This document shows, piece after piece, positions 1 to 64,000 of a DNA stretch of 64,000 nucleotides. Numbering within the stretch: the stretch's first letter is position 1; every line of letters starts with the position of its first letter. A model generated the notes under the pieces. The model was not told the origin of the DNA. It saw nothing but the letters and a program-made list of their open reading frames with translations, and searched no databases. This DNA is from Acidobacteriota bacterium (lineage in GTDB: Bacteria > Acidobacteriota > UBA890 > WLXD01). A program made the translations under genes and the position numbers. The DNA lies in the NCBI GenBank assembly GCA_012103255.1, contig WLXD01000005.1:202560-266559 (forward strand). The letters run 5' to 3'.

Positions 1-1
1 T

Positions 2-832
2 TGCGCCTGTTGCAGGAATCGCGCGAACTCATCGAGACGCCCGATCTCGACTGACGGCGAGTTCTTCGTCGAGATCCTCGGCGCGGGCAACGGTCGGCCC
101 GGGGCGATCCGTGACACGGCGGGTCTTCTTCTCTGCGGCGGTGGCCGACGTGTCCTGATCGACTGCCCGGGCGGAATTGTCACCAAGCTTGCGCGCCTCG
201 ACGTGGCGCCCGAGAGCCTCGCGGCGGTGGTGATTACTCACGATCACGTCGATCATGTGTATGGATTTCCACATCTGGTTCACGCGCTCGCCATTGAACG
301 GTGTCTCGATCCGGTGATGGTTCTGGCCCCTGCGGAAGCACTCGACACGATTGATCGAGCCCTCGCGGCGTACGGGTTGATTGGCGATAGCTATCCGGTC
401 GTGCAGGGCGACGTGGTGGACCCGGGCGAGCGCTCTGGGCGCCAGGTGGCTGGCATGCATCTACGCACAGGCTGGGCGCGTCACTCGCGTCCAACGCTTG
501 CCCTGCGCTGTGACATCGGCGGCACGAGCGTGGGCCTGACGTCGGACACACTCGCGACGACCAATCTGGATGGCCTCTTCGATGGCGTGCACACGCTGTT
601 TCACGATTGTGGTGGGTCACGTTCCACAAACGGTGGTTGGAGGGCGCATCATGCCACCGCTCACGACGCGGGAGTGATGGCGGCACGCGTCGGTGCTCAG
701 CGCCTTCTTCTGACCCATTTACCGCCGCTGAACGGCGATCTGGGGGAGCGATTACTCGAAGAGGCCGGGGCCGCGTTCGCCGGCCAGGTCGTCCTGGCGA
801 CAGACGGCGAGCGCGTCAGATTCGACACCTGA
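2..832 (+). CDS. MBL-fold metallo-hydrolase (RNase Z/ElaC-like superfamily); 5' end runs off the window start
   Basis: The frame is open from nt 2 and the upstream in-frame translation ...EFFVEILGAGNGRPGAIRDTAGLLLCGGGRRVLIDCPGG... looks like a beta-lactamase-fold N-terminus. The ORF-track start at 203 is a GTG inside this frame. The metal-binding motif VITHDHVDHVYG (HxHxDH) is present. The stop is TGA at 830-832. Confidence 0.7.
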   Translation, partial: CACCRNRANSSRRPISTDGEFFVEILGAGNGRPGAIRDTAGLLLCGGGRRVLIDCPGGIVTKLARLDVAPESLAAVVITHDHVDHVYGFPHLVHALAIERCLDPVMVLAPAEALDTIDRALAAYGLIGDSYPVVQGDVVDPGERSGRQVAGMHLRTGWARHSRPTLALRCDIGGTSVGLTSDTLATTNLDGLFDGVHTLFHDCGGSRSTNGGWRAHHATAHDAGVMAARVGAQRLLLTHLPPLNGDLGERLLEEAGAAFAGQVVLATDGERVRFDT

Positions 833-870
833 CGCCGCATTGTCTCGCGGTGCGGTAACCTCACGCCGCT

Positions 871-1494
871 ATGGAGGAAATGGACCTTGAGACAGTCCGA
901 CGCGCCTACTCGAGATGGGCGCGCGTGTATGACCTGGCGTTCGGGCCGGGAATGGTCAAGGCACGCAAACGGGGCATCTCGATGTTGCAGCTTGGGCGCG
1001 AAGCCAAGGTCCTCGAAGTCGGAGTTGGAACCGGACTCTCGCTGCCCTTTTTCCCATCTGATTGCCATGTGTACGGCGTCGACATCTCCAGGGACATGCT
1101 CGCGCGAGCCCACGAGAGGGCAGCGCATCCGCGACGGGGCTTGATCGAAGGGGATGTCGCACACCTTCCGTTCGATGATGGGACGTTCGACGGGATCCTG
1201 GCACCGTATGTTGTCTCGGCGGTACCCGATCCGGTTGCCATGCTGCGCGAGGTCCGTCGGGTGGCAAAAGCGGGTGCTCGTATCGTTCTCCTGAATCACT
1301 TTGCCAGCGAACACCCACTGCTCGCGGCGATCGAGCGGGCCATCAATCCCGCAACAACCCGGATGCTGGGATTTCATGCGGATTTTGATGTGCAGCCGCT
1401 GCTCGACGAGGTTGGACTCGCGGTGAGCGAGTCGGAGAAAGTGCCGCCGTTTGGCTACTGGCGCGCCCTGCGCGTTGACGGAGCAGAGGTATGA
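871..1494 (+). CDS. class I SAM-dependent methyltransferase (UbiE/COQ5-like, Methyltransf_11 type)
   Basis: It has the Gly-rich SAM motif VLEVGVGTGLSL. The acidic loop GVDISRDML and the downstream ...DGTFDGIL... block are typical of small-molecule methyltransferases. The start has an RBS-like ATGGAGGAAATGG context. The stop overlaps the next start (ATGA at 1491-1494). Confidence 0.8.
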   Translation: MEEMDLETVRRAYSRWARVYDLAFGPGMVKARKRGISMLQLGREAKVLEVGVGTGLSLPFFPSDCHVYGVDISRDMLARAHERAAHPRRGLIEGDVAHLPFDDGTFDGILAPYVVSAVPDPVAMLREVRRVAKAGARIVLLNHFASEHPLLAAIERAINPATTRMLGFHADFDVQPLLDEVGLAVSESEKVPPFGYWRALRVDGAEV

Positions 1495-2510
1495 GCGACA
1501 TTGTCGCGAGTGCGCCCCTGCGCGTCGATCTCGCTGGCGGGACGCTAGACCTGTGGCCGCTGTCGGTGCTGCACGAGGATGCGAGTACGGTGAATGTCGC
1601 GCTGAGCCTTCGCGCGCGCGCGTCCTACACGTCGACTCGCGGTGGGTGGCACTTCGAAGCGAGAGACCATGAGGCGGAGCTCAGGGTTGCTGCAGAAGGG
1701 CTACGCAAGGCTGCCGCGGCGGCCACCGATGGCGACTTCTTTGCGCTCGTGCTTAAGGTGCTCGACCACATCGACTGGAATGAGAGTGGGCACGTCGTGA
1801 CAAGCGTAGACGGCCCTCCTGGGGGCGGCCTCGCGGGTTCGTCGGCGCTGATGGTGGCGCTCCTCGGATTGGCGCACACGGGCGCCGGGCGTCGCCTGGA
1901 CCGCAAGCGGTGTCCCGCTCTTGCGCGTGACCTCGAGGCGCGCGTTCTTGGGCTGCCCACCGGGGTCCAGGACTACTACCCGGCGATCCATGGTGGTGCT
2001 CTTCACCTCGAGTACCAGCCCGGTGCGACGCACTGCAATCGGATTGCGGCCGATTTCGACGCGCTCGAGGCCCGGGCCGTCCTCGCCTACAGCGGCAAGC
2101 CACATGCCTCGGCGCCGTCCAACTGGAGCATCTATCGGCGGCGCCTTGAAGGGGAGCGGTTGGCCGTCGAGTCGTTTTCGGCCATTTCCCATGCTGCGGC
2201 CGCTGCCGCGAGCGCGCTGCGTAGGTCCGACTGGCGCCGACTGGGCGAGGCGATGACTAGCGATTGGGAGGCCCGGAAACGCCTCGATCCGGCGCTGGCA
2301 CCGCCAGCTCTGGTGGACCTGGAGACGGTTGGGCTCGAGGCGGGTGCGCGGGCCGCCAAGTGTTGCGGCGCTGCCTCGGGCGGAACGATGCTCTTCCTGC
2401 TCAAGCGACCGCGGGATCGCAGGCGGGTCGAAACCACCCTCAGCGAAGCGGGCGCGCGGATATTGCCCTTCAAGGTGGCCCGGACAGGACTCACGGTTCG
2501 CCGGCGATGA
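1491..2510 (+). CDS. GHMP-family sugar kinase, HddA/COG2605-like (sugar anomeric/7-phosphate kinase type)
   Basis: The N-terminal APLRVDLAGGTLDL motif is characteristic of HddA-like GHMP kinases. The ATP-binding GHMP motif PPGGGLAGSSALMVALLGL is present. The start overlaps the upstream stop and the stop overlaps the downstream start (ATGA at 2507-2510). Confidence 0.75.
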   Translation: MSDIVASAPLRVDLAGGTLDLWPLSVLHEDASTVNVALSLRARASYTSTRGGWHFEARDHEAELRVAAEGLRKAAAAATDGDFFALVLKVLDHIDWNESGHVVTSVDGPPGGGLAGSSALMVALLGLAHTGAGRRLDRKRCPALARDLEARVLGLPTGVQDYYPAIHGGALHLEYQPGATHCNRIAADFDALEARAVLAYSGKPHASAPSNWSIYRRRLEGERLAVESFSAISHAAAAAASALRRSDWRRLGEAMTSDWEARKRLDPALAPPALVDLETVGLEAGARAAKCCGAASGGTMLFLLKRPRDRRRVETTLSEAGARILPFKVARTGLTVRRR

Positions 2511-3322
2511 CTCTGGATTGGGCCGTGATTCCAGTCGCGGGGAGTGGTACGCGCATGCTTCCAGCGAGCGCCGTGATTCCCAAGGCGCTATTGCCGGTCG
2601 GCGCCTGGCCGATGCTTCATTGGGTCCTGGATGAGTGCGTGCGGGCCGGGATTGGCGGCGTCGCGATGATCGTGGGCCCCGATCAGCCATTGGTTCGCGA
2701 ATACGTGGAGGTTGCGATTGCAAGAGGTCGCGGCGCTGAGAACGATGATCTGGCCCGGTTGGGCAGGGGACTCGCGGAGCTGGAGCTTGAGTGGGTGGTT
2801 CAAACCGAACCTCGCGGCGTGGGCCACGCCTTCATGTTGGCCCGGCCCATCACCGGAGACTCACCGTATGGCGTGCTGTTACCGGATAACTGGTTTGAGG
2901 CCAAGCCGGGGGCGATAGCGCAGGTGACGACCGCATTCGAACGCACCGGCCATTGTGCGTTCGGTTTGACGCGCGTCGACCCGGAGGAGGCCTGGCTTTT
3001 CGGTAATGTGGGCGGCGTCGAGTTGGATTCGGCCGGAGGGGACACCTACAGGGTCGTCGGTCTACAGGACAAGTTGCCGGGAACCTTCGACGCCGAGCAG
3101 CCTGTACTACGGGGCTGTGCGCGCTACGTCGTTGATGGGCGCTTCTACGACGCGCTCGACGCTACCGGGCCACCGCCGGACGGAGAGTGGGATGACGTGC
3201 CCGCGTTCCAGGCATTGATCGCCGCAGATGGGTTAGCCGCGCAGCATATTCAAGGTCGCCACTACGACGTGGGACACATGGCCGGCTATTTGAGGGCGGC
3301 GGCCTATCTCGCTGAGCGATAG
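2507..3322 (+). CDS. sugar-1-phosphate nucleotidyltransferase, GalU (UTP-glucose-1-phosphate uridylyltransferase)-like
   Basis: The start is re-assigned to ATG 2507. The ORF-track 2264 start lies inside the upstream kinase and gives a non-protein-like extension. The N-terminus AVIPVAGSGTRMLPASAVIPKALLPV matches the GalU signature A(V/I)IPxAGxGTRxLPxTKxxPKEMLP. Confidence 0.75.
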   Translation: MTLDWAVIPVAGSGTRMLPASAVIPKALLPVGAWPMLHWVLDECVRAGIGGVAMIVGPDQPLVREYVEVAIARGRGAENDDLARLGRGLAELELEWVVQTEPRGVGHAFMLARPITGDSPYGVLLPDNWFEAKPGAIAQVTTAFERTGHCAFGLTRVDPEEAWLFGNVGGVELDSAGGDTYRVVGLQDKLPGTFDAEQPVLRGCARYVVDGRFYDALDATGPPPDGEWDDVPAFQALIAADGLAAQHIQGRHYDVGHMAGYLRAAAYLAER

Positions 3323-3924
3323 TCGCGAATAGCGCCGGTGATGACGCCGCGGACCTGAATTTGACCGTCAGGAATGTAGAGAGGCTCGCGACCATCCACG
3401 GTCGGTTCGAGCCGGACATGTGACGACTCGCGGTAGTAGCGGCCGATGGCCGTGACGTCTCCGCGAAGAAGCGCCAGAACCACCTCACCATCGCGAACAC
3501 CGGGTCGATCCTCGACGATCAGAAGGTCGCCCTCGGCCAGGGATTCGTCGGCGAGAGACGCCCCACGCACCCGCAGAAGAAATACGGGCACCGACGAAGC
3601 GAAGGTCGCTGGTACCTCGATGGTCTCGGTGGTGCCTACCGCTTCAATGGGGCGACCGGCGAGCAACTGGCCAAGCACGGGCGCTGCAAAGGAACTTCGC
3701 GAGTCCGGTTCGACGATTTCGAGTCCCCGTCCCTGATGCCGCGTCTTCCGGAGGTAGCCCTTTGAGACCAGTTGCTGCACATGCTTGTAGACGGTCGCGG
3801 GCGAGCTCAGGCCGAAGTGTTCGCCGATTTCCTCAAGGGTGGGGGCGTAGCCTCGATCGCGCACATAGCCGGCGATGTAGTCGAGGGTCTCTTTCTGCCG
3901 TTTTGTGAGATACATGGCTCGCAC
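3304..3924 (-). CDS. lexA: LexA repressor (SOS regulator, S24 peptidase)
   Basis: N-terminal wHTH: LTKRQKETLDYIAGYVRDRGYAPTLEEIGEHFGLSSPATVYKHVQQLVSKGYL. C-terminal S24 domain with the GASLADESLAEGDLLIVE ... ALLRGDVTAIG motifs (Ser/Lys dyad region). Confidence 0.9.
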   Translation of the reverse strand: MRAMYLTKRQKETLDYIAGYVRDRGYAPTLEEIGEHFGLSSPATVYKHVQQLVSKGYLRKTRHQGRGLEIVEPDSRSSFAAPVLGQLLAGRPIEAVGTTETIEVPATFASSVPVFLLRVRGASLADESLAEGDLLIVEDRPGVRDGEVVLALLRGDVTAIGRYYRESSHVRLEPTVDGREPLYIPDGQIQVRGVITGAIRDYRSAR

Positions 3925-4011
3925 AAGAAGAGTCGGATCCGGGAAGCATCGTCATGGTGAAGCGAAAGTCAAGTGAGTCGCGTTTCAGGCGAGGCGTTGT
4001 ACCCTCGTCAC

Positions 4012-4458
4012 ATGCGCTATCTAGCTCTGGATATCGGCACGAAACGTACCGGGCTGGCGGTCTCGGACGCCACCGGACTGATCGCTCGCCCGTACGACGT
4101 GATTACCGGCGCGGGCGATGTTGATCAACTTGTGGCGAGGCTACGCGAGGTCGTGGAGACGGAAGAGGTGGAGGCGGTCGTGCTCGGCCTTCCGCGGCGG
4201 CTCGGCGGAGAGGAGGGGCCAGAGGCCACTCGTGTTCGTGCCATCGCAGGGCAGATCGCAGGCGCGTTCCCGGTTCCGGTGTCCCTGTGGGATGAGCGCC
4301 TCAGTACGGTCGAGGCGACTGAACGGTTGATCGAAGCCGGCGTCCGTCGCAAAGCCCGCAAGGGCATGGTGGACAAGGTTGCCGCGGCGTTGATCCTGCA
4401 GAGTTTTCTGGACGCCGGTTCGCCTGATTCGGCGCGCCTCGCGGAGGCGCCAGCATGA
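4012..4458 (+). CDS. ruvX: Holliday-junction resolvase-like / pre-16S rRNA nuclease RuvX (YqgF)
   Basis: MRYLALDIGTKRTGLAVSD matches the YqgF/RNase H-like N-terminus. The ORF-track start at 3973 is an upstream extension. The conserved ...ERLSTVEA... motif is present. Confidence 0.85.
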   Translation: MRYLALDIGTKRTGLAVSDATGLIARPYDVITGAGDVDQLVARLREVVETEEVEAVVLGLPRRLGGEEGPEATRVRAIAGQIAGAFPVPVSLWDERLSTVEATERLIEAGVRRKARKGMVDKVAAALILQSFLDAGSPDSARLAEAPA

Positions 4459-5465
4459 AGCGCATATTGATCGGACTCGCCGTAGTTCTGGTGGTTGGGT
4501 GTGGCGCTGCCCTTTTCGGTATGCGGTGGATCGATAGTCGAATCTCATCGCCTCACGCTCCGGAGGCCGGGGCAACCAGAGACATTACCATCGCGCGCGG
4601 CATGAACGCGCGTTCGGTTGCGGCCGCGCTCGAACAGGCCGATGTTCTCGAAGACGGACGCGATCTCGTGTGGTGGCTGTGGTGGACGGATCTTGGCGCG
4701 TCCATCCAGGCGGGGGACTATCGCTTTGATGAAGCCGTCTCAGTGGAAGATGTCACGCGAATCATCACGGAGGGACGCGTTCGTCTCTTTCCAGTGACGC
4801 TTCCGGAGGGCTCGAATCGCTGGCAAGCGGCCATCGCGATCGCGTCTGCAGGGTTCGGTGACGAAGAAGCGGCCCTACGATCCTTCATGCGGGTCGACTT
4901 GATCGCAGATCTAGATCCCGAGGGGACCGACCTGGAGGGCTATCTGTTTCCTGAGACGTACCTCGTTCCGTCGGGGACGACGACGGATCAAGTTGTCGAC
5001 CTGATGGTAGCGGCGTTCAGAGAGACGTGGGACGCGGGACTCGGCGCCAGGGCCTCCGAGCTCGGATGGTCGGTTCGTGAGGTTGTCACGCTGGCGTCGC
5101 TGATTGAGGCCGAGACGCCGAGCGCGGACGAGCGGGGCCTGGTTTCCGCAGTGTTCCACAACCGGCTCGAGCGCGGCATGCTGCTGCAAACGGATCCGAC
5201 GGTTCTATACGCGCGCTGGCTAGCCGGCAAGGATGGCCGCACGATCTACATGTCGGACCTGCGGCGTGATTCCCCGTACAATACGTATCTCTATCCAGGC
5301 CTTCCCGCCGGTCCGATCGGCAGCCCGCGTGCATCGAGTCTGGATGCCGCTCTCGATCCCGCTGAATCCGATTTTCTGTATTTCGTGTCTCGCAATGACG
5401 GGACGCACGCCTTTTCGACGAATCTGCGCGATCACAACACACTGGTCAACGAGTACCAACGCTGA
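4455..5465 (+). CDS. mltG: endolytic murein transglycosylase MltG (YceG-like)
   Basis: There is an N-terminal TM helix. The conserved YceG blocks LPEGSNRWQAAIAIAS ... YLFPETYLV ... SLIEAETP ... LQTDPTVLYA ... YNTYLYPGLPAGPIGSP are all present. Confidence 0.9.
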   Translation: MKRILIGLAVVLVVGCGAALFGMRWIDSRISSPHAPEAGATRDITIARGMNARSVAAALEQADVLEDGRDLVWWLWWTDLGASIQAGDYRFDEAVSVEDVTRIITEGRVRLFPVTLPEGSNRWQAAIAIASAGFGDEEAALRSFMRVDLIADLDPEGTDLEGYLFPETYLVPSGTTTDQVVDLMVAAFRETWDAGLGARASELGWSVREVVTLASLIEAETPSADERGLVSAVFHNRLERGMLLQTDPTVLYARWLAGKDGRTIYMSDLRRDSPYNTYLYPGLPAGPIGSPRASSLDAALDPAESDFLYFVSRNDGTHAFSTNLRDHNTLVNEYQR

Positions 5466-5495
5466 CTCGTGAACCCGGTGCCAGGTACGAGACCC

Positions 5496-5978
5496 ATGAG
5501 CGACGACGGATACACGGTGACCCTCGAACGCGATGCGGCTGCCGGTTGGCGGTTCGGGATCGTCGTCAGCCGTTTCAACGAGGACATCACCAAGAGCTTG
5601 TTGGCGGGTGCGCGAGAAACGCTGCGCGAGTACGGCGCTGCTGGCAAGGATGTGGAAGTAGTCCACGTGCCGGGAGCTTTCGAACTTCCGATGGGAGCGA
5701 TGGTGCTAGCGGCGCGTGAGGACATTCATGCGGTGATTTGCGTGGGAGCGCTGATCCGCGGTGAGACGCCGCATTTCGATGTGCTCGGCATGTCCACGGC
5801 CCACGCCGTGCAGAACGTAGCGCGCGAGTACGGCCTTCCGGTGACGTTCGGGCTGATCACGTGCGACACGATGGAACAGGCCAAGGCACGGGCAGGCGGT
5901 GACCGCGGGAACAAGGGTTCGGAGGCCGCGCTCGCGGCGATCGAGATGATCGGAGTCTACTCGGCGGCCGGGGAATAG
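5496..5978 (+). CDS. ribH: 6,7-dimethyl-8-ribityllumazine synthase
   Basis: FGIVVSRFNEDIT ... HVPGAFELP ... ICVGALIRGETPHFD ... GLITCDTMEQA is the classic RibH signature. The ORF-track start at 5469 lies 9 codons upstream. Confidence 0.9.
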   Translation: MSDDGYTVTLERDAAAGWRFGIVVSRFNEDITKSLLAGARETLREYGAAGKDVEVVHVPGAFELPMGAMVLAAREDIHAVICVGALIRGETPHFDVLGMSTAHAVQNVAREYGLPVTFGLITCDTMEQAKARAGGDRGNKGSEAALAAIEMIGVYSAAGE

Positions 5979-5982
5979 AAGG

Positions 5983-6438
5983 GTGGGCGCACGGCATCGC
6001 GGGCGCGAGCGCGCAGTCCAGGCACTCTACGAGTGGGCGGTCACGGGACGGCGCCTGGACACTACTTTCGAGCGTTTCTGGCGCGTGCGCGACGAGTCGG
6101 ATGATGTTCGTCGTTTCGCAGAGCGACTCGTGCGCGGGGTCGCCGACAGCGCGGAGCACATCGATCGCTTGATCGATCATCAGGCAGTGAACTGGCGGCT
6201 CGACCGATTCAGCAACGTCGATCGGAGCATTCTCCGCATCGCGATCTGGGAAATGCTCAACGAGCCGGACACACCGTCGGCGGTGGTCATCGATGAAGCC
6301 ATCGAGCTGGGCAAGAAGTTCAGCGGCCCGGCGGCGGGTCCGTTTATCAACGGAATCCTGGACGGAGTACGGAAACGGCTCGCCGAGGAACCCGCGACGG
6401 CCGAGATGGAACATACGAACGAGGCAGGGGACGGATGA
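5983..6438 (+). CDS. nusB: transcription antitermination factor NusB
   Basis: RERAVQALYEW...RLDRFSNVDRSILRIAIWEML is the NusB fold signature. It sits directly after ribH, the conserved ribH-nusB synteny. Confidence 0.9.
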   Translation: MGARHRGRERAVQALYEWAVTGRRLDTTFERFWRVRDESDDVRRFAERLVRGVADSAEHIDRLIDHQAVNWRLDRFSNVDRSILRIAIWEMLNEPDTPSAVVIDEAIELGKKFSGPAAGPFINGILDGVRKRLAEEPATAEMEHTNEAGDG

Positions 6439-9209
6439 GCGAGTATCGACCTGCGGAATTCGAAGAGAAGTGGCGCGAGCGATGGGAACGCGAGGGCGTT
6501 TACCGTAGCAAGGTGGACTGGGAGCGGCCGAAGCACTACGCGCTGACAATGCTTCCTTATCCCAGCGGGGATCTGCATCTCGGGCATTGGTTCGCCATGG
6601 TCCCGTCCGATGCCCGCGCGCGTTTCAAACGCATGAAGGGATTCAACGTGCTCTTCCCGATGGGCTTCGACGCCTTTGGCCTTCCGGCCGAGAATGCAGC
6701 GATCCAACGCGGCATTCATCCGTGGAAATGGACCTACGAGAACATCGAGAACATGCGGCGCCAGTTTCGCAGCATGGGCGCAATGTTCGACTGGGAACGC
6801 GAAGCGGTCAGTTGCACCCCGGAGTTCTATCGTTGGACGGAGTGGTTCTTCAATCGGTTCCTCGAAGGAGGCCTGGCCTATCGCGGTGAGGCCCTGGTGA
6901 ACTGGTCAGAGTCGCTGCAGACCGTATTGGCCAACGAGCAGGTCATCGACGGAAAGGACGAGCGAACGGGTCAACCCGTCGTCCAGAAGCTCATGTCCCA
7001 GTGGTTCTTTCGCATCACGCAGTATGCAGACGAACTGCTCGAGTTCGACGAGATGGACTGGCCCGAGGCTATCCGCAAAGCGCAGACGAACTGGATCGGT
7101 CGGAGCGAAGGAGCGCGCGTCGCCTTCACGATCGAAGGCGAGACGTCGATCGAGGTCTTCACCACGCGGCCCGACACGTTGTGGGGCGCGACCTTCATGG
7201 TGCTCGCGCCCGAACACGACCTTGTCGATCAGCTCACCAGCGAAGACCAGCGTGAGCAAATCGCCGAGTACGTGGCTGCGGCCGCGAAGGCGAGTGAGAT
7301 TGAACGCAGTGCTGAAGACCGCGAGAAAACGGGCGTCTTCACGGGGAGCTACGCGCAGAATCCGGCCAGCGGCGAGAAGATTCCGATCTGGATCGCAGAC
7401 TACGTAATGGTTGGCTACGGGACCGGCGCGATCATGGCGGTTCCGGCACATGACCAGCGCGACTTCGAGTTCGCGCGGAAGTTCGATCTTGAGGTGCGGC
7501 CGGTGATTACCAGCCCTGAGGGGGTCGTAGACGCCGCAGCCATGACCGAGGCATACGTTGGCGCAGGGGCGATGTTCAACAGTGGTCCGATCGACGGCAC
7601 TCGCTGCACCGACTCCAAGGGTCGGTCCAATCCGGCGATCGCGGCGGCGATCGAGTGGCTTGAGGATCATGAAGTCGGCCGCGAAGCGATCAACTATCGG
7701 CTGCGCGATTGGTTGATCAGCCGGCAGCGCTACTGGGGATGCCCGATTCCGGTCGTTCGACGGGCGGATGGTGAATACGAGACGGTCCCGGACGACTCCT
7801 TGCCGGTCGAATTGCCGCAGGACGTCGAATTCATGCCGACGGGCAGAAGTCCACTGAAGTCGAATTCTGACTTCATGGCCGCCGTGGCCAAGGACGGTGG
7901 CCCCGCGGAGCGCGAAACGGACACCATGGACACCTTCATGTGCTCCTCCTGGTACCAGTACCGGTATCTGAGTCCCGGATACGACGGGGCGCCGTTCGAC
8001 CCTGAGGAAGCCGCGTACTGGTTGCCTGTGGATACGTACACAGGCGGCGCAGAGCACGCGACCATGCACCTGCTCTACACCCGGTTCTTCACGAAGGCGA
8101 TGCGCGATCTCGGCATGTTCGAAGACGCCGCCACGGTGATGCGCCAGCGCGGCCGGGATCCTGGTCGGATTTTCGATGAACCCATGGTTGTGCTGCGTAA
8201 CCAGGGACAGGTTCTAGGCGGAGAGCGCTCGGGCGATGTGGTTCGCGCAACGGGGTCGACTGTCGGCAACGTGTTGCATGCAGATCGTGTGGAGGTCGTC
8301 GGCGACGCACCGGCATCTTGCGAGCCCGACGAGATGGTTGGCGAGATTATGCGGCGTACCGAGAACATTCTCACCCTCACGGCTCCGGATGGCGGTCTGA
8401 TGACGGTTGAGGTCGAGCCTGATGCAAGCATCGATATCCCCGGAATCGACGGGGTCAACTCGGTCGGGCAGCTGCGCCATCACCTCGAAGTCCAACGCAT
8501 GTCCAAGAGCAAGGGCAACGTCGTCAATCCCGACGTTTGGGTCGATCGGCACGGTGCCGATGTGCTCAGGGCCTATCTGATGTTCGGGTTTGACTGGGCG
8601 AAGGGAGGTCCGTTCGACAGCGGCGGAATGCAGGGGGTCGCGCGCTGGCTGCAGGACGTCTGGGCGATAGGTACGACCCCTCCGACCGGACCTGGTGATC
8701 CCGAGCAAGAGGCGATGATCGAGCGCCGTCTCCACCAGACGATCGAGCAGGTTGAGCGAGGGCTCGAGGAGTTCAGCTTCAACACAGCGATTGCCGCCCT
8801 GATGGCGTTCCGGAACGACCTCCGGGCGGCACTGCGCGAAGATCATCTCGGGGACGACGCCTGGCGCGCCACGATGGACGTGATGGTGCGGCTCCTCGGC
8901 CCGTTCGCTCCGCATACAGCCGAAGAACTCTGGGAGCGACTGGGCGGCGACTTCAGCGTGCACGCGCAGGAGTGGCCGGCCTACGATCCGGAGAAGGCGG
9001 CCGAAGATACGGTCACGCTGGTGGTTTTGGTGAATGGTAAAGTCCGGGATCGGGTGGACGTCGCGGCGGACGTCGGACAAGACGAGGCCAGAACTCTGGG
9101 ACTCGCCACGGAAGGCGCGCGTCGCTACATTGGCGACAGTGGACCGCGGAAGGTGATCTTCATTCCGGCACGCAAGGGTCAGGAACCGAAGCTCAACATC
9201 GTCGTTTGA
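6435..9209 (+). CDS. leuS: leucyl-tRNA synthetase
   Basis: A 924-aa class I aaRS. It has the HIGH-type motif (PYPSGDLHLGHW) and the KMSKS motif (QRMSKSKGNVV). It is an intact long ORF. Confidence 0.97.
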   Translation: MSEYRPAEFEEKWRERWEREGVYRSKVDWERPKHYALTMLPYPSGDLHLGHWFAMVPSDARARFKRMKGFNVLFPMGFDAFGLPAENAAIQRGIHPWKWTYENIENMRRQFRSMGAMFDWEREAVSCTPEFYRWTEWFFNRFLEGGLAYRGEALVNWSESLQTVLANEQVIDGKDERTGQPVVQKLMSQWFFRITQYADELLEFDEMDWPEAIRKAQTNWIGRSEGARVAFTIEGETSIEVFTTRPDTLWGATFMVLAPEHDLVDQLTSEDQREQIAEYVAAAAKASEIERSAEDREKTGVFTGSYAQNPASGEKIPIWIADYVMVGYGTGAIMAVPAHDQRDFEFARKFDLEVRPVITSPEGVVDAAAMTEAYVGAGAMFNSGPIDGTRCTDSKGRSNPAIAAAIEWLEDHEVGREAINYRLRDWLISRQRYWGCPIPVVRRADGEYETVPDDSLPVELPQDVEFMPTGRSPLKSNSDFMAAVAKDGGPAERETDTMDTFMCSSWYQYRYLSPGYDGAPFDPEEAAYWLPVDTYTGGAEHATMHLLYTRFFTKAMRDLGMFEDAATVMRQRGRDPGRIFDEPMVVLRNQGQVLGGERSGDVVRATGSTVGNVLHADRVEVVGDAPASCEPDEMVGEIMRRTENILTLTAPDGGLMTVEVEPDASIDIPGIDGVNSVGQLRHHLEVQRMSKSKGNVVNPDVWVDRHGADVLRAYLMFGFDWAKGGPFDSGGMQGVARWLQDVWAIGTTPPTGPGDPEQEAMIERRLHQTIEQVERGLEEFSFNTAIAALMAFRNDLRAALREDHLGDDAWRATMDVMVRLLGPFAPHTAEELWERLGGDFSVHAQEWPAYDPEKAAEDTVTLVVLVNGKVRDRVDVAADVGQDEARTLGLATEGARRYIGDSGPRKVIFIPARKGQEPKLNIVV

Positions 9210-9222
9210 CAGGAGTGCCTGG

Positions 9223-9759
9223 ATGTTCAGGAAAGTAGCCGGCTGGCGCAGCCGCGCGGTATTCCTGTTGGTCGCTCTGCTCAGCGTGGAGAGCTGCGGA
9301 TACTCACTGGTTGGCCAGGGGGCATTCCTACCTGACTACGTGCAGGTCGTTGCGATTCCCACGTTCGTTAACAACACACGACGATTCGAACTCGAAGTGC
9401 GTGTGACCGATGCGGTGACCCGGGAGTTCGTGTCACGCGGCAACTATCGCGTCGTCGGCCAGCAAAATGGTGCGGATGCTGTGCTCCTCGGTGAGATTCA
9501 GTCATTCGATGTGCGGCCGATCGGTTTGGATGAGCAAGAGGCAGCGGATACCTGGCAGGTCACGATTAGGGCCCGGGTGACGTTCCAGGACCTGGTGGCC
9601 AACAAGATCCTCTTCACGGCGAATAACTTCACCTATCAGGATCAGTTCGAGTTCCCGGCGACCGGGGCGGGGCAGATTGATATCGAAGTTGGCTCGATCG
9701 ACGAGATCTCGCAGGAGTTCGCAAGAGCTGTTGTTGCGAGCATTCTGGAAGGCTTCTAG
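9223..9759 (+). CDS. lptE: LPS-assembly lipoprotein LptE (RlpB)
   Basis: A signal peptide with a Cys (…LLSVESCGYSLVGQG) resembles E. coli LptE CGWHLRD. The size is about 178 aa. Its position between leuS and holA is the conserved leuS-lptE-holA order. Confidence 0.75.
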   Translation: MFRKVAGWRSRAVFLLVALLSVESCGYSLVGQGAFLPDYVQVVAIPTFVNNTRRFELEVRVTDAVTREFVSRGNYRVVGQQNGADAVLLGEIQSFDVRPIGLDEQEAADTWQVTIRARVTFQDLVANKILFTANNFTYQDQFEFPATGAGQIDIEVGSIDEISQEFARAVVASILEGF

Positions 9760-9791
9760 CCCGGCACGCAGGGCACAGAGCAAGGAGCGGT

Positions 9792-10859
9792 ATGGCCCGA
9801 CGAGGTCAGAAGGCGGCGGGGATCACGTTGCCCGCCCTCAGGAAGGCAGTTGCAGCGGACGATGTCGCCCCGGTGTATCTGCTCCTTGGCGAAGAGCCGG
9901 CGCTGCGACGGCGCGCTACCGAATGCCTGAGAACCCTCGTTGACGATGGCGAGTCACCCGGTGCGATAGTTCAGATCGACGGGAGTCGGGCGACGCTGGC
10001 AGAGATCGTCGACGAGGCCAGGTCGCTGCCGCTCTTCAGCTTGATGGCCGAAGGCGTCGTGCGGATAGTCACGGTGCCGAACTTCGACAAGCTTCTCGGC
10101 AGCGATGAAACTGAAGAATTCCTCGCGTACCTGGCCGATCCGGTTGGCGCGACGTGCGTTGTTCTGGAAGCTGACAAGGTCGACAAGCGGAAGACGTTGT
10201 ACAAGGCCGTTGCGAAAACTGCTGTCATTGTCGACTGTGCCCCGCCCACGTCGGAACGAGACGTCTCGATCTGGATCGAGGCGACGCTGCGCAACGCCGG
10301 TTACTCAATCGAGCCCGACGCGGTGGCGTATCTACTGCAGATGGCCGGTACCCGACTCACCGTGCTCGAGCAGGAAATCGAGAAAGCCATGCTGTACGTC
10401 GGCGAGAGCGGGACCGTGCGGGCAGCGGACCTCGAGGGCATCATGGGGCGCACGCGGGAGCACTCGGTCTTCGAGCTCACCGACGCGCTCGTAAAAGGGG
10501 ATCAGGAGTCGGCGCTGCGACTGCTGAACATCCTGCTCGACGATGGTGAGTCTCCGATCGGCGTGTTGGCCATGATCGGCTGGATCTGCCGGCAACTCGT
10601 CGTGGCCGGGGATCTGGTTGCTTCGGGAATCCCGCGCAAAGAAGCCATGCAAGGGATCGCCGGGCGATGGCAGCAGCGCGGCGAAATACTCGATCGCGCT
10701 CGACGAGCGTCACGCGGTGCGCTCGCACGCACTTTGATCGGGTGCGCCGAGGCAGACCTGTTCATCAAACGGATGCGTGATGCTCGGCTGGGTGCGGACA
10801 GACTACGTCCCGCACGGGGCAGATTGGAGGCGCTGTGCCGTCAGATCTGTGCCGCGTAG
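9792..10859 (+). CDS. holA: DNA polymerase III delta subunit
   Basis: The 355-aa protein begins ...PVYLLLGEEPALRR..., a delta-subunit-like N-terminus. It occupies the expected position after lptE. Confidence 0.75.
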   Translation: MARRGQKAAGITLPALRKAVAADDVAPVYLLLGEEPALRRRATECLRTLVDDGESPGAIVQIDGSRATLAEIVDEARSLPLFSLMAEGVVRIVTVPNFDKLLGSDETEEFLAYLADPVGATCVVLEADKVDKRKTLYKAVAKTAVIVDCAPPTSERDVSIWIEATLRNAGYSIEPDAVAYLLQMAGTRLTVLEQEIEKAMLYVGESGTVRAADLEGIMGRTREHSVFELTDALVKGDQESALRLLNILLDDGESPIGVLAMIGWICRQLVVAGDLVASGIPRKEAMQGIAGRWQQRGEILDRARRASRGALARTLIGCAEADLFIKRMRDARLGADRLRPARGRLEALCRQICAA

Positions 10860-10866
10860 GGCAGGC

Positions 10867-11136
10867 TCAGCTCGATTCGAGCTTGCTGATCCGGCGCGAG
10901 AGTCGCGCCTTCTTGCGGGCAGCCTGATTCCGGTGAATCACGCCGCGCTGCGCAGTCCTATCGAGAAGAGACTGGGCCGCAGTCCAGCTTTCGCGGATGC
11001 GGTCCATGTCACCGGCCTCGATGGCTTCATCAAGCTTCCGAAGCGAGGTGCGGAGAGCGGAACGGCTACCGCGGTTGCGGTCGCGGCGCACCACGCTCTG
11101 GCGCATACGCTTCTTAGCAGAGGCAATATTGGGCAT
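10867..11136 (-). CDS. rpsT: 30S ribosomal protein S20
   Basis: MPNIASAKKRMRQSVVRRDRNRGSRS... matches S20 (E. coli MANIKSAKKRAIQ...). The start is moved to ATG 11136; the ORF track starts at 11160. Confidence 0.9.
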   Translation of the reverse strand: MPNIASAKKRMRQSVVRRDRNRGSRSALRTSLRKLDEAIEAGDMDRIRESWTAAQSLLDRTAQRGVIHRNQAARKKARLSRRISKLESS

Positions 11137-11275
11137 TGGGTTCGAGATCTCCTTAGACAAACGCTCGAATGTGGAAGGTTAGGATGAGCGTCGGCGGCCG
11201 TCAAACGTCTATTTGCGCAAAAAGGGTACGGGGTCGAAGCGCGTCGTCGGGCCCTAACTTCCGCGCGAGGTTGCG

Positions 11276-12889
11276 TTGAGTAAGACAGGCACCGACCAGA
11301 CCGGCAGATTGCTCCGAGCGGCCGGCACCGTGGGCGGAATGACTCTAGTGTCGCGAGTTCTCGGATTGGTTAGGGATATCGCTCAGTCCACCTTGCTGGG
11401 TGCCGGGGTTGCTGCGGATGCCTGGTACGCGGCCTTCGTGTTGCCCAGCACGCTACGACGGCTGGTCGGCGAGGGAAACATCTCCGCCGCGTTCATACCC
11501 GTCCTGGCTCGTCAATCTGCCGAGCACGGTGATGAGCGTGCACGCGAGCTGTCGTCGAAGTTCTTCACCGTTGTACTCGTTGCCGCGAGTGGCCTGAGCG
11601 TGATTGGGATCCTGGGCGCTCGCGGGATCGTCTGGGTCATGTACTCCGGCTACGCGGCCGTGCCCGGGAAGTTCGAGCTAACGGTGGATCTCACTCGCGC
11701 GGTGTTCGGCTACCTGCTGTTCATTTCACTGACAGCGGTCTTGATGGGGATCTTGAATGCCCGGCAGAGGTTCGCCGCCGCAGCATTTACCCCGGTGCTC
11801 CTGAATATCGCGCTGATCGCCGCGGCCTTCCTCGCCTGGGGCGAGCTACCGGAGACGGCTGTCTGGGTAATCGCTGGCGGCGCGATGGTCGGAGGGGTTC
11901 TGCAGTTCCTATTCCTGGTTCCCTTTGTCCGCCGATTCGGGGTTTCGCTGCGACCATCATGGCCGCTCGGTGATCGAGGCGTCTCGGAGATCGGGCGGCT
12001 CATGATCCCCGGGGTGGTCGGCGCCAGCGTGGTGCAGATCAATATCCTGGTGGGGCGATCGCTGGCCAGCGATCTGCCTGAGGGAACGATGACGTCCCTC
12101 TACTTCGCATCGCGTGTGAATGAACTCACGCTCGGCGTGTTCGCGGTTGCGGTCGCCACCGTCGTGTTGCCGTTGATGTCTCAGCAGGGCGCGGCCGGAG
12201 ACACCGCCCAGCTTCGGGGAACACTGGGATTTGCACTCCGCCAGGTCACGGCGGTGACGCTTCCTGCAGCCGTCGGGATCATGGTTCTGCGTCACGACAT
12301 CATCGCCACGCTTTTCGAGTACGGGCAGTTCTCGGCCGGAGCGACAGCCCTTACGGCGGCGGCCGTTTGGGGGTATGCATGGGGACTAGTGGCCACGGCG
12401 GGGGTCCGGATCGCGGTGCAGTCTTTCTATGCGATGCGGGATACACGCACACCGGTGATCGTCGCGACGGGGTCGATGGTGGTCAACGTGGTCGGTTGCG
12501 TGCTACTGCGCGGGCCCCTCGAGAATGCCGGCATCGCGCTCGCCAACTCGATCGCGGCGGCATTCTCGCTGGCAGTGCTCCTGTGGTTGCTGCGCGGAAA
12601 GCTGGGCGGTCTCCCGCTTCGTGAGCCTCTCGCGAGCTTTACCCGGGCTGGTGTCGCCGCTGCGGTGATGGCCGCCGTGTTGCTGGGAATTCGAGATTCC
12701 CTGATCGTTGCTGACAGCGGTGTCGTTGAGGCCTGGGTTCGGCTTTTCACTGTCGTGCTCGTCGGTGGGATGGTCTATCTGGCGGGGCTTGCGGTTCTGC
12801 GAGCTCCGGAAATCGCCGAACTGCGACAAATTGGACGGCGACAGGCGCCTGCTACTCTGGTTGGCGGATCCACCGAAGAGGAGCGGTAG
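11276..12889 (+). CDS. murJ: lipid II flippase MurJ (MviN)
   Basis: It has the MurJ N-terminal signature ...RVLGLVRDIAQSTLLGAG...DAWYAAFVLPSTLRRLVGEGNISAAFIPVLA and 12-14 predicted TM helices. The start is TTG. Confidence 0.9.
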   Translation: MSKTGTDQTGRLLRAAGTVGGMTLVSRVLGLVRDIAQSTLLGAGVAADAWYAAFVLPSTLRRLVGEGNISAAFIPVLARQSAEHGDERARELSSKFFTVVLVAASGLSVIGILGARGIVWVMYSGYAAVPGKFELTVDLTRAVFGYLLFISLTAVLMGILNARQRFAAAAFTPVLLNIALIAAAFLAWGELPETAVWVIAGGAMVGGVLQFLFLVPFVRRFGVSLRPSWPLGDRGVSEIGRLMIPGVVGASVVQINILVGRSLASDLPEGTMTSLYFASRVNELTLGVFAVAVATVVLPLMSQQGAAGDTAQLRGTLGFALRQVTAVTLPAAVGIMVLRHDIIATLFEYGQFSAGATALTAAAVWGYAWGLVATAGVRIAVQSFYAMRDTRTPVIVATGSMVVNVVGCVLLRGPLENAGIALANSIAAAFSLAVLLWLLRGKLGGLPLREPLASFTRAGVAAAVMAAVLLGIRDSLIVADSGVVEAWVRLFTVVLVGGMVYLAGLAVLRAPEIAELRQIGRRQAPATLVGGSTEEER

Positions 12890-12895
12890 AAAACG

Positions 12896-13375
12896 ATGAT
12901 TGCAGTACTGCAGCGCGTTTCGCACGCTCAGGTGACCGTGGCCGGCGAGTGTGTCGGCGCGATTGGGCCGGGGATTCTCGCGCTCATCGGAGCAGTCGAT
13001 GGCGACGACGGGGCCGATGTGGATTTCATGGCTCGGCGAATTCCGAACCTGCGTTTCTTCGCTGATGAAGACGGACGAATGAACCTCTCGGTGTCGGATA
13101 TTGGCGGAGCGATCCTCGTCGTTTCGCAATTCACGCTCGCCGGGGATACCCGAAAAGGCCGGCGCCCCAGTTTCGTGCGGGCGCTGGCTCCTGATCTGGC
13201 CGCCCCGATGATCGAGGATCTGGCTGGCCGATTCGAGGCGGCGGGACTGGAGGTGGCGACCGGCGAGTTCGGCGCGAACATGCAAGTCGAATTGCTCAAC
13301 GATGGTCCCGTGACGCTCCTGCTCGACTCCAGGCAGACGCGTCGCGGCAACGATCGTGACGCGGGAGGGGCCTGA
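12896..13375 (+). CDS. dtd: D-aminoacyl-tRNA deacylase
   Basis: MIAVLQRVSHAQVTV ... SQFTLAGDTRKGRRPSF ... is the Dtd signature (SQFTL, GxRPSF). Confidence 0.9.
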   Translation: MIAVLQRVSHAQVTVAGECVGAIGPGILALIGAVDGDDGADVDFMARRIPNLRFFADEDGRMNLSVSDIGGAILVVSQFTLAGDTRKGRRPSFVRALAPDLAAPMIEDLAGRFEAAGLEVATGEFGANMQVELLNDGPVTLLLDSRQTRRGNDRDAGGA

Positions 13376-14284
13376 GTGGAGAGGGTCCGACTGGGCGGAT
13401 GGGAATTGGACTACCTGGAGTACCTCCGGGTAGAACTCGGTCGCTCGGACCGTACAATTCGGTCCTACTCGGCGGATCTCCGACAGTTCGACACATGGTG
13501 CGCCGACGCCAACGTCAATCCGTTGGACCTCAGGGCAAGCGACCTCCGCTCGTGGCTCGGATGGTTGGAGCAGCAAGGATGCTCCGGGCGAACTCGCGCC
13601 CGGAAGCTCTCTGCGCTTCGAGGTTTCTACAGGCGCCTCGTGGCTTCCGGCCGCGTCGAGGTTGATCCCACCGAACTGCTGAAGGCACGCGAGCGGACGC
13701 GTCCGCTCCCGAAGACACTGAGCTGGGACGAAGTCGAGCGGATCCTCGCCCAGCCGAATGTCGAAGGCCCATCAGGGCTCCGGGATCGGGCGATGCTCGA
13801 AGTGGCCTACGGTTGTGGGTTGCGGGTCTCCGAAGTGATCAGCCTGCAGCTCGGCGACATCGACGAGGAAGAGGGCTTTGTTCGCTGTTTTGGCAAGGGA
13901 AGTAAAGAACGTCTGGTTCCGATCGGCGATGAGGCGGCGCATTGGATTACGCGGTACGTCGAGCGCGGACGGGATGCCTTCGCCCTCGATTCGACAGAAC
14001 AGACGATCTTCCTGGGTCGTCGCGGCCGGCCGCTCACGCGGCAGTGGTTCGCCAAGCTCCTCAAGCGCTACGCGACCGATGCGGGCATCCCCCGATCTCG
14101 AGTAAGCCCTCACGTGCTTCGACACTCTTTCGCCACGCACCTCTTGGAAGCTGACGCTGATCTGCGGGCTGTTCAGGCGATGCTTGGCCACAGTCGCATC
14201 GCCACGACCGAGGTGTATACGCACGTGGATCGAGCCCGATTGAAACTTGTCTACGAGCGCCACCATCCGCGAGCGCATTCGTGA
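13376..14284 (+). CDS. xerD: site-specific tyrosine recombinase XerC/XerD family (chromosome dimer resolution type)
   Basis: The N-terminal SAM-like domain (LSALRGFYRRL) and the catalytic residues R...HVLRHSFATHLLEADADLRAVQAMLGHSRIATTEVYTHV (R-H-R-Y) are present. XerC versus XerD cannot be resolved by eye. It is not flanked by phage or IS genes. Confidence 0.8.
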   Translation: MERVRLGGWELDYLEYLRVELGRSDRTIRSYSADLRQFDTWCADANVNPLDLRASDLRSWLGWLEQQGCSGRTRARKLSALRGFYRRLVASGRVEVDPTELLKARERTRPLPKTLSWDEVERILAQPNVEGPSGLRDRAMLEVAYGCGLRVSEVISLQLGDIDEEEGFVRCFGKGSKERLVPIGDEAAHWITRYVERGRDAFALDSTEQTIFLGRRGRPLTRQWFAKLLKRYATDAGIPRSRVSPHVLRHSFATHLLEADADLRAVQAMLGHSRIATTEVYTHVDRARLKLVYERHHPRAHS

Positions 14285-15510
14285 AGGAACTACTGGGGCG
14301 CCTCGATTCCGGCGACTACAGCCTGGTGCTCCGCTGCGGCGAGATCGCTGCGCAGAGGGGATACACCCCGTACCTTGTAGGCGGTGTCGTCCGTGACCTG
14401 GTTCTCGATACCCCGTCACCGGACATCGACATCGTGGTCGACGGCGACGCGATAGTCGTCGCCCAGGATGTTGCCCGCGCACTTGGTGGAGAGGTTCTTC
14501 GACATCACGCCTTCCAGACGGCGACCGTGACCCTCACCGACGGTCGTCGAGTGGATTTCGCTACAGCGCGCTCGGAGACGTACCCGAAGCGGGGCGCGCT
14601 GCCGTCTGTGGCCGAAGGGAACATTGAAGAGGACCTGGCCCGCCGGGATTTCACCATCAACACCATGGCCATCGCCATTGCGCCCGCAGCCGTCGGTGCT
14701 CTGGTCGACCCTCATGGCGGCCGGGAAGATCTGGCCGCGCGCCAGATCAGGTTCTTGCACGAGCAATCGTTCAGCGACGATCCGACACGGCTGTTGCGAG
14801 CGCTTCGATTCGCGCTGCGGCTCGACTACGAGATAGAGACGCGGACGTCGGCTGGCATTCGTGTTGCGGCGCAGGGTGGGTTTCTGGGAGATATTTCTGG
14901 CGATCGAATGCGACGTGAACTCGAGAAACTCCTGCGCGAGCAGCCCGTGCACGGGCCGAAGGCACTGCGCGAATGGCAACTCCTGGATGACATCTTCGTG
15001 GGACTCGAGGTTGATTTGGATGCGCTCCGCCTGCTGTCGGGCCGAGAAGAGGACGTTGCCTGGCAGGTCCTCGCCGTGATGGCCGTATCGCTGGCGCCTC
15101 AGGAACGCTGGGAGCTCGGCCGTCGGTTGCGCCTGCCAGGTGCCGCACAGGACATCGTCGTCGACTCCGGAGTTGCATGGGATCGGGCTCGGGCCGCGCT
15201 GAGTCGATTGGCGCTGGACGCTCCGCGGAGCGCTATCGCCAGCGCGTTGGACCCCCTGTCCGAGGCCGTGCTGGAGGTGGGCTCGGCGACGTGGCCGGAG
15301 GGTCGAGATCGTGTGCTGCTGTATATCCGTGAGGATCGCGGTGTGACCAGCGAACTCGACGGCAATGATCTGTTGGAAATTGGCGCGCCGTCAGGTCGGT
15401 CGATCGGCGCAATGCTGCAGACCTTGCGGTACGCGCGTATCGACGGCGCGATCAGCGATCGGGCCGGTGAAGAGCGTCTGGTTCGCACGATGCTCGACGG
15501 GCCAAATTGA
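14281..15510 (+). CDS. cca: CCA-adding tRNA nucleotidyltransferase / poly(A) polymerase family
   Basis: YLVGGVVRDLVLD...DIDIVV is the Pol-beta NTase motif (GGxVRD, DxD) of the CCA/PcnB family. Confidence 0.8.
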   Translation: MKELLGRLDSGDYSLVLRCGEIAAQRGYTPYLVGGVVRDLVLDTPSPDIDIVVDGDAIVVAQDVARALGGEVLRHHAFQTATVTLTDGRRVDFATARSETYPKRGALPSVAEGNIEEDLARRDFTINTMAIAIAPAAVGALVDPHGGREDLAARQIRFLHEQSFSDDPTRLLRALRFALRLDYEIETRTSAGIRVAAQGGFLGDISGDRMRRELEKLLREQPVHGPKALREWQLLDDIFVGLEVDLDALRLLSGREEDVAWQVLAVMAVSLAPQERWELGRRLRLPGAAQDIVVDSGVAWDRARAALSRLALDAPRSAIASALDPLSEAVLEVGSATWPEGRDRVLLYIREDRGVTSELDGNDLLEIGAPSGRSIGAMLQTLRYARIDGAISDRAGEERLVRTMLDGPN

Positions 15511-15643
15511 CCGTTTCATGAGCCCCGTGTAGGCTTCGTTCAGATCCGCGCGAGGCCCCGTACCGGGCCGTACGCGCCGGCCTCGAGGCCTCAACGAAGA
15601 TTCTTACCGAGCACGCAATACTGCTCCTGGAACAACGAATTTC

Positions 15644-16816
15644 ATGGACAATCAGACGTTTCTTCTGACCTCCGAATCCGTCACCGAAGGGCACCCGGAC
15701 AAAATCGCGGATCAGGTGTCCGACTCGGTGCTCGACGCCATCATGGCGGAGGATCCGACGGGTCGTGTGGCGTGCGAGACCATGGTCACGACCGGTATCG
15801 CGATCGTTGCCGGTGAGATCACCACCAACGCGTACGTCGACATCCCGAGCATCGTGCGCAAGACGATTCGCGAGATCGGGTACACCCGCTCGGAATTCGG
15901 CTTCGACGCCGACACGTGCGGTGTGATGACGAGCATCGACGAGCAGTCGCCGGACATCGCGATGGGCGTGGATCCCGGCGGCGCAGGCGATCAGGGTTTG
16001 ATGTTCGGCTACGCTTCGGTGGAAACCGAAGAGCTGATGCCCATGCCGATCAAGCTGGCGCACGGTCTCTGCCGCCAGCTCTCGACCGTGCGCAAGGACG
16101 ACACGCTCGACTACCTGCGGCCTGATGGCAAGGCTCAGGTCACCGTCGAGTATGTAGACGGTCGACCCCACCGCGTGGATTCAGTGGTGGTCAGCACGCA
16201 ACATGGCGAGGAAGTCTCCCTTGGCGTGATCCAGGAAGATCTTCTCGAGAAGGTCGTGAAGCCGGTCGTTCCGGAAGAGCTGCGTGACGAGAACACCAAG
16301 TACCACATCAACCCCACGGGTCGCTTTGTTGTTGGCGGCCCGCAGGGTGACTGTGGGCTCACAGGCCGGAAGATCATCGTCGATACCTACGGCGGTGTCG
16401 GAAGCCACGGCGGTGGTGCGTTCTCGGGCAAGGACTGCACAAAGGTCGACCGCACGGCGTCCTACATGGCCCGCTACGTGGTGAAGAATCTCGTGGCGGC
16501 GGGCGTTGCGGAGCGACTTGAGCTTCAGCTCGCCTACGCGATCGGCGTTGCCGATCCGGTTTCGGTGATGGTGAACGCACGTGGAACCGGGCGCGTCGAT
16601 GAGGCGCGGATCGTCGAGGCAGTGCGCGAGATCTTCCCACTGACCCCGAAGGGGATGATCGAACACCTGGATCTGCGGCGTCCGATCTATCGTGAGACCG
16701 CGGCGTACGGTCACTTTGGTCGTGAAGGCTTCCCGTGGGAGGCCACCAATCTGGCCGACGACGTCCGGCGCTTCCTGGACCTTTCGGAAGCCGACATGCC
16801 CGGCGGAGCGGCCTAG
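15644..16816 (+). CDS. metK: S-adenosylmethionine synthetase
   Basis: [22 protein letters not shown] ... [10 protein letters not shown] ... GGGAFSGKD is the canonical MetK. Confidence 0.95.
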
Positions 16817-16829
16817 TTCTTCGCCGCCT

Positions 16830-19175
16830 CTAGGTTCTGACGCCGATAGCCTGGTACGTCCCTAGAGATAGGAACAACAGGTGTGGCGCCCATGCCGACA
16901 GAGGCGGCGGCAGTTGGTTCGCGTAGCCGAGAGCCTGGAAGACGCCGAACGCGATCCAGTAGGCGGCTACGAGTGCGACTGCGACGGCCACGCCCGTAAG
17001 CGTGCCGTGGCGGCCCATTCGGAATGCGAATGGAAGGCCGACCACGGTCATGACAAACACGATGGCCGGCGTGGCGATCTTCTGATGAAAGTCGACCAGC
17101 GCTCGGTGGGTTTCGTAGCCCTGCCGCTCGAGCAATTGAATGTGTCGACGCAGATCGAGCAGGCGCATCTGTTCAGGTAGCAGCTCGTTCTCGCGGAAAT
17201 ATTCCGGGTCGCGTTCCAGGTGCCCCATGCGGGCGAAACTGAACTCCTCGAGCGGTGACGGCTTGACCCGGTCGCCTTCACGGACGAAGAAGCGTCGCCA
17301 GCCGTCGCGAGCCTCCCAGGTGCCCTCGCGCCACTCGGCGATATCAGCGAACTCCATCCGAGCCATCGAGTTCTCGTCGCCAAGATAGAAGACCCGCAGA
17401 CCCAGGAACTGCGAGCTCGACTCCACGAATTCGTCGAAGTGGTAGACCACGTTGCCCTCGGCGAACACCCAGTTCTGCGACTGCAGCAGAATGACTGTGT
17501 CCGACGGGTCCATTGCTTCCTCGACCACCTTGGCTTGCTCAGCCGTGTACGGCAGCACGTACTCCTGGAGGGCGTACTGCCCCGCGGTGAGCAGGAGTGC
17601 CGGGACAAAGATCGGGACCATCAGTCGATAGAGGCTCACCCCGCCTGCCATGGCGGCCACGACCTCGCCGTGCTTCGCCATGAGACTGAAGACGGCCAAC
17701 ACCGTAACGACCGCAGCCATCGGCGTGATGTCGAAGACGATCTCCCACACGTAGTAGCTCAAGAAGGTGGGGATCAAGCCGGGATTGGTTACGTAGGACG
17801 CCTTGTCGATCCAGGTGCCCATGATGAACAGAACGATGAAGGCCGAGAACGTGAGCCCGTAGATGCTCAAGTAGTTGCGCATCACGAGCCTGTCGAGCGT
17901 CCGCGGGAAGGACGCACCGGTGTGGCTGGAGCGGAGCCGCACGGAACGGTGCAGAACACGCTTCGAGTACCAAGCGCGCAGGCCGTCCGCTGCCTGGAGC
18001 CAGATGGGCTCGATACGCCGCCATATGCCGAAGTCGACTTCGCGACTCTTCTTCCAGAGCAGCACGAGGGCTGCGATGGCCAGCACGACGTTGCCAGCCC
18101 AGATTCCCACGATTGGTGAGATCTGCCCCAGATCAGCTTGTTGTTCGCCGTTCTGCGCGAAGAAGTAGTACACGGCGATCACCACGATGCCGATAGCGAA
18201 CCCGCTTGCCGTTGTCTGTCTCTGAGTTGAGATGCCCAGCGGAAGCGCGATGAGGCCCATCACGATGCAGGCGAAGGGAAGCGCAAACTTCTTCTGGACC
18301 TCGACCCGCAGATCCCACGCCGGCTCGCCATTCGAATGACGCGCCGCGATCGCTGTGCGTAGTTCCGAGAGGTTCATCGAGCGAACGTCCTTGCCGAGCT
18401 CTCCGATGAAGGTGTTCTCTTCAGACCACACGAGTTCGCTGCGCGACTCGAACTCGGTCAGTGTCACGTCCGCCGGGTCGGCTCGCGATGCAATGACGAC
18501 CCCGTTGACCATCTCGATGTATGTCCGACGGTTCTCGGCATCGATCCGGGGGTAGGCGCGCTCTGCGCGGAGAATCGTCGGCGGATTCGAGTCCGTTCGC
18601 GCCGTAAACACACCGCGCCACTCGCTACCTTGATTGACGATGTCCTCGACGTAGAGGACAAGGTTCGGGAAGTCGTTGTTGAAGACGCGAGGTTTGACCT
18701 CGTTGGACAGCGCTCCGCCCTCGGCGATCTGTTCCCACTGAATCTCCACGAGTGATTGATTGCCCCAAGGCATCATCACGGTGTAGATCCAGCTTGTCGC
18801 TCCCCACAGTAGAGCGGACGCGATGAGTACCGGCGGCAGTAGGTGAAGCAGGCTGACCCCCGCGGCGCGAAGCGCGACGATTTCGAAGTCCGCCGACATT
18901 CTGCCGAAGGCGATCAACGAACCGACGAGGAGCCCCATTGGGATGGTCAGAACCATGATGTGAGGCAGGCTGTAGACGATGACCCACAACACGCTACTGA
19001 GCTCGGCGCCGTACTCGATCCACAGCTGCGAGACGCGGAGTAGCGCGCGCATCAGAAAGAGGAACGTGAAGACACAGAACGCCAGCAGGGTGGGGGTCAG
19101 GAGTTCGAGGATCACGTGGCGCCACAGGATCAATGCGGGACGCGCTCTGAGGATGGACGCCGCGGCTGCGCTCAT
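16830..19175 (-). CDS. fused LptF-LptG-type LPS export permease (two YjgP/YjgQ domains in one polypeptide)
   Basis: The start is moved to ATG 19175 (MSAAAASILRARPALILWRHVILELL...). The first half carries a YjgP/YjgQ-like TM segment (RHVILELLTPTLLAFCVFTFLFLMRALLRVSQLW). The second half (RLVMRNYLSIYGLTFSAFIVLFIMGTWID...) repeats the same domain. The ATG overlaps the stop of the upstream GT2 gene (ATGA). Confidence 0.75.
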   Translation of the reverse strand: MSAAAASILRARPALILWRHVILELLTPTLLAFCVFTFLFLMRALLRVSQLWIEYGAELSSVLWVIVYSLPHIMVLTIPMGLLVGSLIAFGRMSADFEIVALRAAGVSLLHLLPPVLIASALLWGATSWIYTVMMPWGNQSLVEIQWEQIAEGGALSNEVKPRVFNNDFPNLVLYVEDIVNQGSEWRGVFTARTDSNPPTILRAERAYPRIDAENRRTYIEMVNGVVIASRADPADVTLTEFESRSELVWSEENTFIGELGKDVRSMNLSELRTAIAARHSNGEPAWDLRVEVQKKFALPFACIVMGLIALPLGISTQRQTTASGFAIGIVVIAVYYFFAQNGEQQADLGQISPIVGIWAGNVVLAIAALVLLWKKSREVDFGIWRRIEPIWLQAADGLRAWYSKRVLHRSVRLRSSHTGASFPRTLDRLVMRNYLSIYGLTFSAFIVLFIMGTWIDKASYVTNPGLIPTFLSYYVWEIVFDITPMAAVVTVLAVFSLMAKHGEVVAAMAGGVSLYRLMVPIFVPALLLTAGQYALQEYVLPYTAEQAKVVEEAMDPSDTVILLQSQNWVFAEGNVVYHFDEFVESSSQFLGLRVFYLGDENSMARMEFADIAEWREGTWEARDGWRRFFVREGDRVKPSPLEEFSFARMGHLERDPEYFRENELLPEQMRLLDLRRHIQLLERQGYETHRALVDFHQKIATPAIVFVMTVVGLPFAFRMGRHGTLTGVAVAVALVAAYWIAFGVFQALGYANQLPPPLSAWAPHLLFLSLGTYQAIGVRT

Positions 19176-19855
19176 CGGGATGCCTCGTAGAAGCGCGCGA
19201 GAGTTAGTGGGCTCATGCCGAGCGCGTGGGCCGCGCGCAGGAGCCACATCTTCAGGATGGTCCGGACCGGGCCACATTGCTCCCAGCGGCGAGCCGACGT
19301 GACGACGGTGTCGTTGAGCCGCGCGACCCTGCCGGTGCGTCGCAGTTGAGCGCTAAACTGGACGTCTTCGAAGAGCGGCAACGGCGGGAACCCGCCGAGG
19401 TGGTCGAAAACGTCTCGCCGGACGAACATGGCCTGATCGCCTGTCGCAATCCCGGTCAGCCGACTACGGATCGTGATCATGCGGCCGATAAGGCCGAGAA
19501 GAGGGCGAACCGAGTTGAGTCGCAGCCGAAAGAATCCGCCTGAGGCACCATCATCAATGGCGGCACGGATGCTCTTGAGAGCCCCTGCGGGCAGTTCGGT
19601 GTCGGCGTGAAGAAACAGAATGATCTCTCCGTCGCCCAAGGCGGCACCCGCGTTCATCTGACTGGCGCGGCCTCGAGGAGCTGCGGCGTAGGGGAGTCCT
19701 GAGCTGCGCAGGGCGCTAGCGGTTCCATCCGTGCTCATGCCGTCGACGATCACGACGTCGGTCGCGGCCGCGGCATGCATGTCACGGAGTCGATCGAGCA
19801 AGAGCGGCAGAGCGCTCGACTCGTTGTGTACGGGGACCACGACGTTTACGCGCAA
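19172..19855 (-). CDS. family-2 glycosyltransferase (GT-A fold)
   Basis: Only the C-terminal ~230 aa of the 540-aa ORF-track entry is protein-like: RVNVVVPVHNESSALPLLLDRL ... DVVIVDGMSTDGT ... ILFLHADTELP. The upstream part is antisense to rnz. The start is tentatively TTG 19855; an alternative is ATG 19969. The stop TGA overlaps the LptFG start. Confidence 0.6.
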   Translation of the reverse strand: MRVNVVVPVHNESSALPLLLDRLRDMHAAAATDVVIVDGMSTDGTASALRSSGLPYAAAPRGRASQMNAGAALGDGEIILFLHADTELPAGALKSIRAAIDDGASGGFFRLRLNSVRPLLGLIGRMITIRSRLTGIATGDQAMFVRRDVFDHLGGFPPLPLFEDVQFSAQLRRTGRVARLNDTVVTSARRWEQCGPVRTILKMWLLRAAHALGMSPLTLARFYEASR

Positions 19856-19978
19856 GACGATCCGCAGCGTTGGTGGAGGAATGTGCCGGATGCGGCACGC
19901 TGTGATTCTAGCAGTCACCGCTGGGGCAGTCCGTGACGACACGCCCGGATCGAGGGGGTGCGTTACCATCCGGCGATC

Positions 19979-20878
19979 ATGTTTCGGGCCGTAGTTCTGG
20001 GCAGCGGCGCTTCGCTGCCAACGCTCCAACGCCAGACTGCCGCTGTGGCGGTGCAGTATGAAGGCGACGTCTATCTGTTTGATTGCGGCGAAGGCACGCA
20101 GTTGCAGTGGCGTCGCGCCGCGCTGCGCTTTGGGCGACTGCGTGGGATCTTCATCTCGCATCTGCACGGCGACCACCTGAACGGTCTGGTAGGCCTTCTG
20201 CAGACGCTCTCGCTGGGCGATCGGGACGAGCCGCTTCGTCTTTTCGGGCCGCCCGGAATCGAGGCCTACTGGAAGGCGATCCAGCGCTATCAGGGCGTTC
20301 GACTCGGCTATCCTCTCGAGATTGTCGAGAGCGAAGGCGGGGTTCTCGTCGAAGGGCGCGGCCATGCGATCGAGTGCGCTCTGCTCGATCACGGCATACG
20401 GACGCTGGGCTTTCGACTGGCCGAGGACGAACGACCCGGGCGCTTCGACCCGGTCGAAGCCGAACGTCTCGGGGTGGCGCCGGGCCCGGACTTCGGGCGG
20501 CTTCAGAGCGGGGAGGCCGTTGACGGGACGTCCGGGACGGTCTTGCCGGAACAGGTGATGGGACCAGCCCGTCCGGGTCGGAGCGTCGCATACACCGCGG
20601 ATACCCGGGCTTGTCCGGCAGTTGTAAAACTGGCGCACCAGACGACGCTGTTCCTCTGTGACTCCACATTCGGTTCGGAGCTCGAACGCGAAGCCGCGGC
20701 GCGTGGGCATTGCACCGCCGCGCAGGCCGCTCGGATGGCTCATGAGGCCGGAGCGGAAAGGCTCGTCTTGACCCACATCTCTGCCCGCTACCACGACACG
20801 CGACCGCTGCGCGCCGAGGCCCGGGAGATCTTCAAGAACACCGAGGTCGCCAGAGACCTCATGGAGTACGGGCTATGA
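19979..20878 (+). CDS. rnz: ribonuclease Z
   Basis: MFRAVVLGSGASLPT ... FDCGEGTQ ... ISHLHGDHLNGLVGLL is the RNase Z (ElaC short form) signature. The ORF track starts at 19958, 7 codons upstream. Confidence 0.85.
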   Translation: MFRAVVLGSGASLPTLQRQTAAVAVQYEGDVYLFDCGEGTQLQWRRAALRFGRLRGIFISHLHGDHLNGLVGLLQTLSLGDRDEPLRLFGPPGIEAYWKAIQRYQGVRLGYPLEIVESEGGVLVEGRGHAIECALLDHGIRTLGFRLAEDERPGRFDPVEAERLGVAPGPDFGRLQSGEAVDGTSGTVLPEQVMGPARPGRSVAYTADTRACPAVVKLAHQTTLFLCDSTFGSELEREAAARGHCTAAQAARMAHEAGAERLVLTHISARYHDTRPLRAEAREIFKNTEVARDLMEYGL

Positions 20879-21384
20879 CGGCGGACTTCGATACGGACGC
20901 GAACACCACTCCGAGGGACGCGAGACCAATGTCGGGGTCTCAGGCGAGCATGACGGAGATCGTGATGCCGAACGACGCCAATCCTCACGGGTCGGTAAGC
21001 GGTGGCCGTGTGCTCCATCTGATCGATATTTGCGCTGCGGTCGCGGCGTTGCGTCACGCACGCCGCCCGGTGGTGACCGCCTCATTTGATGATGTGGCAT
21101 TTCTCGCACCGGTTCCCATTGGACATGTTCTCTTGCTGGACGGGCAGGTTACGGGTGTCGGGCGAACCTCGATCGAGGTCCGGGTCGCCGTGCGCGGTGA
21201 GAACCCGGTGACCGGTGATCTTCGCCACACGACGACGGCGTACGTGACGTTCGTTGCGCTCGATGACGCGGGCCGGCCGGCGACCGTCCCTGGACTCGTG
21301 GCGTCGACCCCCGATGAGGAAGCGACTCTGGAACGGGCGCGCCAGCGCCGCTCGGCGAGATTGGATCGCATTCACCGCGACTGA
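20875..21384 (+). CDS. acyl-CoA thioesterase, hotdog fold (YciA/4HBT-like)
   Basis: IVMPNDANPHGSVSGGRVLHLID ... resembles the YciA-type motif (ANxxGxxFGG). The size is about 170 aa. The start overlaps the rnz stop (ATGA). Confidence 0.7.
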   Translation: MTADFDTDANTTPRDARPMSGSQASMTEIVMPNDANPHGSVSGGRVLHLIDICAAVAALRHARRPVVTASFDDVAFLAPVPIGHVLLLDGQVTGVGRTSIEVRVAVRGENPVTGDLRHTTTAYVTFVALDDAGRPATVPGLVASTPDEEATLERARQRRSARLDRIHRD

Positions 21385-21506
21385 GCACCGGGGCGTTTGT
21401 GGCCCTCGGACACCCGAGCTAGACTCGAATAGATCGATTTTCTGCGCCCTGGCGCGTGCCTGCGCTGGCGCTGTTTTATTCCGTGGCTACTCCCAGGAGA
21501 GAAGGC

Positions 21507-22280
21507 GTGCGCATTGCCGTCTGCATGAAAGCCGTTGTCGACTCCCAGGCTCGCATCGAGCTCGATGGGGACGGCAACTTGCGTCAAGATCAGTTGCGCT
21601 TCGAGGTCAACGAATACGACCTCTACGCGGTCGAAGAAGCGATTCGACTCGCCGAGAGCGATGAAGGTCACGTCACGGTGATCTCGGCAGGGACTGCCGA
21701 CGCCGTCCAGGGACTCCGAAAGGGGCTTGCCATGGGAGCGGCCGACGCGATTCACGTCGATTGTGATCCCGACGACCTGGACGCCAGCGGCGTTGCCGCC
21801 GTGCTGGCGGCTGCGCTGCACGACGGCGGCTACGATCTCGTGCTCGCTGGGGTCGAGTCGGACGATCTCGGTGGCTCTCAGGTGGGCGTGCTGCTCGCCG
21901 AGGCCCTGGGGTACGCGTCGACGACACTCGTCGTAGGGACGAACGAGCCCGTTGATGGCGCGATGCAAGTTCGGCGCGAACTCGAGGGCGGCGAGCACGC
22001 GAACGTCCAGGTGCAGTTCCCAGCTGTGCTCACGATTCAGAGTGGTATCAACGAGCCGCGCTATCCGAGTCTCAAAGGGATCATGGCAGCGAAGCGCAAG
22101 GACCTGGCGGTGAAGGGCCTGGCCGATCTTGGCTTCGACGGAGCGCCGGCGCGCCGCGTCGAATCGCTCGGCCTCACCATCCCGCCGCCGCGTGAGCTTG
22201 CGCGGATGCTGGAGGGCGGTGCGGAAGAGACTGCCGCTGAACTTGTGCGGATCCTGCGCGAAGAGGAGAAGGCACTATGA
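21507..22280 (+). CDS. etfB: electron transfer flavoprotein beta subunit
   Basis: The start is re-assigned to GTG 21507, preceded by AGGAGA (21495-21500). VRIAVCMKAVVDSQARIEL ... matches the EtfB/FixA N-terminus (MKIxVCxKxVPD). Confidence 0.85.
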   Translation: MRIAVCMKAVVDSQARIELDGDGNLRQDQLRFEVNEYDLYAVEEAIRLAESDEGHVTVISAGTADAVQGLRKGLAMGAADAIHVDCDPDDLDASGVAAVLAAALHDGGYDLVLAGVESDDLGGSQVGVLLAEALGYASTTLVVGTNEPVDGAMQVRRELEGGEHANVQVQFPAVLTIQSGINEPRYPSLKGIMAAKRKDLAVKGLADLGFDGAPARRVESLGLTIPPPRELARMLEGGAEETAAELVRILREEEKAL

Positions 22281-23227
22281 GCCGTTCGATCTGGATCGTT
22301 GCTGAGCATCAGGACGACAACCTCCATACCGGCGCCGCCGAACTGGCCGGCGCCGCCCGGAGTGTGGGCGATCATGTAGCCGCCGTCGTCTGCTGCGAAG
22401 CTGGCAGCACGGTGCCGGCACAAGCCGCACCCTTCGTCGATCAGGTGCTTGTGATAGAGAATGCCGCGCTCAGCGGCTACACCGCAGGGCTCTGGGCACA
22501 GGGAATTGTCGGTCTTGCCAAGGAGAGCGCACCGGCCGCGATCCTGTTGCCGCATGCTCCGCTTGGGCGCGACCTCGCTCCATTGCTAGCGGCGCGGCTC
22601 GATGCAGGCCTGCTGACTGATTGCCTGGAGTTGCAGTGGGAGGAGGGGCTCGTTGGCCTGCGTTCGGTGCATCGGCGCAAGCTAGTGTCCCGCGAGCGGG
22701 TTGCAACACCGATCGCAATCGCGACCTGCCAGCGGGGCGCGTTCGCCGCATCTCCAGCCGGTGATGCAGCGGCAATCGAGACCGCGTCGGTTGCGATTGA
22801 TGACACCGCGGCCCGCACGCGGCTCCTGTCCATGGAGCGCGCCGAGGTCGGAGAGGGAAGTATCACCGAAGCCGAAATCGTCGTCGCTGGCGGACGTGGC
22901 TTGGGCGATGCGGAGAAGTTCGCCCTGGTGCAGGAACTCGCCGACGCCGTGGGTGGCGTGATGGGCGCCAGTCGACCTGTGGTGGACCAAGGCTGGGTGC
23001 CGCACGATCGGCAGATCGGCTCCTCAGGCGTCACCGTGCGCCCGCGACTGTACTTCGCACTCGGCATTTCCGGCGCTGTGCAACACGTTGTCGGGATGCG
23101 CGAGAGTGATGTGATCGTAGCGATCAACAAGGATCCCAAGGCGCCGATCTTCGAATACGCGCACTATGGAATCGCGGACGACGTGTTTAAGGTTGTCCCG
23201 GCGGTGATCGCGAATCTGAACAGCTAG
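22277..23227 (+). CDS. etfA: electron transfer flavoprotein alpha subunit
   Basis: IWIVAEHQDDNL ... and the C-terminal FAD-binding region (...SRPVVDQGWVPHDRQIGSSGVTVRPRLYFALGISGAVQHVVGM...) match EtfA. The start overlaps the etfB stop. Confidence 0.85.
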   Translation: MSRSIWIVAEHQDDNLHTGAAELAGAARSVGDHVAAVVCCEAGSTVPAQAAPFVDQVLVIENAALSGYTAGLWAQGIVGLAKESAPAAILLPHAPLGRDLAPLLAARLDAGLLTDCLELQWEEGLVGLRSVHRRKLVSRERVATPIAIATCQRGAFAASPAGDAAAIETASVAIDDTAARTRLLSMERAEVGEGSITEAEIVVAGGRGLGDAEKFALVQELADAVGGVMGASRPVVDQGWVPHDRQIGSSGVTVRPRLYFALGISGAVQHVVGMRESDVIVAINKDPKAPIFEYAHYGIADDVFKVVPAVIANLNS

Positions 23228-23278
23228 TCCGTGGCAAGACGCGGCGGCGGTTTGGCGGATCCGTCCTATCGCGACGGG

Positions 23279-23791
23279 CTAGTCGCAGAGAAGCGAGTCT
23301 AGCCAGTGTGCCAGGGCGCGTTCATCAGCCAGACCGACCACGCTATCTGGCCGCTTCGGGTCGAGGGTCATTCCCGCGATCTTCTCGCCCCAGCCTCCGG
23401 CGGGGAGGTACGCGGCGAGGCGCCGTCCCTCCTGCCAACTGTGTGCGATCTCGCTCAAAGTGCCGGCACCGCCGCCGACGGCGACGACCGCGTCAGCCGA
23501 GAGTACGATCGGCAGGTTGCGGGCGTGCCCGATTCCCGTGGCGATTACGACCTCGGCCCAGGCGTTCGCGGACGAGGTGTCAGTGCCTGGAAGGATGGCC
23601 ACCGTACGCGGCGTCGGCCCGGACGGCGCGTTGACCGCGCCCCGGCACGCTGCGGACATCACACCGCCCAGTCCGCCACAGACACCTGCGAAACCAGCGA
23701 CGGCGATCGCGGCGCCAACATCCTCCGCGTGCGCGGTGAGGGCGTCGTCGGCAGCTCCACTGCCAATGACGGCGATCATACGTCGTCGCAT
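23279..23791 (-). CDS. TIGR00725/SLOG-superfamily (LOG/DprA-like Rossmann) protein
   Basis: IAVIGSGAADD ... AGFAGVCGGLGGVMSAACRGA ... TVAILPG ... VVAVGGGAGTLSEIAHSW is the TIGR00725/LOG-like pattern. The start ATG overlaps the ligase stop (TGATG). Confidence 0.7.
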   Translation of the reverse strand: MRRRMIAVIGSGAADDALTAHAEDVGAAIAVAGFAGVCGGLGGVMSAACRGAVNAPSGPTPRTVAILPGTDTSSANAWAEVVIATGIGHARNLPIVLSADAVVAVGGGAGTLSEIAHSWQEGRRLAAYLPAGGWGEKIAGMTLDPKRPDSVVGLADERALAHWLDSLLCD

Positions 23792-25423
23792 CAGGGAGCC
23801 TCGCCCCCGGGTGTGCGCGCGCGGCGGTACAGCCGGTCGAGGTCAGCAACGGTACTGATGTCGTCGATCTCGAGGTCCTGCCGCCAGCGGACAATGCGTG
23901 GAAACCGAAGGGCGAAGCCTGCGGGATGGCGCCGACTTATTTGCACATCGTCGAACGCGACCTCGAGAACGATGTCGGGGTGTACCCGGCGCACCGACCC
24001 TGTGGTGCGCTAGCGTGTTGTCCTTGAAATGGTCGGTTAGCTCGCGGATCTGCTGATCCGTCAGGCCGCTGTAGGCACGCCCGGCGTCGATCAACTCGCC
24101 CTCCTGCCGTACTGCGAAGATCAGGTCCGAGAGCATCCCGGCGCGCTTGCCTCGGCCCCACTCCGCGCCCGTGACGACTACATCCAGAGTTCCGAGTGGC
24201 CGCTTGAGTTTCACCCACGCCCGCCCACGCCGACCAGGTTGGTAGGTGCTCCCGGGAAGTTTGAACACAGAGCCCTCATCACCGGCACCTGTCGCCGCCT
24301 CGAATGCCTCGGTAACACTCTGGCGGCCCTCGATCTCTTCCCACGGCGCCCGGCGGACGGGCCCGTCATAGGGAAGCACGCCCGAGAAATTCCTTGCGTT
24401 GCGTGAGCGGTTGGTCGATCAGGTCTTCGCCGTCGGCTCGAAGGGCGTCGAAGGCCAGGAACACGACGGGAGCATCGAGGAGCAGCGTGAGTGGCACCTC
24501 CTTACGTCCGAGGCGCCTCTGCAGCGTGCCGAAGGAAAGCGCTTGTCCCTCGTACCAGGCAACAACCTCGCCGTCGAGGATCCACTCGCCGGACATTCCT
24601 GGTGGCGTCATTCGGACCTCGGGGAAGAAGTGTGTGAAGTCCTCGAGCGCTCGGGAGTAGACGCGGACCACACCATCGCGAAGGTGCCACTGAGCCCGAA
24701 TGCCATCGTATTTGTGTTCGGCGACAATCGGGCCCTGCAGGAGTTGGCACACCTCTTCAGCCGATGTGGCTGGATTGGCGAGCATGACGTGAATGGGTCG
24801 ATGTGCTCGAAGTGTGATGTCACGGAGTGCGTTCGTGGCGGCACGCTCTGCAGTTGTGCCGATGTCACCGAGGAGCATGTGAGCTCGGCGAATGTCGTCG
24901 AGCGGCCTCGCAAACGCCATCGCGAGCGCCTCTTCCACGCGCGCGGCCTGCATGCCGGTTCGCAGCGATCCGAGGAGGAGCTTGGTGAGATACTTGGCCT
25001 CCATGGGGGTGGCCCGCTGGTACAGACCGCGCAGGCGTCGTCCGCGGTGCATGCGGGCCAAGCTCGCCGAGCTCTGCGAGCGACACAGCGACCTCGTCCA
25101 GGCGTAGCTGTTCTACCTCCGGCCGTTCGATGCCGGCCAGAATTTCTGCCACGGCGACGCCCAGGTCGCCGCGCGTGGTTGCCTTGCGCAGCAATGTTGT
25201 GCGCTCCGCGCCACTGAACGCCGCGACGATATCGACGACCGTAGGACCGTCCGACTTTCGTCGCCGGCGTACCGCGGGGCAGGGGAGTGCCGGCAAGGAA
25301 ACGAGCCGCGACCGCCACGGTTCCCTGCGGCTGGCTGGCCAGGTAGGCAGCTGCTGCCTGCACCTTGTTTTCGGTGCTCGTGTGGCCCGCAATCGTCTCG
25401 AACGTGAGAGCAAGAGCTCGCAT
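23791..25423 (-). pseudogene. ATP-dependent DNA ligase (LigB-type, ~540 aa) broken into at least five reading-frame segments
   Basis: The ligase-like segments lie in different frames. In order along the minus strand they are:
- N-terminal DNA-binding-domain-like MRALALTFETIAGHTSTENKVQAAAAYL... (frame of ORF 24608..25579).
- ...PTVVDIVAAFSGAERTTLL... (frame of ORF 24865..25413).
- The adenylation domain with the KxDGxR motif EHKYDGIRAQ, plus YLTKLLLGSLRTG (ORF 24366..25061).
- The OB domain with RAWVKLK and LDVVVTGAEWGRGKRAG (ORF 23843..24379).
- The C-terminal FALRFPRIVRWR (ORF 23791..23994). Confidence 0.7.
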
Positions 25424-25482
25424 GTCGCCGGACTCTAGCGGCCGTGTCGGATGGGTGCAAACACGGCCGGAAGACGTGGGGC

Positions 25483-26877
25483 CTAGAGGCCGCCGCCGGC
25501 GATTGCTGCCGCGCGCGTGGCCCGGCCATCCTGCAGGCGCTGCATGGCGTCGTCGCGCTGCGCAACGAAGCGGCCCCAATGTTCGCTGGGAACAGGATCC
25601 GCCGCGGGGAATTGCAGTCGAAGCGGGTCAACGTAGTTGCCGCCCTGGAGCAATCCATAGTGCAGGTGATAGCCCGTGGCGTTGCCGGTCTTCCCGACGT
25701 AACCCAGTACCTGCCCCTGCCTGACTTCAGATCCCGGACTCACGCCGTCGGCAATCCGCGACAGGTGCATGTAGATCGACGAGTACGACCCACCGTGACG
25801 CAGCTTCACATAGCGTCCTGGCTCGGCGCCGTAGCGTGCCTCGAGTACCACGCCGTCCGCGGTCGCCTGGACGGGCGTCCCGGGGTCCGCGGCATAGTCG
25901 ACGCCACGATGTGCGCGGGCCACGCCGGTGACCGGGTGGACTCGGCGGTTTGAGAACCGCGAAGAGATTCGCGAGTACTTCACTGGCGATCGGAGAAAAG
26001 CTCGCCTGAGCGACTCTCCATCGGGCGTGAAGTAGCTCCCGATGCCGTCCGGATCGCGGAACCGGACGACCGGCAGTGTACGGCCGTTGACCTGAAACTC
26101 CGCCGCAAGGATTTCGCCGTAGCCGATGAACTTGCCTTCGACGTAGCGTTCTTCGACCACGAGATCGAGCCGGTCGCCGTAGCGCAGGTCGTACTGGAAG
26201 TCGACGTCCCAGCCGTAAATGTCACCGATCTTGGCCACGAGATCGGCCACCGCCGCATTGGACGGCGCGAACTGAGCAAGAGACCGGTGCAGACTGTCGG
26301 CGATTTCCGCCGAAACATAGCTCGCCCTTGATTCGATCGGAATCGCGACCTGGGTGGCGACCCATTCGGCATCGCGACGCGCTACGAACCAGGCGGTCTG
26401 ACGCTCGAACTGGTAACGGAACCCGATCAACTGCTTGGCCGCGTCGAAGTAGAGCTGGTACTCCTGGCCGGGCCGGATGCGCCGAACATTGATGGACTCG
26501 GTCACCACGTCCAGCAGGTTGCCCAGATCGGACCCGGAAACGCCGGCGCCTCGGAGAATCCCGTCGAGTGTGCTCCTGGACCTGAAGCGCGCGCTGACGG
26601 CTCGGTCGGCGTCTACGGCAATGGACTGCGGCCACGGTAGCGGTAGATCTGGCGTGGCCATCACCGTGCCTTGTACGGCGAGCGTCGGTTGCGTGGCCTG
26701 CGTGAATCCAACGGACGGAAGATAGGGGACCGCGAGCAGGAGTCCCCAGATCGCGAGAAGCCCACCCAGAACCGCGCGCGGGTAGGGGATCGGCAGCACG
26801 CCGTCCTCGGGGACGTAGCGCAGGCGCAACCTGAAGCTGCGCGGCGATTGCACTGTGAGGCGGAGTTTGAGACTCAA
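25483..26877 (-). CDS. M23 family metallo-endopeptidase (LytM/NlpD-like) with an N-terminal TM helix
   Basis: The C-terminal HRGVDYAA ... GRYVKLRHGGSYSSIYMHLS ... GNATGYHLHY carries the HxxxD and HxH zinc motifs of M23 peptidases. Confidence 0.85.
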   Translation of the reverse strand: MSLKLRLTVQSPRSFRLRLRYVPEDGVLPIPYPRAVLGGLLAIWGLLLAVPYLPSVGFTQATQPTLAVQGTVMATPDLPLPWPQSIAVDADRAVSARFRSRSTLDGILRGAGVSGSDLGNLLDVVTESINVRRIRPGQEYQLYFDAAKQLIGFRYQFERQTAWFVARRDAEWVATQVAIPIESRASYVSAEIADSLHRSLAQFAPSNAAVADLVAKIGDIYGWDVDFQYDLRYGDRLDLVVEERYVEGKFIGYGEILAAEFQVNGRTLPVVRFRDPDGIGSYFTPDGESLRRAFLRSPVKYSRISSRFSNRRVHPVTGVARAHRGVDYAADPGTPVQATADGVVLEARYGAEPGRYVKLRHGGSYSSIYMHLSRIADGVSPGSEVRQGQVLGYVGKTGNATGYHLHYGLLQGGNYVDPLRLQFPAADPVPSEHWGRFVAQRDDAMQRLQDGRATRAAAIAGGGL

Positions 26878-27124
26878 GGCGCCGTTAGAAAGCTGGGCCC
26901 GCGGGGGCGGATTCAGGGTCCTCGGAACTCCGACCTGAGGGCGATCGAAGCGTCCCGGAAGAGCCGCGCCATTATATGGGTTAGAGGGCGGGTCGCCAAA
27001 CCCGCGTTTGACGGGTCATGACCTCGGGAGGGTGGGGATTGCGCCGGTTGGGCCGTACTTGTTTCAATGAAGCGGACTTGCGGCCGTGAATCACAATTCG
27101 GCCGCCAACTGAGCAGGAGCAGGA

Positions 27125-28341
27125 ATGACGACGGGTAGGGGTGTGATCGTGTCAGTCGTGGCATCCGTGATGGCGATCCACGCGCCAGCGGCAGTGCCTT
27201 CCATCGGAGGCTCGGTTACCGCGCAGGAGAGCACGGCGTTCGAGGAAATCATGCCCCTCGACGATTTCTCGCCCGCGATTCTCGGCATTTTCCGCAAGCT
27301 GATGCTTATCGAAGAGGATATCGAGCGCTACGCCTCGCGCTATCAGGTCGATTTCGACCTGGCCCGAGCGACCTGCATGTACGAGTCGGGCGGGAATGCG
27401 AATCTGACCTCCTGGGCTGGTGCGAAAGGCTACTTCCAGGTGATGCCGGCCACGTTCCGAGGCCTCAATGTCGATACCAACATCGAGGCGGGCATTAAGT
27501 ACATCGGCCAGCTCATCCGGCAATTCGAGCGCGAGGACTACGCGCTTGCGGCCTACAACGGTGGCCCAGGCAACGTCGGACGCGGCCGTGCGATGCGCCT
27601 CGAGTCGCTGCAGTACGTACTGGGCGTGGGCTACTACCGAACGATGTTGAAGTTGCACGGGCCATCGATCCGGCACCACGCCTCAGGTCTCGAGCTCACG
27701 GAGGTGCGTGACGGCGAGGAATGGTGGGATATCGCGGAGCGACTGAATATCTCGCTGCTCCAACTGCGCCTCCACAATCCGTACCTGGCCGTGCGTCGAC
27801 CGAAAGCGGGCCAGTTCATCGCGTATCCGCCGGTGCCGCGCGACAACCTGTTCGAGCCTCAGGGTGACCACTTGGAGTATCGGTCGCGGCTGGGCGACAA
27901 CTACTTCAACGTTGCTTTCACGCTCGATGTCGAACTGGACGACCTGCGTGCGGAGAACGAACTCTGGCACCTGCAGACACTGCCGACCGGTATGTTGCTG
28001 CGGATCCCGTTGACGTGGGAGGACGATCACAGCGTCCATCGGGTGCGACCTGGCGATACGGTGGCTGCGGTCGCCGAGGAATTCGAATCAACGCCATGGC
28101 GAATCTTGCGCGACAACGGACTGCTGTGGGACTCGACGCTGGATGAAGGCATGATGCTGCGGGTGCGCGAGGTCCCGAAGCCGCCGCAGTTCGTGACGCA
28201 CCGCGTTCGCAGCGGCGAGAACCTGTCGCGAATCACTACGGCACGACGATCGCCACGATCCAGGCAGCCAACGGCATGGGCCGCCGCACCGTGATCCGAA
28301 TCGGTGAAAGTCTGCGCATTCCGGCCGCAGCCGAGGAATGA
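27125..28341 (+). CDS. membrane-bound lytic murein transglycosylase with LysM repeats (MltD-like); C-terminal frameshift
   Basis: The SLT domain is MYESGGNANLTSWAGAKGYFQVMPATF. It is followed by LysM-like repeats (HRVRPGDTVAAVAEEFEST..., HRVRSGENLSRI...). The last LysM continues in the +2 frame (NHYGTTIATIQAANGMGRRTVIRIGESLRIPAAAEE*), ending at 28341. The frameshift is near 28236 and is consistent with loss of one copy of a GCGAATC direct repeat. Confidence 0.8.
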
Positions 28342-28410
28342 CCTCGACCCACTCGGGGGCAGAGGTTTGCGCTGAGGCTCGGAGTAACTCGCGGGCGCCC
28401 CATGGTCGTT

Positions 28411-28448
28411 CCGTGGGTGTCTTGATAAGGATTCTTATGGAAACTAAG
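28411..28448 (+). promoter_or_regulatory. AT-rich promoter-like element (TTGATA-17-TAAGAA)
   Basis: The local AT-rich island is gtgtcTTGATAaggattcttatggaaacTAAGAAat, upstream of the glycoside-hydrolase-like gene. This is a weak sigma70-type match only. Confidence 0.25.
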
Positions 28449-28481
28449 AAATCCAACAACCAAGGGTTGTTGCGGATTTTC
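28449..28481 (+). terminator. candidate rho-independent terminator / 5'-UTR hairpin
   Basis: aaATCCAACAACC-aag-GGTTGTTGcGGATTTT is an ~11-13 bp near-perfect inverted repeat with one bulge. It is followed by a T-tract and sits ~110 nt downstream of the lytic transglycosylase stop, inside a locally AT-rich patch. Confidence 0.45.
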
Positions 28482-28505
28482 CCGGAATCTGGACTGAGAG
28501 AGCGC

Positions 28506-29891
28506 TTGCCGCTGCGATATCGCGGCTTCAAGAGCGTGCTGCTGGCCGGGCTGGCGGCCTTCTGCGCCGCTGACGCTGCGGAGATGCACGGTCAGGAGCG
28601 GGTGCCACCCGTCGTTCCCGCGCTGTTTGGGGCTATCCAGGTCAATGAGCCGAACCACGACCGCTGGGCCACTGCGCTCGTGGACGCGGGCCTCGACGCG
28701 GTGCAAGTGACTCTGTACGCGCGACAGCAGGAATGGAACGGTAGCGAGTTGCACTGGGATCGCGCCGCTCCGTGGGTGGTTTCCGAGATCAGAGCCGCTC
28801 AACGCGCGGGATTGAACGTGACGCTGGTGATGCGAGTCGCGCTCGAGCATGGGCTAGAAGCAAATCGTCACCTCTGGCACGGCATGATCTGGCCGCGTGA
28901 CGACGTCGTGGACAGCTGGTTCGCAAGCTACGCCGAGTTCGTCGCCTGGGGCGCCCAGATCGCGGCCGACGAGTCGGTGGATCTGTTCACGATCGCCAAT
29001 GAGCTCTCATCGATGACTTCCACGCGGGTCGTGACCGAGCTGCCCGATCTGTACGCGTATTACGCGGACAATGAACGCACGGCGATTGTTGATGACCGGC
29101 TCGCAGCGTGCGCGACGCGGGTTCGCGCGGCTGGGCATGAGTCGGACTTGGTTGAACTCGATGGAGGTCGCTTTCCGGATCTCGAGAGTCTTCTGGCCGA
29201 AGCCACGCGCCGACGCGCCGCGTGGGTCATGGAGGTGGCGCCCACCCTCGCCAGATTCAACGTGCGGCGACAGGGGCACGAGGCCGCCTGGCGGGAGCTG
29301 ATAGCCGGGGTGCGGGACATTTACACTGGTCCCCTCGCCTACGGCGCGAATTTCGATCAATTCGAGGAAGTCGGTTTCTGGGACGATCTTGATGCCGTCG
29401 GCGTCACGGCCTACTTCCCGCTGTCGGAGTACGGCGCGGATCGAGCAGCCCAGGCCGCCAGGATGCGCGATCGTTGGGCAGCGATCGCCACTCGGCTGGA
29501 CGCGCTCGGCCGTCCCGTCTTTCTGGTCGAGTTGGGCTGGACGCGCAAACTTGGCGCCACGGTCCGTCCCTATTCGTACTCACGGGTTGAGGTACTCGAA
29601 ACCGTCGGAGGCTCAGAACTGACCTGCGTGCACTGGGCCAGTCAGCCGCTAGAGCCCTTCGAGCGCGTCCGAGCTCTGGTGAGCCTCGCTGAAGTCGTCG
29701 AGTCAGGTGCGTTCACGGCCTTGCGCGGTCTTTCGATGTGGAAACTTTCAACGAATCCGAACCACCGCGACATCGAACCCTTTGTGGCCATTCTCGGAGC
29801 ACCGATGGGCGGAGTTGCGGAGGATCATGCGGACCGCGAATATCTCGCCGCGGTGGCGCGCATACGCTCGGCAGTGCTGAGCCGGCGTTGA
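28506..29891 (+). CDS. putative secreted glycoside hydrolase, clan GH-A (GH5-like TIM barrel)
   Basis: DLFTIANELS is an NE acid/base-like motif and VFLVELGWT is a nucleophile-like ExG motif. The start is uncertain. TTG 28506 gives a signal-peptide-like N-terminus (MPLRYRGFKSVLLAGLAAFCAADAAE). ATG 28437 and ATG 28338 (an ATGA overlap with the upstream gene) are in-frame alternatives. Confidence 0.45.
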   Translation: MPLRYRGFKSVLLAGLAAFCAADAAEMHGQERVPPVVPALFGAIQVNEPNHDRWATALVDAGLDAVQVTLYARQQEWNGSELHWDRAAPWVVSEIRAAQRAGLNVTLVMRVALEHGLEANRHLWHGMIWPRDDVVDSWFASYAEFVAWGAQIAADESVDLFTIANELSSMTSTRVVTELPDLYAYYADNERTAIVDDRLAACATRVRAAGHESDLVELDGGRFPDLESLLAEATRRRAAWVMEVAPTLARFNVRRQGHEAAWRELIAGVRDIYTGPLAYGANFDQFEEVGFWDDLDAVGVTAYFPLSEYGADRAAQAARMRDRWAAIATRLDALGRPVFLVELGWTRKLGATVRPYSYSRVEVLETVGGSELTCVHWASQPLEPFERVRALVSLAEVVESGAFTALRGLSMWKLSTNPNHRDIEPFVAILGAPMGGVAEDHADREYLAAVARIRSAVLSRR

Positions 29892-29905
29892 TCCTGGCAT
29901 AATCG

Positions 29906-30340
29906 ATGCGAGCGATCCCTTTCCAAGCACCAGGAGCTCTCGCCTTGATCAGGAACCGTTTGCCACAATTCGTCGCTGGCGTCGCGCTCGTCGCTGCGGG
30001 GTCCTTCATTGCATCGGCGCTAGTCGGTCACGACGCTCATGCCCAGGAGCAGGATCAGCTTGGTCTCGAGGTGTATCAGACGCAGTGCGAGTCCTGCCAC
30101 GGCCAGGGCGGCGAAGGCGACGGACCGGCTGCCCGGTTCCTTGAGACCCAGCCGCGTGATCTGACGGCAGGCAGCTGGATGTACGTGGAGTCGATTTCGC
30201 AGGCGGAGGTTGAACGCGTCATCAAGGACGGCATCACAGACACGGAAATGGAACCCTTCGGCGAGCTTCTTCTCGAGGAAGAGATCACCGCTGTCGCCGA
30301 ATACGTACTCGCCAACTTCGTGCCTTCGGAATCCTGGTAG
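29906..30340 (+). CDS. class I c-type cytochrome (periplasmic, mono-haem)
   Basis: There is a signal peptide and a single CxxCH haem motif (CESCHG). The size is about 144 aa. Confidence 0.8.
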   Translation: MRAIPFQAPGALALIRNRLPQFVAGVALVAAGSFIASALVGHDAHAQEQDQLGLEVYQTQCESCHGQGGEGDGPAARFLETQPRDLTAGSWMYVESISQAEVERVIKDGITDTEMEPFGELLLEEEITAVAEYVLANFVPSESW

Positions 30341-30559
30341 GCCGTCTGGTCTTGACAGTTTGACCGCGATGCGCAGACAATAGCGGTCAATGGGCTGGGC
30401 GCCCCACTTTCTCCCTCCGGCGCCGGCCTTCTGCACCTTCCCGGATTTCAGCGCGGCAGAACCGCGCGTATCTGAGAACTCTTCACCGGATCGTCGGAGC
30501 CGTCTCGCACCCGACTCGGCTGCGCGCCCGATCTCTCCCAATCGGGGTTGGATCATTTA

Positions 30560-31984
30560 ATGTCAGAGCAGCAACGCCAGCAGCAGGACCAGAAACCCAA
30601 ACGCCGCCGTGGCCGGCGGCGGTCTCGCGGCGGCCGTGGCAGGCGGCGTGGTGGACACAAGCGTCAGCCCAAGTTCACGCCTCCGAATGAAGAAGACACA
30701 GCAGCACTTCTAGAGAACTGCCACTCGATCGAGTATCTGTTCGATGCGAAGCCGGCCGATCTGAAAGCGATTGCTGCCGAGCTGGAGGTCGCAGATACCG
30801 ACGGCATGGCACCGGACGTTCTGGTGCAGGCGGTTCTCCACGCGCAGGCCGAGAAACACGGCCTGGTCTACCGAGACGGCGTGCTCGACGTGCTCCCCGA
30901 TGGTTATGGTTTTGTACGCTCGGCCGAGAACTCCTACCTGCCTGGCGATCAGGACATCTACGTCTCCCCTAACCAGATTCGGAAATTCAGTCTGCGCACC
31001 GGTGATGCGGTTACGGGTTCTGTCCGGCCGCCGAAGGACGATGAGAAGTACTTCGCTCTTGTGCAGATCGACGAGATCAACTCCGAGACCCCGAGCGCAG
31101 CCCTCGATCGCGGCCTGTTCAAGAACCTGACACCGCATCACCCTGAACGACAGATCCTCGTCGAAGGGCAGGAAGGCGAAGACCCGGCCGGCCGAGTGAT
31201 TGATCTGCTTTGCCCACTGGGTTTCGGTCAGCGCGCCCTGATCGTGTCGCCGCCACGTGCAGGGAAGACGATTCTTCTCAAGGCGATTGCTCATGGGCTC
31301 GCCGAGAATCACCCCGATGTGAAGCTCATCGTCCTGCTAATCGACGAGCGTCCTGAGGAAGTCACCGACATGAAGCGGTCGGTGCGGGGCGAGGTCGTCT
31401 GTTCGACCTTTGATGAGCCCGCCAATCGCCACGTAGCGGTCGGTGACATCGTTCTCAACAAGGCTCGCCGACTCGTCGAGAGCGGTCACGACGTGGTGAT
31501 CTTGCTCGATTCCCTGACGCGCCTTGCGCGGGCCCACAACACCGTGACGCCCTCTTCCGGTCGAGTGCTTTCCGGCGGCGTCGACGCGAATGCACTCGAG
31601 AAACCCAAGAAGTTCTTCGGCTCGGCGCGTGCCTTCGAGGAAGGTGGTTCGCTAACGATCATAGCCACCGCGCTGATCGAGACCGGAAGCCGAATGGACG
31701 AGGTGATCTTCGAGGAGTTCAAGGGAACTGGCAACTCGGAAATCGTCCTCGAGCGCAAGCTCGCCGACAAGCGGATCTTTCCTGCGATCGAACTGAACAA
31801 GTCCGGTACCCGGAAGGAAGAGTTGCTTCTGGATCCCGATTCGCTCCAGGCGATGTGGATGCTTCGCAAGGCTCTGGCGGCGGTTCCGGCGGACGAGGCG
31901 ATGGAGTTGCTCCTCAAGCGGCTCCGGCAGACCAAGAACAACGAAGAGTTCTTGTCGTCGCTCTCTGAAGGCGGCGTCGGCTAA
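30560..31984 (+). CDS. rho: transcription termination factor Rho with an RG-rich N-terminal extension
   Basis: The cold-shock-like RNA-binding region is GYGFVRS. The Walker A motif is PPRAGKT. The Q/R loops and the C-terminal ...[36 protein letters not shown] are present. The N-terminal ~40 aa are basic and low-complexity ([19 protein letters not shown]). Confidence 0.95.
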
Positions 31985-31985
31985 C

Positions 31986-32540
31986 GTGTTCTGGGCGGGG
32001 ATCACCCTCGTCGCTTTGGCGGCCTGGCTCGCCTTCACGTACAACCGTCTGGTTGCGCTTGCCCGACGTGGCGACGGCGCGTGGGCTGACATCGACACGC
32101 AGTTGAAGCGACGATCGGATCTCGTCCCCGCTCTTGTCGAGACCGTCAAGGGTTACGCGTCGCACGAGCGAGAGACTCTCGAGGAAGTGGTTCGGCGTCG
32201 CACGGTCGCTACGGATTCGCCACACGCCCCCGACGCAGAGACTCGCGCCGCAGAAAACGGCCTCGCATCGGCGATGCGAGGCCTCTTCGCGCTCGCGGAA
32301 GACTACCCCGAGCTCCGCGCCAACGACCGCTTTGGGATGCTTCAGGGGCAACTGGCGGAGATCGAGGACGCCCTCCAGGCAGCGCGTCGCTACTACAACG
32401 CCGTTGTGCGCGATCTGAATACGCGTATCGCTACATTTCCGACGGTTCTCGTCGCGGGTCTTCTCGGCTTCGGCCGTAGAGACTTCTTCGAGCTCGACAG
32501 CCCGTTGGAGCGAACTGTACCCAAGGCGGACCTGGGATGA
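31986..32540 (+). CDS. lemA: LemA family protein
   Basis: An N-terminal TM helix is followed by the LemA core (YNRLVALARRGDGAWADIDTQLKRRSDLVPALVETVKGYASHERETLEEV...). The start is GTG. Confidence 0.85.
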   Translation: MFWAGITLVALAAWLAFTYNRLVALARRGDGAWADIDTQLKRRSDLVPALVETVKGYASHERETLEEVVRRRTVATDSPHAPDAETRAAENGLASAMRGLFALAEDYPELRANDRFGMLQGQLAEIEDALQAARRYYNAVVRDLNTRIATFPTVLVAGLLGFGRRDFFELDSPLERTVPKADLG

Positions 32541-34300
32541 GATCTATTGGTTTGGTCGACTTCGGTTCACGAGGTCGGATGATCTGCGCGGCACTTTCGC
32601 TCGCGGTACTCCTGAATGTCGCGCCCGACGCCCATGCACAGGAGCGTGAGTACTGGGTCGAGTCGATGCACGTTGACGTGACCGTCGATGCCGACGGTTC
32701 TCTCGATGTCACCGAACGACTCACATTCGCGTTCCGAGGCAGCTTCAACGGAATCTATCGGGATATCCCGTGGCGATACCGGACGCCATGGGGGCTCAAC
32801 TACGAACTGCGCTTCTCTCCCCTGGCGGTTCTGGGCGAAGACGGCACAAGCCTCGAGCATGAGGCCGGCCGTCGCGGTGACGACTACCGCTTCAAGGTCT
32901 GGGTGCCCGAGGCTCAGGATGCGGAGCGCACCGTCACCCTCCGCTATCGGGTAGAACGCGGTCTGCGTTTCTTCGACGCGGGGGACGAAGGCTTCGAGTC
33001 GCCAAGAGATGAGCTCTACTGGAACGTGACGGGCGATCGCTGGGATGTGCCAATCCGTCGTGCAACGGCTCGTATACGACTACCGGAACAAGTTCGAGAT
33101 GGCCTCACGGTGCGCGCCTTTGCTGGCGCGTACGGCAGCACAGAAGGTGGCGTGCGCATCGACCAATCGACACCCGGTGAAGCGGTGTTCATGGCCGAGG
33201 GGCAGTTGGATCCGGGTAGCGGAATGACGGTAGTGGTCGGCTGGCCTGCCGGTGTGGTTCATCGGCCAACGAAGGCCGACGCCGCGCGCGACCTCTTCCG
33301 TGACAACTGGCCGCTGTTCATTCCCTTCATCGTCTTCGGACTCATGTTCACCGCCCACCGTCGCTGGGGACGGGACATCGCCGTGAACCGCTCGGTCGCT
33401 GTCGAATACGAGCCACCAGGTGGCTACCGTCCCGCCGAGCTCGGCACGTTGATCGATGAGAAGGTCGATCTACGAGACATCGTCGCCACAGTGATCGATC
33501 TCGGCGTGCGGGGGTACCTGCGGATCGAGGAGACCACTGAGAGTGGCTGGCTGTCTGACTCGACAACAACACGGCTGATCAAGTTAAACGAACCGGAGAA
33601 TGATCCTCTGCGTGACTACGAGCGGACAATTCTCGACGGCCTGTTCGAATCGGGAGACGACGTCGCTCTGGATGATCTTGAAACCGAGTTCTACAGCCAT
33701 GTCGCAACGGTGAAGGAGTCGCTCTACAGCGGGCTTACCGAAGCCGGCCTGTTCCGAGGGCGACCAGACAGGGTGCGATTGTTCTGGATGCTTGGCGCGT
33801 TACCGGTTGGGATAGCGATGGGTGTCCTCGCTGCGGCGTTGGAGAGCCTGGCGTTCGTCGTGGCCTTGCCGTTTACCGTGATCTGCATCATGTGGTTTGG
33901 CTGGTACATGCCGTCACGGACACGCGCCGGCAGGGTTGCCTACCTGCAGCTGAAGGGGTTCGAGGAGTTCCTGGCGAGGACCGATGGCGAGCGCATGCGG
34001 GCCCTCGACCTGCCCGAGACAACGTTCGAGAAATACCTGCCCTACGCTATGGCCTTCGGGGTCGCGAGTCACTGGGCAACGGCATTCGCCGGCCTGGTGA
34101 CCGAACCGCCTCAGTGGTACTCAGGCAATCGTGGCGTGTTCGATACCCTGGCGTTTACCCATCACATGCAGGGACTCAACTCACGAATGGGAACTGCGCT
34201 GGTGTCGCAGCCCCGTAGCAGTAGCGGAAGCTCCGGCTTCTCCGGCGGTGGCGGTTTCTCCGGCGGCGGTTTCGGCGGCGGTGGCGGAGGTGCGTTCTGA
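32537..34300 (+). CDS. DUF2207-type membrane protein (LemA partner) with a Gly-rich C-terminal tail
   Basis: It has a signal peptide, a large extracytoplasmic domain, several TM helices, and a C-terminal SSGSSGFSGGGGFSGGGFGGGGGGAF. Its start overlaps the lemA stop. The LemA/DUF2207 pairing is a well-known conserved gene pair. Confidence 0.7.
   Translation: MRSIGLVDFGSRGRMICAALSLAVLLNVAPDAHAQEREYWVESMHVDVTVDADGSLDVTERLTFAFRGSFNGIYRDIPWRYRTPWGLNYELRFSPLAVLGEDGTSLEHEAGRRGDDYRFKVWVPEAQDAERTVTLRYRVERGLRFFDAGDEGFESPRDELYWNVTGDRWDVPIRRATARIRLPEQVRDGLTVRAFAGAYGSTEGGVRIDQSTPGEAVFMAEGQLDPGSGMTVVVGWPAGVVHRPTKADAARDLFRDNWPLFIPFIVFGLMFTAHRRWGRDIAVNRSVAVEYEPPGGYRPAELGTLIDEKVDLRDIVATVIDLGVRGYLRIEETTESGWLSDSTTTRLIKLNEPENDPLRDYERTILDGLFESGDDVALDDLETEFYSHVATVKESLYSGLTEAGLFRGRPDRVRLFWMLGALPVGIAMGVLAAALESLAFVVALPFTVICIMWFGWYMPSRTRAGRVAYLQLKGFEEFLARTDGERMRALDLPETTFEKYLPYAMAFGVASHWATAFAGLVTEPPQWYSGNRGVFDTLAFTHHMQGLNSRMGTALVSQPRSSSGSSGFSGGGGFSGGGFGGGGGGAF
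34214..34297 (+). repeat. (GGC/GGT)n simple repeat encoding the Gly/Ser/Phe-rich tail
   Basis: It is visible directly as ...agcggaagctccggcttctccggcggtggcggtttctccggcggcggtttcggcggcggtggcggaggt... Confidence 0.8.
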
Positions 34301-34311
34301 TCGGACCCGGG

Positions 34312-35161
34312 ATGCGCTTCGGGTCCTACACCGTTCGGGCCTTGCTGGACTCGCGGTTTGCCCTCGATGGGGGCTCGATGTTCGGCGTGGTTCCGCGCGC
34401 GCTCTGGCAGAAAGTGGTTGAGCCGGACTCTCAAAACCGTATCCCGCTCGTGTCACGTCTCCTGTATGTCGAGGGCGAGGGACGTCGCATCCTCGTGGAC
34501 ACAGGACTGGGTGACAAGTGGGACGACAAGCGTCGGGCGATGTTCGCGATCGACCTTGTCGAGGGCGGCGCAGCGGCGCAGCTCCGCAACTTTGGCGTGG
34601 AGCCTGACGACATCACGGACGTGGTTCTAACCCACCTTGCACTTCGATCACGCCGCCGGGACCACGTTCACGGATGCTGATGGCGAGCTGGCCCTGCGCT
34701 ACCCGAATGCGGTGCACCATGTGCAGTCCGCGCATTGGGACTGGGCGTGGAGTCCGACTCTGAAAGACGCGGGATCCTTCCGGCGTGAGGACTTCGGCAA
34801 GCTAGCCAGCAGTCCCAAGCTATGCCTCGTTGATGGCGAAGTCGAAATTGCGCCGAGCATCAAAGTGTTCCCGCTGGATGGTCATACCCGCGCGATGCAG
34901 GCAGTTCGCATCGGATCTCCGGGTGCCGATCTGCTCTTCACCGCGGATTTGGTGCCAACGGCCGCCCATCTGCGCTGGCCATACATCATGGGGTTCGATA
35001 ACGAGCCGCTCACTACCCTGGCGGAGAAGCAGCATTGGCTGAGCCAGGCGGCGCTTGGCGGTACCGTCCTCGTGTTCGAACACGACCCCGTGATCGCGGC
35101 AGCTCGGCTCGTCGAGAACGATCGTGGCGGCGTGCAGGTCGGCGAACAGGTGAGCCTGTAG
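34312..35161 (+). CDS. MBL-fold metallo-hydrolase (AHL-lactonase-like); single-nucleotide frameshift at ~34639
   Basis: ORF 34312..34680 ends ...DVVLTHLALRSRR. ORF 34637..35161 begins MHFDHAAGTT. Removing one G at ~34639 restores ...VVLTHLHFDHAAG... (the HxHxDH motif). Confidence 0.7.
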
Positions 35162-35177
35162 TGGCCGGCGGCTCAGG

Positions 35178-36320
35178 CTAGTTGCTCGAGCCTAGTTCTG
35201 GCACAACGTCGAAGGGCAAGCGGTTGCCAATCGCTGCAGCGGCCGGACCACGTTCTGCACCTGGCTGGTGGAAGAAATCCAGGTAGAGCTGGAGATCTGA
35301 CACTGCTCTGAGGCCGTGGCTTGCCTGTGCTCCGAAGAAGATCGCATTCGGGTACGCCGGCTTCACCAGGAAACAGTTCGCCCCGTGTCCTGCGGGCCGG
35401 AGGCCGAGAACCTGACGCCATCGCTCGAGAGTCTCTTCGAGATTTCCGTTGAGATCCGGCACGTATACGTGAAGATCAAAGGGTAATCTTCGCTGGCCGC
35501 GCCGCAGTCGCATCGCATGCACAGCCGACTGCAGAGTCAGCGCGTAGCGCGACGCGAGGTCAGAATTGACCGTGCGAAGCTTCTGGAGCACGAGTTCGGG
35601 CTCCCCTTCCTGAAGCTGGAACGGGAAGATCTCGTTCACTTCGAAGGCGTACTCACCCAGCCAGTCGCTGACCAGCCGCTTCGGCTGAACGAGACGCGAA
35701 CCACCCCCGGCCTTGCGTTCGATGTAGCCGTCCGCGTGCATCTGCTGCAGGATTTGCGACACCCAGCCCAGGCTGAGACTGCCGCGTTCCGCGATCTCAC
35801 GAGTTGTCAGCCAATCGCCCGGGCGCTCCAACAGAACGCGTAGCGGAATGGTGGCCTTGTCGTGGAACAGCGTCCGGATCTGTTTGCGCTCGCTGAATCG
35901 GTTCCGGTTGCCGCTGATCTGCACGAAGACCGCGTTGAAGCGCAGAAACGCGTTGCCACAGCAATCGAGGTAGCCGATGTTCGCTTCGCGTGCGAGCCGT
36001 GCGCCAGCCGCCCCCATGTGGGGCACGACCAGGAGTACGGAAACGCCCGGCGTCAGCGCGAGCCGGCGTAGACGCGGCAGGAGGCCGCGTACCTGACGAG
36101 GTTCTCCGGACATCGCGGGAAGACAGAGCAGCCGTCGCACTGCACCCGTGGGGCTGAGGAGCTCGACCTCCACCATCGCCGGGTCTTCCGGCGCCGTGCC
36201 AACACGCACCCCCGTCACGAGGATCTCCGGGACGATGTCGCGCCAATGAGTCAGGAAGTGGGCGCGGACCTCCGATGCGGTCCTCATGAGGGGAACGTCG
36301 ATGGCGCGTCGTTCGCGCAT
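35178..36320 (-). CDS. hypothetical protein with a central wHTH; family not recognised
   Basis: The central LTTREIAERGSLSLGWVSQILQQMHADGYIERK is a wHTH recognition-helix pattern. An N-terminal ~170-aa domain (…LLVVPHMGAAGARLAREANIGYLDCCGNAF…) and a C-terminal ~150-aa domain match nothing I can name. Confidence 0.45.
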   Translation of the reverse strand: MRERRAIDVPLMRTASEVRAHFLTHWRDIVPEILVTGVRVGTAPEDPAMVEVELLSPTGAVRRLLCLPAMSGEPRQVRGLLPRLRRLALTPGVSVLLVVPHMGAAGARLAREANIGYLDCCGNAFLRFNAVFVQISGNRNRFSERKQIRTLFHDKATIPLRVLLERPGDWLTTREIAERGSLSLGWVSQILQQMHADGYIERKAGGGSRLVQPKRLVSDWLGEYAFEVNEIFPFQLQEGEPELVLQKLRTVNSDLASRYALTLQSAVHAMRLRRGQRRLPFDLHVYVPDLNGNLEETLERWRQVLGLRPAGHGANCFLVKPAYPNAIFFGAQASHGLRAVSDLQLYLDFFHQPGAERGPAAAAIGNRLPFDVVPELGSSN

Positions 36321-36416
36321 GGGTTGAGGTGTGTTCGACGTGTCCGCATCCGCGAGTTTATAGCAAACCCGCGGGTGTCCCGCGAGCCGGTATCTGAGGT
36401 GAGGCGCGGATACTTC

Positions 36417-36776
36417 CTATCGTTGAGCCGCCGGCTCCACATCGAAGCGGTACGACACGACATCCTGAGCCCTTGCGTAGTCTAGCGAGCCCTCATGTGA
36501 GACCCGAAGAGTTGCCCCGGCAGGTACGCGCTCCTGGGTGGTATCGGTGTGCACCACACGGTCATCGTCGTCGAGCAGTACAGCGGAGACGTCGACGGTG
36601 ACCTCGGTGTCCGCGCTGTTGATGACTTCCGCGAACCAGCTGAAGTAGGCATTTTCGTTGTCGGCGTCAGGCCATTCGAAATTGCTCTTTCCTAGCGTCA
36701 GCTCGGCGGACGCACTGGCCGCGATGGCCAGACACAGGCAAAGGGCTGTCGCGATGCTGCGAATCAGAATGCGCAA
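36417..36776 (-). CDS. small secreted hypothetical protein (signal peptide)
   Basis: MRILIRSIATALCLCLAIAASASA is a typical Sec signal peptide. The mature part is acidic and about 95 aa. Confidence 0.45.
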   Translation of the reverse strand: MRILIRSIATALCLCLAIAASASAELTLGKSNFEWPDADNENAYFSWFAEVINSADTEVTVDVSAVLLDDDDRVVHTDTTQERVPAGATLRVSHEGSLDYARAQDVVSYRFDVEPAAQR

Positions 36777-36864
36777 TGTAGCGACCCCGCGAGTTTCACT
36801 GAATCGATGCTCGAGAACTTACCCACTACCAAAGCTAGCACGCGCCCAAAAACCGGGTCAAAAC

Positions 36865-38955
36865 TCAATCGAAGTAGGAGTCGTCGTCCCACACCGGGTC
36901 TACGTTGGGGTCCCAGTCGGCATTGTTCCGCGGCGCGGGCGCGGGTCGCGACTCCTGACTCGCTGGTGCCTCGAAAACTTCCCAAGGTTCGATGAGCTGG
37001 CGAGGCAATTCCTGAAGAAATCGTGACGGCTGCTGCAGCAACGCGCCACCCGACCCGCCGGGCCGGACGATGGGATAGCTCAAGTAGAGCTCTTCGCGGG
37101 CACGAGTGGTGCCGACGTAGAAGATGCGACGCTCCTCTTCCTCGCCGTCCGGCTCCCCAAGAGCGCGAGGACTGGGCAGCGCGCCCTCAACGAGATGAAC
37201 GAAGAAGACAACCTTCCACTCCAAGCCCTTCGATTGGTGAACTGTTGAGAGCACCAACGGCCTCTCATCGGAGTCCCCTCCCCCCTTCACGTCTTGCCCG
37301 TACATTTCGCCGAGCAGCACCACCTCTTCGAGGAACCCCGCCAGTGTGTCGTATTGGGAGGCAAAAATTGCGAGCTGTTCGAGATCCTCGAGTCGCGAGT
37401 CGAAGTTGGTGAACTGCGCTCGAGCGAAATCCGCGTAGACCTCGAGTACCGCATTGATCGCCGCTTCGGGCGCGTCACGACACTCCACCACGGTTGCCAG
37501 GAGGCTCGTGAAGGCCGACCACCCGGCTCGCGCGCGGGTTGGTACGCCGGCCAGGACTTCCGAGGAAGCCAGCGCGTCCACAAATAGATCTGCCTCATCG
37601 TGACGCGTCAGCAGATCCCACAGGCGATCTGCAGTGACGTTCCCGATGCCCTGCTGCAACAACAAAGCGCGTCGGAAGGCCACCTCGTCGCGTGGGTTCA
37701 GCGCGAGTCGAAGATGCGCCGTGACGTCCTTGACGTGAGCTTGTTCGAAAAACCGCACTCCACCGCGGACGTCATACGGGATGTCCGCTCGCAGAAGGGC
37801 AGTTTCCACCGTGAGCCGATGTGAGTGCGCGCGATACAAGATCGCGATCTCGTGGAACGGAACGCCCTCGTCCCGCAGCTGCAGGGCGCGTTCCACAACG
37901 AAGCTCGCTTCCTGATCGGGATAGTTGCATGGCACCAGCGCGGGCAGCATCCCTGATTCGCGTCGCGAGAAGAGTTCCTTCGCATACTGGTTCACGTTGG
38001 CGGCGATGCTGGCGTTCGTCAGCGCGAGAATCTCGGGGGTCGACCGATAGTTCTCTTCGAGCTTGAACACTTCGGTGCCGGGATTGCGGTCCGGGAACTG
38101 CAGGATGTTGTCGTAGTGCGCTCCCAGGAACGCATAGATGCTCTGACAGTCATCGCCCACAACTGTCAGATTGCCGCCATTAGCCGACGCGAGCGTCTCT
38201 ACGATTTCGCCTTGCACCATGTTGGTGTCCTGATACTCGTCGACCAGGATGTAGCGGAATCGCTGTCCATAGCGCTGCAGGAGCTCGGGCTCGTTACGAA
38301 GGAGCTTGAGCCAGAGCGTAAGCAGGTCGTCATAGTCCATCGCATTGGCGTTTCGCTTCCGCTCTGCGTAGCGACCCGCGATGGCCACGACTTCCTCCTC
38401 CCACTCAGCGAACTGCGGATAGCGATCCACGAGCAGGTCCTCGAGTGGCGCCCGAGTGTTCGTATGCAGCGAGATCAGGCCGCCCAAAACCTTCGGTGTC
38501 GGAAAACGGCGACGCTCGGCTTTCACCCCCACGTCGGTGACGCAGAGTTTCAACAGATCTCGCTGATCCGAATCGTCGAGAATCGAGAACGTCTCGCTAA
38601 ATCCCAGGGCGGTGCCGTGCCGGCGTAGAAAGCGCGCGCCGACGGAGTGGAAGGTGCCGCCCCACAACCGTGCTGTGTCGACGTGGGTCAGTTCGCGAAC
38701 TCGCTCGACCATTTCCCGTGCGGCCTTGTTGGTGAAGGTCACCAACAAGATGTTGTCCATGGCAACGCCTTGCGACAGCAGCCACGCCACGCGATATGTG
38801 AGCGTGCGTGTCTTACCGGTCCCGGCTCCCGCAATAACGAGCTTCGGGCCCTCGCCGGCTGTCACGGCCAAGCGCTGCGCCTCGTTGAGGTCGGCGCCGA
38901 AATCTACTGCAGGAAGCTGACTAGGGCGTCGCTGTAGGACGAAACGTCGGGCCAT
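36865..38955 (-). CDS. UvrD/PcrA/Rep-family ATP-dependent DNA helicase (SF1)
   Basis: LNEAQRLAV... is followed by Walker A GAGTGKTRTL. The protein is 696 aa. Confidence 0.9.
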   Translation of the reverse strand: MARRFVLQRRPSQLPAVDFGADLNEAQRLAVTAGEGPKLVIAGAGTGKTRTLTYRVAWLLSQGVAMDNILLVTFTNKAAREMVERVRELTHVDTARLWGGTFHSVGARFLRRHGTALGFSETFSILDDSDQRDLLKLCVTDVGVKAERRRFPTPKVLGGLISLHTNTRAPLEDLLVDRYPQFAEWEEEVVAIAGRYAERKRNANAMDYDDLLTLWLKLLRNEPELLQRYGQRFRYILVDEYQDTNMVQGEIVETLASANGGNLTVVGDDCQSIYAFLGAHYDNILQFPDRNPGTEVFKLEENYRSTPEILALTNASIAANVNQYAKELFSRRESGMLPALVPCNYPDQEASFVVERALQLRDEGVPFHEIAILYRAHSHRLTVETALLRADIPYDVRGGVRFFEQAHVKDVTAHLRLALNPRDEVAFRRALLLQQGIGNVTADRLWDLLTRHDEADLFVDALASSEVLAGVPTRARAGWSAFTSLLATVVECRDAPEAAINAVLEVYADFARAQFTNFDSRLEDLEQLAIFASQYDTLAGFLEEVVLLGEMYGQDVKGGGDSDERPLVLSTVHQSKGLEWKVVFFVHLVEGALPSPRALGEPDGEEEERRIFYVGTTRAREELYLSYPIVRPGGSGGALLQQPSRFLQELPRQLIEPWEVFEAPASQESRPAPAPRNNADWDPNVDPVWDDDSYFD

Positions 38956-40700
38956 CTACGGAAGTGCGCTCGGCACGGCGAGATCCGACAGCGCCCAGGC
39001 TTGCCCGCCCGCACGGAGCCACCGCACGAGGTCGAAGCGCGCAGCCAACTGGTCGAGCGGTTCGGCGCTCGTCGAGGCTTCTATCTTCGCCTGGCTGGCG
39101 AACATGACTCCACGGAGCTGCTCGAAGAGTCCGGGTTGCTGGGGGTAGACAACTATGGCCGTGTCCGTGCCGGGGGCGAGGTCAGCTTCTCGCCGAGCTA
39201 CGCTCAGGGCAGCACGCAGCCCGCCGATCTCGTCGATAAGGCCCCGCTCGAGGGCCTGACGCCCCGTCCAGACGCGTCCCGAGGCCAACGCCTCCACGTC
39301 CCTGAGTTCCATTCCACGAGCCTCTGCGACCTTCTCAAGGAACGCGGCGTAGGTCGTATCGACCGAATTCTGGAGTCGCTGTCGCTGCTCGTCGGTGAGC
39401 GGTCGGGATTCATCGAAAATATCTGCGTTGCGGCCGCGCTTCACAGCCGAGTTTCCGACACCGAGTTTCTCGTAGGTCTCAGCTACATTGAAACGTCCCA
39501 TCACGACACCGATCGAGCCGGTGTACGTTCCCGGCATGGCGAGGATTCGGGGGTGCCGGCCATGGCGATCCAGTAGCCTCCCGATGCCGCGACGTCGGAC
39601 ATGCTGATGATCACAGGTAGTTCGGCGGCGGTTCGCTCGACCTCGCGCCAGATCACATCAGAGCCAGTCACGGCCCCTCCCGGGCTATCAACCCGGACCA
39701 CCACAGCACGCACGTTGCTGTTGCTTCGGGCTGCGCGGAGGGCAGCGGCAATACGATCGCCGCCGGCTAGTGTCCCTGACCCGAGGAATCCGGGCGCCGG
39801 GTTGCCCGGGACGATCATGCCGTCGACGTGCACGAGAGCGATGGCTGGCCGTCCGAGAGCCCACGTAGAGCTGCTTGCTGCGTTGTAGGTGCGGACACTG
39901 ACACGTTGCCCGGCCCCCACCAGGTCGTCTACCGCATCGTCGAATCCGAGGACGTCGACCAACTCGAGTTCCGCCGCCTCGGCAGCGGAGAGGAGCCCAA
40001 GGTCGATGGCGTGGCGGACAGCATCCGGCTCGAGACCGCGATCTTCCGCGATGCCGGAAACGAGCTGCTCGTAAAGGTCGTCCAGGAGAACTTCGATCGC
40101 CTCTCGTTCCTCTTCGCTCATCTCCGAGGCGGTGTAGGCAGACATGGCCGTCTTGTACGGGCCGGTGTGGAACGCCTCGAACTCAACTCCAACCGTGTCG
40201 AAGAGTTCCCGGTAATACTGGCGTCGACTGGAGAGGCCGAGGAGGTAGTTGCCCGAAGGAATCTGGACGATCGTGTCTGCCGCGGAGGCCACATATAGAT
40301 CGAGTAGTGACCCGATCTCGAGACGTGCGACGACTGGCTTCCCGGACTCGCGGAACGCGTGAACCGCGGAGCGGATCTCTTGGGCCTTGCCGAACCCGGA
40401 GAGCAGCGGCCCGATTCGAAGCACCACCCCGCTGATCCGGCTGTCATCTGCTGCGCGCCGAAGCGCAGAGTCGATCTCGCGGAGCGACAGAGCCCCTACC
40501 GGGTCGTCGCCGAAGACACGGCCAGGTTGTTCGACCACAGGACCTGACAGCGAGACAGTCAGGACGTTCTCGCCGGCAAGCGAAACCGATTCGCCAAGTA
40601 GTGCATCGACGAAACTGGTCGTGACCCAGAAGGCCATGATCATCACGCCGAAAATAAAGATCAGCCAGATCCACGGTCGTCGACGTGCCCGTTCGCTCAT
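38956..40700 (-). CDS. sppA: signal peptide peptidase SppA (S49, two-domain 67K type); frameshift at a G5 homopolymer
   Basis: There is an N-terminal TM. The S49 motifs are ...DVAASGGYWIAMAG... and ...MPGTYTGSIGVV.... The frameshift is at the GGGGG run at 39549-39553. Confidence 0.8.
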
Positions 40701-40717
40701 CCCCCACTCCCCACTGT

Positions 40718-40999
40718 TCAGCTTCGGACGTCGAATCCGTCGCCAAGGCCGTCGCTGCTGTCCAGATCACGGATCTCGATTCGCAGAACGTTGGCCGCCG
40801 GTGAACCTCGATGGCACCACTCGATGTAGCGCTCGATCGCCGCGGAATCTCCGCCTGCGTGAGCCTCAACCGTTCCGTCTTCGACGTTCCGGACCCAGCC
40901 TCGTAGCCCGAGGCGAGCGCCCGCCGCGCGTGCGTTGGCGCGGTAGAAGACACCCTGAACGCGTCCGTGGATTCGAAGTGAAACGCATCGATCAGCCAT
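40718..40999 (-). CDS. acyP: acylphosphatase
   Basis: LRIHGRVQGVFYRANARAAGARLGLRGWVRNVEDGTVE is the AcyP signature (VxGxVQGVxFR ... GWVRNxxDGxVE). Confidence 0.85.
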   Translation of the reverse strand: MADRCVSLRIHGRVQGVFYRANARAAGARLGLRGWVRNVEDGTVEAHAGGDSAAIERYIEWCHRGSPAANVLRIEIRDLDSSDGLGDGFDVRS

Positions 41000-41025
41000 C
41001 CCGGCAGATTGTACCGGGTCGGGGC

Positions 41026-42789
41026 TTACTCGCGTCGCCAGTCGCTCACTCGGACGGTGTACACGTGGGGGGTGAACGGCGGCAGGTTCGCGACGTCGAG
41101 GAAATCCGTGTCGAAGGCCCAGTCACGACCCGGCGCTTGATAGACGGGGCTTCCATACTTCCATGCGCCGATCGCTTGCTCGGCGTACCACAGATCGATG
41201 ATGCTGCCGCGGTAGACAAGCGTTTTGCCACTCCACTTCTCCACGAAGCGCAGCACGTTCTCGACGCCGCCGTTGTAGCTGCCCCACTGGGTCTCGGTGT
41301 TGCCGAGCATGACGGCCGCGTTGAGCTGCGTGTTTCCCGCGACGCGGCTGGACATCGACAGCGCGGAGTACGCAAGATCATCATCGGGGTCTGCCGTCGG
41401 TTGCCCGACGCGGCCCCAGTTGTTGCTCAACACAGTGATCGCGTCCGCCATCAACGCGGCACCAACCTTGTTCACGGTGTTGTAGTCGCCGCGAACGTAG
41501 AGTGGATTGTCGCTGGCAACTGTGAGCGGCGCGGTCAGGTCGGAGCCATTCGTCACCTTCACCGCGAAGCCGGTGCTGGTACTCGTCCACGGCTCCGCAT
41601 AGCCGTCCCAGTCGGCAGGGCCCCAGCAGCCCGCGCATCCGGACGTCCAGGCGGGCATGAGATCAGCGGGTTCGTCGGACGCCACGTAGATCAGGCCATT
41701 GGCAGGCCAGGCCGGCGAGCGCCCGAGCTTCTCCATGTCGACTTCGATCGTTAGCATGTCGCGCTGCTCGCGGGGGTCGAAGAGGACTGTCGCGCGCACC
41801 GCGTCGTCACCCGTGATGGGATCGGTGGTGCTGATCGGAATTCCGAGCCCGTCTACGGCGATCCCATTGAGGATCGTGAGATCTGCTTGATGCGACATCT
41901 TCGACGCCTGCATCTCCGTGGTGTCCGCTGACAGCGGCTTTTCGATCATCGACCGCGGATCCGTCGGGTCGGCGATTGTGAGATTCAAAGGCTCGATGCC
42001 ATGGACGGCGGACCGGACATTTCCGTTCCAACGATCGAGGGCATCTTCGTACCAGTCGGCGTCGTCAGAATCGAGTCCGTTCATGGAGGCGAATACTCCC
42101 GAGGACTCGCGGACCTCAACGTTCCCCTGCGACGCGCTCTTGTCTTTGCGGCGATGGTAGACGTCGCCGGCGGTGGTCAGCGAGGAGTCAATCGTCAACG
42201 TATTCCCGGTGTTCAGGTAGATGTCGTGATTGCTATGTACTCGTCCGTTCAAGAGCATCGTTGGGCCCGGGAGAATCTCCAGGTCGTAGTGATAGAAGAT
42301 CGCAAACTGGAAGATCGGGATGATGTCGAAGAGCACCCCCATTCCGACCGACGAGCGCCCGAGCGGCCAGTCTGTGGTTTCCGCCGTCACGTCGATGCTG
42401 AACGGCATCGTGTAGGCGTTGAGACCCTGGTAGTAGCCCGACTGCAGTGGTTCGATAACCTGGACCCCATCGTGCAGCACCGTGTGTGTAGTGAACGACG
42501 TGCCGGTTACTGTGGGCGCGGCGATAGACGACAGTTCGCCATCGGTAGGGAATCGACCGAGGCCTCGCCCGATTGTCACCATAGAGTCGACCGCTGCCTG
42601 GGCGGCCCCGTCGGCGCTGTAGAACGCCCGCGAAAGGCCACGGTAGTTACCCACGACTTCCATCTCGGTGGATGCCACGCGGGCACTGGCGCCTGCGATC
42701 GTTGCTACAAGCATGACGAGCAAGAGCGTCATGAGAAGACCGAACCCGCGTTCGTCGCGGAAGTGGCCGGATGGCGCTTGATCTTGCAT
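41026..42789 (-). CDS. type IV pilus minor pilin, PilX-like (PilX_N domain) with a large C-terminal domain
   Basis: RGFGLLMTLLLVMLVATIAGASARVASTEMEVVGNYR resembles the PilX N-terminal domain (GxALxxxLxxLxxLTxLGxxAxxxS). The protein is 587 aa and is the last gene of the minor-pilin operon. Confidence 0.6.
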   Translation of the reverse strand: MQDQAPSGHFRDERGFGLLMTLLLVMLVATIAGASARVASTEMEVVGNYRGLSRAFYSADGAAQAAVDSMVTIGRGLGRFPTDGELSSIAAPTVTGTSFTTHTVLHDGVQVIEPLQSGYYQGLNAYTMPFSIDVTAETTDWPLGRSSVGMGVLFDIIPIFQFAIFYHYDLEILPGPTMLLNGRVHSNHDIYLNTGNTLTIDSSLTTAGDVYHRRKDKSASQGNVEVRESSGVFASMNGLDSDDADWYEDALDRWNGNVRSAVHGIEPLNLTIADPTDPRSMIEKPLSADTTEMQASKMSHQADLTILNGIAVDGLGIPISTTDPITGDDAVRATVLFDPREQRDMLTIEVDMEKLGRSPAWPANGLIYVASDEPADLMPAWTSGCAGCWGPADWDGYAEPWTSTSTGFAVKVTNGSDLTAPLTVASDNPLYVRGDYNTVNKVGAALMADAITVLSNNWGRVGQPTADPDDDLAYSALSMSSRVAGNTQLNAAVMLGNTETQWGSYNGGVENVLRFVEKWSGKTLVYRGSIIDLWYAEQAIGAWKYGSPVYQAPGRDWAFDTDFLDVANLPPFTPHVYTVRVSDWRRE

Positions 42790-42800
42790 TGGATTGGCTC

Positions 42801-43625
42801 CTAGAACAGCACCAGCGATCTGGGTGTTACGCGCGTGGTGAGTTGAATGGTGGGCAGGCCGTCTCCGGCAAGGCGAGGGCCCTCAGTGCGGACATCCAAG
42901 CGGGCTTCGATGACCCGGATGAGCAACTGCTGAGCCGTACCGGTTGGGCTGAACTGCGCGGGCGGGACGGCGTTGTCGAAGAACGTGAAGCTCACTTGCG
43001 TCAGGTTTCTGGCGACGACTGCGCCGCTCCCTCCGTCGACTTCGCGGATCAAGTCGAAGATGCCGCCGCCCGCATCCTGCGCGCGGTACGAAACCGTCTG
43101 CACCACGGCCGCCGCCGCGCCATCATCCGGTGAATAGAGCTTGCTGAGTCCCGCGTGGGAGATCGTGTCCGGCCCGGTAGTGAGACCGGTGATCTGGACC
43201 ATGTCGATACTGCCGGTGGCGTCGTAGACCGCGATGAACTGCCCAATCGCGAACTGCGCGGCGTCGTCGACCACTAGCGCATCGGTCGTGCTGGCCATGG
43301 CGGTTGTCACGAACGTGGTGACTTGCCCACGATTTACGCGCATGTCGATGCCACCGTCGACGCGCGGCACGATAATCGGGAAGGGAGGTTGGAGGCGCGA
43401 GAGTCCGACTCCTGCCACCTGCAGGTCGCGCTGTACCTGTTCGAGCGCGATCCGCGCTGTCTGCTGGGCGTCGATCTTCGCTGCCGCATCTTCATAGTTG
43501 TCGCGAGTTGTTCCGAACAGCGTCGACACCCCGCCCAAGAGCATCAAGAACAGGGCGCTAGCGATCATCGCCTCGATGAGACTGAAACCTGCTTCGCTCG
43601 GGCGATGGTTAACGGAGATCTGCAC
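42801..43625 (-). CDS. type IV minor (pseudo)pilin, PilW-like
   Basis: The prepilin-peptidase motif G|FSLIEAMIASALFLMLLGG is present. The start is tentatively GTG 43625 (leader MQISVNHRPSEAG); the ORF track starts at 43688. Confidence 0.6.
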   Translation of the reverse strand: MQISVNHRPSEAGFSLIEAMIASALFLMLLGGVSTLFGTTRDNYEDAAAKIDAQQTARIALEQVQRDLQVAGVGLSRLQPPFPIIVPRVDGGIDMRVNRGQVTTFVTTAMASTTDALVVDDAAQFAIGQFIAVYDATGSIDMVQITGLTTGPDTISHAGLSKLYSPDDGAAAAVVQTVSYRAQDAGGGIFDLIREVDGGSGAVVARNLTQVSFTFFDNAVPPAQFSPTGTAQQLLIRVIEARLDVRTEGPRLAGDGLPTIQLTTRVTPRSLVLF

Positions 43626-44049
43626 GGAACGTCTCCACTCGGACTTCTCGGGTCGGACCGACAACGGAATTGCGTTCGCCGGCCACAAGAATGATGCGTT
43701 TCAAGATCGCCGACTCATCGGCGACCTCCCACCGGACATAGCGATCGGCGTCGCCGCCGTGGGGATCCTCCGAATAGCCTGTTACCGAGGTGGCGACACC
43801 ACCCCCGGCCGCCAGGGCGGGATCGTCGAACGGCAGTGCTGCGAGGTACTCCAGTCGGTCACTCGCGGCCACCGAGAGCTCGGTGGCGTCTTGAGCTGCC
43901 GACGACGTCAACGCCCCCATCATGAGCATCGGCGTGATCGCTAGGGCCAGGAACGACAGCAACATCATGGCCACGACAAGTTCGAGCAGCGACATCCCGT
44001 CGCCTGCGGCGTGCGCCGATGAGGGGGGTCTGATTGCTGAGCGGTCCAT
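43609..44049 (-). CDS. type IV minor (pseudo)pilin, PilV/GspH-like
   Basis: The leader ends in G, followed by MSLLELVVAMMLLSF (class III signal, Glu5). The protein is 146 aa. Confidence 0.6.
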   Translation of the reverse strand: MDRSAIRPPSSAHAAGDGMSLLELVVAMMLLSFLALAITPMLMMGALTSSAAQDATELSVAASDRLEYLAALPFDDPALAAGGGVATSVTGYSEDPHGGDADRYVRWEVADESAILKRIILVAGERNSVVGPTREVRVETFRADLR

Positions 44050-44100
44050 GTCGTTACTCCCGGCGGTTGACCCGAGGTTTCGGGCGCAGCCTGACTGAAC

Positions 44101-44127
44101 CTAGTGCAGGCACATGGGGTGCACTAG
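44101..44127. promoter_or_regulatory. 8-bp perfect inverted repeat CTAGTGCA-N11-TGCACTAG in the divergent pilin / O-antigen-ligase promoter region
   Basis: ctagtgcaggcacatggggtgcactag lies ~55 nt upstream of the PilV-like start (minus strand). It is divergent from the O-antigen-ligase-family gene. Confidence 0.3.
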
Positions 44128-44357
44128 GGGCCCAAGCGGTCCCGGTTTAACCTCGTCGGACACGAGCGGCAACCGCTCGCTACGCGTCAGCAGCGGTAGG
44201 CAAACAATTCTCTCAGGTGCGACCGCTGCGCCGGCTGAGATTGCCGTGCGAGTGCGGACTGGATATCGTCAACAAGGGCTTCCGATGTTTCGGAACTCCC
44301 GGGGCATCATCGCCTGGAGGCGAGCCGATTCGATTTCCTGCTTTTGCCACGTCATGG

Positions 44358-45659
44358 GTGGGCCGCGATCCCGCCGGCCAGGCGTTCCTCGCCCTGGGGC
44401 TCCTGTGGACGATTTCGATGCCGGTTTCGATCGCCGTGTCGCAGGCGGCGCTATGGCTCGCCGGCATCGTCTGGTGCGTCAACTGGTTGCGTAGCGAGCT
44501 GAACACCGGCGGGTATGTCCCGCAGCCGCAGCGTGGGCCGGCTGGCGACATCTTCTCCCTGGTAGGTACGCCTCTCATGGCCTTCTGGGGGCTCTCGGTG
44601 ATCTCGGCGCTTGCCTCAAGAGCGCCGGTTGAAAGTATGTGGACACTTCGGGATGTGTTCCTGTTCGCTGCTCCTCCGATCACCTACCTCGCTTTTCAGC
44701 ACCCGCGCATGCGGAATCTCGGAGTTCGGGTGTTCGCGATCGGCGTCCTCGCGGCCATTCTCCTTGGGCTCGGAGGGACACTGCTCGCGTTGCAGCGTGG
44801 CGAAGCGGTTGGCGTTTATCGACCCGATGGCGCCTTCGGCCATTACATGACCTACGCGGGCGCTCTTATGCTATCGATTCCCCTACTGCTTACCGTGCAG
44901 GGCCGGACGAGCTGGATTTGGCATCGTGCGATCGCAGTCGGCGCCGTGGTGCTGCTGGGCCTTACCATGACGAGGTCGGGGTGGATTGGATGCGCCGTCG
45001 GGCTGTCCGTGTGGGTGGCGAGCCGCTTCGTCAAGAGTTCGGCCGGGCGATCCGATGAGGCACCGCGTCGCAACTGGGCGGTCTACGGCACCGTGTTCTG
45101 CGTGTTGATTCTGGTTGCCATCATGGCTCTGTTGTCGCTGGCTGGGCCCGACACCCTCTTCGAGCGCGGCGCCTCGATCTTCTCGCTCGACAACCCGACC
45201 AACGTCGATCGACTGGCCATGGCAGCGACGGGGTTGCGGATCATACGAGCCCATCCCTGGCTCGGGATTGGTCCGGGGTTGATGGAGCGAGTCTACCCCG
45301 CATGGCGGGTGGACTGGGCGGTCCAGGAACACAATCCGCACCTGCACAACAACGTCATCCAGATCGCGGCTGAGCGGGGCCTCGTAGCATTGGCGGCGTG
45401 GGCGTGGCTGATGGCTGCGATTTGCGTTGGTGCGTGGCGGGTCCTGCGCTACGCGGGGCCGTTCGGTGAGGGCGGCCCCGAGGCGCGTGCTGCTCTCGCG
45501 GCCCTGGCGGCGTTCCTGACGATGGGACTGTTCGAGTACAACTTCAGCGACTCTGAAGTCCTGATGATCCTGCTGTTCGTGGTAACGCTGCCGTTCGCGG
45601 CAAGCTCCGGGATCGTCCAGGGTCGGCAGGCTTCGGATCCTGAAGCTGTCGGCGACTGA
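44358..45659 (+). CDS. O-antigen ligase family (Wzy_C) polytopic membrane protein
   Basis: It has ≥10 TM helices and the Wzy_C-type loop ...TMTRSGWIG ... NPHLHNNVIQIAAERGLVALAAW ... GLFEYNFSDSE. The start is uncertain: GTG 44358 is chosen, with ATG 44418 as alternative and the ORF-track start at 44217. Confidence 0.65.
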   Translation: MGRDPAGQAFLALGLLWTISMPVSIAVSQAALWLAGIVWCVNWLRSELNTGGYVPQPQRGPAGDIFSLVGTPLMAFWGLSVISALASRAPVESMWTLRDVFLFAAPPITYLAFQHPRMRNLGVRVFAIGVLAAILLGLGGTLLALQRGEAVGVYRPDGAFGHYMTYAGALMLSIPLLLTVQGRTSWIWHRAIAVGAVVLLGLTMTRSGWIGCAVGLSVWVASRFVKSSAGRSDEAPRRNWAVYGTVFCVLILVAIMALLSLAGPDTLFERGASIFSLDNPTNVDRLAMAATGLRIIRAHPWLGIGPGLMERVYPAWRVDWAVQEHNPHLHNNVIQIAAERGLVALAAWAWLMAAICVGAWRVLRYAGPFGEGGPEARAALAALAAFLTMGLFEYNFSDSEVLMILLFVVTLPFAASSGIVQGRQASDPEAVGD

Positions 45660-45689
45660 GACGGGTGAGACGCCCCATCGGGGCGGTGC

Positions 45690-46256
45690 TCAAGCCAGTC
45701 CGAGTTCGTCCGAGATTCCGGCGAGGGCGCCGACCACAACTTCGACGTGGTCCCGCATCTCGACGTCGAATTCCTCTGCGGCTGCCCGAAGGTGGCCACG
45801 ATCGATGGCACGACAGAAGCCCTTGTCCTTGAATTTCTTGGTCACGGACTTCACGGGCAGGTCGGTGATCGACTTCGACGGGCGAATCAGTGCCACCGCG
45901 ACAACAAAGCCGACAAGCTCGTCCACCGCATAAAGCGCTCGCGCCATTTCGGTGTCGCGAGCGACGCCGGTGTGGTCGGCGTGCCCGAGTACGGCGTCCA
46001 CGATCTCGTCCGAGTAGCCGGCATCGCGCAGAATCTGCGCGCCGACAAACGGGTGCTCCTCGAGCGACGGATGTTTCTCGTAGTCGAGGTCGTGGAGCAG
46101 CCCAACGATGCCCCAGAGGTCGGTGTCGCCACCACGCAGCGCTGCGTATGCGCGCATGGCGGCCTCGACACCCAGCCCGTGTTTGAGCAGGTTGGCGTTC
46201 TGGGTGTGCTCCGTCAGCAGAGCCCAGGCCTGCTCACGGGTTGCTCTCACCTGTGA
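45690..46256 (-). CDS. HD-domain phosphohydrolase
   Basis: The ...GLLHDLDYE..HP... HD motif is present, with additional His/Asp motifs. The start is placed at GTG 46256, directly after the upstream gene's stop. The ORF-track N-terminal extension is low-complexity Arg-rich and overlaps the upstream gene. Confidence 0.65.
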   Translation of the reverse strand, partial: SQVRATREQAWALLTEHTQNANLLKHGLGVEAAMRAYAALRGGDTDLWGIVGLLHDLDYEKHPSLEEHPFVGAQILRDAGYSDEIVDAVLGHADHTGVARDTEMARALYAVDELVGFVVAVALIRPSKSITDLPVKSVTKKFKDKGFCRAIDRGHLRAAAEEFDVEMRDHVEVVVGALAGISDELGLA

Positions 46257-46258
46257 CT

Positions 46259-47359
46259 CTAGATGCCGCCGAAGCTGCCGATCGGATCTTCGAGGCTGAT
46301 CACGATGGAACCGTCCGGTGACAGAATCGCGTAGCCGTCGATCACAGCCTGGACATTGTCGTTGGCCTCGATCTCGCGCAGCTGGCTCGGCGTGAACTGC
46401 CGCAGGGTGCCGCGGATCACGACTTCCTGTCCTCCGAGACGATCCTGTGCCCAGTACCACTCGGACAGGAGACGCGAGTTGAAGAACACCTGGGCCCGAC
46501 GACCTTCGCTGTCGCTGACAACGAAGTAGGGCTGGCGTTCCTCGAAGAGCTTCTCGTCCAACGTGACGCTGTGGACGTCGACGCTGCCACCGGCAAGCCG
46601 GGCGAACGTCTGAATATAAGTCGTGTCGTTCGAGAGCGCCTCGAGCGTGATCGGCTCGCCCGCTGCGTGGAGGTTCGAGGCGAAGCGAAGTTCGTCGACC
46701 TCGACGTAAGGAATCTCCACGACGCTACCGTTCGCGTGCACCTTCATGAGCTCGAGTGCGTCGAGCTCTTCCTTCGTGAAGAGCTCTTCCTGGTCCGTTC
46801 CGGCGAGCGTCGGGTTCAACGGGACCCAGCCGTTCGGCGTCTCGTGCAAGCCGTGCACCTGAATGTCCACCGTCTGGCCGACGCTCAGCGCGAGGAGATC
46901 GAGGTTGTCGCCTGCGATCAGAATCTGGTTGCCCGGAACTGCGGCTTCGGGGCCGAAGTTGAGCATCACCTCGCCATCGTCCTGCGCCGCGGCTTCTGCT
47001 CCATCGTCCGTGTCATCACTGGACGCCGGTGCGGCCGCGGGAGCCGCGCTGGCCGAACCACCCATGCTCGGGTCCGTCAAGAGAACGGAATCCTGATCGA
47101 TGTGTGCTACCTCAAGACCGGTGATCGTGATCTCGACGCTGGCGGGCGGAGCGCTTAGGGCGTGGAGCATGAACTGACGTGGATGACTTGGGCTGGCCAA
47201 GTACTCCCCGAAAGTCATGGTCTGGGGCGTCTTCAGATAGAGGTTCGTGAAGTACGGCACCGCCATGATGTAGTAAACGAACGCGGCAGCCAATAGCAGG
47301 AGCAGCCAGTTCAGGGGGTCTGTGAGACTTTTGGTGAGACCCTTTTTGGGGGACGCCAT
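46259..47359 (-). CDS. hypothetical membrane-anchored protein (N-terminal TM, Ala/Asp-rich linker, beta-rich C-terminal domains)
   Basis: There is an N-terminal TM (LNWLLLLLAAAFVYYIMAV). No catalytic motif was recognised. Confidence 0.4.
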   Translation of the reverse strand: MASPKKGLTKSLTDPLNWLLLLLAAAFVYYIMAVPYFTNLYLKTPQTMTFGEYLASPSHPRQFMLHALSAPPASVEITITGLEVAHIDQDSVLLTDPSMGGSASAAPAAAPASSDDTDDGAEAAAQDDGEVMLNFGPEAAVPGNQILIAGDNLDLLALSVGQTVDIQVHGLHETPNGWVPLNPTLAGTDQEELFTKEELDALELMKVHANGSVVEIPYVEVDELRFASNLHAAGEPITLEALSNDTTYIQTFARLAGGSVDVHSVTLDEKLFEERQPYFVVSDSEGRRAQVFFNSRLLSEWYWAQDRLGGQEVVIRGTLRQFTPSQLREIEANDNVQAVIDGYAILSPDGSIVISLEDPIGSFGGI

Positions 47360-47513
47360 CAGCCGCTCCTCATCAACGCGTAAAAGGCGGAAGCCGTGAA
47401 TTCAAGGGGAGTCAGCGCAACGATTCGGCGCCGGTCCGGTTCAAAGGCCCGCGAATTATAAGTGGGTTTACCGTACCGTGTCGAGCGGCGGCCATGCACG
47501 GCCTCGGACGCCG

Positions 47514-48551
47514 CTATTTGAGGCTCTGCACAAAGCGCTCGATATCGGCGTGTTCGCCGAGAACCAGGAGTGTGGACTCGGCATCGATTGTAACGCCGGG
47601 GGGCGGATTGAATAGTGTCTCACCGCTCGTCGCAACGATGCCCACGATGATCAGTCCGTAGTCGCGACGCACAGCACATTCCTCGATCGTCTGTCCGACC
47701 AAACGAGACTCCGCACCGATCTTGAGTTCCTCGATTTCCAGCGGGAGCCCGTGACGGGCGGTCAGGATTTCGGTGAAGTCCACGGCGTTCGGTCGGAGCA
47801 CCGAGTTGGACATTGATCGCGCACCGATGCGCTCTGGCGATACGACACGATCTGCCCCGGCGGCGCGCAGCCGCCGCTCGCCTGCCGCAGTCGTGGAGCG
47901 CGCGATCACGTACATATCACGGCTGGCTTCCTTTGCACTGAGTGTCACGTAGACGTTGTCGGCCTCGTGAGGTAAGGACAAGAGAATGCCGCGAGCACGT
48001 CCGAGACCCGCTGCCTGCAGGGTGTGGTCATCGACGGCGTCGCCCAGCACGTGGGGCAGGCCGGTTTCTCGGAGCAGCTGGATCTGATCCGGTGACTGCT
48101 CCACGACCACAAGGTCCACTCCGTCGGCTACCAGGTTGCGGCATACCTCCTGCCCTACCCGGCCGTAGCCGCACACGATGAAGTGTCCCGCGAGCCCCGC
48201 AATCTCCTTGTCCATTCTGCGCCTCCCGACAACACGTGTGAGTTCACCCTCGAGCGTCAGCCTGAAACCAGTCGCTACCACATACGCGAACGCCGAGACG
48301 CCAACCAGAACCAGGCCCGACGTGAAAATCTGTCCGGCGGGGCTCAGCGGGTGAACCTCGCCAAATCCCACGGTACTCAGTGTGATGACCACCATGTAGA
48401 TCGATTCGGTCAGAGTCCAGTCCTCGATCAGCATGTAGCCGGCGGTGCCGATCGTGAACAGCCCGACGAACGCAGCGACCCCGGTGAGCAGCGTCGAGCT
48501 GCGAGAGTCCCCTTCCGCCGGTTTCGCGCGGCGGGGCGGGGCCTGGATCAA
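47514..48551 (-). CDS. potassium channel with a cytoplasmic RCK/TrkA-N domain (Kch-like)
   Basis: Two TM helices flank the selectivity-filter-like TLSTVGFGE. A Rossmann GxGxxG motif (IVCGYGRVGQEV) lies in the RCK domain. Confidence 0.8.
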   Translation of the reverse strand: MIQAPPRRAKPAEGDSRSSTLLTGVAAFVGLFTIGTAGYMLIEDWTLTESIYMVVITLSTVGFGEVHPLSPAGQIFTSGLVLVGVSAFAYVVATGFRLTLEGELTRVVGRRRMDKEIAGLAGHFIVCGYGRVGQEVCRNLVADGVDLVVVEQSPDQIQLLRETGLPHVLGDAVDDHTLQAAGLGRARGILLSLPHEADNVYVTLSAKEASRDMYVIARSTTAAGERRLRAAGADRVVSPERIGARSMSNSVLRPNAVDFTEILTARHGLPLEIEELKIGAESRLVGQTIEECAVRRDYGLIIVGIVATSGETLFNPPPGVTIDAESTLLVLGEHADIERFVQSLK

Positions 48552-48556
48552 CGGCG

Positions 48557-49042
48557 TCAGCTCGCCTTGTCCGACTCGTGGATGGTCGTGAAGGAGATGA
48601 CCTCGTAGTTGCGCTCGCCGCGCGGCGTCACAACCGTGATCTCGTCGCCATCCACGCAGCCGGCCAGCGCGTGGCCGATCGGCGAAGTCATGGAAATCTT
48701 CCCTTGCTTCGGATCGGACTCGTCGGGAGATACCAGCTGGTAGGTGATCTCCTCGTCGTTGTCGAGGTCAAGAACCTCGACGGTCGACCAGAAGCCGACT
48801 GAGTCTGTTGAGATCTGAGCGGTATTCATGTTGGAGATACCCTGCCGGCGCTCATACATCTTGAGCAGCATGCCGGTGACGGTGTCTTTTCGCTCTTTCG
48901 CCGCTTCATGTTCGGCATTCTCGCTGAGGTCCCCGTGCGCGGCGGCTTCGGCCAGTTGGCGCGGTAGATCGACCTTCAGTTCACGCTCGAGCGTCGAGAT
49001 TTCGGCGTTCAACTTCTTCAGCAGATCTTCACGGATTCCCAC
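48557..49042 (-). CDS. greA: transcription elongation factor GreA
   Basis: The coiled-coil N-terminus carries ...HGDLSENAEHEAAKE... (the conserved GreA acidic tip DLSENAEY). A C-terminal FKBP-like domain is present. Confidence 0.9.
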   Translation of the reverse strand: MGIREDLLKKLNAEISTLERELKVDLPRQLAEAAAHGDLSENAEHEAAKERKDTVTGMLLKMYERRQGISNMNTAQISTDSVGFWSTVEVLDLDNDEEITYQLVSPDESDPKQGKISMTSPIGHALAGCVDGDEITVVTPRGERNYEVISFTTIHESDKAS

Positions 49043-49072
49043 GGGCTTCGTACTCGGTTTGTTAGACGGTAG

Positions 49073-50137
49073 CTAGCGGCTGAGGCGCGCCAGAGCCGCA
49101 GCTGCAGCGGCGAGATCGGGCTGCAGGTGGAGAGCCTGACGGTAGGCTCTTTCCGCTTCTGTCAGCTGGCCTTGCATCTCGTTGGCCAGTCCGAAGTTAT
49201 ACCAGCTACCCGCATCCCGCGCGCGGTATTCGAGCACCTGTCTGAACGCATCGGCGGCCTCGCGGTGACGTTGAAGGAGCAGGAGCGCCGTCCCCTTGCT
49301 GGAAAGAGCATCGACATCGCCAGGACGCCGCGCGAGAACCCGCTCCAGCAGAGGCAGCGCCGAGTCGGGACGTTCGTTCGCAAGGTGCGCGCGAGCCAGG
49401 TTGAAGTACGCGTACTCATAGTCTGGATCGATTTCGATCGAACGCCGGAAGTTGCTGACCGCGTCAGAAAAGCGCTTTTCCTCGAAGGCGGTGATTCCAC
49501 GCTGAGTCCAGTACTCGGGATTGTCCGCGTCGGGTCGGCCGATCCGGACGGTATCCGAGAGCACTTCTCCCCGACTCGGATCCTCGGCCGGCAAGTCTTC
49601 GGCCGGGACGGTGGTGTAGAGCACTGCGATCTCTCGCAGTGGCGATTCGTCGAAGACACGGACAAAGATCTCGGCCATGTAGATCTGATGAGCGCCTGCC
49701 CGGGCAACCCCGACACCGAGGTGCGTGAACGTTGGATCCATCCGGTTCACGCGATGTCCTGTGCTCCCCATGAGTCCCACATGGAGTGCATCCGGCGTCC
49801 GGTTCGCCGCGACGTTCTCACCGAACTGAAAAACGTTCGGGAAGGCCATCTCGATCCGCGTCTGCGTGCCCACTCCGTAGCGATACGAGTGGTGGGTCAC
49901 CGAGCCGCGCTCCGCCATTTCGTGGGCATGCTGGTAGGCCAGCAGGTCGAGATTCGAGTGGCGACTCAGAGAGTCCAGGTCTTCGAGTACCCGCGCCGCG
50001 TTCAACAGTTCGACGACCTCACGCGCGAGCGTCACCTCTTCGTCTGTAGGCTGCGTGGCGGCGACGCTGGGCGACTGTGCGTACACCGGCCAACTGATCG
50101 AGGCGATCAGAGTGATCAGTGCGATGAGGGTGGACAC
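49073..50137 (-). CDS. secreted CAP (SCP/PR-1-like) domain protein with C-terminal TPR repeats
   Basis: The start is moved to GTG 50137 (signal peptide VSTLIALITLIASISWPVYAQ), 1 nt after the upstream gene's stop. The CAP motifs are HHSYRYGVGTQTRIEMAFPNVFQFGENVAAN... and ...GHRVNRMDPTFTHLGVGVA. It has three or more TPR-like repeats at the C-terminus. Confidence 0.65.
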   Translation of the reverse strand: MSTLIALITLIASISWPVYAQSPSVAATQPTDEEVTLAREVVELLNAARVLEDLDSLSRHSNLDLLAYQHAHEMAERGSVTHHSYRYGVGTQTRIEMAFPNVFQFGENVAANRTPDALHVGLMGSTGHRVNRMDPTFTHLGVGVARAGAHQIYMAEIFVRVFDESPLREIAVLYTTVPAEDLPAEDPSRGEVLSDTVRIGRPDADNPEYWTQRGITAFEEKRFSDAVSNFRRSIEIDPDYEYAYFNLARAHLANERPDSALPLLERVLARRPGDVDALSSKGTALLLLQRHREAADAFRQVLEYRARDAGSWYNFGLANEMQGQLTEAERAYRQALHLQPDLAAAAAALARLSR

Positions 50138-50138
50138 G

Positions 50139-52907
50139 CTAGCGCTCTTCGGGGCGTACGCCGTAGTACCCCTCGCGCACCTGGACCCACACGCCGGGTC
50201 GTCCCGGCACTTCGATGCGCACACGGCGGAACGCACCGTCGTACCGAGTATTCCTCGGGTAGTAGGAGATCGCGTACTGACTGTTGAGCTCATCTGCGAT
50301 CAGCCCGTAGATCTCCTCGAGCTCGGTGAGCTGCAGGGGGAAGTACGCTGCACCGCCTGTCGAGTCGGCGAAGGCGCGAAGTTGTTCGACACCGCGTTTC
50401 ACTGCGCCGCTCGCGTCGCCGAGTTCGGTTCCCTCATGCATCAACTGGATACCGATGGTGTACACGAGCGGCTCGGATTGCCGCAGGTACTCAAGAACAT
50501 CCTCGTAAGCAAACTCGCTGTGCGTGTCGAGTCCATCCGATAGCACGATGACGGCGCGCTTCCCGGAACGTCGGTTGACCTTGCGGATCGACTCCGCGAG
50601 CGTGTCAAAGAGAGCGGTGGAGCCGTCCGGATCGATCGCAGCGAGACCGGCCTCGAGTTCGGCCTTGTCGTGAGTGAAGTCCGTATACATGTAAACCCGG
50701 TCGTCGAAACCGAGCACCATGGCGCGGTTGATGTCACTGACCAGAGAGTCGATAAGCCGCGCCGCACCGGCGCGCTCCGCCCGGATTCCGCCGCCAATCA
50801 TCGAACTGCTCTGATCAAGCAACAAAGCGGCTGAAACCGGTACCTCGCCGAAGTCGAATTGTTCGATCTCCTGTTGAACACCATCTTCGACCACCCGAAC
50901 CTCATCCGGCGATAGATCTCGAACAATCCGACCTGCGGCGTCGCGGATTGTTGCGTGCACGGTCACGAGATTGACCGTGCTCCCGAACTGGATGGCGGCG
51001 CGGTCCAGAATCGTCTCGATTGAGGCGACATTGTCGTCTGCCACGGCGACGGCGCGAATCACGAATACGCGCTCGTCTTCGGAGAACGTGTACGGCAGGC
51101 GGTACGGCGCGGCTTCGACCCGGCCGACGCGGCGTTCGTTCACGAAGAAATCCACGTAGTCGGCGTCGCCTGTGGTGACGACAGCCGTGAGGTTCACGTC
51201 GCCGATCGGCAAGGTGCCAGACTGAGGAGACGTGAGACGGACGCCGAAGCGCGTCGGATCGGGAACTGACTCGTTGGCCGAGGCATCGTCCGGTCCGCTC
51301 GCGCTGTCGGCAATCCTGCTGACAGGTGCTTCGGAGGCCCTCTCAGCGGGCTCGGTAGCGGCCTCTCCCTCAGTAGTGGAGATCGAAGGAGGGCGCAGAT
51401 AGAGCCCGCGCTGTGGCCGACGTGGCGCGTCCGGGGCCTCACGGACGACGATGTACGAATTCATGGCACCCGGCTCGGTGCCCACAATCTTGTCGGTGAG
51501 GTCCTCGACACTGGATGCTTCCCAGAATCGCGCCGTGACCTGAGCGTGCCCGGAGCCTCGGTTCGGATAGGCGAGCGCCTCATCCACGATGCGGGTTTCA
51601 CCAGGCTCCAGATCGATGAAGTACGCCCGTTGGACGCGTTCCGCTCGATCGAACCACTCTGCGCTCACGAGGATGCCCACGCCGCTGCGGTCGTCGGTCC
51701 GGTTGGTGAGCCGCAGACGGAATGACTCTTCCCTCTGCTGGGTCGGGTCCAGGCCGACTTCACCGTTGAAGACGAGTTCGCCGACGGAGAAGCGGTCGTC
51801 GAAGGCGAAGAATCGCCGGATCTGCTCAGCGTCTCCGAACCCGAACCGATTGTTGGCCCTGTTGATGTCCGGAACCAGCCCGAGCGGGTCGACCGTGACG
51901 CTCGTTGGCTCGCACGGCACGTCCATTTCGAAACGGACATCCTCGCGTCCGGCCTCGACCACGTGTTGCACGAAGCTGCCGTCCGCGCACTGCGCTTCGA
52001 TCACGACGGGCATGTCGATTGGTGATCGTCGCTTCAGTTGACCGCGGAGTTGCTCATTGCCATCGCGCAGCGCGACGTCCTGGAGACCGATGTCGATATT
52101 GACGGTCGGTTCGAGCCAGTCGCGCAGCGTGCGGTCTGGGTCCGGCGTCCGGTCGCGCCCAATCGCGTCAACGATTGCCGCGAGATCGTCGGAGGGCTGA
52201 CCAATCAGCCGCCCAATGGTGCTGGTCGACGCGTCCTGGCCATAGATCGCCTCGATGAGTTTGAACGTCGCATAGGCCTTGCCTCGCGCCGCGGGACTCA
52301 AGGGGCTCTCTGACAGGTCCACCGGCCGACGGCTCTGCGCTGCACGCGTGAAGTTGCCCTCAACGCCATATAGAACCGGCGTTGTTGCCTGAGATTCGCG
52401 GAAAATTCTGTCGGTCAGATAGAGCGCCGCACCCTCGGTCCACCACGGCGCGCTCCCGCCTGAGGCACCCATCGCCACGCGGCCAACGACGTACGCGCCG
52501 AGCCAGCGACCGTATCCCAGTGCGTACGAGGCGCCGTAGTCCTGTTGAAGCAATGGCACGTTGGTGCGGATCGTGACGAGCGTCTGGGCTCCGCGAGCCG
52601 ACACCTCAACGACACCATCAGCGCTGCTGCCCGGGCCGCTCGATGCGGGTTCCCAACGCACGGTTCCGGTCGGTATCGGGCTGCCGGTCATCTCGGTGAT
52701 TGTTGCGGCCGCCGCATCGGCGTAGGCCGCCAGCGACACTGCCCAATCGCGCCACGACTCGGGGTACTCGATCGTGATCGGAGCGTTCGAGAGACGAAGG
52801 GTTGCGGCCTGTGGTGTGCTCTGTCCCGCGCCCATGAGTGAGGCGGAGAAGAGGACTACGCACCAGGCTTTGGCCACACGGTTGCTGGTGCGCTTGCGCG
52901 CGCTCAT
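50139..52907 (-). CDS. large secreted multidomain protein with a C-terminal von Willebrand factor A (VWA) domain
   Basis: The start is moved to ATG 52907 (signal peptide MSARKRTSNRVAKAWCVVLFSASLMGAGQ). The VWA/MIDAS-like block is AALLLDQSSSMIGG ... GSTALFDTLAESI ... AVIVLSDGLDTHS. The ORF-track start at 53123 overlaps the FixC gene's upstream region. Confidence 0.6.
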   Translation of the reverse strand: MSARKRTSNRVAKAWCVVLFSASLMGAGQSTPQAATLRLSNAPITIEYPESWRDWAVSLAAYADAAAATITEMTGSPIPTGTVRWEPASSGPGSSADGVVEVSARGAQTLVTIRTNVPLLQQDYGASYALGYGRWLGAYVVGRVAMGASGGSAPWWTEGAALYLTDRIFRESQATTPVLYGVEGNFTRAAQSRRPVDLSESPLSPAARGKAYATFKLIEAIYGQDASTSTIGRLIGQPSDDLAAIVDAIGRDRTPDPDRTLRDWLEPTVNIDIGLQDVALRDGNEQLRGQLKRRSPIDMPVVIEAQCADGSFVQHVVEAGREDVRFEMDVPCEPTSVTVDPLGLVPDINRANNRFGFGDAEQIRRFFAFDDRFSVGELVFNGEVGLDPTQQREESFRLRLTNRTDDRSGVGILVSAEWFDRAERVQRAYFIDLEPGETRIVDEALAYPNRGSGHAQVTARFWEASSVEDLTDKIVGTEPGAMNSYIVVREAPDAPRRPQRGLYLRPPSISTTEGEAATEPAERASEAPVSRIADSASGPDDASANESVPDPTRFGVRLTSPQSGTLPIGDVNLTAVVTTGDADYVDFFVNERRVGRVEAAPYRLPYTFSEDERVFVIRAVAVADDNVASIETILDRAAIQFGSTVNLVTVHATIRDAAGRIVRDLSPDEVRVVEDGVQQEIEQFDFGEVPVSAALLLDQSSSMIGGGIRAERAGAARLIDSLVSDINRAMVLGFDDRVYMYTDFTHDKAELEAGLAAIDPDGSTALFDTLAESIRKVNRRSGKRAVIVLSDGLDTHSEFAYEDVLEYLRQSEPLVYTIGIQLMHEGTELGDASGAVKRGVEQLRAFADSTGGAAYFPLQLTELEEIYGLIADELNSQYAISYYPRNTRYDGAFRRVRIEVPGRPGVWVQVREGYYGVRPEER

Positions 52908-52992
52908 GCTGGAATCGAGTATAGCAACTGCACCCAGTCGGAATCCGGGCTCCTTTTCGCGCCCCAGACGCGCACTTCGCAGTGAATCGCCG

Positions 52993-54300
52993 ATGTCCTC
53001 TGATGAGCGTTTTGAAGTCGTAATTGTCGGCGCCGGCCCCGCCGGGGCTGCTGCCGCGCTTGCCCTGGCTCGGGAAGGCGTCGAAGTTCTGGTGCTTGAA
53101 CGGGGTGACTTTCCCGGCGCCAAGAATCTGTTCGGCGGAATCCTCTACACGAGCGTGGTCAATGAGTTGATTCCCGAATTCTGGGAAACCGCTCCGGTAG
53201 AGCGTCACATCGTCAACCGGCGATGGATGGCCCTCGACGAGGACACCCAGGTCGGACTGGATCTCAAGAGCGCGAAGTTCGACGTGCCGCCCTACAACAA
53301 TACGTTCACGGCACTTCGCGCCAAGTGGGATCGTTGGTTCGCCGAGCAGGCCGAAGAGGCCGGCGCGATGATCATCTGCGAAACCAACGTCGAGGAGATG
53401 ATTCTCGACAAGGGCAAGGTGGTCGGCGTTCGCACTGGTCGCGACGACGGCGACGTGTACGCGGATGTTGTGATCCTGGCAGAAGGAGCCAACGCGCTAC
53501 TGGCCGAGCGGGCGGGATTCCGCCCCCAGATGGCGCCGAAAAACCGAGTCAACGCGGTGAAAGAAGTCATCGCGCTGCCTCCGGAGATCATCGAAGACCG
53601 CTTTCATCTGGAGGGTCGCCAGGGCATGGCTCTCGAGTACTTCGGCGGTGCGGTGAAGGGAACGGTCGGCTCAGGCTTCATCTACACCAATCACGACAGT
53701 CTGTCCGTTGGCGTCGGCTGCCTCATCGAAGAGTTTCTCCGGTTGGAGATGGCGCCCTACGAGATGCTCGATTGGTTCAAGGCGCATCCCATGGTGGCCC
53801 CGCTGCTTCGCGGCGGCGAAACTGTCGAATACGCGACCAAGATGATTCCCGAGGACAGCTACGACAGTCTCTCGGATCTCTACGAGGACGGCCTGCTGCT
53901 CATCGGCGATTGCGCTGGTCTGGTTAACCCGTCGATTCATCACGAGGGCACGAACCTCGCGATGGCCTCGGGCGTGGCAGCGGCCGAAGCTGTCCTGGCC
54001 GCTCGCGAGGCTAACGATTATTCGAAGGCTCGATTGGCGACCTATCGCGAGCGCCTCGAAGAATCCTGGGTCATGAAGGACCTGAAGCGCTACCGCGACA
54101 CGGTGCACTTCCTGCTCGACAACCCCGAAATGGTGAGCGACTACCCTGATCTCACGATTCGACTGATCCGCCGGTATTTCACTATCGACGATACGCCCAA
54201 GGACGACGTGCTCCGCGAGCTGTGGAAGACGATTCGCGACGAGGTGAGTTTCTTCAAGATGGCGCGCCAGATGTGGCGGGCCCGCAAGACCATGTTGTGA
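52993..54300 (+). CDS. fixC: FixC-type electron-transfer-flavoprotein:quinone oxidoreductase (FAD-dependent)
   Basis: The start is moved to ATG 52993 (MSSDERFEVVIVGAGPAGAAAALALAREGVEVLVLERG is the FAD Rossmann motif GxGxxG). It is followed directly by fixX. Confidence 0.8.
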   Translation: MSSDERFEVVIVGAGPAGAAAALALAREGVEVLVLERGDFPGAKNLFGGILYTSVVNELIPEFWETAPVERHIVNRRWMALDEDTQVGLDLKSAKFDVPPYNNTFTALRAKWDRWFAEQAEEAGAMIICETNVEEMILDKGKVVGVRTGRDDGDVYADVVILAEGANALLAERAGFRPQMAPKNRVNAVKEVIALPPEIIEDRFHLEGRQGMALEYFGGAVKGTVGSGFIYTNHDSLSVGVGCLIEEFLRLEMAPYEMLDWFKAHPMVAPLLRGGETVEYATKMIPEDSYDSLSDLYEDGLLLIGDCAGLVNPSIHHEGTNLAMASGVAAAEAVLAAREANDYSKARLATYRERLEESWVMKDLKRYRDTVHFLLDNPEMVSDYPDLTIRLIRRYFTIDDTPKDDVLRELWKTIRDEVSFFKMARQMWRARKTML

Positions 54301-54304
54301 GGTT

Positions 54305-54619
54305 TTGATGTCCATCGATGTTCGCGAGTATCTGAAGCCGCACAAGGCACTCTCACTGGAGGAACGCCTCGGCCTCGTGAAGCGGCGGTTCGCCGACGAG
54401 AGCCACATCACAGTCGATCAAGATGCGTTTCGGGCCGATCCCACGAAGGCCGTTCTTTTCATGTGTCCTGCGCAGGTGTTCAAACTCAACGGCGAAGATG
54501 GGTCGTGCATCGTCAACTACGAGGACTGCCTCGAGTGCGGTACGTGCCAGGTGGCCCGTCGCTACACGACATGGAACAACCCGCAGGGCGGCTACGGCGT
54601 CACGTACCACTACGGCTGA
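54305..54619 (+). CDS. fixX: FixX ferredoxin-like protein
   Basis: The size is about 104 aa. Cys motifs (...FMCPAQVFKL... CLECGTCQVA) are typical of FixX. Confidence 0.8.
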   Translation: MMSIDVREYLKPHKALSLEERLGLVKRRFADESHITVDQDAFRADPTKAVLFMCPAQVFKLNGEDGSCIVNYEDCLECGTCQVARRYTTWNNPQGGYGVTYHYG

Positions 54620-54635
54620 GTTCGACCGTCCGGCC

Positions 54636-54962
54636 CTAGCGCGCCTTGGGCGCCGCTTTGCGTACGAAAACCCGCAGTTTGTCGGGCTCTCGGAGAACAC
54701 CGAGGTATTCGTTGCGGGTGCTGATGCACCAGGCGGGCAGGTCGATCTCGACACCTGCATCGTCGGCGAGGATCATGACCACCGTGCCGGCCGACAGTTC
54801 GCGCGCCGCGTTCTGCGTTCGGATCACGGGCTCCGGACAGAACGTGCCCATCGCATCGACGACTACATCGCAGGTGTCGACGAGTCGCTCGAGTTCGACG
54901 TCGGATTTGATGCCGTGGACGTACGCCGCGACGCCGCGGCGAGGCTTCGAGTCAGGTGACAC
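54636..54962 (-). CDS. TusA-like sulfur-carrier protein
   Basis: The CPxP active-site motif (DAMGTFCPEPV) is present, with a TusA-like beta-alpha-beta pattern downstream. Confidence 0.65.
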   Translation of the reverse strand: MSPDSKPRRGVAAYVHGIKSDVELERLVDTCDVVVDAMGTFCPEPVIRTQNAARELSAGTVVMILADDAGVEIDLPAWCISTRNEYLGVLREPDKLRVFVRKAAPKAR

Positions 54963-54971
54963 GACGAGCGC

Positions 54972-56027
54972 TCAGATCCGGATCTCGTCGAGCCGTCGAT
55001 CTTCGCCCAGCGGCTGGACGCGCAACTGCCCCTGCTCTCCGTCGACTTGCCAGTGCACCGGAATCTCGGACTCGTTTCGCCCGGCGCTATAGCGAGCCGT
55101 GATCTGGCAAGTGAACTCGAGGTCCGCGGCCGACAACGGGCCCTCTATCAGCGTCAGGGGCGAACTGTAATCCTCCACCCATACACTGCCCCTGCCGTCA
55201 CGGAAGCGCTCGAGGAAATCATTCTCGGACTCGTGACGACCGACGATGATCTTCACATCGTCGCCCAGGCGGAAGTGACGCCCGACTTTCAGCAGCATCA
55301 TGTCGTCCGGATCCACGTCCGGTCCATTGAAGGTCAGAAGATCGCGCAGTTTGCGTGAGTAGTTCTCGTCAGGCAGGAAGCAACATCCGCCAGCTGGCTG
55401 CGGGTAGTCCACGAGCCCGAATTCCTCGGCAAGCTGCATCTGCTTGTGGCGGCCGCGTCCCACGATGCCGTGCAGCTTGTCGCGGTCAACCCATCCTTTC
55501 TCTTCCGGAATCGTCGGGGGCATGACGTGCGCGGAAAGAGGCCGCAAAAGGAGTCCCTCGAGGCCGGTCTCCTTCTCGATCATGTGCATCGGTGGTCGTC
55601 GCTGACTCATCGGCCTCTGCCCCAGGACTTCGCCGGTGAAGATGAAGTCGTAGTCGCGCTCGGCCATGATCTCCTTCGCGCGATGCAGCATGAAGATGCG
55701 GCAGTCGATGCAAGGATTCATGCCCGACCCGTAACCGTGCTTGGGATTGAGCACGACCTCGGGCAGGTAGCGGTCTTTGATGTCGATGATCTCGACCGGT
55801 ACTTCCAGCTGGGCGCCCGCGTGGAGTGCGTCGTTTCGGTATGGCTTGTCGCGGTTGTTGAAATTCCCCAGAAGCCGATGGCGATCAGCGACGCAGAACC
55901 CGGTTGAGAAGTGAAGGCCAAGCACCTCAACGCCTAGGTTCTGGATGAGATTCGCGGCTAGCGTGGAGTCGAGGCCACCCGACATGAGGCCGAGGGCACG
56001 GATTTTCTTTTCAGGCATGGCAAACAC
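54972..56027 (-). CDS. PP-loop ATP pyrophosphatase, ThiI-like tRNA sulfurtransferase family (no THUMP domain)
   Basis: The PP-loop motif is LMSGGLDSTLAA. The ThiI-type motif is GEVLGQRPMSQ. There is a CxxC (CIDC). It is adjacent to the TusA-like gene. Confidence 0.65.
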   Translation of the reverse strand: MFAMPEKKIRALGLMSGGLDSTLAANLIQNLGVEVLGLHFSTGFCVADRHRLLGNFNNRDKPYRNDALHAGAQLEVPVEIIDIKDRYLPEVVLNPKHGYGSGMNPCIDCRIFMLHRAKEIMAERDYDFIFTGEVLGQRPMSQRRPPMHMIEKETGLEGLLLRPLSAHVMPPTIPEEKGWVDRDKLHGIVGRGRHKQMQLAEEFGLVDYPQPAGGCCFLPDENYSRKLRDLLTFNGPDVDPDDMMLLKVGRHFRLGDDVKIIVGRHESENDFLERFRDGRGSVWVEDYSSPLTLIEGPLSAADLEFTCQITARYSAGRNESEIPVHWQVDGEQGQLRVQPLGEDRRLDEIRI

Positions 56028-56137
56028 GAGATGGTGGTTCGTGGAGATACCGCTTGGCGGCTTGTCGGGCGCCTCGGATTGCGAGGCTGCGCGCTAGTCC
56101 GCGAGGGTAGCACGCACCCCCGGCAAGTCCTTGCCGG

Positions 56138-56716
56138 CTAGCGGGCTGCCGAAACCAGAAAGGGCTGCCAGGTGGGGTCCGGATCCTCCGTCGTTCTCAG
56201 CAGCGCGGACGGATGCCACTGTGGTGCCTTCGGTGTCTTGAGTAGTGGCATGCCGGCCTCGTCCGGCATGCGGTCGGCCTTGCGCGAGTTGCAACGGAAA
56301 CAAGAGACCACGATGTTCGACCAGTTGGTCGGACCGCCCCGTGATCGCGGCAAAACGTGATCAAGTGTGAGCTCCTCGGCGGCGCGCGTTGTACCGCAAT
56401 ACTGGCAGCGATGGCGGTCGCGGAGGTACACGTTCGATCGGGTGAACTTCACCCGTGGCCGCGGCATCCGGTCATACTCGAGTAGCTGAATTACCCGCGG
56501 TATCCGCACGGGACCAGCGGTCGTGAGCACGCTGTCGAGCGGGTCCGTGGCGTCCGTGCTGCGGCCGCACCACCCTTCCCACGAGTACACCGCGAAGTCC
56601 TTGCCCACGGCCATGCCACGGCCGACATAGACAAGAGACACGGCTCGTCGACCGCGGACGATGTTGACCGCCTGCCAGAGGCGGTTCAAGACAAGGACGC
56701 TCCGATTCAGCCCCAT
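56138..56716 (-). CDS. HNH endonuclease
   Basis: The HNH core is CQYCG ... LTLDHVLPRSRGGPTNWSNIVVSCFRCNSRK (the zinc-finger Cys pairs and the H-N-H/N residues). Confidence 0.8.
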   Translation of the reverse strand: MGLNRSVLVLNRLWQAVNIVRGRRAVSLVYVGRGMAVGKDFAVYSWEGWCGRSTDATDPLDSVLTTAGPVRIPRVIQLLEYDRMPRPRVKFTRSNVYLRDRHRCQYCGTTRAAEELTLDHVLPRSRGGPTNWSNIVVSCFRCNSRKADRMPDEAGMPLLKTPKAPQWHPSALLRTTEDPDPTWQPFLVSAAR

Positions 56717-56793
56717 GGGTTCCCCAATCTATCCAACAACTGCGACTAGCCTAGACGTCAGACGCTGGGGATTGGAAGGGGGCCTCAGTCGGA

Positions 56794-57999
56794 TCAGTCG
56801 TCCCGGCCGTATCGAGCCATGATCTCGCGCACTCGTTCCAGGTCGAGCGCTTCGACGGCGCCTCGCGGGCCTTCGTCGGTGTTCGCCGCGAACAGGCTGT
56901 TGTAGATCGCCTCTTCCGTGGCTTCGATTGCCGCGAGGAATACGGGAGAGAGGGAACCCGTCGGCAACGGGGACGTGCGCGGATAGGTCCGCCCGAGAGT
57001 TCCCTGCCGCAATCCCAAGTTCGTGGAGAACGCGATCACGTAGTCGCCACTTCCGTTGGACCCTGCCGCGCCGGTCCTGGCCATTCCCATGAAGCCACGC
57101 AGTGCCATCCGCTCCAGGTTCGCAGCATCGATCGGGGCATCCGTGGCGACGATGATCATGCATGAGCCGTCGCGCGATTCGGTGGTGGGAGCATCCCCTG
57201 CCCTATCGGTGGGCTCGCGATCGACATCCGAGGCCTCGATGCGCGATCGCAGGTAGTAGCGCCCGAGTTCCTGTCCCACGGGGACGCCGTCGATACTCAG
57301 GATGCCGCCAAAATTGGTTTGCACCAGAACGCCCACCGTCCAGCCTCCCAGGCTGTCGGGAAGTCGTCGAGACGACGTGCCGATTCCGCCCTTGAATCCG
57401 AAAGCGGTGGTTCCGGTACCGGCTCCCACACTTCCCTCGGGCACGGCGCCCGACGCGGCATTCATGATCGCGTGCTCGACGTGCCCGGCGTCGATGGGTC
57501 GTGCCCGTATGTCGCTCAGAAAGCCGTCGTTGGTTTCACCGACGACAGGATTGATCGAACGCACGTCCTCATTGCCAGGAAGTTCGAGCATGTAGCTGAG
57601 TAGCGCGTCGGCAGCCCGCGGCACGCTCAAGGTTCCCGTCAGAATGATCGGCGTCTCCAGGGTTCCCAGTTCCTGTACCTGGCTGATCCCGGTGAGCTTG
57701 CCGAATCCGTTGGCGACGAAGATCGCGGCCGGTGGTCTGTCGGCAAACAGGTTGCCGTGGTGCGGCAAGATCGCCGTGACGCCGGTGTTGATGCGCGTGC
57801 CATCGCGCACTGTCGCGTGACCCACGCGAACGCCCTCCACATCGGTAATCGCGTTGTTGGGGCCGGGCGAAAGTATCCCGGGCTCGACGCCATGGTCGCG
57901 AGCGCGTGCCCGCCCCATTTCCTGGGCGGCGCTTGACGTCACCGTTCCGGCCAGCAGCACCGAGACGGCCACCGCGCGTCGTCCGGGCAGGAGCCTCAC
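56794..57999 (-). CDS. S58 (DmpA/P1) family aminopeptidase/amidase, secreted
   Basis: There is a signal peptide. The block ...GHATVRDGTRINTGVTAIL ... and the self-processing Ser region GSVGAGTGTTAFGFKGGIG match DmpA-like proteins. The start is GTG, overlapping the upstream stop (GTGA). Confidence 0.8.
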   Translation of the reverse strand: MRLLPGRRAVAVSVLLAGTVTSSAAQEMGRARARDHGVEPGILSPGPNNAITDVEGVRVGHATVRDGTRINTGVTAILPHHGNLFADRPPAAIFVANGFGKLTGISQVQELGTLETPIILTGTLSVPRAADALLSYMLELPGNEDVRSINPVVGETNDGFLSDIRARPIDAGHVEHAIMNAASGAVPEGSVGAGTGTTAFGFKGGIGTSSRRLPDSLGGWTVGVLVQTNFGGILSIDGVPVGQELGRYYLRSRIEASDVDREPTDRAGDAPTTESRDGSCMIIVATDAPIDAANLERMALRGFMGMARTGAAGSNGSGDYVIAFSTNLGLRQGTLGRTYPRTSPLPTGSLSPVFLAAIEATEEAIYNSLFAANTDEGPRGAVEALDLERVREIMARYGRDD

Positions 58000-58622
58000 G
58001 AACCGAGGTCGCCCAGGCTGAACACGGAGCGTTCGAGCTCGTCGACAGAAACCGTGGGCATGCCGCGAGCAGTGCGCTCCTCTTCTACGGCCCTCATGGT
58101 CTGCAGAAGATCCGCGAGAAGACGCTGACCTGTCGGATCGACGGCCGCCTGGCGTGGCGTCATGCCTTGCAACCGTTGCTGGGGAGCGTCGGCCCAGCGC
58201 GAGTAGAGTGCGGAGTGGAACTCGGCCAGCACCTGCGCCTCATGTTCCTTCGAGAAATTCTCCGGACGATCCGCGGTACGGATGCGCGGGCGCGGGACAA
58301 ATCGACCGAGATCATCGCCCACTGCGACGCGAGCCTCTGCGACCGGTTGCAGGAGATCGTCGAGTTGCCGGTACGCCCGTCCGACCGCGCCCGGGTTGGG
58401 GCCCTCCAGGACGAGCCGACTGCCGCGAGTTCGGATGAGGAAACCCTGTGCGAAGGCGTCGGGTGGATACCACACGTACCAACGCCGTTCCGCATCGCTC
58501 AGGAGTTCCTGGGCGCCGGCGTCAAGCAGTCGGTCGCGCGTCCCGTCCGCCTCGCGGATCTCGAAGAAGGCTTTGCAAAAACGAAGGTTGGCGCGCTGTG
58601 GTCGCGTCCCGGTTGAGTCCAT
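57996..58622 (-). CDS. hypothetical protein
   Basis: It is a 208-aa ORF with protein-like composition. It is translationally coupled to the downstream S58 peptidase. No motif was recognised. Confidence 0.4.
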   Translation of the reverse strand: MDSTGTRPQRANLRFCKAFFEIREADGTRDRLLDAGAQELLSDAERRWYVWYPPDAFAQGFLIRTRGSRLVLEGPNPGAVGRAYRQLDDLLQPVAEARVAVGDDLGRFVPRPRIRTADRPENFSKEHEAQVLAEFHSALYSRWADAPQQRLQGMTPRQAAVDPTGQRLLADLLQTMRAVEEERTARGMPTVSVDELERSVFSLGDLGS

Positions 58623-58719
58623 GCCGCTGATTATAGGGACTTCGTGGCGGCGCGCGGTTCTCGCTGGACCGGCAATACGTTAATATATGATTTACGTATT
58701 GAATTCGTATTTGATTCAT

Positions 58720-58736
58720 CCACAGGTTATGCACAC
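58720..58736. repeat. 17-mer CCACAGGTTATGCACAC, copy 1 of a direct repeat in the divergent intergenic region
   Basis: It lies in a locally AT-rich stretch (58680-58740). A second copy is at 58831-58847. Confidence 0.6.
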
Positions 58737-58830
58737 CCTGTGGCACACGCATTCGATGGCACCGGAAGCCTGAATCGGCCCGCAATGCCGGGACCATCCA
58801 TGCACGCTTGCGTTGCGGCGCGCCGCGGCG

Positions 58831-58847
58831 CCACAGGTTATCCACAC
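58831..58847. repeat. 17-mer CCACAGGTTATCCACAC, copy 2 (1 mismatch)
   Basis: It lies 111 bp from copy 1. The 12-bp palindrome GCGGCGCGCCGC (58815-58826) lies between the copies, just upstream of the likely start of the 58867 gene. Confidence 0.6.
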
Positions 58848-58866
58848 ACGAGGTCATAACTCCGGA

Positions 58867-59493
58867 ATGGACGAGCACGGCGGACAAGGCGCTCTTGGCG
58901 ATCCCACCGCGGTGGATCCTGACGCAATGACGAGTCACGAACTGGAGGCGCTGGCCACGCAGCACATCGAGGACGCCGTGCGATGGATCAGCGCCATTGA
59001 TCGCGAGGTCCCGGCGCCCTACCGGGCGACAGTGCTCGAATCGCTTCTGGCGCTCGCGCGCGACTCGGAACTGCCCGAGCGATCGGAGGGCGCAACGCGG
59101 GGCACTCCCCGGGAGACTCGTCCCCCCACTGAGAGCGTCACCTCGTTGCAGGACGATCTCGGCATCGACCTCGAGCGTTACGCCCATGCGCTCGCTGGGC
59201 CTGGTCGCCTACGGTCCAAAGCGCTGATTACTCTCGATATTGTCGCCACGCAGCTCGGCGTCGACTGGATGACGCCAGGCGAGATAGAAAGGTTCCTGGT
59301 CGATAGAGCGCGCGCGACGCATGTCTATCGCACGAACGTTAGCAACGCCCTCCGCGGCGCGCGCGGCCTGGTGGATCGCAGGAGGCGAGGACGAGCGTAC
59401 GAATACCGGCTAACCGAAGCGGGGCGAGTCGTGGTCGATCGGGAGGTAGCGATTCTAGGGCCCGGTCGGCCAGACGGCAGCTCGGTCCGGTAG
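58867..59493 (+). CDS. hypothetical protein with a C-terminal wHTH-like region
   Basis: The start is tentatively ATG 58867 (MDEHGG...); the ORF track starts at 58813 and 58927 is an alternative. The C-terminus LITLDIVATQLGVDWMTPGEIERFLVDRARATHVYRTNVSNALRGARGLVDRRRRGRAYEYRLTEAG resembles a MarR/PadR-like winged helix. Confidence 0.4.
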   Translation: MDEHGGQGALGDPTAVDPDAMTSHELEALATQHIEDAVRWISAIDREVPAPYRATVLESLLALARDSELPERSEGATRGTPRETRPPTESVTSLQDDLGIDLERYAHALAGPGRLRSKALITLDIVATQLGVDWMTPGEIERFLVDRARATHVYRTNVSNALRGARGLVDRRRRGRAYEYRLTEAGRVVVDREVAILGPGRPDGSSVR

Positions 59494-59585
59494 CTCGGCC
59501 CAGCCGTGCGTGCAGACCGCGTGCGCACTTTCTGAGGAAACTTGAAGTGCTTTGCCAGCTATTGTCGGCGCGCCGACAATCCGAG

Positions 59586-60491
59586 CTAGTCGACTTCCGG
59601 CAGTCCGTTGGACCGCAGTTCCCTGATCGCTTCGAGCAGCGAGCGCTCGACGTCGGCCAGCGAGACCTCATCCGCGTTCAGGTAGACCGTCACCGTGATG
59701 CCGGCCTTCGAGCGGTACGTGACACGCCGAGGCGGGACGGGGGCGGTCCGAGTCGGCTCGGCTGCTTCCGGCTCGGCGTCTGACGCCTCTTCGATCTCGA
59801 TCACGTCGGCGACTTCCGGTGCCACGCCTCGTCGGAGGTTGCGTAGATCGTTCCGGGTCAGGCCTTCGTCGACAACGCGCTGTGCGAGGGCCAGCATGGC
59901 CTCTTCCCCGTCCGTCTTGCAAAGCTCCAGGATCACCGATTTGGACCGCACTCCGCCTTCCTGCAGCAGCGCGCGTACAGCGGCCGGAACGATCGTCAGC
60001 CGGAGCGATTCCGTCACGCTGGTGCGGCTCTTGCTCACACGCTCGGCGACTTCCTCGTGCGTGAATCCGTACTGATCGATCAGGGCCTGGAGTCCTTCGG
60101 ACTCTTCGAACGGCGACAGGTCCTGTCGCTGAAGGTTCTCGATAAGCGCGACTTCGAGGGCGCGTTGATCATCGATGTCCATGACGATGCATGGGACCTC
60201 GGTGAGCTCGGCTGCCCTTGACGCGCGGAAGCGCCGTTCGCCGGAGATGATTTCGTAGCCGGTTTCCGACCGGCGCACCAGCAGCGGTTCCAGGACACCG
60301 ACTCGCTGGATCGATGCGACGAGTTCCTCGAGGCCATCGAAGATGCTTCGTGGCTGGGCCGGGTTCGGCCTGAGCTGATCGATCGAGAGCATCTGGCCGA
60401 TGGCATTCGTCTGGTTGGCGGCCAGCTCTTCGACGAAGTGGGAGTCGTGGCGCATCCGCGTGGTCGTCGGTAGTCCTCGTCGGTTAGACAC
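59586..60491 (-). CDS. parB: chromosome partitioning protein ParB/Spo0J
   Basis: The ParB box is ...LVRRSETGYEIISGERRFRAS... The HTH is ...LQALIDQYGFTHEEVAERVSKSRTSVTESLRL... The start overlaps the parA stop. Confidence 0.9.
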   Translation of the reverse strand: MSNRRGLPTTTRMRHDSHFVEELAANQTNAIGQMLSIDQLRPNPAQPRSIFDGLEELVASIQRVGVLEPLLVRRSETGYEIISGERRFRASRAAELTEVPCIVMDIDDQRALEVALIENLQRQDLSPFEESEGLQALIDQYGFTHEEVAERVSKSRTSVTESLRLTIVPAAVRALLQEGGVRSKSVILELCKTDGEEAMLALAQRVVDEGLTRNDLRNLRRGVAPEVADVIEIEEASDAEPEAAEPTRTAPVPPRRVTYRSKAGITVTVYLNADEVSLADVERSLLEAIRELRSNGLPEVD

Positions 60492-61260
60492 GCGCCAGTA
60501 CCTCCTCGCCTAGTTCTGCATATTGAGCGGCGCCCGACGAAGCGGGCGCGTGGGTGAAGATCGCCTCCTTGTAGGCGGGGCTTTCCTCGAGTCTCACGTT
60601 GCGGGTGATGATGGTCTTGAAGACCTTGTCGCCGAATACCTCTCGGACCTGCGCTACGACGTCACGTCCGAGGACGGTGCGGCGGTCGAGCATCGTCACC
60701 AAGACGCCGAGTAGCTCCAAATCCTGGTTCACGCGCTGACGAACCCGTTGGATGGTATCGAGCAGATCGTCGGTGCCCTCAAGAGCGAGGTAGGACGACT
60801 GGATCGGGACGATGACGTGCGTTGAGGCGACAAGCGCGTTGATCGTCAGGAGCCCGAGAGTCGGCGGCGTGTCGATCACGACGAAGTCGTAGTCGCCGGC
60901 CACCACCGCGAGTTTGTCGCGCAGCCGGTAGTGACCGTCGAACTCACCCGATAGCTTGATCTCCAGTTTCGCGAGCCCGATGCGGGCGGGGGCAACGAGG
61001 AGTCCTTCGACACTGCCCTGGTACGTAACGTCCGCGAGGCCTACCTGGGCCTCGATGAGGGCGTCGTAGATCGATTGGTCGATCTCGGCGGCCTCGAGAA
61101 ACGAGATGCTCGAATGCGCTTGCGGATCGAGATCGATGAGAAGAGTTCGCTTGCCCTTTCGCGCCAGGGCGGCCGCCAGGTTCACTGCCGTCGTGGTCTT
61201 GCCCACCCCGCCTTTCTGATTGGTGACCGCGATAACGGGACCGCGGGTGGCAGGGTTCAT
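60484..61260 (-). CDS. parA: chromosome partitioning ATPase ParA/Soj
   Basis: The deviant Walker A is IAVTNQKGGVGKTTTAVNLAAALA. Confidence 0.9.
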   Translation of the reverse strand: MNPATRGPVIAVTNQKGGVGKTTTAVNLAAALARKGKRTLLIDLDPQAHSSISFLEAAEIDQSIYDALIEAQVGLADVTYQGSVEGLLVAPARIGLAKLEIKLSGEFDGHYRLRDKLAVVAGDYDFVVIDTPPTLGLLTINALVASTHVIVPIQSSYLALEGTDDLLDTIQRVRQRVNQDLELLGVLVTMLDRRTVLGRDVVAQVREVFGDKVFKTIITRNVRLEESPAYKEAIFTHAPASSGAAQYAELGEEVLARV

Positions 61261-61440
61261 CGACGGCGCATCCTGGCTGACGGCGTGAAACGAAGCCGCG
61301 TCGGGGGTTCACAGGCCGCTGGTGCAGTCTGCTCCCATGTCGCCAGCCTGCCCCAGCTCGCAGCGGCCAATAAACCACTGTCAGGCCGGCGCTGCAACCT
61401 TGTTCCTGGCTTTATTTGAAAACATAGACTTCATGGATAT

Positions 61441-61923
61441 TTACATCTCATACTTCGAGAAATCTTCAGGGTCAAGATTCTCGAACCATCGCTTCAAACG
61501 TTCAGCCTCGGAAGACGAGTCGGTGCCGTTCTCGGCTAGCTCGAGAACGGACGTTTCCACGAACACGGGGGCGTCGGCTCTGAGCGCCAGGGCGAGTGCA
61601 TCGCTGGGCCTTGCGTCGATGGACAACTGTTCGCCCTTGCGCTCCAGATCGACCCGAGCGTAGTAAGTGTTGTCGCGTAGGTCGGAGATGAGGATCCGAC
61701 GGATTTCGGCGCCGAGTTGCCCCACGACGTCGTGTAGAAGATCGTGCGTCATCGGGCGCGGCGGTGCGATGTCTTCGAGTTTTAGCGCGATGGCGTTGGC
61801 TTCGTAGACTCCCACCCAGATCGGCAGCACGTGCTCGCCGCTATCGTCCTTGAGTATCACGATCGGCATATTCGTCACCGGGTCGACCATCAGGCCGCTG
61901 ATCTGCATGCGAACCTGCATTTC
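61441..61923 (-). CDS. bifunctional nuclease (BFN) domain protein (DUF151)
   Basis: The start is moved to ATG 61923 (MQVRMQISGLMVDPVTNMPIVILKDDSGEHVLPIWVGVYEANAIAL...). This is the DUF151 pattern. The later ...ARPSDALALALRADAPVFV block is also present. Confidence 0.7.
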   Translation of the reverse strand, partial: EMQVRMQISGLMVDPVTNMPIVILKDDSGEHVLPIWVGVYEANAIALKLEDIAPPRPMTHDLLHDVVGQLGAEIRRILISDLRDNTYYARVDLERKGEQLSIDARPSDALALALRADAPVFVETSVLELAENGTDSSSEAERLKRWFENLDPEDFSKYEM

Positions 61924-61933
61924 AACTCCCGAG

Positions 61934-63358
61934 TTAGCGAGGCTCGCCGACGATCTGTCCGTACATACTGTGTGCGGCGTGCGCCGTGATCTCGACGTCA
62001 ACGAGATGGCCGATCAGAGCCTGGTCTCCCGACATGTTGACGATGTGGTTGGACGAGGTGCGTCCGGACACGTCGCGCTCAGATCGCTTGCTCACCGAAT
62101 CCACCAGTACCTCGGTGCTTTTTCCTACCCAGGCAGCGTTACGCTGAGCCTGGATGTACTGGCCGGTTTTCTGCAGTTCGATCAGACGAGTGCGTTTGAG
62201 CTCGTCCGGGACGTCGTCCTCGTACTGAGTCACCGCTGCGGTGTCGGGCCGTGGCGAATATTCAAACGAGTAGAACGAGTCGTATTCCACTGCGCGAACG
62301 AGTTCCAAGGTGGCTTCGAAGTCGGCGTCCGTCTCGCCCGGGAACCCGACGATCAGGTCAGTCGACAGCCCCACCCCCGGGACGGCCGCTCGGAGCGCTT
62401 CCACCTGAGCCAGGTAGCTCGTTGCGGTGTAGTGCCGGTTCATGTTGTGGAGAATCTGGTCCGAGCCCGACTGGACCGGAAGATGTAGGTGTTTCGCGAC
62501 GTGCGAAGCCGACGCCATGACCTCGATGAGGCGAGGCGACAGATCCTTCGGATGCGACGTTAGGAACCTCACGCGTTCGATTCGGCGCTCTCCGTCTGCC
62601 GCTTCCGTGCGAGCGATCGATTCATCGATGGCTTCGAGGAGTCCTGGGAATCCCATGCCCGTGGCGGGATCGACCCACGAGTTCACGTTCTGACCGAGCA
62701 GCGTGACTTCGCGGAATCCTCGCAGTCCCAAGCCGCGAATCTCGTCGATGATGTCATCCGCTGGTCGATACACTTCCATCCCGCGCGTCGCGGGCACGAT
62801 GCAGAAGGAGCAATAGTTGTTGCACCCTTCCATGATCGTCACGAAAGCCCGGACGGCATCCTGGCGACTGGCGCCGTTCGATTCGAAGTCAACGAGATCT
62901 GCCGTGTTGACGCAGGGTTGTCCCGTCTTGCGCACATCCTCGAGTACGTCAGGCAGGGTCTGGATCGCCCGAGTGCCAATGACGAAGTCGACCGCGGGTT
63001 GCTTGTCGACGATTCCATCGCCGCGCTGCTGCGCAATGCATCCGGTGACGCCTACGAGGAGTTCGGTAGGCCCCGACTGCTCTCCCTGTGCACGCTGCTC
63101 CTTGAGTATCCGCAGTCGACCTAGTTCCGAAAAGAGCTTGTCCTCTGCGCGCTCTCTCACACTGCACGTGTTCACGAGGACGACATCGGCATCTTCGGGG
63201 GCGTCTGCCGGGACGTAGCCCATTTCAGACAGAATGCCGGCGTACTTCTCCGAGTCGTGCACGTTCATCTGGCAGCCGTACGTCTTAATCCAGTAGCGCG
63301 GGCTTCGACCCGGCTCGGTCGGGCGATTCTGGATGATCTCTTCAATCGATTCGGCCAC
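61934..63358 (-). CDS. miaB: tRNA-i6A37 methylthiotransferase MiaB (radical SAM)
   Basis: The N-terminal MTTase domain is YWIKTYGCQMNVHDSE...NTCSVRERAEDK. The radical-SAM motif is CNNYCSFC. A C-terminal TRAM domain is present. Confidence 0.9.
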   Translation of the reverse strand: MAESIEEIIQNRPTEPGRSPRYWIKTYGCQMNVHDSEKYAGILSEMGYVPADAPEDADVVLVNTCSVRERAEDKLFSELGRLRILKEQRAQGEQSGPTELLVGVTGCIAQQRGDGIVDKQPAVDFVIGTRAIQTLPDVLEDVRKTGQPCVNTADLVDFESNGASRQDAVRAFVTIMEGCNNYCSFCIVPATRGMEVYRPADDIIDEIRGLGLRGFREVTLLGQNVNSWVDPATGMGFPGLLEAIDESIARTEAADGERRIERVRFLTSHPKDLSPRLIEVMASASHVAKHLHLPVQSGSDQILHNMNRHYTATSYLAQVEALRAAVPGVGLSTDLIVGFPGETDADFEATLELVRAVEYDSFYSFEYSPRPDTAAVTQYEDDVPDELKRTRLIELQKTGQYIQAQRNAAWVGKSTEVLVDSVSKRSERDVSGRTSSNHIVNMSGDQALIGHLVDVEITAHAAHSMYGQIVGEPR

Positions 63359-63426
63359 GGCGTACTCTGCAGGTTCGTCGATGGGACGGGCGCCAGGGCA
63401 TCGGAGTCGGCGCCGGGAACGCGCGA

Positions 63427-64000
63427 TTATACCAGCCGGCCGTCCAGACTCAGGGCCACCGAGTGCGTCGGAATGGCCCCTTCTCGGAGGATCCTCGCCG
63501 GTACGCAGGTCAGGTCTACGAGGGTGGACGGAGCGCCTCCCGGAGCGGCGCCCGAATCGACCGCGCCGGCCAGGCTTGCAGTGGGAAGGTCGATTGACGG
63601 CACGGTCAGCGCGGGTGGAGCACCTGTCCGATTCGCCGAGGTCCCGGTAATTGGCGCCCCGAGTTCACGAGCGATCCGACGGGGTGCGGGACAATCCGGT
63701 AGGCGTACCGCGACACCTCCGGACGACCCCACGAGTGCTGGATGCAGCCTGCCGCGCGCCGGTAGCACAACCGTGAGCGGGCCAGGCCAGATATCGCTCG
63801 CGAGAGCTTCGAGCCGTTCGTCTCCCCGGTTGGCAACGATGTCTATCTGTTTGACGTCGTCGACTAGCAGGAGAAGCGGGTTTTTCAGCTGTCGATCCTT
63901 CATCGCGAGCACACGTTCGATTCCCTGCGGCGACCGACAGTCGGCCGCAAGACCATAGAAAGTGTCGGTCGCCACCGCGACGACCCCGCCTTCGCGTAGA
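63427..64000 (-). CDS. tsaC: L-threonylcarbamoyladenylate synthase TsaC/YrdC family; 5' end runs off the window
   Basis: The frame stays open to nt 64000 (…REGGVVAVATDTFYGLAADC...). The YrdC motifs TDTxYGL and ...LLLVDDVKQ... DIWPGPLTVVLPAR are present. Confidence 0.8.
   Translation of the reverse strand, partial: LREGGVVAVATDTFYGLAADCRSPQGIERVLAMKDRQLKNPLLLLVDDVKQIDIVANRGDERLEALASDIWPGPLTVVLPARGRLHPALVGSSGGVAVRLPDCPAPRRIARELGAPITGTSANRTGAPPALTVPSIDLPTASLAGAVDSGAAPGGAPSTLVDLTCVPARILREGAIPTHSVALSLDGRLV

What the first reader, a model, noticed from the sequence alone, without database searches (positions are those of the whole stretch)
58623..58866. Divergent AT-rich intergenic region with a duplicated 17-mer and a 12-bp GC palindrome next to parAB
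Between the start of the hypothetical gene 57996..58622 (minus strand) and the gene encoding a C-terminal winged helix at 58867 (plus strand), there is a locally AT-rich stretch (58680-58720: TTAATATATGATTTACGTATTGAATTCGTATTTGATTC, itself containing short direct repeats). It is followed by two copies of CCACAGGTTAT(G/C)CACAC, 111 bp apart, at 58720-58736 and 58831-58847. Copy 1 forms CACAGG-N10-CCTGTG with the following sequence. The perfect palindrome GCGGCGCGCCGC (58815-58826) lies between the copies. This looks like a pair of operator sites, plausibly for the adjacent wHTH-containing protein, controlling two divergent promoters.
Basis: seen in the sequence. Interest (0 to 1): 0.5.

Follow-up and report, generated by a model that had tools for sequence, protein, structure and literature searches.

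The report
Conserved DnaA-box cluster beside parAB
The duplicated 17-mer is a pair of binding sites for the replication initiator DnaA, part of a conserved DnaA-box and AT-rich module next to the partition genes of an uncultured Acidobacteriota clade; it looks like a replication origin but most likely acts as a DnaA-controlled regulatory region.

Summary
In detail: every coordinate and sequence is correct, and the two 17-mers are the only copies in 64 kb. The interpretation needs changing. Each 17-mer is the tail of a weak DnaA box, 2 bp, then a strong DnaA box (TTATGCACA at 58727, TTATCCACA at 58838). These are the only TTATNCACA matches in the window. A third box (TCATCCACA, 58716) sits 2 bp upstream of the first.

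The same layout occurs in 12 related Acidobacteriota loci: three 11-bp AT-rich repeats, a tandem box pair, a roughly 100-bp variable spacer, then a consensus box. It always lies between the same two clade-specific genes beside parBA. The GC palindrome and CACAGG-N10-CCTGTG are not conserved.

The AT block is the lowest-GC 40-mer of the window, so the module resembles oriC. Several tests argue against an active origin:
- No GC-skew or gene-orientation switch occurs at the site in any genome.
- The boxes point away from the AT block, opposite to the BUS (basal unwinding system) arrangement, and there are no DnaA-trios.
- No dnaA or dnaN lies nearby.
- Predicted origins of other Acidobacteria lie at genome coordinates 1.6-2.8 kb, probably beside dnaA.

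Best reading (about 0.5): a non-origin DnaA-box cluster that regulates the wHTH gene. oriC remains possible (about 0.2).

The parts
57996..58622 (-). Left flanking gene (LEFT208, 208 aa), a clade-specific hypothetical protein and first gene of a minus-strand run (S58 peptidase, HNH nuclease and others)
   Evidence: ORF. No Pfam or NCBIfam family. 37 homologues, all from the same clade, one carrying PF09722 (Xre/MbcA/ParS C-terminal domain). Structure model pLDDT 80 with no informative fold match. Present left of the module in all related loci.
58630..58635 (-). TATAAT on the minus strand, 7 nt upstream of the LEFT208 ATG. Putative -10 element of a leaderless or short-leader transcript.
   Evidence: ATTATA and the CAT start codon are invariant columns in alignment A2 and appear in all 13 loci. 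No -35 element could be found. The promoter role is an inference.
58673..58715 (+). AT-rich block of three 11-bp units (about 58680-58690, 58691-58701, 58702-58712) with a CGTAT core, plus an inverted copy (CAATACG) at 58673-58679
   Evidence: Lowest-GC 40-mer of the window and of every related 13-20 kb locus. Invariant columns TAT..T...C.TAT..A...CGTAT. Unit structure in 13 loci. Repeats D4 and I3. The double CGTAT motif occurs nowhere else in the window.
58716..58724 (+). DnaA box 1, TCATCCACA (1 mismatch), upstream member of the proximal tandem pair
   Evidence: A box with at most 2 mismatches sits at the same position (-11) in 11 of 12 related loci (L006 has TAATTTACA there).
58727..58735 (+). 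DnaA box 2, TTATGCACA (fits TTATNCACA), 2 bp after box 1. Core of 17-mer copy 1.
   Evidence: TTTTCCACA or TTTTGCACA at this position in all 12 related loci. TTTTCCACA is the standard DnaA-box motif listed for the acidobacterium Koribacter.
58736..58826 (.). Variable GC-rich spacer, including CCTGTG (58737-58742) and the palindrome GCGGCGCGCCGC (58815-58826)
   Evidence: Not alignable between loci. The box 2 to box 3 distance is 99-124 bp, clustering near 99, 110 and 121. The palindromes are absent from relatives.
58827..58835 (+). Weak half-box GGCGCCACA (3' half CCACA kept), 2 bp before box 3. Gives the CCACAGG part of 17-mer copy 2.
   Evidence: (C/G)CACAG precedes the distal box in group A loci and CCAC(G/C)G in group B. 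DnaA binding here is an inference.
58838..58846 (+). DnaA box 3, perfect consensus TTATCCACA. Core of 17-mer copy 2. It lies 20 nt upstream of the ATG at 58867.
   Evidence: Perfect in 10 of 12 related loci and 1-2 mismatches in the other two. It lies 27-29 nt upstream of the annotated start codon in the closest relatives.
58867..59493 (+). wHTH gene (208 aa from 58867; public gene callers start at 58927, 188 aa). N-terminal helical hairpin, disordered linker, C-terminal winged helix.
   Evidence: (invariant YRTNxSN ... VDRRRRGRxYEYR). 29 homologues, all in this clade.
59563..59578 (.). Conserved perfect palindrome TGTCGGCGCGCCGACA between the wHTH and parB stop codons. Context only, not part of the DnaA module. 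Candidate clade-specific parS, wHTH operator or hairpin.
   Evidence: No canonical parS was found. ParB has altered DNA-reading segments.
59586..61260 (-). parB (59586-60491) and parA (60484-61260), chromosomal type, convergent with the wHTH gene
   Evidence: Pfam ParB_N + HTH_ParB, and AAA_31/CbiA/ParA. Best solved relatives are Spo0J/ParB.

Best explanation
The duplicated 17-mers are two DnaA-binding sites. Each consists of two co-oriented 9-mers separated by 2 bp: box 1 + box 2 at 58716-58735, and a half-box + consensus box 3 at 58827-58846. Together with the adjacent three-unit AT-rich repeat block, they form a conserved DnaA-binding module in the divergent regulatory region between a clade-specific operon (LEFT208-S58...) and a clade-specific wHTH gene next to parBA.

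I think the module is most likely a non-origin DnaA-box cluster through which DnaA acts as a transcription factor.

Proposed mechanism:
1. DnaA binds the consensus box 3. Sequence match and conservation are shown; binding is inferred.
2. Box 3 lies 20-29 nt upstream of the wHTH start codon in the window and its closest relatives. Bound DnaA would therefore occupy the core promoter or early leader and repress or time wHTH expression. The position is shown; the effect is inferred.
3. The 2-bp-spaced proximal pair binds DnaA cooperatively, head to tail. It stabilises occupancy of box 3 through a loop of about 110 bp (10-11 helical turns). The geometry is shown; looping is inferred.
4. The AT block on the 5' side of the pair has two possible roles. 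It could be a low-affinity extension of the DnaA oligomer, on the same side as the low-affinity arrays next to R4 in E. coli (my recollection). Or it could be the operator of another factor, possibly the wHTH protein itself. This step is inferred.

The net effect would couple a clade-specific DNA-binding regulator encoded beside the partition genes to the replication-initiation status of the cell.
For: DnaA-box identity:
- These are the only two TTATNCACA matches in 64 kb.
- Three boxes with at most 1 mismatch lie within 131 bp, against 0 of 200 simulations.
- This is the only such cluster in 79 kb around parAB.

Conservation:
- In 12 related loci the tandem pair has an exact 2-bp gap, and a distal box in the same orientation lies 99-124 bp away. 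The spacer is unalignable.
- The box variant TTTTCCACA is the DnaA-box motif listed for the acidobacterium Koribacter.
- A 2-bp gap between co-oriented boxes is the optimum for cooperative DnaA dimer formation (T. maritima EMSA, PMC10316083).
- Box 3 lies 20-29 nt from the start codon in the window, L003, L004, L012 and L016.

Against an origin, and so for a regulatory role:
- No GC-skew sign change occurs at the module in the window or in 9 related genomes.
- Coding-strand GC3 skew of the same-strand genes left and right of it is equal or differs in the wrong direction in all 10 genomes.
- The plus strand behaves as the leading strand to the left. Housekeeping genes are on +, with replication-associated GC3 skew about +0.085 at 1-35 kb and about 0 at 35-64 kb; it is never negative.
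- 8 of 10 genes to the right are on the minus strand.
- There is no dnaA within -66/+12 kb in this genome or within 10 kb either side in relatives.
- In Koribacter, Granulicella and Chloracidobacterium the predicted unwinding sites lie at genome coordinates 1.6-2.8 kb, probably beside dnaA, and have the BUS arrangement.
- Here the boxes point away from the AT block, and no conserved trio run follows any box.

Precedents:
- In P. aeruginosa, DnaA boxes in the origin-like oriCII regulate gidAB-parAB (PMC13438810).
- B. subtilis has oriC-proximal DnaA-box clusters outside oriC (PMC3245932, abstract seen).
Against: - No promoter could be located by consensus on either strand (and manual inspection), so the position of box 3 relative to the transcription start is unknown.
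- In the more distant group B loci, box 3 is about 65-92 nt from the start codon (L005 ORF). The 'box over the core promoter' geometry is therefore not universal.
- An extreme, sequence-conserved AT-rich block immediately next to a cooperative box pair is more typical of an origin unwinding element than of an ordinary DnaA-regulated promoter.
- The layout (pair next to an AT block plus one distal box about 110 bp away) mirrors the minimal B. subtilis incC origin, except for box polarity.
- The skew tests rest on 10-60 kb of flanking DNA, and the related loci are syntenic, so they are not independent samples.
- The location of dnaA and of the global skew minimum in these genomes could not be determined.
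Confidence: 0.5

Rival explanations
1. It is the chromosomal replication origin (oriC) of this clade, unlinked from dnaA. DnaA bound to the three boxes would oligomerise and open the adjacent AT-rich repeat block (a DNA unwinding element), where the helicase is loaded.
For: - There are at least 3 DnaA boxes with at most 1 mismatch, which meets the Ori-Finder box-cluster criterion, and none are clustered elsewhere in 79 kb.
- The AT block is the lowest-GC 40-mer of the window and of every related locus.
- It has 11-bp repeat units in phase with the boxes.
- The pair has the 2-bp cooperative spacing.
- A tandem pair plus a distal box at least about 100 bp away, with hints of helical phasing, recalls minimal B. 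subtilis incC.
- It is conserved across the clade.
- It lies beside parAB and a possible parS-like palindrome.
Against: - There is no skew switch at the site in 10 genomes, and the GC3 skew difference left versus right is zero or has the wrong sign.
- The 58 kb to the left behaves as plus-strand-leading.
- Genes to the right are mostly head-on to a rightward fork.
- The boxes point away from the AT block. This polarity abolished B. subtilis incC activity when engineered and is opposite to the BUS layout.
- There are no DnaA-trios.
- No dnaA, dnaN, rpmH, gidA or hemE indicator gene is adjacent.
- Other Acidobacteria have predicted origins at genome coordinates 1.6-2.8 kb, probably beside dnaA.
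- Only three good boxes are present.
Confidence: 0.22
2. It is a DnaA-handling locus rather than a promoter element. It would be a chromosomal site that titrates DnaA or changes its nucleotide state, in the manner of E. coli datA or DARS or the B. subtilis DnaA-box clusters. The AT block would bind a bending nucleoid protein.
For: - A small cluster of high- and medium-affinity boxes sits next to an AT-rich, sequence-conserved segment, and is conserved without being an origin.
- B. subtilis has such clusters near oriC and the par genes (PMC3245932, abstract seen).
Against: - No IHF consensus was seen in the AT block (manual inspection).
- From my recollection, datA and DARS have different box numbers and orientations (not tested here).
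- Box 3 sits right at the start of the wHTH gene, which suggests a gene-specific role.
- With three boxes the titration capacity would be small.
Confidence: 0.1
3. It is DnaA binding at the partition locus, as at the Caulobacter centromere. DnaA bound next to parBA and a clade-specific parS would help start chromosome segregation, with the wHTH protein as a partition accessory (AspA-like).
For: - A conserved 16-bp palindrome with parS-like size and TGT...ACA ends lies 717 bp from box 3, at the 3' end of parB, in all loci covering that gap.
- There is no canonical parS in the window or loci.
- ParB recognition segments differ from those of solved parS binders.
- The wHTH model superposes well on the pNOB8 centromere-binding protein AspA (rmsd 2.2-2.5 A over about 85 residues, but E about 0.01).
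- That DnaA binds the Caulobacter centromere is my recollection and was not checked here.
Against: - All links are circumstantial.
- The fold match is generic winged helix.
- The palindrome could be a terminator hairpin or an operator.
- The boxes are not next to the palindrome.
Confidence: 0.08
4. One reading: the two 17-mers are operators of the adjacent wHTH protein.
For: - The sites are adjacent to a gene encoding a conserved wHTH protein with an invariant recognition helix and wing.
- They are duplicated in a divergent intergenic region.
Against: - The conserved part of each copy is exactly a DnaA box and varies as DnaA boxes do (TTATCCACA, TTTTCCACA, TTATGCACA).
- The copies are direct repeats without dyad symmetry, whereas MarR/ArsR/PadR-type dimers usually read inverted repeats (established knowledge).
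- The inverted repeat seen in the window is not conserved.
Confidence: 0.04

Closest known systems
Pseudomonas aeruginosa oriCII (DnaA-box region upstream of gidA that regulates gidAB-parAB; PMC13438810)
   Same: It is an origin-like cluster of DnaA boxes at the partition-gene locus, away from the active dnaA-linked origin. There, DnaA acts as a transcription factor.
   Different: - Here the boxes do not precede the parAB operon. They lie between a wHTH gene (convergent with parB) and an unrelated operon.
- There are fewer boxes (3 good ones against 5-9).
- There are no gidA or gidB genes.
- An extreme AT-rich repeat block is attached.
- Regulation here is inferred, not shown.
Minimal Bacillus subtilis oriC incC / basal unwinding system (BUS) (PMC6669920, PMC8287927)
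   Same: - Co-oriented tandem DnaA boxes with a gap of at most 3 bp lie directly beside an AT-rich segment.
- One further box lies more than 100 bp away, and its spacing hints at helical phasing.
   Different: - Polarity is reversed. In the BUS, 5'-TTATCCACA-3' points towards the DnaA-trios and the AT-rich DNA. Here it points away.
- No (NAN) runs of 3 or more follow any box in any of 12 loci in a conserved way.
- Reversing box 6/7 inactivated incC.
- There is no skew switch at the site.
Bacillus subtilis oriC-proximal DnaA-box clusters; E. coli datA and DARS
   Same: They are non-origin chromosomal clusters of DnaA boxes that bind DnaA and regulate neighbouring genes and/or initiation (PMC3245932, abstract seen).
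   Different: - Box number and arrangement differ.
- No function has been tested here.
- The module here has a fixed, clade-wide architecture with an AT-rich repeat block.
Predicted oriC regions of other Acidobacteria (Koribacter, Granulicella, Chloracidobacterium; supplementary BUS table of PMC8287927)
   Same: They use the same box family (TTTTCCACA/TTATCCACA) and tandem boxes.
   Different: Those lie at genome coordinates 1.6-2.8 kb, probably beside dnaA (my inference), and carry GAT-type trios on the side the boxes point to. The module here has neither feature.

Membership tests
DnaA box (binding site of DnaA domain IV) | 9-mer matching TTATNCACA (or the lineage variant TTTTCCACA) with at most 1 mismatch | tested here: met
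   58727 TTATGCACA and 58838 TTATCCACA are exact matches. 58716 TCATCCACA has 1 mismatch.
DnaA box (binding site of DnaA domain IV) | Conserved as a box in orthologous positions while the surrounding DNA diverges | tested here: met
   12 related loci were compared. Box 2 and box 3 are present in all 12 and box 1 in 11, with the same order and orientation.
DnaA box (binding site of DnaA domain IV) | Bound by DnaA | not testable with these tools
   This needs EMSA, footprinting or ChIP with an acidobacterial DnaA.
Chromosomal origin oriC (Ori-Finder 2022 criteria) | Cluster of at least 3 DnaA boxes with at most 1 mismatch | tested here: met
   Three boxes lie in 131 bp.
Chromosomal origin oriC (Ori-Finder 2022 criteria) | [quoted passage not shown] | tested here: not met
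   The neighbours are two hypothetical genes, parB, parA and an S58 peptidase. No DnaA signature was found in the window or in any locus. parA and parB count only for secondary chromosomes.
Chromosomal origin oriC (Ori-Finder 2022 criteria) | Minimum of cumulative GC skew / switch of strand composition at the site | tested here: not met
   The cumulative skew rises and then stays flat across 79 kb, with no minimum at 58.7 kb. There is no left/right switch in 10 genomes. Only local flanks were available, not whole chromosomes.
Chromosomal origin oriC (Ori-Finder 2022 criteria) | AT-rich DNA unwinding element next to the boxes | tested here: inconclusive
   An extreme AT-rich block is present but on the side the boxes point away from. 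Unwinding was not tested.
Basal unwinding system (BUS) | Box or tandem boxes followed within 16 bp, on the 3' side of 5'-TTATCCACA-3', by at least 3 DnaA-trios (3'-NAN-5') and then AT-rich DNA | tested here: not met
   A rule-based scan of 12 loci found no conserved trio run after any box. Only two sporadic 3-trio runs follow the module's own boxes (L009 and L010); a third run in L005 follows a 2-mismatch match over the ATTATA element. The AT block lies 5' of the boxes. Orientation was checked against the paper's own table.
DnaA-regulated promoter / non-origin DnaA-box cluster | DnaA boxes within or next to the promoter of a gene, outside the origin | tested here: inconclusive
   Box 3 is 20-29 nt from the wHTH start codon in group A and about 65-92 nt away in group B. 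No promoter or transcription start could be identified.
DnaA-regulated promoter / non-origin DnaA-box cluster | Transcription of the neighbouring gene responds to DnaA | not testable with these tools
   This needs reporter fusions or RNA-seq with DnaA depletion or box mutants.
   The conserved core is a generic DnaA box. The CACAGG/CCTGTG dyad is not conserved.
Canonical parS centromere | TGTTNCACGTGAAACA-type 16-bp palindrome | tested here: not met
   There is no match with up to 3 mismatches in the window or loci. A different conserved palindrome lies at 59563-59578.

The most novel reading that the evidence does not exclude
The module is the real chromosomal origin of an order-level Acidobacteriota clade. 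It would be unlinked from dnaA, flanked by two clade-specific genes and a non-canonical parS. Its DnaA boxes would point away from the unwinding element, so it would open by a mechanism other than the BUS. For example, a double-strand-bound DnaA oligomer could extend 5' from the box pair over the 11-bp AT repeats. The wHTH protein would act as an origin- or centromere-binding accessory factor.
Probability: 0.2. Interest if true: 0.65.

Novelty: new member of a known kind. Interest (0 to 1): 0.4.

Why it matters
- It replaces an anonymous 'duplicated 17-mer' with a specific, testable assignment: DnaA sites with cooperative 2-bp spacing. It also shows the sites are under selection across a clade of uncultured Acidobacteriota for which nothing is known about replication control.
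- If the regulatory reading is right, the clade-specific wHTH gene beside parBA is a candidate DnaA-controlled cell-cycle regulator. It would be a handle on how replication and segregation are coupled in this phylum.
- If the origin reading is right, it would be a natural origin with box polarity that is non-functional in B. subtilis. That would inform models of origin opening.
- It is a caution for automated origin prediction. A DnaA-box cluster, an AT-rich block and par genes can occur together without a skew switch.

Tried and rejected
- **Locating dnaA.** A DnaA signature search in six frames of the window and of all fetched loci found nothing. Extending the window 8.5 kb left and 6.5 kb right also found nothing. 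The position of dnaA and of the global skew minimum therefore remains unknown.
- **Promoter search.** The sigma-70 consensus scan found nothing in the intergenic region. Manual searches for -35/-10 pairs in the AT block, around box 3 and upstream of the conserved TATAAT gave no convincing -35.
- **Known RNA.** No Rfam family matches the region or four related loci.
- **Module elsewhere.** A 20-base degenerate pattern for the AT block plus box pair, scanned over the metagenome collection, returned only three more orthologous loci and two chance hits in 40% GC contigs. The module is not a dispersed element and is not found next to other genes.
- **Helical phasing.** The Rayleigh test is nominally significant over all loci (p about 0.006 at period 11). 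It is not significant when near-identical relatives are collapsed (p about 0.07-0.13), so I treat phasing as suggestive only.
- **Function of LEFT208.** Pfam, NCBIfam, a structure model and a PDB fold search gave nothing usable.
- **IHF site and DnaA-trios in the AT block.** None was convincing (manual inspection).
- **Inverted skew polarity.** I considered that this clade might have inverted GC-skew polarity, which would turn the skew plateau into an origin signal. I rejected it because it would place about 40 housekeeping genes head-on to replication.
- **Canonical parS.** Absent. I do not count this against an origin, because a conserved non-canonical palindrome sits at parB.
Full report
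**Observation**

The finding is accurate. The window shows CCACAGGTTATGCACAC at 58720-58736 and CCACAGGTTATCCACAC at 58831-58847. It also shows CACAGG-N10-CCTGTG at 58721-58742, the perfect palindrome GCGGCGCGCCGC at 58815-58826, and the AT-rich stretch at 58680-58719. The 17-mer, even with 3 mismatches, occurs only at these two places in 64 kb. The AT stretch has GC 0.20. It is the lowest-GC 40-mer of the window, which has mean 0.63 and sd 0.068.

The genes are as described:
- A 208-aa hypothetical gene on the minus strand ends at 58622.
- A plus-strand gene runs from 58867 (public gene callers use 58927) to 59493.
- parB and parA follow on the minus strand.

**What the 17-mers are**

The core of each copy is a DnaA box. 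TTATGCACA (58727) and TTATCCACA (58838) are the only two TTATNCACA matches in the window (expected 0.24). A third box, TCATCCACA (58716, 1 mismatch), lies exactly 2 bp upstream of the first.

The shared left part of the 17-mer, CCACAGG, is therefore the 3' end of a preceding box plus the 2-bp gap. In copy 2 the preceding 9-mer, GGCGCCACA, keeps only the CCACA half. DnaA explains the whole repeat.

Three boxes within 150 bp were never obtained in 200 dinucleotide-preserving simulations. No other cluster exists in 79 kb around parAB.

**Comparative evidence**

The plus-strand gene product has 29 homologues, all without annotation. A genome scan placed nine related loci in Acidobacteriota MAGs. 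A DNA-pattern scan of metagenomes added three more and found the pattern in no other genomic context.

Gene order is identical in all loci that extend far enough: TusA, NFACT/tRNA-methyltransferase-like, HNH, S58 peptidase, LEFT208, [module], wHTH, ParB, ParA, BFN, MiaB. In every locus the lowest-GC 40-mer of 13-20 kb lies just upstream of the wHTH gene.

Alignment shows islands of conservation in otherwise unalignable DNA:
- The LEFT208 start codon with an invariant ATTATA (TATAAT on the minus strand) 7-8 nt away.
- An AT block made of three 11-bp units with a CGTAT core.
- Two co-oriented boxes with a 2-bp gap (consensus TTATCTACA-GT-TTTTCCACA).
- A variable GC-rich spacer.
- A consensus TTATCCACA.

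The distance from box 2 to box 3 is 99, 107-111 or 120-124 bp. This suggests steps of one helical turn. It is not significant once close relatives are collapsed.

TTTTCCACA is the DnaA-box motif listed for the acidobacterium Koribacter.

**Is it the origin?**

The module has the look of an oriC. It has boxes with the 2-bp spacing that is optimal for cooperative head-to-tail DnaA binding (PMC10316083). An extreme AT-rich repeat block lies alongside. A distal box recalls the minimal B. subtilis incC (PMC6669920). The par genes are next door. I therefore tested origin-defining features.

(a) Strand composition:
- GC skew does not change sign at the module in the window or in nine related loci.
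- All flanking genes except wHTH are on the minus strand. An origin would therefore make the left genes leading-strand and the right genes lagging-strand. Their coding-strand GC3 skew is equal in the window (-0.127 against -0.126). In all other genomes it differs in the opposite direction from that expected.
- Further left, plus-strand and minus-strand genes differ as expected if the plus strand is the leading strand. The replication-associated GC3 skew is about +0.085 at 1-35 kb and about 0 at 35-64 kb. It is never negative.
- That left region is core housekeeping (leuS, holA, murJ, metK, lptFG; further left bamA and the lpx genes), almost all on the plus strand.
- The cumulative skew over 79 kb rises and then flattens, with no minimum at 58.7 kb.

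(b) Gene orientation: eight of ten genes to the right of the module point towards it.

(c) Indicator genes: there is no dnaA or dnaN within -66/+12 kb here, or within 10 kb either side in relatives.

(d) BUS arrangement:
- The supplementary table of Pelliciari et al. writes the trio strand 3' to 5' as AATAGGTGT-spacer-GAT repeats. So 5'-TTATCCACA-3' points towards the trios and the AT-rich DNA.
- Here all three boxes point away from the AT block, towards the wHTH gene.
- A rule-based scan found no conserved trio run after any box in 12 loci.
- Reversing boxes 6/7 inactivated B. subtilis incC.

(e) Other Acidobacteria: the same table places the predicted unwinding sites of Koribacter, Granulicella and Chloracidobacterium at genome coordinates 1.6-2.8 kb, with BUS motifs. 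I take that position to be beside dnaA.

Each test has limits. Flanks are short, the loci are syntenic and so not independent, and the position of dnaA is unknown. Together they make an active origin the less likely reading (about 0.2).

**Most likely function**

A non-origin DnaA-box cluster acting in gene regulation fits best. In the window and its four closest relatives, the consensus box lies 20-29 nt upstream of the wHTH start codon, with only a Shine-Dalgarno-like stretch between. DnaA bound there must overlap the core promoter or the early leader. In the more distant group the distance is about 65-92 nt, so the sign of regulation may differ.

The upstream pair could stabilise binding through a loop of about 110 bp. 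The AT block lies on the 5' side of the pair. From my recollection, that is the side on which E. coli low-affinity arrays extend from R4. The block may be a low-affinity DnaA array or the operator of another protein. Its CGTAT motif occurs as direct and inverted copies, which suits a sequence-specific binder.

No promoter could be identified by consensus, and none of this has been tested experimentally.

The closest precedent is the origin-like oriCII of P. aeruginosa, where DnaA boxes at the gid-par locus regulate transcription (PMC13438810). Another is the oriC-proximal DnaA-box clusters of B. subtilis (PMC3245932, abstract seen).

**The flanking proteins**

The plus-strand gene product models with pLDDT 84 as an N-terminal helical hairpin, a disordered linker and a C-terminal winged helix. 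The best fold matches are MarR, ArsR/SmtB, PadR and the pNOB8 centromere-binding protein AspA. All have weak E-values near 0.005-0.03. Its recognition helix and wing are invariant in the family, so it probably reads a conserved DNA site. Nothing links it to the 17-mers.

LEFT208 is restricted to the same clade. One homologue carries an Xre/MbcA/ParS C-terminal domain hit. The model gave no informative fold match.

**Side finding**

No canonical parS occurs in the window or in any locus. A perfect 16-bp palindrome, TGTCGGCGCGCCGACA (59563-59578), lies between the wHTH and parB stop codons. It is conserved, in 1-2 copies, at that junction in every locus covering it. A flanking motif is inverted between subgroups.

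The ParB here differs from solved parS-binding ParBs in both DNA-reading segments: VAN becomes VTE, and GHARALL becomes KSVILEL. The palindrome may be a clade-specific parS, the wHTH operator or a conserved hairpin. I did not resolve this.

**Verdict**

The module most likely regulates the wHTH gene (0.5). A dnaA-unlinked origin with unusual box polarity is the main alternative (0.2), followed by DnaA titration or conversion (0.1), a centromere-coupled role (0.08) and wHTH operators (0.04). It is a new member of a known kind. Interest is moderate and would rise if whole-chromosome skew or coverage placed the origin here.

Noticed in passing
window 59563-59578 (with flanks 59561-59580): Perfect 16-bp palindrome TGTCGGCGCGCCGACA between the wHTH and parB stop codons. 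It is conserved (0-2 mismatches, 1-2 copies) at the same junction in all related loci that cover it, with a flanking AACCTGAAGTRA motif inverted between subgroups. It could be a clade-specific parS, the wHTH operator or a hairpin terminator.
   Followed up: partly
window 1-64000 and loci L001-L020: No canonical parS (TGTTTCACGTGAAACA, up to 3 mismatches) occurs anywhere, although chromosomal-type parAB is present. The ParB DNA-reading segments differ from solved parS binders (KxRSTVANALRLL becomes KSRTSVTESLRLT; GHARALL becomes KSVILEL).
   Followed up: partly
window 58630-58635 (minus strand): A perfect TATAAT lies 7 nt upstream of the LEFT208 ATG and is invariant in 13 loci. This suggests a leaderless or very short-leader mRNA. 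No -35 element was found.
   Followed up: partly
window 61411-61450: The second lowest-GC 40-mer of the window (GC 0.25) lies about 150 bp upstream of parA, just downstream of the BFN-domain gene. It may be the parAB promoter region.
   Followed up: no
window about 35000-36500: Gene orientation and GC skew change here. From -8.5 kb to 35 kb the genes are mostly plus-strand housekeeping genes with skew +0.03 to +0.10. From 36 to 70 kb the genes are mostly minus-strand and the skew is about 0. In the more distant relatives the par region has a G-rich minus strand, so the block may sit differently relative to replication direction in different genomes.
   Followed up: partly
L005 10478-11547, L006 10466-11558, L011 10526-11550, L012 6864-7869: In several relatives, 0.8-1 kb of poorly conserved DNA with no evident gene separates the wHTH gene from parB (93 bp in the window). 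No Rfam family matches it. It contains the conserved palindrome.
   Followed up: partly
L005 9847-9863 and equivalent positions in L007-L009: A conserved motif (A/G)TGACATTCGTNGAAG lies about 30 nt downstream of the distal DnaA box in the distant subgroup. It is out of frame with the wHTH ORF. It may be a -35 region or a short upstream ORF.
   Followed up: no
window 16830-19277 (minus strand): A single 815-aa ORF has two LptF_LptG matches, so it appears to be a fused LptF-LptG permease.
   Followed up: no
window 56138-56716 (minus strand): An HNH endonuclease gene is conserved in synteny between the S58 peptidase and the NFACT/tRNA-methyltransferase-like gene in all related loci, which is unusual for a nuclease of this type.
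   Followed up: no
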